The translations under genes were made by a program, and so were the position numbers. A stretch of DNA of 63,685 bases, filler included, from Octopus bimaculoides (lineage: Eukaryota), in NCBI RefSeq assembly GCF_001194135.2. It is 7 parts of 7 records of this genome, joined end to end, with 100 filler letters (N's around TTAATTAATTAA, not from the genome) between each part and the next. Parts side by side here need not be neighbours in the genome. Positions count along the whole stretch, not along the records: positions 32,485 to 37,331 come from NW_026426926.1; 6 more parts are not named here. One strand, given 5' to 3'. This document shows positions 1 to 63,685 of this stretch, in pieces. Within the stretch, counting starts at the first letter, position 1. Each line of letters begins with the position of its first letter. The notes under the pieces are model-generated. The model searched no databases. It saw only the letters and a list, made by a program, of their open reading frames with translations, and was not told the origin of the DNA.

Positions 1-24603: not shown

Positions 24604-24865
24604 ACACGTAAATTTGTACGCATTTAACTCCTTACATACACACATATATGTATATGTACATATACACACGCATATACATAGGTACACGTGTATATATACG
24701 CACGCTTAAACACACACAGTACAGATGACCTTAAAACAACTGAAAGAAAGAAGAAGAGAAACTATTCGCACTAAATTCCATAGTTTTTACATTATTTCTC
24801 TTCCTCCTCTTTGCATATCGTTGTTTCTATATTTCTTTGGCCTCACCCCCTGCCACTCTCTCTCT

Positions 24866-24933
<68 letters not shown>

Positions 24934-25490
24934 GACGTACATATATGCACATAATACTTACATAATATATATGTGTATATATACATCACCCAAAGAAATG
25001 CACGCGTGAATATGTATATATATNNNNNNNNNNNNNNNNNNNNNNNNNNNNNNNNNNNNNNNNNNNNNNNNNNNNNNNNNNNNNNNNNNNNNNNNNNNNN
25101 NNNNNNNNNNNNNNNNNNNNNNNNNNNNNNNNNNNNNNNNNNNNNNNNNNNNNNNNNNNNNNNNNNNNNNNNNNNNNNNNNNNNNNNNNNNNNNNNNNNN
25201 NNNNNNNNNNNNNNNNNNNNNNNNNNNNNNNNNNNNNNNNNNNNNNNNNNNNNNNNNNNNNNNNNNNNNNNNNNNNNNNNNNNNNNNNNNNNNNNNNNNN
25301 NNNNNNNNNNNNNNNNNNNNNNNNNNNNNNNNNNNNNNNNNNNNNNNNNNNNNNNNNNNNNNNNNNNNNNNNNNNNNNNNNNNNNNNNNNNNNNNNNNNN
25401 NNNNNNNNNNNNNNNCATAGATGTGGGATAAGGTGGGACAAAATAGTACTCGAATACCGGAGGTAGAATAATGTTTTATTATTAGAGCGG

Positions 25491-25623
25491 CAAAAACATC
25501 ACCAAAATATCACAAAAGACTGCTACTCAGAGTTTCACTTTCCCATTGTATGATCACAAGTGCCCGATGAACGGTAACGTGAAACTCCGAGTAGCAGATT
25601 TTGTGATATTTTTTGATGTTTTG
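25491..25623. repeat. Inverted repeat of about 46 bp, one arm continuing into a hammerhead-like motif (25561-25596)
   Basis: 25491-25538 pairs with 25579-25623. The plus strand reads TGC-CCGATGA-ACG-GTAA-CGT-GAA-ACT-CCG-AGT-A-GCA. Confidence 0.7.
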
Positions 25624-26346
25624 TGTGTGTGTGCGTGTGTGTGTGTGTGTGTGCGTGTGTGTATGTGTGTGTGTGTGTGTGCGTGTGTGTGTGTGTACGT
25701 GTGTGTGTGTTCTCTGGGCATTTGTGCTCCCCAAACATTTATAAAATATGTGGTCCCGAGGAAACATCATCGACGAATTAACAAAGAGAATCTTTAAGAG
25801 AATTTTATTGATGCTTAAAATGGAAGGTAGAAGGAAACACTGGAAGCATCTAGAACAGTCGTGATAGACGACGGCGACGACAACGAAGGTGATCATGGAG
25901 GAGCAATCGAAGGAGGGGGCGACGAGAAAGAAGAAGAAAGGAAATATGGAACAATGAAAGTAAAACAATTGAAAATATGAATAAAAACACAATTGTATAG
26001 ATTTAGAAAGAAAAGGCCAGAAAGTGAGAAAGAAAAGAATAACGAAAGAATGAAAGAAAGGAACATTGAGAGGCAATGAAGGAAAGAGAAAGAGAGTGGG
26101 GGGAGCAAAATAAACCGGAAACGAACGACGATCAGCGAAAAGAAAGGAAGAAGCCGCAAAGAAAGTGAAATAAAACAAACAACAGGAACAAAGCTATTAA
26201 CACAACAATGTGTTGTCATTTATTGTGTCCCTACCGGAGGGAGCAGGTTCGCTGTGTACGTGTGTGTATTCGTATGTAAGTGGGTGCTTCTGTGCGTGTA
26301 TGTTTGTGTGTGTTTGTGTGCGTATGTGTGCGTATGTCTGTTTGTT

Positions 26347-26380
<34 letters not shown>

Positions 26381-27348
26381 NNNNNNNNNNNNNNNNNNNN
26401 NNNNNNNNNNNNNNNNNNNNNNNNNNNNNNNNNNNNNNNNNNNNNNNNNNNNNNNNNNNNNNNNNNNNNNNNNNNNNNNNNNNNNNNNNNNNNNNNNNNN
26501 NNNNNNNNNNNNNNNNNNNNNNNNNNNNNNNNNNNNNNNNNNNNNNNNNNNNNNNNNNNNNNNNNNNNNNNNNNNNNNNNNNNNNNNNNNNNNNNNNNNN
26601 NNNNNNNNNNNNNNNNNNNNNNNNNNNNNNNNNNNNNNNNNNNNNNNNNNNNNNNNNNNNNNNNNNNNNNNNNNNNNNNNNNNNNNNNNNNNNNNNNNNN
26701 NNNNNNNNNNNNNNNNNNNNNNNNNNNNNNNNNNNNNNNNNNNNNNNNNNNNNNNNNNNNNNNNNNNNNNNNNNNNNNNNNNNNNNNNNNNNNNNNNNNN
26801 NNNNNNNNNNNNNNNNNNNNNNNNNNNNNNNNNNNNNNNNNNNNNNNNNNNNNNNNNNNNNNNNNNNNNNNNNNNNNNNNNNNNNNNNNNNNNNNNNNNN
26901 NNNNNNNNNNNNNNNNNNNNNNNNNNNNNNNNNNNNNNNNNNNNNNNNNNNNNNNNNNNNNNNNNNNNNNNNNNNNNNNNNNNNNNNNNNNNNNNNNNNN
27001 NNNNNNNNNNNNNNNNNNNNNNNNNNNNNNNNNNNNNNNNNNNNNNNNNNNNNNNNNNNNNNNNNNNNNNNNNNNNNNNNNNNNNNNNNNNNNNNNNNNN
27101 NNNNNNNNNNNNNNNNNNNNNNNNNNNNNNNNNNNNNNNNNNNNNNNNNNNNNNNNNNNNNNNNNNNNNNNNNNNNNNNNNNNNNNNNNNNNNNNNNNNN
27201 NNNNNNNNNNNNNNNNNNNNNNNNNNNNNNNNNNNNNNNNNNNNNNNNNNNNNNNNNNNNNNNNNNNNNNNNNNNNNNNNNNNNNNNNNNNNNNNNNNNN
27301 NNNNNNNNNNNNNNNNNNNNNNNNNNNNNNACACACACACACACACGC

Positions 27349-27396
<48 letters not shown>

Positions 27397-27432
27397 ATGG
27401 GTGTCTGTGTTTGTCACCACCACCGCCACCAT

Positions 27433-27612
27433 CACTTGACAACCGATGTTGATGTGTTTACGTCCCCGTAACTTAGCGGTTCGGCAAAAGAATCTGATAG
27501 AATAAATACCAGGCTTACAAACGATATGTCGTTGGGGGTGGGGGTCGATCTGTTCGACTAAAGGCGCTGCTCCAGCATGGCCACAGTCAAATGACTGAAA
27601 CAAGTAAAAGAA
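27433..27612 (+). mobile_element. SINE family C 3' module
   Basis: cttgacaaccgatgttgatgtgtttacgtccccgtaacttagcggttcggc...ccagcatggccacagtcaaatgactgaaacaagtaaaaga. Confidence 0.9.
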
Positions 27613-27635
27613 TAAAAGGATGTGTGTGTGTGTGT

Positions 27636-27670
<35 letters not shown>

Positions 27671-27764
27671 CAGACAGATGATTTACATGACGAAACGTTC
27701 ATTATCTGCTTTCCTTCCTATTTTTTTTACTATTTATATTCATATCTTATGGAGATCTATCATT

Positions 27765-28102
27765 ATTATCATTATTATTATTCAGTAGTTTTATTTTTAT
27801 AACGTACTTTCACTTCACTACCGAGCGCAGCTCTGTGCGCCTTGGGTATGTGCTGTGGTTTGCTGTGGTGCTCTTATGTTTACTGTATTGAAAGTGTTTT
27901 GCGTAGAATGTGTGCAGTACCCAGTAGTGCAATTTTCTGTATGTTATATATATTTGTAAGTCCTGCTATTTTTGTTATGTATTTGTCTGAATATTTTTTT
28001 ATTATACCTAAGGCACCTACTATGATAGGAATTGTTTCTGTTTTTAGATTCCACATTCGAGTTATCTCTATTTCCAGGTCTTTGTATTTTGAAAGATTTT
28101 CC
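27765..28102 (-). mobile_element. 3' end of an R4-clade (RLE) LINE with (TAA)n tail
   Basis: Minus translation KYKDLEIEITRMWNLKTETIPIIVGALGIIKK...IQKIALLGTAHILRKTLSIQ*, followed by a UTR and TAA repeats. It is truncated by a gap. Confidence 0.85.
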
Positions 28103-28744
28103 NNNNNNNNNNNNNNNNNNNNNNNNNNNNNNNNNNNNNNNNNNNNTTAATTAATTAANNNNNNNNNNNNNNNNNNNNNNNNNNNNNNNNNNNNNNNNNN
28201 NNTATATATAGGTAAGTGGTAGGTTTGCCTCGATCCTTCAGGGGTAGTCTGAAGCATCCAAGCAACCAGGGGATGTTTAAATCCGGAGGCACTCCTGGGG
28301 ATCACCTGTATGGGTACAGTCTTGGGAAGAGGGCGTCCAGAGGCAGGTAATATGTTGCTTAAACCGTAGTTTATGTATTTACTTGGAGAATGGAGCAACA
28401 AATACAAGAAAAAGCATTTTCGTTGGACTAGATAGCCATTGTTTTATTATGTGGAACTTGTGAAATGAGTCAGTGTGGAAGTTTAGGTTATGTAATGAGT
28501 CATTTTGTATATTAAGACATAATATACAAAATGACTCGGAATTTAACTTTTCGTTTCAATATATACTCACACACACTGAAATAAAAACATATGCACATAT
28601 ATACGCACACGCACACACAAAGAGATAGATAGATAGATATAGACACACAAACAATAATAAACAAACAAGAACAGACAGACAGACAGACAGATAAGCACAG
28701 AGACATGAAAAAATGCTACGGCATGAAAATATTGATTTATAGGT

Positions 28745-29040
28745 ACACTAGCAGAAATACCCGGCGTTGCCCGTGTTACATGCAATTGAAGAATGAGACT
28801 TTTCTGTTATATTTTCTTTAAGGAACTGGAATACCTATGATTCGAATTTCATCAAAATTGCACATGAGGGTTCTTTCCCTCTTTACACACCCTAAAAAAA
28901 TTTGCGCATATTCCAAAATTCCAGTCCTCTGGAACCTATAAAAAAGATTTTGCTCATGCAAAATGGGGCTCATGGAGCTGAAAAATGTGGGAATGAAGGC
29001 CCCTATTGGTGGTGGGTGTGTTAATGTCAACCAGAGAAGT
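28745..29040 (+). mobile_element. Helitron-like non-autonomous element fragment
   Basis: Begins ACTAGCAGAAATACCCGGCGTTGCCCG, a terminal motif I associate with animal Helitron-like elements. A similar end lies at 47430 on minus. Confidence 0.45.
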
Positions 29041-29337
29041 TGAATTGTTGGGAATCTTTTAAACTTGGGTCTTATATGTATTGTTTGNNNNNNNNNNNNN
29101 NNNNNNNNNNNNAATCAGTCAGCTACCCTAGCCTAGTCGTTACTACTCCCCAATGTAGGATTCCTCACCATACAGGTGACAGGTACAGCTTTAAGATGCA
29201 TTATGGATCTATAGCAATTGGAAGGGCATGACCCAATTGAAATAACATGTGACGTTTGGAGTAAAGGGAAATGAAAGTGTTGCTTCTGGAGTTTGCAAAT
29301 GACCACTATATCGATAGGTAACTGGGCAGAAAAAATT

Positions 29338-29752
29338 CTTTTACTTGTTTCAGTCATTTGACTGCAGCCATGCTGGAGCACCACCTTTACTCGAGCAAAT
29401 TGACCCCAGGACTTATTCTTTGTAAGCCTAGTATTTATTCTATTGGTCTCTTTTGCCGAACTGCTAGTTTACGGGGACATAAACACACCAGCATCGGTTG
29501 TCAAGAGAGAATGGGGGGGACAAGCACAGACACGCAAACATATACACACACATACATATACATATATATATATATATATACATATACACGACGGGCTTCT
29601 TTCAGTTTCCATCTACCAAATCCACTCACAAGGCTTTGGTCAGCCGGAGGCTATAGTAGAAGACACTTGCTCAAGGTGCCACGCAGTGGGACTCAACCCG
29701 GAACCATGTAGTTGGTAAGCAAGCTACTTACCACACAGCTACTCCTGTGCTT
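29338..29752 (-). mobile_element. Full-length family C SINE with internal (TA/CA)n microsatellite
   Basis: tRNA-like head at 29752-29590, dinucleotide tract at about 29530-29588, 3' module at 29520-29338. Confidence 0.9.
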
Positions 29753-30212
29753 GTATATTCACATATTTAAAAGGGTTCTCGCTTATTTCTGTTGAAACAA
29801 TGTCTCAAACTGTATCGATTTGTAAAACTATCACAAAAACCTATTATGGATGCTACATTTGTTCTGAGAGTTCAACACACATTTTTTTGTCACCAGCTTA
29901 CACCAGAGAACTCTTGTATAGACTAGGGACTTCGATCAGCTTTAGACAGGTCAGTGAATATTCAAGGTTTCTATTTACTGTAAACTTTCAATATACATCA
30001 ACTGGTTCTTATTGATTCAAAAAAGCAGTGCTTCAATATAATTATATTGCCTTCTTATAGTGTAACCTCAGAAACACAAAAACTTGAAATAAAAATGTCT
30101 GCTAAACAATTATCACAAAAGGCTTAGAGTTTACGGAGGGTGTATTGATGTAATTCATATTTGTCCACTATTTTACTACTCATTTTGCCTTTGAACTTTT
30201 CATAGTTGAATT

Positions 30213-30272
30213 GACTACAATAGAATTAACTACAATAGAATTAACTACAATAGAATTAACTACAATAGAATT
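30213..30272 (+). repeat. 15-bp minisatellite (TTAACTACAATAGAA) x4
   Basis: Seen directly. Confidence 0.9.
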
Positions 30273-30321
30273 GATATGTGTGAGCATGGAGAGAAGGCTT
30301 CGAGCTTCAGGACAGAAATAA

Positions 30322-31028
30322 GCCTTTAGCATTTAAACCAGGCATATCTGGCCAAAATAGTCTACAGGTTTTATGGTTAAACTGGTCAGGTCCTGCCTCT
30401 CACACCTACCCTTCAATGTCATTCACAAAGCGAACAATAACATCATTGAAATCTCAGTGCTGTGATATAATGCATGACTAATTCAAAGCAGTATGAATCG
30501 TCGTCATCATCATCATTTAACGTCTGCTTTCCATGCTAGCATGGGTTGGACGATTTGACTGAGGACTGGCGAACCAGATGGCTGCACCAGGCTCCAATCT
30601 GATCTGGCAGAGTTTCTACAGCTGGATGCTCTTCCTAACACCAACCAATGCGAGAGTGTAGTGGGTGCTTTTACGTGCCACCAGCACGAGGGCCAGTCAA
30701 GCAGTACTGGCAACGGCCACGCTCAAGTGGTGTTTTTTACATGCCACCCACACAGGAGCCAGTCCAGCGGCACTGGCAACGACCTCGCTAAAATGTTTTT
30801 TCACGTGCCACCGGCACAAGTGCCAGTAAGGCGACGCTGCTAACGAACACGTTCGAATGGTGCTCTTTACGTGCCACCAGCACGGACGCGAGTCAGCTGC
30901 TCTGACAGCGATCACGCTCGGATGGTGCTGTTAGCCCTCCACTGGCACGGGTGCCAGTCATTGAATTTGCGAATTTGATTTGATTAAATAAGTATTACAT
31001 TTGATAGAGAAATTAAAATGCTAAGGGG
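30322..31028. mobile_element. TTAA-type (piggyBac-like) MITE interrupted by a retroposon
   Basis: Ends are gcctttagcattt... and ...aaatgctaaggggTTAA. The body is split at 30498/30986 by the RTE-like insert. Confidence 0.65.
30499..30985 (-). mobile_element. RTE-tail-type retroposon (family D) with internal tandem units of about 70 bp
   Basis: The (GAT)n tail is at the left end, then tttccatgctagcatgggttggacg...ggatgctcttcctaacaccaacc. Copies occur at 32148, 34708, 35848 and 33975. Confidence 0.85.
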
Positions 31029-31227
31029 TTAAAAGGGAACGACAGACCTGTGGGTATAGCCTAATTGATTGATGCAGAACCCATATTCCACAGGTCTGTG
31101 AAATTTGTGTCATGCTCCATAACAAATATGACCTTGGAGTTTACACAACAACCACCACTTCTGTTGTTACTACAACTACTACTACTTCTACACCTGCCAC
31201 ATCACATGACTTATGAATAACACTGAC

Positions 31228-31356
31228 CAATTGTGTTGATTATGACCTCTTGGAATTTCCTCTCCATTTCAGTTTTCTCTGCTTCCTCATACTTGGAATC
31301 AACAGATACCCTAAGGTGTCGTAGAAGTGTATCAAATACTTCCAGCACTGATGGAC
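31228..31356 (-). CDS. EFR3: EFR3 homolog, internal exon (GPSVLEVFDTLLRHLRVSVDSKYEEAEKTEMERKFQEVIINTIG)
   Basis: Acceptor ttcttttcttgtag|, donor TTG|GTCAGT, 129 nt, phase 1-1. It matches the recalled EFR3A segment GPTVLEVFNTLLKHLRLSV...AIIQTIG. Confidence 0.92.
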
Positions 31357-31913
31357 CTACAAGAAAAGAAAGAAATATTCTTAGATTTTCATATCAAGCA
31401 TAGGTTTCAAAGACAAAATAACAAATAAACAAAATTGGCAATCTGTGTAGCATACTTAATGCAGATACATCACAGAAAGCCAAATTAAATGTGGGTTTCT
31501 GCCAAGTTTTGGCTGTTATTTCTTGTAGAAGTACCACATAAGCTCATGTTGTAGTTGCTTGATGCGTGGTAAACTGACCAATGGCTAAAGACATTCCAGT
31601 TTTGACCAATCTGATTATTAAAGGGGTACATTATTCAATATGACCTTTTCATAACTGCAGCATGGCTGAATGGTTAAGAAGTTCCCTTTGCAAACATGAG
31701 AATCGAAACCGCGATCTAATGACCACGAGTCCGCTGCCCTAACCACTGGGCCATTGCGGCTCCACAGTCAGTATTTCTAATCAGTGAAGAAACTACAGAG
31801 AGGCCACCTCTCTGATGGAATGGTATGAGGTGCAACATAAAATATTACTACGATTCGAAGTAAATAGCCATGGAAACGAAGATTTTTTATTTTTTTTATT
31901 TGGAAGAACTTAC

Positions 31914-32049
31914 CGACAGATCCACCAGCGGCAATTAATACTGTTTGGAAAAGAACGTCTATAATGTTGGCTTTGATCATCGGTTCACTCTTCTGATGTG
32001 TGTCTAGGTGACTCATCAACATCTGTAGAACCAAGTAACTGTATTTTGC
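31914..32049 (-). CDS. EFR3: EFR3 homolog, internal exon (AKYSYLVLQMLMSHLDTHQKSEPMIKANIIDVLFQTVLIAAGGSVG)
   Basis: Acceptor ttctgtcttttgtatttgcag|, donor TCG|GTAAGT, 136 nt, phase 0-1. It splices in frame to 31356 across a 557-bp intron and matches the recalled EFR3A segment AQYSHHVIQEILGHLD...RAGIIQVLLEAVAIAAKGSIG. Confidence 0.92.
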
Positions 32050-32147
32050 CTGCAAATACAAAAGACAGAATATAAAAGACAGGACCAGGTGGCGGCTTCA
32101 GGATTGATCGTAAACGAATAATGAATAATGACTGACTTAGAGATGAT

Positions 32148-32384
32148 AATCATCATCATCATCATCATCATCGTTTAACGTCCGCTTTCCATGCTAGCAT
32201 GGGTTGGACGATTTGACTGAGGACTGGTGAAACCGGATGGCAACACCAGGCTCCAGTCTGATTTGGCAGAGTTTCTACAGCTGGATGCCCTTCCTAACGC
32301 CAACCACTCAGAGAGTGTAGTGGGTGCTTTTACGTGTCACCCGCACGAAAACGGCCACGCTCGAAATGGTGTCTTTTATGTGCC
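32148..32384 (-). mobile_element. Family D retroposon copy, truncated by gap
   Basis: High identity to 30499-30700. Confidence 0.9.
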
Positions 32385-33563
32385 NNNNNNNNNNNNNNNN
32401 NNNNNNNNNNNNNNNNNNNNNNNNNNNNTTAATTAATTAANNNNNNNNNNNNNNNNNNNNNNNNNNNNNNNNNNNNNNNNNNNNTCACAACGCCCGGTCT
32501 GAGAATCGAAACCGCGATCCTATGACCGCAAGTCTGATGCCCTAACAACTGGGTCATTTCGCCTCCACATGAAGAAGATGGATAGATAGATAGACTGACA
32601 GGCAGGCTGACAAAATAGACAGAGAGACACAGAATGATCAACCCTTAAATAGGCAGATTGATTAACAAAATGGCTAAGCAAAGAATAAAAATATATAACC
32701 AATCAGGTTAATCTATTAACCTTTTGCCCCAAATATGTGGCTCTAAGCTTGAATTAAAAACTACAACCATCATCACCACCACCACCACCGCTGCCGCTAG
32801 CATCATCATCATTATTGCTGTTGTTGTTGCTGCAGTTTTGCTATTTTGTCTGACAGAGTTTCACGTCAACATAAGAAGAGCACATAATTTTGGCTTCTCT
32901 AGCACAAGTGGATAAGACAAACATATTCACCTTGCAGTAGTACATCAGTTGCTTACAGCAGAAAACATGTAATTGAAATCAGTCACACAAGCAAGCAGTT
33001 CCATTATTAATTCTACGTGTGTATTTGTATGACTGTGAGAGAGAGAGTGTGTGTGTGTGCTTGTTAGCAGATATATTACAAACCTACACATGTGGACTTA
33101 TATAATTTGAACACACACTTCACATTCTCTTAAAGTTTCTAAATTCTTATGACGTATACAATGTATGTATGTATGCATGTATATAACATGTACATATTGG
33201 AAATATTATTGTAGATATCATGCAAACAGATAGATATTAAAATTATTATATGATATTAAAACATACCGAGAGGAAAAGTATTTATATAGATAAAAAAAAA
33301 TAAATAAAGATTAATTTAATTAAGTCTTTAAGGTAATAATTTCTTGTTACAAGCTTATTAAGAATATAATGTAATAAGTATAAATTAATTAATTACTGTA
33401 CATACATGAGTGTGCATGTGTATGATATGTGTAAATCCACCTATCTATCTATCTGTCTGTCTGTCATTTTATCTAAACAAATGTATCATATGTTCTCCAT
33501 GCCAGCATGGAGAATGGACGTTGAGTGATGAAGTGATGATGACAATCATATATACATATGTAT

Positions 33564-33606
<43 letters not shown>

Positions 33607-34394
33607 TTGTATAATTCATGCATTCTATATATATATATAAAAATCTTTTTTTTTTTTTCCATAATGAGATAAAAAAAACCAAGGCTGTGAAGATTTTAGA
33701 ACATTTGTAAATAGACGGCCTTACAGTTGTTTCCAGGATATTTATTATATCCCTTCTCCATGTGGTAACTGGAGATCTCTCACTAAGGATTTTCAGTGAA
33801 AGGGAATCATGTAATATGGGAATTCTGGCACTCCTGACAAACATGATGCTTCTGCTACAATCTTTGTGGTTGCTTTTATGCGCCTAATGCTTAGATGATA
33901 GAATCTCTCAAGGCTAATAATGGAGAATTCAGTGTTCTAACAATACATTCATGTTAAGTTGGACATAGCTTGGTCTAACCCATGCTAGCATGGAAAGCAG
34001 ATGTTAAACGATGATGATGATATATATATTTTATGATACAATTAGATGACAATTTTTTTTCCAAATGCAGAAACACCGTTAGAACAGCAGAAATATTGGG
34101 TAAATCACCTTTACAAATTTTTCCTCTTTGTAAGGGTAGTTTACCAAAGATTTCTGCTTTTCTAATGGCGTTTCTGCATTTGGAAAAAAAAATCATTATC
34201 TAATTGTATCGTACTATACACGTTTTGATGCTTACAAAAACACAAATGCTAGTTTGTTTTTATGTATATATATACATGTATGTATATATATATATATATA
34301 TACACACACACATATACATATTCATACATACATATATATATTCATACATACATATATCTACACACACATTCATACATACATGCATATACACACA

Positions 34395-34690
34395 CATGTG
34401 AAGGTGCATCACTTAGTGGCCAGGATGATGCACTCACTACTGCAAATTCATGGTATTGATTCCCCAACAAACCATTGCATTGTGTTCTTGAGTAAAACAT
34501 TACATTTCACATTGCTCTACAATCATTTCATCATCTGACATGTGTCATGTACCTCTCAATTTGATGGAGGGAGTGGGCTTATGTGAACACAAACATTTGA
34601 TCACTATAAACAGATCATGCGTGTGGTTGTTCAACAAGAAATTGCAGAACCCTCAAATGTCATCTAATGATGAGAGAGTTCATTTTATAT
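34395..34690 (+). mobile_element. CORE-like SINE (family E); partial rc copy at 37135-37290
   Basis: Degenerate tRNA head, ttgtgttcttgagtaaaacatt CORE-like segment, and body aaacatttgatcactataaaca shared in rc with 37200-37225. Confidence 0.6.
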
Positions 34691-34707
34691 GTGTGTATGT
34701 ATATATA

Positions 34708-35008
34708 TCATCATCATCATCGTCGTCGTTTAACGTTCGCTTTCCATGCTAGCATGGGTTGGACGATTTGACTGAGGACTGGTGGACCAGGTGGCTACAC
34801 CAGGCTCCAATCTGATTTGGCAGAGTTTCTACAGCTGGATGCCCTTCCTAACGCCAACCACTCCGAGAGTGTAGTGGGTGCTTTTACATGCCACCGGCAC
34901 GAAGGCCAGTCAGGTGGTACTGGCAACGGCCACGCTCGAAATGGTGTATTTTACGTGTCACCTGTACAGGAACCAGTCCATCGGCACTGGCAATGATCTC
35001 GCTCGAAT
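34708..35008 (-). mobile_element. Family D retroposon copy
   Basis: High identity to 30499-30800. Confidence 0.9.
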
Positions 35009-35084
35009 ATATATAATCACATACATACAGACACATAAAAAAAACCCATCCTGTTATAAATACATATGTAAACATCAACAGAAA

Positions 35085-35467
35085 GAATACTGGTAGAACA
35101 TTCCCATCAAATCAACTGTAAACATAATAAGCTGTATATTGTTGTTTGGGACTCACAAGAAAAAGGATGTTCTGTCATACAGGTCAGCTGTCTTGCTGAT
35201 ATGAATGTCTCTTTGAAAATCAAAAAGAAAGAGGATAACTATGGACAGAGGTTTCAAAACCTCCAGCTTCTGTATACAGATTACAAATTTACATTTATAC
35301 TAATGATAATTGGTGAACTTGGTCTTGTGATTAAATGCCTGAGTGACAATCTGGAAAAGCTAGAACTTTCAGAAAAAGAAATCAACCAGCTAACATGTAC
35401 TTAATAAATACTATCAGTAAATGGAACGGTAAATGTATGTAAAACTTTTCTAAGTTCAAAATATGAT
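35085..35467 (+). mobile_element. Decayed RLE-type LINE C-terminus (second family; related relic at 40620-40800)
   Basis: IVVWDSQEKGCSVI.VSC..D.NVSLKIKKKEDNYG...IIGELG..IKCLSDNLEKL...SVNGTVNVCKTFLSSK. The 40620-40800 relic shares aaatgcc.agtgacaa.ctgga.aagctag. Confidence 0.65.
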
Positions 35468-35847
35468 ATTAGTTTTTTTATCTACATTCCAATGATGAAG
35501 CCTTGTATCTTTGTTAGAAACCAATTCCTTCATTGCAGGAAGACTTCAAATAATTAAATATAGAAGAGAACATATGTTGAACTGAATACTAATAAAAATA
35601 GTTTTAAGCACTATAAAAAAAAAACAACAGTAGGGTGTGATTTTGAATTCTACTTTTTGGTAATTATTTCAATTACTTAATTGTGCTTGTGTCAGTATTG
35701 ATTCTAAGCTCAGCCCAGTGAATTCACTTTATATACAAGAGAAGCCAGCCACATTCAGCAATCACAGATGTCCAATGGGAAGATTTTTAGTTACAATTCC
35801 AATAGTGACAACCATATATATATATGTATGTATATATACACACACCC

Positions 35848-36028
35848 ATGCTGGTGGCACGTAAAAAGCGTCCATTACATTTCTGGAGTCGTTGAAATTA
35901 GGAAGGGCATCCAGCCGTAGAAACCATGCCAAATTAGGGTGCAATTCACCAGCTTACCAGTTTCAGTCAAACTGTCTAACCCATGGCAGCATGAAAAGCA
36001 GATGCTAAATGATGATGATGATGATGAA
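35848..36028 (+). mobile_element. Family D retroposon copy (degenerate)
   Basis: ggcacgtaaaaagc...aggaagggcatccagccgtagaaac...ctaacccatggcagcatgaaaagcagatgctaaa(tga)n. Confidence 0.8.
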
Positions 36029-36227
36029 ACATGTTGAGTGACAGACTAGTTGGTTTGTTGTACTGGTCAAAACCATGAGTTTAAGAGTAATCAAAAAAAA
36101 ACCTGTTTAAGTTTACATAAAATACTGCAGTGAAATGCAACCATTTTAATAAGAATGCTTTCTGACATTTCAAAGACAAAGTCAAGATATATAAAGAAAA
36201 AAAATAATTTTAAATGATTTCACTTAC

Positions 36228-36775
36228 CTAGGATAGGTGTTGCATTAGAATCAGGTGTGTTCTCAGCGACAAGTAATTCGAGTACATAAAGCGTAAGAAA
36301 AACAGTAAGTCCTATGGCAATTTTTTCTCCACAATGACAAGGAAGCAGGAATGAAGCTAAAGTCATCACACACAACATCAGAGTTGGTGCGATGACAATA
36401 TAATCATAGTACAAAGACTTCCGGTCGATCTCAATTGTGAAATGAATCATGGGGTGCCATCCGTCACCAGGACAACAATCACTGTCGGCTGCAACGCGAG
36501 AAAGACTGACGTTCAGCAGAACAAATTCACTGTTCTCAACGTATTTTGATAGATCCGGCTTACTGGGTTCGTTAAAGAGGTTTAGTTGCTCTCCATCGTA
36601 AACCCATGACCCGAAGCGCACTGTACATTGTTGACTATCGTACGGAAAATAGGTAACATCTACAGAGCATGAAGATTTTATCATTAGTGGCACCATCCAA
36701 CGTACTCTTCCTGACGGCTTGATCATTATCTTACTTCCAGTCACGTTCACATAACCAGCATTGTTTTCTGACGCC
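36228..36775 (-). CDS. Large internal exon of a Cys-loop cation channel subunit, nAChR alpha9/10-like with atypical ligand site
   Basis: Acceptor tgtgttttgcag| (phase 2), donor CTAG|GTAAGT (phase 1), 548 nt open. It encodes the Cys loop CSVDVTYFPYDSQQC, loop B GSWVYDG, vicinal CC, M1, the GEK motif, M2 IAIGLTVFLTLYVLELLVAE and the M2-M3 loop ending PILG. Confidence 0.95.
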
Positions 36776-37298
36776 CTGCAAAACACAGATGAAATAATAT
36801 GGTGATACTATAAGCATTCGAAAATATACATTACAATATTATAAATATTACAAAGTCATAAGCGAGATGTATTTTGGACTGTTTCAGACATTGATTTAAT
36901 TTGCACACATACACACACACACAAACACATCATGTAAAACAAAGTCGAACGCAGGTATATGAAACACCATACAACATAAATTCTTGGTTTATATAAATTA
37001 TCTCCACCTCTGGAGGATGTGTCTCAATCACTAAATGGTAATTGGAAACAGCTTCATATGAAAAGGAAAGGGAATCTAAAGAATCAAGTGTTCTCCTAAA
37101 ATGTCACTCCATTAAAGAAAGGTGCAGGCTTATTGCCCCATTGTTAGATGATGGAGGAGGGTTTCACAATTTCTTGCTGGACAACCACACTGATGCTTTG
37201 TTATAGTGATCAAATATTTGTGTTCAAATAAGCTCATTCTCTCCATCAAATTGACATTGCTTGTACAGGTGCACAAGTTCCACATGTCAAACATTGAA

Positions 37299-37331
<33 letters not shown>

Positions 37332-37498
37332 NNNNNNNNNNNNNNNNNNNNNNNNNNNNNNNNNNNNNNNNNNNNTTAATTAATTAANNNNNNNNNNNNN
37401 NNNNNNNNNNNNNNNNNNNNNNNNNNNNNNNCTCTCTCACTCTTTCTTTCTCACTCTTTTTTTATTCTTTGTCTGTCTTTTAAGCTATATTACATTTA

Positions 37499-37892
37499 TT
37501 TGACGTGAGGGAGATTTAGCTATTATTTCCAGCAGATCTCACGCTGTCTCTCTCTAATCGTATGTCATTCTGTCTGCCCCTCTGACTTTCTGACTAACTG
37601 TCAGCCTCTGCCATTCAATGATTTGGGGCCAATTTGGCTGTTATTTCTAGCAGGTCTCATAGTAACTGAAACCCCTTAGTACTGTCACATCTTAAGCCTT
37701 CTTCCTCTATCTCTCTATCAGTACCTGTATCTATCTATCTATCATTCGATGATTTGTAGGAGATTTAGCTGTTATTTCTAGCAGGGGCCACGCCTTTTTT
37801 TATTCATGTATCTATCTATCTATCTAGCTACCCATCTCTGCCTACCATTCATTCAATGATCTGAAGGCAGTTTAGCAGTTATTTCTAGCAGG
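37499..37892 (+). repeat. Array of four copies of a conserved motif of about 43 bp separated by dissimilar spacers
   Basis: cattcaatgatttg-N6-8-atttagctgttatttctagcagg at about 37499 (partial), 37612, 37743 and 37850. Confidence 0.85.
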
Positions 37893-38287
37893 CCTTATAC
37901 GAAGTGAAACCTGAGGGTCATGTTACATCATACACCTACTTCTCTCACTCTCTCTCTCTCTCTCCCTCTCCCTCTCTATTTCTGTTTCTCACTCACCTCC
38001 TCTCATTCACACTCATGTCTCATCTTACTCGTTATTCGTTCGCTTGTCTCACTTCCATTTTCTCTCCATCTTTACATTATCTTTTCTTACCGCTCTCAGC
38101 CCCACCCCTTCCATTTTGTCTATCTTCCTCGCCTTTCTTCTTTCTTTTCTTTCTTCATTCCATTTTTCTCTCTATCCTTCATACATACATACATACATAC
38201 ATACATGCATATTTATAAACGCACCTGTATTTGTAAATATACATACATATTACATATACAGCACCATCATATACTCGCATATCGCAC

Positions 38288-38337
<50 letters not shown>

Positions 38338-38839
38338 GTGTGATGACTAGTTTTGTCCTTTCGTTGTAGGTGTGGGAAAAAGTGTAAACACTAGTTTTTG
38401 TATGCATATATAATGTAATATATTTACATATGACGTGCGTATATACACACACACATATACATACACACACACATACCCACCTACATATATACATATACTA
38501 TAATTACTTGGGTTCATATTTGTATGTGTTGTCGTTATTTAACCCTCGGTCATTCCCGACCTAACAATACTCTAAGTTCCCACCGTGACCATCCCGACTT
38601 ATTCTTCTTCTTGAAGCAGTTTATCTTGGATTACATTATCCGGTGTACTTTTGTTTAGCAAGACGATCATAGAATGATGGTTTGAGAATCGAGCAAGCTA
38701 GAAAGTATATAGGTCTATGTGGTACGTAGATCTGCTAGAAATAACAGCCAATATTCCTTCAAATCACAACTTCAAATCACCTCTTCACTGTGCCCGCTCC
38801 TTGTCTGTTATTCCGCTATAACAACATCTTCTAATCCTA

Positions 38840-39170
38840 TGGGCTAACTAATTATGCACCACACTCCTGACAGGTAAAGTCTCTCTCACCAACGAACTAC
38901 AGACTCTGGAACCCACAGTCGACGCTGTGTCCCTCCTCAGTCTGTCATACCACTACTGCAACATCCTCTGTTCCTATAAACTAACTTGTTATGTACTCGT
39001 TCACAAACGTACATCGATCTCTGATCAGAAGTCCACACTGTCCCCTCACTTTGTCTTTTATCGTTGGCCTTTTTCACCGTAGTAGACGGTATTACAGAGA
39101 TACTAATTTAACCACCTTTGCTGTAGCTGGGCTGTTTCCAGACAGAAACAAGTGCCGATCCCCAAATTCA
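38840..39170 (+). mobile_element. Ancient LINE RT C-terminal relic (similar relic at about 12620-12830)
   Basis: NELQTLEPTVDAVSLLSLSYHYCNILCSYKL resembles the LQPLSHRRDVASLSLFYRYY..CS.EL motif of CR1/L2-group RT C-termini. Confidence 0.4.
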
Positions 39171-39239
39171 CGTACCACCTCTCCACTCATGGATATACCA
39201 CGAAGGAATGACACGTTAATACATTGACAGTATCTATGG

Positions 39240-39690
39240 AACGGCAAGAGAGTCCGATGTTGGTTCAGTAACTGTACGTATTTGCCTTAGGGTCATTTAC
39301 TCCCGATTTTCTGTCAAGGTTTATCACCTTTGACTTTTTAAACACAATAAATTACCCCATTATGGTGGGTACAGTTTGTGCAGAGCCTCTTCCACTATCT
39401 CGTCCTGTAAATTTGTATTGGTTTGGTGCAACAAGTGGAGCGAGCCCAGTGGTTGTCAGGATACAGGAATTGTATGGAGTTGCTTTCTCTCAGATGAGCT
39501 GCCTCAGCTGCTCTAGGTCCTTTGGAATGCGAGTGAGTGACCTACTTCTCAATATGTGTATATGTATTTCCTGTCTAACAGTCTGACGACATGTTTGCTC
39601 ACCATGCTGGGCCTATAGGGTACATCTACTGGCTGGTTGCATCTGTAGTGTGATGTCATGCGTTGCCGAAAATTGAAACATATCTAACAA
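39240..39690 (-). mobile_element. Decayed LINE ORF1/ORF2-junction-like relic, related to 62990-63250 (+)
   Basis: Shares the exact 23-mer gtattggtttggtgcaacaagtg (HLLHQTNT) with rc 63123-63145. Degenerate Cys/His spacing lies upstream. Confidence 0.4.
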
Positions 39691-39922
39691 TTGAAATACA
39701 AGTCAAGAACCATGTTCTTTTCTGCAATCATAAATAAAGCAGTGCTTTGAGAGCCACTCACCCGATGACGTGCGAGTACACAGTTACTGCTGAATCATAT
39801 TTATATAATATTTGTATGATGAAATGCATAACATTGAGAACTCAGCATCTAGCAGGTGTTACTAATGCACAGAAACGATTGTTGTGATTTGTGATTAAAG
39901 CCTGTTCATTCCATCCTCTTGT

Positions 39923-39983
<61 letters not shown>

Positions 39984-40181
39984 TAGAATCCCAAAACACC
40001 TTTCCAAGATCAAAGAAAACTAACTCAACTCCAGATTCCTTTTTCCAGCTAACTTATAGACTGAAGGTATGAATTTCCTGTAAAAGAAAACGAAAACATT
40101 CCCGATGAATCCTTCAAAGAAACGAAAGTGCAAGCATATATNNNNNNNNNNNNNNNNNNNNNNNNNNNNNNNNNNNNNNNN

Positions 40182-40213
<32 letters not shown>

Positions 40214-41264
40214 TCTCCTTAAAACCATCTCGGACGTCTACGGATTTTAAAGATCATTATTGTCTTTTAAGGGACTTAGAGACGTACTTAAATGTATCTG
40301 TTTCCATTTGTTGTGTCTGCTGCTTGTTGAGTGTTTTCTCTGTTGTGTCTGCTCTTTGTCGAAGTGTTAAATCAATTATGACAACAGCCTCTATTTCCTT
40401 TCTTTAATTCCTACATTACCCTCACTTCGAGAAAATAAAGCGCCAATCAGATGCTTGCTAGAACTCTTAACTCCCTGCAGGTGTTACGCCTGGGATTTTA
40501 CGCTGGGTCAAGGACAGGAGAACGGAGCCGGTCTCTATGACTGTTCGCGACGAAAGGGTCACCTGGAAAATGCATTAGTGAAAGAGGCATGGTGCATCCT
40601 GTATCATGTGATCGTTTACCGTTTATTTCTTATTAGTTTCGGTGCGCTTCGTCTTAGGATTAAATGCCCAAGTGACAACCTGGATAAGCTAGGTTTACCA
40701 GTAACAGTAATCAACCAACTGTGTCGCACATTAGAAATGCAATCTCTAAGTGGAACAATAAAAATGTGGAAAACTTCTTACAAGTATAAAATATGGTGTG
40801 TTTATGCATGGACGTATCTCAAAGACACACGCTCACTAAAAAGTACAAGTGTCTGCGGAGTACTTGACCAGATGTACAGCTAACTCTACCGGAGTGTTTC
40901 ACAGTCATCGAAAATATAGCTGCGAGATACTCAACCATGAACAGCACTATATAATGCTGTAAGGGGGTAGAGCCGATTTCGTTACTGTTGTTGTTTTTGT
41001 TGTGTGTATGTGTCATTGTTGGTTGGTCCCAGGTTAGCGACTTATGATCGAAAGCATTCCAACCGTGACCGTCCCTGAATGCTCACCACTGGAAACCGTG
41101 GAAGATCGACTTTGTTGTTGTTTTAATTTTTTTTTGTTTTTGTTTCCATTTGAAGAAATTAGCGACGAGACGATGATGACGATGATGACGATCGTGGTGG
41201 TGGTGGTGGGGAGGAGAATGACGACGATGGCGTTTGTGACAATGACGTCGATGATAACAACACA

Positions 41265-41311
<47 letters not shown>

Positions 41312-41612
41312 CGATGACGATGATTTGGTGTTGGTAAATTGATGAGGAATAGTTACGATGGTCATGATGTAGGTTTGGAACTGATGTCGCAGTCGTGGAA
41401 AAATGTTGCCGTCGTTGTTGTTGTTGTTGTTGTTATTCCTAGTCTTGATCCTTGTTGTTGTTGTTGTTGTTGTCGCTATTGATGTTGTTATTGTTACGAT
41501 CAATTCAGCTGCTGAACTAGCTAGCACTCCTATCGTTAAAAGGGTTCCATTAGAGACCATCCCATCTCCCACCACCACACACTAATATATGTATGTATGT
41601 ATGCATGTATGC

Positions 41613-41648
<36 letters not shown>

Positions 41649-42742
41649 CAAACATACGTACATTAAAATACCTGTACACATACACACTCGAAAATATAAA
41701 TATACCTATGCATAAATATGCGGATGCACGTGTGTGTGNNNNNNNNNNNNNNNNNNNNNNNNNNNNNNNNNNNNNNNNNNNNNNNNNNNNNNNNNNNNNN
41801 NNNNNNNNNNNNNNNNNNNNNNNNNNNNNNNNNNNNNNNNNNNNNNNNNNNNNNNNNNNNNNNNNNNNNNNNNNNNNNNNNNNNNNNNNNNNNNNNNNNN
41901 NNNNNNNNNNNNNNNNNNNNNNNNNNNNNNNNNNNNNNNNNNNNNNNNNNNNNNNNNNNNNNNNNNNNNNNNNNNNNNNNNNNNNNNNNNNNNNNNNNNN
42001 NNNNNNNNNNNNNNNNNNNNNNNNNNNNNNNNNNNNNNNNNNNNNNNNNNNNNNNNNNNNNNNNNNNNNNNNNNNNNNNNNNNNNNNNNNNNNNNNNNNN
42101 NNNNNNNNNNNNNNNNNNNNNNNNNNNNNNNNNNNNNNNNNNNNNNNNNNNNNNNNNNNNNNNNNNNNNNNNNNNNNNNNNNNNNNNNNNNNNNNNNNNN
42201 NNNNNNNNNNNNNNNNNNNNNNNNNNNNNNNNNNNNNNNNNNNNNNNNNNNNNNNNNNNNNNNNNNNNNNNNNNNNNNNNNNNNNNNNNNNNNNNNNNNN
42301 NNNNNNNNNNNNNNNNNNNNNNNNNNNNNNNNNNNNNNNNNNNNNNNNNNNNNNNNNNNNNNNNNNNNNNNNNNNNNNNNNNNNNNNNNNNNNNNNNNNN
42401 NNNNNNNNNNNNNNNNNNNNNNNNNNNNNNNNNNNNNNNNNNNNNNNNNNNNNNNNNNNNNNNNNNNNNNNNNNNNNNNNNNNNNNNNNNNNNNNNNNNN
42501 NNNNNNNNNNNNNNNNNNNNNNNNNNNNNNNNNNNNNNNNNNNNNNNNNNNNNNNNNNNNNNNNNNNNNNNNNNNNNNNNNNNNNNNNNNNNNNNNNNNN
42601 NNNNNNNNNNNNNNNNNNNNNNNNNNNNNNNNNNNNNNNNNNNNNNNNNNNNNNNNNNNNNNNNNNNNNNNNNNNNNNNNNNNNNNNNNNNNNNNNNNNN
42701 NNNNNNNNNATATTTAAATATATATGTGTGTACATATATGTA

Positions 42743-42799
<57 letters not shown>

Positions 42800-42808
42800 A
42801 TCTATCTT

Positions 42809-42861
<53 letters not shown>

Positions 42862-43064
42862 TCGGATTTTGTCTCCGTTAATGAGGGGGAGAGTGCAGAT
42901 CTACCTCAATGCCATAGCAACCGGGGTAGTCAGGTGTAGCCCAGCCCAACCATTGGGCTGGCTTGTGTTCATTCTCCTTTGCTATCATGAGGCTTTTTGG
43001 GAGCTGGATTTTCTACGGGGAGCATGCCCTTGTTTACCCCCAACCTTAGTTTCTAGACATGAGT

Positions 43065-43116
<52 letters not shown>

Positions 43117-46100
43117 GACACACACATGTTTGTATGTAATTGCATAGATATAGATATATATAAGTGAGCTGTTCGTCATCTCACCGCATACTTTGAAACC
43201 CAACCATGCCCAACCAACCGTGGATTTTCAATTTACACCTGCCGCTCTTTTGACTACGTTCACAATCACGACACAACACCTGTATACATCTATCACTCTA
43301 ATTGGTTTTATATACCCACACATACACACAACCATACGTGCATATATAAATATATACTTACATATATACACACATATAAACATGCATGCATACTTGTATA
43401 CATACATACATATTAATACATATACGTATATACATACATACATCCATATATGTGTATTTTTACATATATGTGTGTATGTGTGTGCACGTACATACATACA
43501 CAGTTATCTGCATATATATATATATAAATGGAGCAAAAACGCAATAGAGGGCATTAAAACGTTCNNNNNNNNNNNNNNNNNNNNNNNNNNNNNNNNNNNN
43601 NNNNNNNNNNNNNNNNNNNNNNNNNNNNNNNNNNNNNNNNNNNNNNNNNNNNNNNNNNNNNNNNNNNNNNNNNNNNNNNNNNNNNNNNNNNNNNNNNNNN
43701 NNNNNNNNNNNNNNNNNNNNNNNNNNNNNNNNNNNNNNNNNNNNNNNNNNNNNNNNNNNNNNNNNNNNNNNNNNNNNNNNNNNNNNNNNNNNNNNNNNNN
43801 NNNNNNNNNNNNNNNNNNNNNNNNNNNNNNNNNNNNNNNNNNNNNNNNNNNNNNNNNNNNNNNNNNNNNNNNNNNNNNNNNNNNNNNNNNNNNNNNNNNN
43901 NNNNNNNNNNNNNNNNNNNNNNNNNNNNNNNNNNNNNNNNNNNNNNNNNNNNNNNNNNNNNNNNNNNNNNNNNNNNNNNNNNNNNNNNNNNNNNNNNNNN
44001 NNNNNNNNNNNNNNNNNNNNNNNNNNNNNNNNNNNNNNNNNNNNNNNNNNNNNNNNNNNNNNNNNNNNNNNNNNNNNNNNNNNNNNNNNNNNNNNNNNNN
44101 NNNNNNNNNNNNNNNNNNNNNNNNNNNNNNNNNNNNNNNNNNNNNNNNNNNNNNNNNNNNNNNNNNNNNNNNNNNNNNNNNNNNNNNNNNNNNNNNNNNN
44201 NNNNNNNNNNNNNNNNNNNNNNNNNNNNNNNNNNNNNNNNNNNNNNNNNNNNNNNNNNNNNNNNNNNNNNNNNNNNNNNNNNNNNNNNNNNNNNNNNNNN
44301 NNNNNNNNNNNNNNNNNNNNNNNNNNNNNNNNNNNNNNNNNNNNNNNNNNNNNNNNNNNNNNNNNNNNNNNNNNNNNNNNNNNNNNNNNNNNNNNNNNNN
44401 NNNNNNNNNNNNNNNNNNNNNNNNNNNNNNNNTAAAATTTCTTTCAAGACATTTCAATTTCTGAACAAGTCGAAAGATATATTTTTTCAACATGTAAATC
44501 CTGAACTACATATATAAAGGGTAAAATCCTTTTAAGAGCAGAAAAAATCTGACGATTAACTAAATTAGCATGGAATAATAGTTTCATATTTTTTTTTATA
44601 ATTAAGATCTAAACTGTTAATATATGAATGCGAAAGAGATAGTTGAATAACTGTAAACCTACTTTTGGGTCACCCTGTACACACACACAGATATATATAT
44701 ATATAAATGGAGCAAAAACGCAATAGAGGGCATTAAAACGTTCGGACAGGTAGACGATACAAAGGACGGGTCATTCTTGGCTTTCTTTCATCAGTCAAGT
44801 CCCAGAAGTCACGACAATTTCGGACAGTTACACATGAGATGGTTCGATCTGGTCGCCTCCCAAAAAAGTCTAAGCTAAGCTAAGAGCATTAGACCCGTTT
44901 GTAAGAAAGCTAGCGAATGTGTACGGCAACAAAGACAAAATAAACAAATCAACAAACAAACAAAAAAAAACAGAGAACATGGTACACAATTACGAATACA
45001 AACAACAAGAAATAACAACAGGCGTCTTTCGACTGTAAACCAACACATTCGACGCTTCCAAAGTATGTTTGTTTTCTCAGCTACACCTCGACCGAAATTT
45101 ACATTTTTGTCTGTAACATACATGCATATAAAAGGTTGAACATGTGGAATATAGACTACAATTGGTTCATAACAAGCTGAAGCTCATGACGTATGCAGAA
45201 ACGAGTACAAGACAGCTGCGCTAATCTTCAGTCCTTAGTTTCCTCCACGAAGCTTACATTGTCGCAAGAAGTAAACAAAACAATTACTTTGGATACAAAC
45301 ATACATACATAGATACATACACACATATACACATACATATATATATGTATATGTATGTATGTATGTATATATNNNNNNNNNNNNNNNNNNNNNNNNNNNN
45401 NNNNNNNNNNNNNNNNNNNNNNNNNNNNNNNNNNNNNNNNNNNNNNNNNNNNNNNNNNNNNNNNNNNNNNNNNNNNNNNNNNNNNNNNNNNNNNNNNNNN
45501 NNNNNNNNNNNNNNNNNNNNNNNNNNNNNNNNNNNNNNNNNNNNNNNNNNNNNNNNNNNNNNNNNNNNNNNNNNNNNNNNNNNNNNNNNNNNNNNNNNNN
45601 NNNNNNNNNNNNNNNNNNNNNNNNNNNNNNNNNNNNNNNNNNNNNNNNNNNNNNNNNNNNNNNNNNNNNNNNNNNNNNNNNNNNNNNNNNNNNNNNNNNN
45701 NNNNNNNNNNNNNNNNNNNNNNNNNNNNNNNNNNNNNNNNNNNNNNNNNNNNNNNNNNNNNNNNNNNNNNNNNNNNNNNNNNNNNNNNNNNNNNNNNNNN
45801 NNNNNNNNNNNNNNNNNNNNNNNNNNNNNNNNNNNNNNNNNNNNNNNNNNNNNNNNNNNNNNNNNNNNNNNNNNNNNNNNNNNNNNNNNNNNNNNNNNNN
45901 NNNNNNNNNNNNNNNNNNNNNNNNNNNNNNNNNNNNNNNNNNNNNNNNNNNNNNNNNNNNNNNNNNNNNNNNNNNNNNNNNNNNNNNNNNNNNNNNNNNN
46001 NNNNNNNNNNNNNNNNNNNNNNNNNNNNNNNNNNNNNNNNNNNNNNNNNNNNNNNNNNNNNNNNNNNNNNNNNNNNNNNNNNNNNNNNNNNNNNNNNNNN

Positions 46101-46435
46101 NNNNNNNNNNNNNNNNNNNNNNNNNNNNNNNNNNNNNNNNNNNNNNNNNNNNNNNNNNNNNNNNNNNNNNNNNNNNNNNNNNNNNNNNNNNNNNNNNNNN
46201 NNNNNNNNNNNNNNNNNNNNNNNNNNNNNNNNNNNNNNNNNNNNCCTCATGTGAGAAAAGTTGGCAACCCTTGGTTTCGACCTCTCTTTCTCTCATGAAA
46301 AAAAACCTTCTGACATAACACCCGACCTGTTGAGAAACCAAATAATACAGAAGCGTTTCTTTCTGTACTGCTTGACTTTGCAGTGTTATCGGGGTTGTTA
46401 CAGGCTTCAAATTTCAGCACGGTATTGCTCACAGC

Positions 46436-46704
46436 CAGTTGTTTTCAAACATGTTTTATGAATGGAGCCCCTCTGTTTCCTATTGTACATTACTGGACCC
46501 TAACGGATATTCGATGTTCAAAAAAATCCTATCTTTGTTATTAAATACTATTAAGAATTGTATATGAAAAATTGTTAAAATAATTTATGCCTTGTAGAAG
46601 TACAGCTAATTTATTGCACTTGAATTTTAACAAAATCTTAAATTGACCCCCAAAAGGTCATGTGGACCCCCACAGGTCATGTGGGCCCTGGTGGAGACAC
46701 ACTG
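46436..46704. mobile_element. Degenerate hAT (Charlie-like) MITE
   Basis: Ends are cagttgttttcaaac and ggtggagacacactg, with subterminal ggtcatgtggaccccc repeats. No clean 8-bp TSD. Confidence 0.35.
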
Positions 46705-47140
46705 ATCTAGAATAAAATAATTTGTGAGTGATGGTGATAATTTTCTACAAGCTGACAGCAGCCATGTATATATGTGTGTATGTATATATGTGTGTATGTA
46801 TGCATGTATGTATATATGTGTGTATGTATGTATATATGTGTGTATGTATGTATGTTTTTCTCCTATTTTTAATTATTTGAAGTCTTCCTGTAATGACGAA
46901 GCGGGTTCTTCACAAAGATACAAAGCGCCATCTTTGAAAACAAATTCACATTTTGAAAATAAGAAAAGTTTTGCATTTCTTTATTGTTCCTCTTACAGAC
47001 TATATTTGTAATCTGCGAGTTAGTTATACGAATTCTTTTTNNNNNNNNNNNNNNNNNNNNNNNNNNNNNNNNNNNNNNNNNNNNTTAATTAATTAANNNN
47101 NNNNNNNNNNNNNNNNNNNNNNNNNNNNNNNNNNNNNNNN

Positions 47141-47430
47141 CCTAGCTCCTGATAAAAGGGATTACCCTGCTATGTATAATCAGGGCAGCGCAAAAAGTTG
47201 TTTTTCACAAGCATTTCTATAGCCAATTACACGGATGAAATTTATGTATGCTTAATAATTTTACGCAAAACAGCCTTCAGACTTTACCTATTAATTTCAT
47301 CGTCTTTTGAATTATGAACATATTTACATCATAAGGGTTTTTTCGTTGTAAGGCTTTCTTTTTTAGTTGATTTTCAGCTAGCAAGACTTATCGTAGATGG
47401 CATAATAAGTCACACCCGGACAAGGTCGGG
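47141..47430 (-). mobile_element. Helitron-like element fragment
   Basis: Minus strand begins TTACTAGCAGTATAACCCGACCTTGTCCGGGT (terminal hairpin) and runs into a gap. Confidence 0.45.
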
Positions 47431-48129
47431 TTATACTGCTAGTAAGAAAATAAAAACGTCTTTGAAGTAATTTTTTTTTCTAACTCGGAGTTTACTGTGC
47501 GTAAAGGTTACAAAAGATTTTCTAATACAGTATATAATATATATTTATATACAGTAAAGAATGTAAGCAACAAAGTCTTGCTTCTTATTTCGTCTGATTT
47601 ATGAGGAGTGGATCGGAAAATTTTACTTATTCATTTATTTATCTATTAGTTCTACCGTTATCTTTTTATTTTTTACTTGCTTCAGTCATTGGACTGCGCC
47701 CGCTTTGAAGTGTGTGATCGAACAAATTGACCTAATACTTAATTTTTTTTTTTTAAGTCTGATTCTTATCCTATCGATATCTTTTGCTGAACTGCTAGAT
47801 TACGCAGGCGTGAAGAAACCATTGTGCGTGACTGTGTACTTCGTCTCCTTATTATTGCGTTTAATTCACTAATACTCATGCACTAATATATGCACATATA
47901 AAAATGTATGCCTAGTGTGTGTGTGTGTGTGTGTGTGCGCGTGTGTGTGTGTGTGTGAGTGTGTGTGTGTATGTGTGTTTGTGTTCGTGCATGTGTGTGT
48001 GCGCGCCTGTGTGTTTAATATATATATATTTATTTGTTGGTTTTTATTTCCATATTTCCAACTTTATCATCAAAAGTGAAGGGGATTTACACATTTATTT
48101 TACTATGTTTTTTAGCATGTCTTTTCAAA

Positions 48130-48355
48130 AATCATTTTAAAAATATATTTATGTTTCTGAGCTCGACATCTGGGTGTAATTTGTAAAAAAAAAAGGGGGG
48201 AGGGGCAGAAATGCCGAAATGCCGAAAATTGACGTATAAACTCGTTTGTGGCTGTTTTTCAAATAATATGTTTTGGATAAGTTTACTCGTCGCTCTCTGA
48301 AAAAGACAAATTGAGTGAAGACGAGTTAACTCGTCTTTGCTGGGTAAGGGGTTAA
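48130..48355. mobile_element. One end of a piggyBac-like element
   Basis: ...gctgggtaaggggTTAA end with the perfect 20-bp palindrome aagacgagttaactcgtctt at 48318-48337. The other end was not found. Confidence 0.5.
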
Positions 48356-61362: not shown

Positions 61363-62868
61363 TATACATATATAAATAAATATATATATGTGTGTGTGTG
61401 TGTGTAATATATATGCACAAACACACACACATGCTCTTGTGTGTGATTATATATATATCTACATGTGTATGTATACATACATGCATATTATTGCGTATCT
61501 CCCCATGTGTGCATATATATGTGTGTGTATTCCATATCCTTTTCCGCTTTTTAAAAATTATGTCATCGTGCAGTCATCGCTTTCATGTTTCCTTATTAAA
61601 TTTTCAATTATTTTATTGTTCAGTAACTTAAGAAGAAGCAACAGGAAGACAAACGTTAAATGCGACATGGTTTCTTTCCTTTTTTTTAAGATGCTTGCCT
61701 TTCACTTACACTATTAAATGACCTTGGGAAAAAAAAAAATATAGATGTGAACTTCCAAGTTTCGTTCCTACACAGCTCTCCTGCTAGTATAAGGCTAATA
61801 ATGTGTGTATACACTCGACATATATAAACAGTCATATATCAGTGTACCCGTTTTTAAAATCATTACTGTAATGCGGATGTTACGAGGAAACTTCCTCGCT
61901 AGACTTCTATTAAATAGTAGCCAAATTTACCTCAGATTTCACCCTGCTGTTTTAAATAGATATGTTGCAGATTGTTGATTCTGTAATGCAGCATAAAGAC
62001 GAGTTGGTCACAGTTTGCCTGCTTTTGGTCGTACGTCAGCTTGATCAGCTTGACTAAGGTTGATTTGGACCTAATCAACAACACTATCATAAGCAACATT
62101 GAGGACACATTAAATATCATTCTAGGTATGCTAAAGCTGAGAAAAAGACCAAATGACCATGGACAAATTTTTTTTGATTTTATGCCAGCTGGATCAGATC
62201 TAAACTGCGGCTACACAACGAAACCAAACAGAAACACGATGTCCACATATAGATGCATATTAAATACAAATTTGCTGAGTCTAAGATTCGGCTCTAATAT
62301 ACTCTTAAATGTATTTCATTTTGTGGGTGTTATGGACTATCGATAGTGACTTTCGTGATCACTGCAATTCATAGACATTAAATAATATGTATGGGAGAAA
62401 AAGAAGGAATTGCTGTGATGTCTTTGAATGCAGATATCATCTGTCCGAGCTGATATTGAATTATACAGCAACGTGGTGACAATAAAGCACGTAGACCGGT
62501 GCTTGGCCTGTTAAAAAGAGTAGCACTAATTCTCTAAGTTCACATCTTACATATTTTTTTTCTTTTTAAAGGACAATGCATTGAACTATGTGGTCTTAGA
62601 CATCTTCATTCCTTGTGACACCAGTATGACGAATGATCTCTAAGGTTTTCTCTGACATGTCTCATGTATCAGGTTGTCAGATAAACACGTTCAGTTTTTT
62701 CCCCATATATTTTAACCCGTAGTTTTTTTCTTTTTATGAACAGATTTAACAATACATCCAACACAATATTAAGAAGGAAATACAGATAAATAGAGAAAAG
62801 GATAGCAAATCATTTTTGTACCTTTTAGTCGCGAACAGTCCAAGTAGAAGTGAAGCTCTGAGCAGACA

Positions 62869-62937
62869 ATCAGATATTGTCCCCACATCAGATATTGTCC
62901 CCACATCAGATATTGTCCCCACATCAGATATTGTGCC
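62869..62937 (+). repeat. 18-bp minisatellite (ATCAGATATTGTCCCCAC), about 4 units
   Basis: Seen directly. Confidence 0.93.
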
Positions 62938-63271
62938 TAAGTTGGTGTAGTAGTAACTCTCCGGGTCCCAGCTATGGGTTAGTCATCAAAGGTTAATTAT
63001 TATGCCTGGAAGTAGATCGCTCGCAGACACCCCCAAAGGTAGAAGAACTGTTGAGATATTTCAACTGTTTCAGGAGAAAATCCTGTATCCCTTTGTAATT
63101 ACTGGTATCGTACACTTGTTGCACCAAACCAATACACCTTTGAATGACAAAGGAGTGGAACTGGCGAACACAAATCATGTCCGCCGTTCTAATCACTATA
63201 ATCATGTTTACCCCCAATACAGCTCTTTGGCTGAGTCTTGGGAAACCCTCATTCAAACAGAGAGTCTACTA

Positions 63272-63385
<114 letters not shown>

Positions 63386-63685
63386 TGAGTGTATACATAC
63401 GTACATGCATGCATATATATACATACGTATAAGTGAGTGCGTGCGTGTGTGCGTGTGTGAGTGTGCATGTGTCTTTTGTGTGTGCCAGAATATTACGATA
63501 TACATGAATAAATATGTGTTCGGTGCGAAGGTCTGTCTTTATATGCATATATGTAGCTTTCTGTATCTATGCTTGATATCTGAGAATCACTTCTGAAAGC
63601 ATATGTTGACAGAAATTTTAAAAAGAAAACAATGCGATTATATATAATTATTCATGGATAAGTATACGTATGCCAACATATATAT

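What the first reader, a model, noticed from the sequence alone, without database searches (positions are those of the whole stretch)
36400..36680. Alpha-type Cys-loop subunit with vicinal cysteines but a dismantled aromatic box
Seen: loop B W is kept (GSWVY), but loop C is AADSDCCPGDGWHPMIHF, so the Y190, Y198 and D200 positions (Torpedo numbering) are S, H and M, with a longer, acidic tip; the usual EW becomes EF. Known: these residues bind ACh and couple binding to gating. Octopus chemotactile receptors arose from nAChRs by altering this site, but are described as lacking the vicinal Cys. Inference: a non-ACh or structural subunit, possibly a distinct or intermediate lineage of sensory-type receptor.
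Basis: partly seen in the sequence, partly recalled or inferred. Interest (0 to 1): 0.8.

Follow-up and report, generated by a model that had tools for sequence, protein, structure and literature searches.

The report
Conserved mollusc nicotinic subunit, altered site
This is one exon of an already annotated octopus nicotinic-receptor-type gene that all molluscs share; its acetylcholine pocket is altered in a fixed, conserved way, so it is probably a helper subunit or an orphan receptor, and it is not an octopus taste-by-touch receptor.

Summary
A 548-nt spliced exon (window 36228-36775, minus strand) encodes loop E, the Cys-loop, loops B, F and C, M1 and M2 of a nicotinic-family subunit. Vicinal Cys and loop-B Trp are kept. 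The Y190, Y198 and D200 positions are S, H and M, and loop C is two residues longer.

It is not a one-off. The piece is an Octopus bimaculoides scaffold carrying RefSeq partial model XP_014782680.1 ("alpha-10"). The exon is 100% identical to O. sinensis XP_029643592.1 (509 aa). Orthologues occur in cephalopods, gastropods and bivalves (NJ bootstrap 99/100). All share CC-P-G-x-G-x-H-x-M/I; His is invariant in 31 of 31.

Between distant cephalopods synonymous sites are saturated (pS 0.81), while pN is 0.039 and loop C is unchanged. The pore is a standard cation pore.

The gene has introns, is under purifying selection and resembles alpha4/alpha7 more than anything else solved, so the chemotactile-receptor link is not supported. 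It is also not the dopamine-gated channel DopC1.

Best reading (inferred): a pore-competent subunit without a classical ACh principal site, acting like vertebrate alpha5/beta3. An orphan ligand remains possible. Such incomplete alpha-type subunits are already reported as common in molluscs.

The parts
36228..36775 (-). Internal coding exon (548 nt) of the nAChR-family gene; codes residues ~142-325 of the 509-aa O. sinensis orthologue
   Evidence: ORF and translation. Acceptor ttttgcag|G and donor G|gtaagt. The alignment to a cephalopod transcript contig (L002) stops at 36226/36775. tblastn with P0194 finds only this exon in the piece.
36776..36805 (-). 3' end of the upstream intron: polypyrimidine tract and AG acceptor (AG at 36776-36777)
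   Evidence: Sequence tatcaccatattatttcatctgtgttttgcag|G. The same boundary is present in L001.
36208..36227 (-). 5' end of the downstream intron: GT donor (gtaagt); the Gly325 codon is split (phase 1)
   Evidence: Gene-caller ORFs from many molluscs end with a read-through ...PILGK just here, so the donor position is conserved.
36688..36732 (-). Loop E (complementary face), KIMIKPSGRVRWMVP
   Evidence: Alignment to alpha7. The positions vary within the clade.
36625..36669 (-). Cys-loop CSVDVTYFPYDSQQC
   Evidence: In the clade 10 of 15 positions are >=90% conserved.
36592..36615 (-). Loop B FGSWVYDG; TrpB kept; the preceding R195 is the K145 equivalent
   Evidence: W199 and Y201 are invariant in 31 of 31; the K145 equivalent varies K/H/R/N.
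36514..36558 (-). Loop F with NSEF in place of the usual NGEW
   Evidence: F 16, Y 14 in the clade.
36439..36492 (-). Loop C AADSDCCPGDGWHPMIHF: S240 (Y190 position; codon 36481-36483), C242-C243 (36472-36477), 2-aa insertion D246-G247, W248, H249 (Y198 position; 36454-36456), M251 (D200 position; 36448-36450)
   Evidence: alignment; site table (H 31/31, C 30/31 and 29/31, P 28, G 30, G 29, M 25 + I 5 + F 1, no aromatic residue at the Y190 position); coordinates.
36340..36414 (-). M1 helix (LYYDYIVIAPTLMLCVMTLASFLLP)
   Evidence: Mean clade conservation 0.91.
36259..36330 (-). M2 pore helix GEKIAIGLTVFLTLYVLELLVAEN: -1' Glu, 6' Thr, 9' Leu, 13' Val, 20' Glu (cation-type)
   Evidence: 9'L, 13'V and 6'T invariant in 31 of 31. 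Mean conservation 0.92.

Best explanation
Shown: the region is one spliced exon of the Octopus bimaculoides orthologue of a single nicotinic-receptor-family gene that is shared across Mollusca (RefSeq 'neuronal acetylcholine receptor subunit alpha-10-like'; full length 509 aa in O. sinensis). The protein has the standard subunit fold and a standard cation-selective pore: GEK at the inner mouth, 9' Leu, 13' Val and an acidic 20' ring. It is transcribed and spliced in cephalopods and is under strong purifying selection. Its principal (+) face differs from every other alpha-type relative retrieved. Both loop-C tyrosines are gone, the K145-D200-Y190 coupling triad is gone, and loop A is Phe. Loop C is two residues longer and carries a fixed motif, CC-P-G-x-G-x-H-x-M/I, with an invariant His. 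TrpB and the complementary-face TrpD are invariant. Inferred: the subunit cannot by itself supply a classical high-affinity ACh principal site. It most likely assembles with canonical octopus alpha/non-alpha subunits as a pore-forming partner that does not bind agonist on its + face. In that role it would take the 'fifth' position and/or offer its complementary (TrpD) face, and tune conductance, Ca2+ permeability, assembly or desensitisation, as vertebrate alpha5 and beta3 do. The conserved His-bearing loop C would then act as a structural cap or a modulatory site rather than an ACh clamp.
For: Identity: the exon is 100% identical to O. sinensis XP_029643592.1. The cluster member XP_014782680.1 of O. 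bimaculoides sits on a contig of 4847 bp, which is the length of the piece.
Clade: gastropod, bivalve and cephalopod orthologues. NJ bootstrap is 99/100. In the representatives search, E-values drop sharply after the clade.
Motif: H249 31/31, W199 31/31, W102 31/31, F140 29/31, no aromatic residue at the Y190 position. Loop C has 6 of 10 positions >=90% conserved against 33% for the whole extracellular domain. Nearly all of the >100 other alpha-type relatives retrieved carry Y/F-x-CC...P-Y/F-x-D.
Selection: pS 0.81 (saturated), pN 0.039, loop C identical, introns not alignable.
Expression and splicing: intron-free transcript contigs L002/L003.
Fold and pore: AF2 model pLDDT 80. The best PDB matches are alpha4, alpha7 and alpha1.
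Precedent: beta3 has loop A Phe, TyrC1 replaced by Asp (alpha5 also lacks this Tyr) and the post-loop-C Asp replaced by Phe, and both are regarded as accessory (PMC9319688). In oyster only 13 of 33 alpha-type subunits keep the complete principal site, and in human 8 of 10 (PMC6896357).
Against: There are no functional, co-expression or tissue data for this gene. The near-invariance of six loop C positions, including the His, is more than a purely passive subunit obviously needs, and it fits a real binding function. Loop E on the complementary face varies within the clade, which is not what a dedicated complementary-face partner would predict. The resemblance to alpha5/beta3 is at single positions and is probably convergent: beta3, alpha2 and alpha9 extracellular domains score alike (169-175 bits). 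Cephalopods carry a Trp next to the His that could partly rebuild an aromatic cage.
Confidence: 0.45

Rival explanations
1. Orphan-ligand receptor: the conserved CC-P-G-x-G-x-H-x-M loop C, with TrpB, PheA and TrpD, forms a working orthosteric site for something other than ACh. Candidates are protons, a metal ion, an amine, choline or betaine, or a hydrophobic compound. The subunit would gate a cation channel as a homomer or heteromer.
For: Loop C is among the best-conserved extracellular segments and the His is invariant. Purifying selection is strong. The nAChR family has changed ligand repeatedly: DopC channels gated by dopamine (10.1101/2025.04.02.646353), CRs and the orphan Alpo4 (PMC10338036). 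Divergent mollusc clades with altered binding residues have been proposed as candidates for new ligands (PMC13174522).
Against: No ligand is known. The position aligned with Y190 and most tip residues vary between species, so only part of the pocket is fixed. In a screen of 41 O. vulgaris Cys-loop genes against 18 ligands, the receptors named in the paper's list are DopC and AChRB channels; whether this gene was tested is unknown.
Confidence: 0.3
2. Still a cholinergic agonist-binding alpha subunit: His249 (plus Trp248 in cephalopods) replaces TyrC2 and the receptor responds to ACh or choline with altered potency.
For: TrpB, the main cation-pi partner, PheA and TrpD are kept, and Gly at W-2 is alpha-like. 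The vicinal Cys are kept. The closest solved relatives are ACh-gated alpha4 and alpha7.
Against: TyrC1 is replaced by small or acidic residues, and the K145/D200 partners are lost throughout the clade. Loss of this Tyr is the feature used to set alpha5 and beta3 apart as non-binding.
Confidence: 0.12
3. A member of, or the intron-containing sister or parent lineage of, the cephalopod chemotactile receptors.
For: An altered ACh site in an octopus nAChR-like gene. A preprint reports a 'CR-like' clade spread over gastropods, bivalves and chitons, whose membership I could not inspect.
Against: The gene has introns, whereas CRs are described as intronless. It has mollusc-wide orthologues. Selection is purifying, not diversifying. 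No chain named as a CR is among the 60 best PDB sequence hits or the 50 best Foldseek hits. No CR sequence could be obtained for a direct tree.
Confidence: 0.06
4. A dopamine-gated cation channel of the DopC family (alpha9/10-like), for example the non-functional homomer DopC2.
For: RefSeq calls it alpha-10-like, and DopC1's nearest vertebrate relatives are alpha9/alpha10. Asp at W+3 in loop B and Ser before the CC in most clade members recall dop-LGIC features.
Against: None of the 48 DopC1 HCR probe arms matches the exon or the cephalopod orthologue mRNA with fewer than 7 mismatches in 25. Peptides deduced from the probes differ (RFSCC, FASW, ISMGITT, LYNNAD). Dop-LGICs keep YSCC and both tyrosines and have Ala or Ser at W-2; this clade has neither feature. 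Likely DopC representatives (P0113, P0142) fall far from the clade in the tree.
Confidence: 0.05

Closest known systems
Vertebrate accessory nAChR subunits alpha5 and beta3
   Same: beta3 shows the same three changed positions: loop A Tyr to Phe, loss of the first loop C Tyr (also lost in alpha5), and the post-loop-C Asp replaced by a hydrophobic residue (PMC9319688). Vicinal Cys are kept, as in alpha5. TrpB is kept, Gly is at W-2, and the pore is a cation pore.
   Different: Not orthologous on present evidence: beta3, alpha2 and alpha9 extracellular domains score alike. alpha5 and beta3 keep TyrC2, whereas this clade has an invariant His and a 2-residue insertion with a conserved Gly. No functional data exist for this gene.
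Vertebrate alpha7 / alpha4 (closest solved structures)
   Same: Best PDB sequence hits (alpha4 5e-70, alpha7 6e-65 full length; alpha7 6e-34 for the exon) and best Foldseek hits, with TM-scores normalised to the target of 0.86-0.89 for the top five. Cys-loop, loop B, M1 and M2 are canonical.
   Different: alpha7 and alpha4 have a complete aromatic box and the K145-D200-Y190 triad; this protein has S, H and M at the loop C positions.
Cephalopod chemotactile receptors (CRT1, CRB1 and relatives)
   Same: nAChR-derived, cation channels, ACh-binding residues altered, found in octopus.
   Different: CRs are described as intronless retrogenes, predominantly cephalopod, and diversifying in the pocket. 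This gene is spliced, mollusc-wide and under purifying selection with a fixed loop C.
DopC dopamine-gated cation channels (O. vulgaris DopC1, Aplysia, Apis, Daphnia)
   Same: Invertebrate nAChR-family channels auto-annotated as alpha9/10-like that do not respond to ACh. Loop B Asp at W+3 and loop F NSE are shared.
   Different: DopC keeps Y/F-S-CC and the second Tyr, has Ala or Ser at W-2 and an ordinary M2 (ISMGITT). Direct comparison with DopC1 probe sequences shows a different gene.
Alpo4 (Alvinella pompejana orphan nAChR-like receptor, PDB 8BX5)
   Same: A lophotrochozoan nAChR-like orphan. It is a PDB hit at 1.3e-50.
   Different: Alpo4 keeps the aromatic residues but lacks the vicinal Cys, which is the opposite pattern. 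It is an isolated, fast-evolving lineage, whereas this clade is slow-evolving and widespread.

Membership tests
Cys-loop / nicotinic receptor family (Pfam Neur_chan_LBD + Neur_chan_memb) | Ligand-binding domain with a 13-residue-spaced Cys-loop, followed by M1-M4 | tested here: met
   Pfam hits at 1.4e-26 and 1.8e-07. CSVDVTYFPYDSQQC is present. The full-length orthologue models as the standard fold (pLDDT 80; best Foldseek hits are nAChR subunits).
Alpha-type nAChR subunit | Vicinal Cys-Cys at the tip of loop C | tested here: met
   C242-C243 at window 36472-36477; 30/31 and 29/31 in the clade.
ACh-binding (agonist-competent) alpha subunit | Complete principal face: TyrA, TrpB, TyrC1, TyrC2 | tested here: not met
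   F140 (A), W199 (B), S240 (C1), H249 (C2). The D200 equivalent is Met and the K145 equivalent is Arg.
Cation-selective pLGIC pore | GEK at -2' to 0', 9' Leu, acidic 20' ring, no Pro-Ala insertion | tested here: met
   GEKIAIGLTVFLTLYVLELLVAEN.
Chemotactile receptors (CRs) | Intronless gene structure (retroposed) | tested here: not met
   The exon is flanked by an AG acceptor and a GT donor, confirmed against a transcript contig. Introns exceed 10 kb in L001. The CR feature is taken from PMC13174522.
Chemotactile receptors (CRs) | Predominantly cephalopod expansion with diversifying selection in the pocket | tested here: not met
   Orthologues across Mollusca. pN 0.039 against a saturated pS, with loop C identical among cephalopods.
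Chemotactile receptors (CRs) | Phylogenetic placement within or next to the CR clade | not testable with these tools
   No CR sequence could be retrieved. No chain named as a CR is in the 60 best PDB sequence hits or the 50 best Foldseek hits. The primary CR papers are not held.
DopC dopamine-gated cation channels | Y/F-S-CC motif with both loop C aromatic residues; Ala or Ser at W-2 of loop B | tested here: not met
   This gene has D-S-D-CC, His at C2 and Gly at W-2. The features are from 10.1101/2025.10.31.685654.
DopC dopamine-gated cation channels | Identity with O. vulgaris DopC1 (LOC115218923) | tested here: not met
   None of 48 HCR probe arms matches with fewer than 7 mismatches in 25; the deduced peptides differ.
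DopC dopamine-gated cation channels | Identity with DopC2 (LOC115215511) | not testable with these tools
   No sequence and no mapping from gene ID to protein were available.
Vertebrate alpha9/alpha10 orthologue (the RefSeq name) | Preferential similarity to alpha9/alpha10 over other subunits | tested here: not met
   The alpha9 extracellular domain scores 4.5e-49, no better than alpha2 (1.7e-50) or beta3 (1.2e-48). alpha4 and alpha7 are the top hits. Clade members are variously auto-named alpha-10-, alpha-9-, alpha-5-, beta-3- or alpha-2(-like).
Accessory-type nAChR subunit (functional class of alpha5/beta3) | Joins heteromers without providing a principal agonist site | not testable with these tools
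   Only the sequence signature could be compared. Electrophysiology is required.

The most novel reading that the evidence does not exclude
The mollusc-wide 'His-loop-C' clade (CC-P-G-x-G-x-H-x-M/I), of which this exon is the octopus representative, is a ligand-gated cation channel for a non-cholinergic signal such as protons, a metal ion or an amine. The invariant His would be the key sensor. That would add a further transmitter or modality switch within the nicotinic family, fixed since early molluscan evolution.
Probability: 0.25. Interest if true: 0.7.

Novelty: new member of a known kind. Interest (0 to 1): 0.3.

Why it matters
Molluscs carry tens to hundreds of nicotinic-type genes, and most have no known ligand or role. 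Most of the lineages discussed in the literature are fast-evolving, lineage-specific expansions. This one is a slow-evolving orthologue found in cephalopods, gastropods and bivalves, with a sharply defined, invariant change in loop C. That makes it a tractable deorphanisation target, because one construct per class and one His-to-Tyr reversal would be informative. If it is accessory, it would be an invertebrate counterpart of alpha5/beta3 that arose independently at the same positions. As it stands it is an annotated gene in a category already reported for oyster: alpha-type subunits with an incomplete principal site. The finding is therefore a modest lead, not a surprise.

Tried and rejected
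(1) CR comparison. The primary CR papers (PMC7605239, PMC10228259, PMC10262778, PMC11055638) are not held. No chain named as a CR appeared in the listed PDB or Foldseek hits, so no direct tree with CRs was possible.
(2) DopC lead. The alpha-10-like name and the alpha9/10-like DopC family suggested identity. This was rejected for DopC1 with HCR probe sequences and by motif. DopC2 remains unresolved.
(3) The alignment supplement of the DopC paper is extremely gapped and was cut when stored, so it contains no octopus entries.
(4) The look-up of encoding contigs for the O. sinensis protein returned nothing, so I obtained no full gene structure or neighbourhood.
(5) Accession and SRA-run searches in the paper library found nothing, so there is no tissue information.
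(6) The Lymnaea LnAChR paper is not held, so the clade could not be mapped to an LnAChR letter.
(7) The MolluscaGenes supplements are not held, so I cannot say which of its 15 clades (for example Alpha-A10a or CR-like) this one is.
(9) Pseudogene or artefact was rejected: the ORF is intact, splice sites are conserved, transcripts exist and pN/pS is low.
(10) ARAGORN and Rfam found nothing in the piece.

Full report
**What is in the sequence.** The piece (window 32485-37331) holds one convincing coding feature, an ORF on the minus strand at 36220-36786. It matches Pfam Neur_chan_LBD (1.4e-26) and Neur_chan_memb (1.8e-07). The true exon runs from 36775 to 36228. It is preceded by ttttgcag and followed by gtaagt. 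An intron-free cephalopod transcript contig (L002, Logan SRR27666065) aligns to the window only from 36775 to 36226, which confirms both junctions. tblastn with the full-length orthologue finds no other exon in the piece. The exon encodes loop E, the Cys-loop, loop B, loop F, loop C, M1, M2 and the start of the M2-M3 linker (coordinates).

**The observation.** HMMER alignment to human alpha7 (6e-34) shows loop B GSWVY with Trp kept. Loop C is AADSDCCPGDGWHPMIHF, with Ser, His and Met under alpha7 Y188, Y195 and D197 (Torpedo Y190, Y198, D200). Loop C has a two-residue insertion, and SEF replaces GEW. In addition, the K145 position is Arg, so the whole K145-D200-Y190 triad is altered. M2 is a normal cation pore: GEK, 6' Thr, 9' Leu, 13' Val, 20' Glu.

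**Identity.**
- The exon is 100% identical to O. sinensis XP_029643592.1, 'neuronal acetylcholine receptor subunit alpha-10-like isoform X1', 509 aa.
- The same 90% cluster holds O. vulgaris CAI9731213.1, Argonauta hians GAB1606116.1 and O. bimaculoides XP_014782680.1.
- XP_014782680.1 is a 215-aa partial model whose longest contig is 4847 bp, exactly the length of the piece.
- The window is therefore a small O. bimaculoides scaffold and the gene is already annotated.
- In the full-length protein loop A is PDIFIFN (Tyr93 to Phe) and loop D keeps its Trp.

**A conserved clade, not a one-off.**
- Searches returned orthologues at 52-67% exon identity from Lottia, Haliotis, Patella, Littorina, Aplysia (NP_001267736.1, from a deposited mRNA), Lymnaea, Biomphalaria, Argopecten, Pecten, Crassostrea, Pinctada, Solemya, Mytilus and others.
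- In the exhaustive representatives search the clade stands apart: E 1e-62 to 1e-78, then a drop to about 1e-45 and below.
- An NJ tree recovers the mollusc clade in 99 of 100 bootstraps and cephalopods in 100 of 100. Its nearest neighbours are a nemertean (Tubulanus, YECCPGPYPQM, both tyrosines present) and annelid-type sequences without the Cys pair. That sister relation is weakly supported, at 10 of 100.
- Among 31 clade members the His at the Y198 position is invariant. The two Cys, Pro, Gly and the inserted Gly are each present in 28-30 of 31 members. The D200 position is M/I/F, and the Y190 position is never aromatic (S 19, E 7). TrpB, Tyr151 and TrpD are invariant, and loop A is Phe in 29.
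- Six of ten loop C tip positions are >=90% conserved, against 33% for the extracellular domain as a whole. M1 and M2 average 0.91-0.92.
- Nearly all of the more than 100 other alpha-type relatives retrieved carry the canonical Y/F-x-CC-x-x-P-Y/F-x-D.

**Selection.** Against the orthologous exon of a distant cephalopod (L001, ENA contig), nucleotide identity is 78% and amino-acid identity is 95%. Nei-Gojobori pS is 0.81 (saturated) and pN is 0.039. Only the exon aligns, not the flanking introns, and loop C is identical. Argonauta differs at six residues in the exon, none of them in loop C. This is a functional gene under strong constraint, and the constraint includes the unusual loop C.

**Comparison with chemotactile receptors.** CRs are described as intronless, predominantly cephalopod, and under diversifying selection in the binding pocket (PMC13174522; PMC11526382). 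This gene is spliced, has orthologues across Mollusca and is under purifying selection. For the full-length protein the best solved relatives are alpha4 (5e-70), alpha7 (6e-65) and muscle alpha1 (3e-61). The 60th listed hit is 5-HT3A at 7e-43, and no chain named as a CR is listed. The 50 best Foldseek matches of the AF2 model (pLDDT 80.4) are all nAChR chains: alpha4beta2, alpha7, alpha3beta4, another neuronal entry and muscle/Torpedo types. I could not obtain a CR sequence, so placement relative to CRs in a tree remains untested. A preprint's 'CR-like' clade of non-cephalopod molluscs cannot be excluded as the home of this gene.

**Comparison with DopC.**
- A recent preprint describes dopamine-gated cation channels whose nearest vertebrate relatives are alpha9/alpha10. 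It covers O. vulgaris DopC1, orthologues in Aplysia, Apis and Daphnia, and DopC2, which gave no homomeric current.
- Because this gene is auto-named alpha-10-like, I tested the link. None of the 48 DopC1 HCR probe arms matches the exon or the cephalopod orthologue mRNA with fewer than 7 mismatches in 25.
- The peptides the probes encode (LYNNAD, FASW..YDAYQ, VVRFSCC, FYMPSDSG, ISMGITT) differ from this protein.
- Dop-LGICs keep YSCC and both tyrosines and have Ala or Ser two residues before TrpB. This clade has neither feature.
- Likely DopC representatives fall elsewhere in the tree. The gene is not DopC1. DopC2 cannot be checked without its sequence.

**How it probably works.**
- Shown: standard fold, cation-type pore, transcription, constraint, and a principal face lacking both loop C tyrosines and the gating triad.
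- Inferred: it does not provide a classical ACh principal site.
- The same three positions are changed in vertebrate beta3: loop A Phe, first loop C Tyr replaced (also lost in alpha5), post-loop-C Asp replaced by Phe. Both subunits are generally regarded as accessory (PMC9319688).
- In oyster only 13 of 33 alpha-type subunits keep the complete principal site, and in human 8 of 10 (PMC6896357). The category is therefore known and common.
- I favour an accessory or complementary-face role in heteromeric neuronal receptors (0.45).
- The fixed His-bearing loop C is the main argument for the rival, a genuine non-cholinergic binding site (0.30).
- A low-potency cholinergic site, possibly helped in cephalopods by Trp248 next to the His, is less likely (0.12).
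- CR-lineage (0.06) and DopC (0.05) readings are minor.

**Verdict.** The gene is annotated and conserved, and it belongs to a documented category. The specific conserved His-type loop C signature is, as far as I could find, undescribed, and it is a reasonable deorphanisation lead. Interest is modest.

Noticed in passing
window 36778-36807 and 34109-34183 (minus strand): The RefSeq partial model XP_014782680.1 (P0220) starts with intron read-through (YHHIISSVFCR). It ends with 22 residues (ETPLEKQKSLVNYPYKEEKFVK) that map to 34109-34183, inside a hairpin repeat, and are absent from all full-length orthologues. Both ends of the model look artefactual.
   Followed up: yes
window 34053-34191: Near-perfect hairpin: 65-nt arms, 88% complementary, 9-nt loop, with further inverted flanks at 34027-34065 and 34180-34218. 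It looks like a MITE-type element in the intron.
   Followed up: partly
window 33973-34021, 34711-34775, 35963-36027; 34812-34885 / 35864-35937; 34556-34609 / 37201-37254: Several copies, direct and inverted, of dispersed repeats (core ...CCATGCTAGCATGG...GATGATGATGAT). They are 80-91% alike, SINE-like, and fill much of the intron sequence.
   Followed up: partly
window 32485-32565: The reverse complement reads like a tRNA-derived SINE head (…GGTTTCGATTCTCAGACCGGGCG…) and is cut by the edge of the piece. ARAGORN calls no tRNA and Rfam finds nothing.
   Followed up: partly
window 33555-33640, 34255-34400, 35810-35850, 37297-37331: Long TA / CA / TACA microsatellite tracts. The scaffold ends in (TA)n, which probably explains why the assembly broke here.
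   Followed up: no
O. sinensis P0194 vs P0218, residue 313 (window codon 36262-36264 = GAG): The two O. sinensis RefSeq 'isoforms' differ only by E313K at the M2 20' extracellular ring. The O. bimaculoides genome encodes Glu. The cause (allele, editing-related annotation or alternative exon) is unknown.
   Followed up: partly
related proteins P0009, P0010, P0012, P0013, P0016, P0190, P0199, P0201, P0208, P0210, P0211: A bivalve-only paralogue group of this clade (bootstrap 99/100) has GWK instead of GEK at the inner pore mouth (-1' Trp). This is an unusual selectivity-filter residue for a nicotinic-type channel. Some members have also lost one or both vicinal Cys but keep the His.
   Followed up: partly
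related proteins P0057 and P0075: An unrelated nAChR-like lineage (WLPDTFIYN, NSEW) has His at the first loop C Tyr position: RRHSCCPEKHPF in P0057, which also has His at the second Tyr position, and RMHSCCDDTYPD in P0075. This is a separate case of Tyr-to-His replacement in loop C.
   Followed up: no
L001 (ENA ERZ21867824 ctg122480l) 9950-10501; L002/L003: The orthologous exon in L001 has no other exon of the gene within 10 kb on either side, so the introns are very long. L001 is 88% identical at nucleotide level to the transcript contigs L002/L003 but only 78% to the octopus exon, which suggests a decapodiform or otherwise distant cephalopod source.
   Followed up: partly
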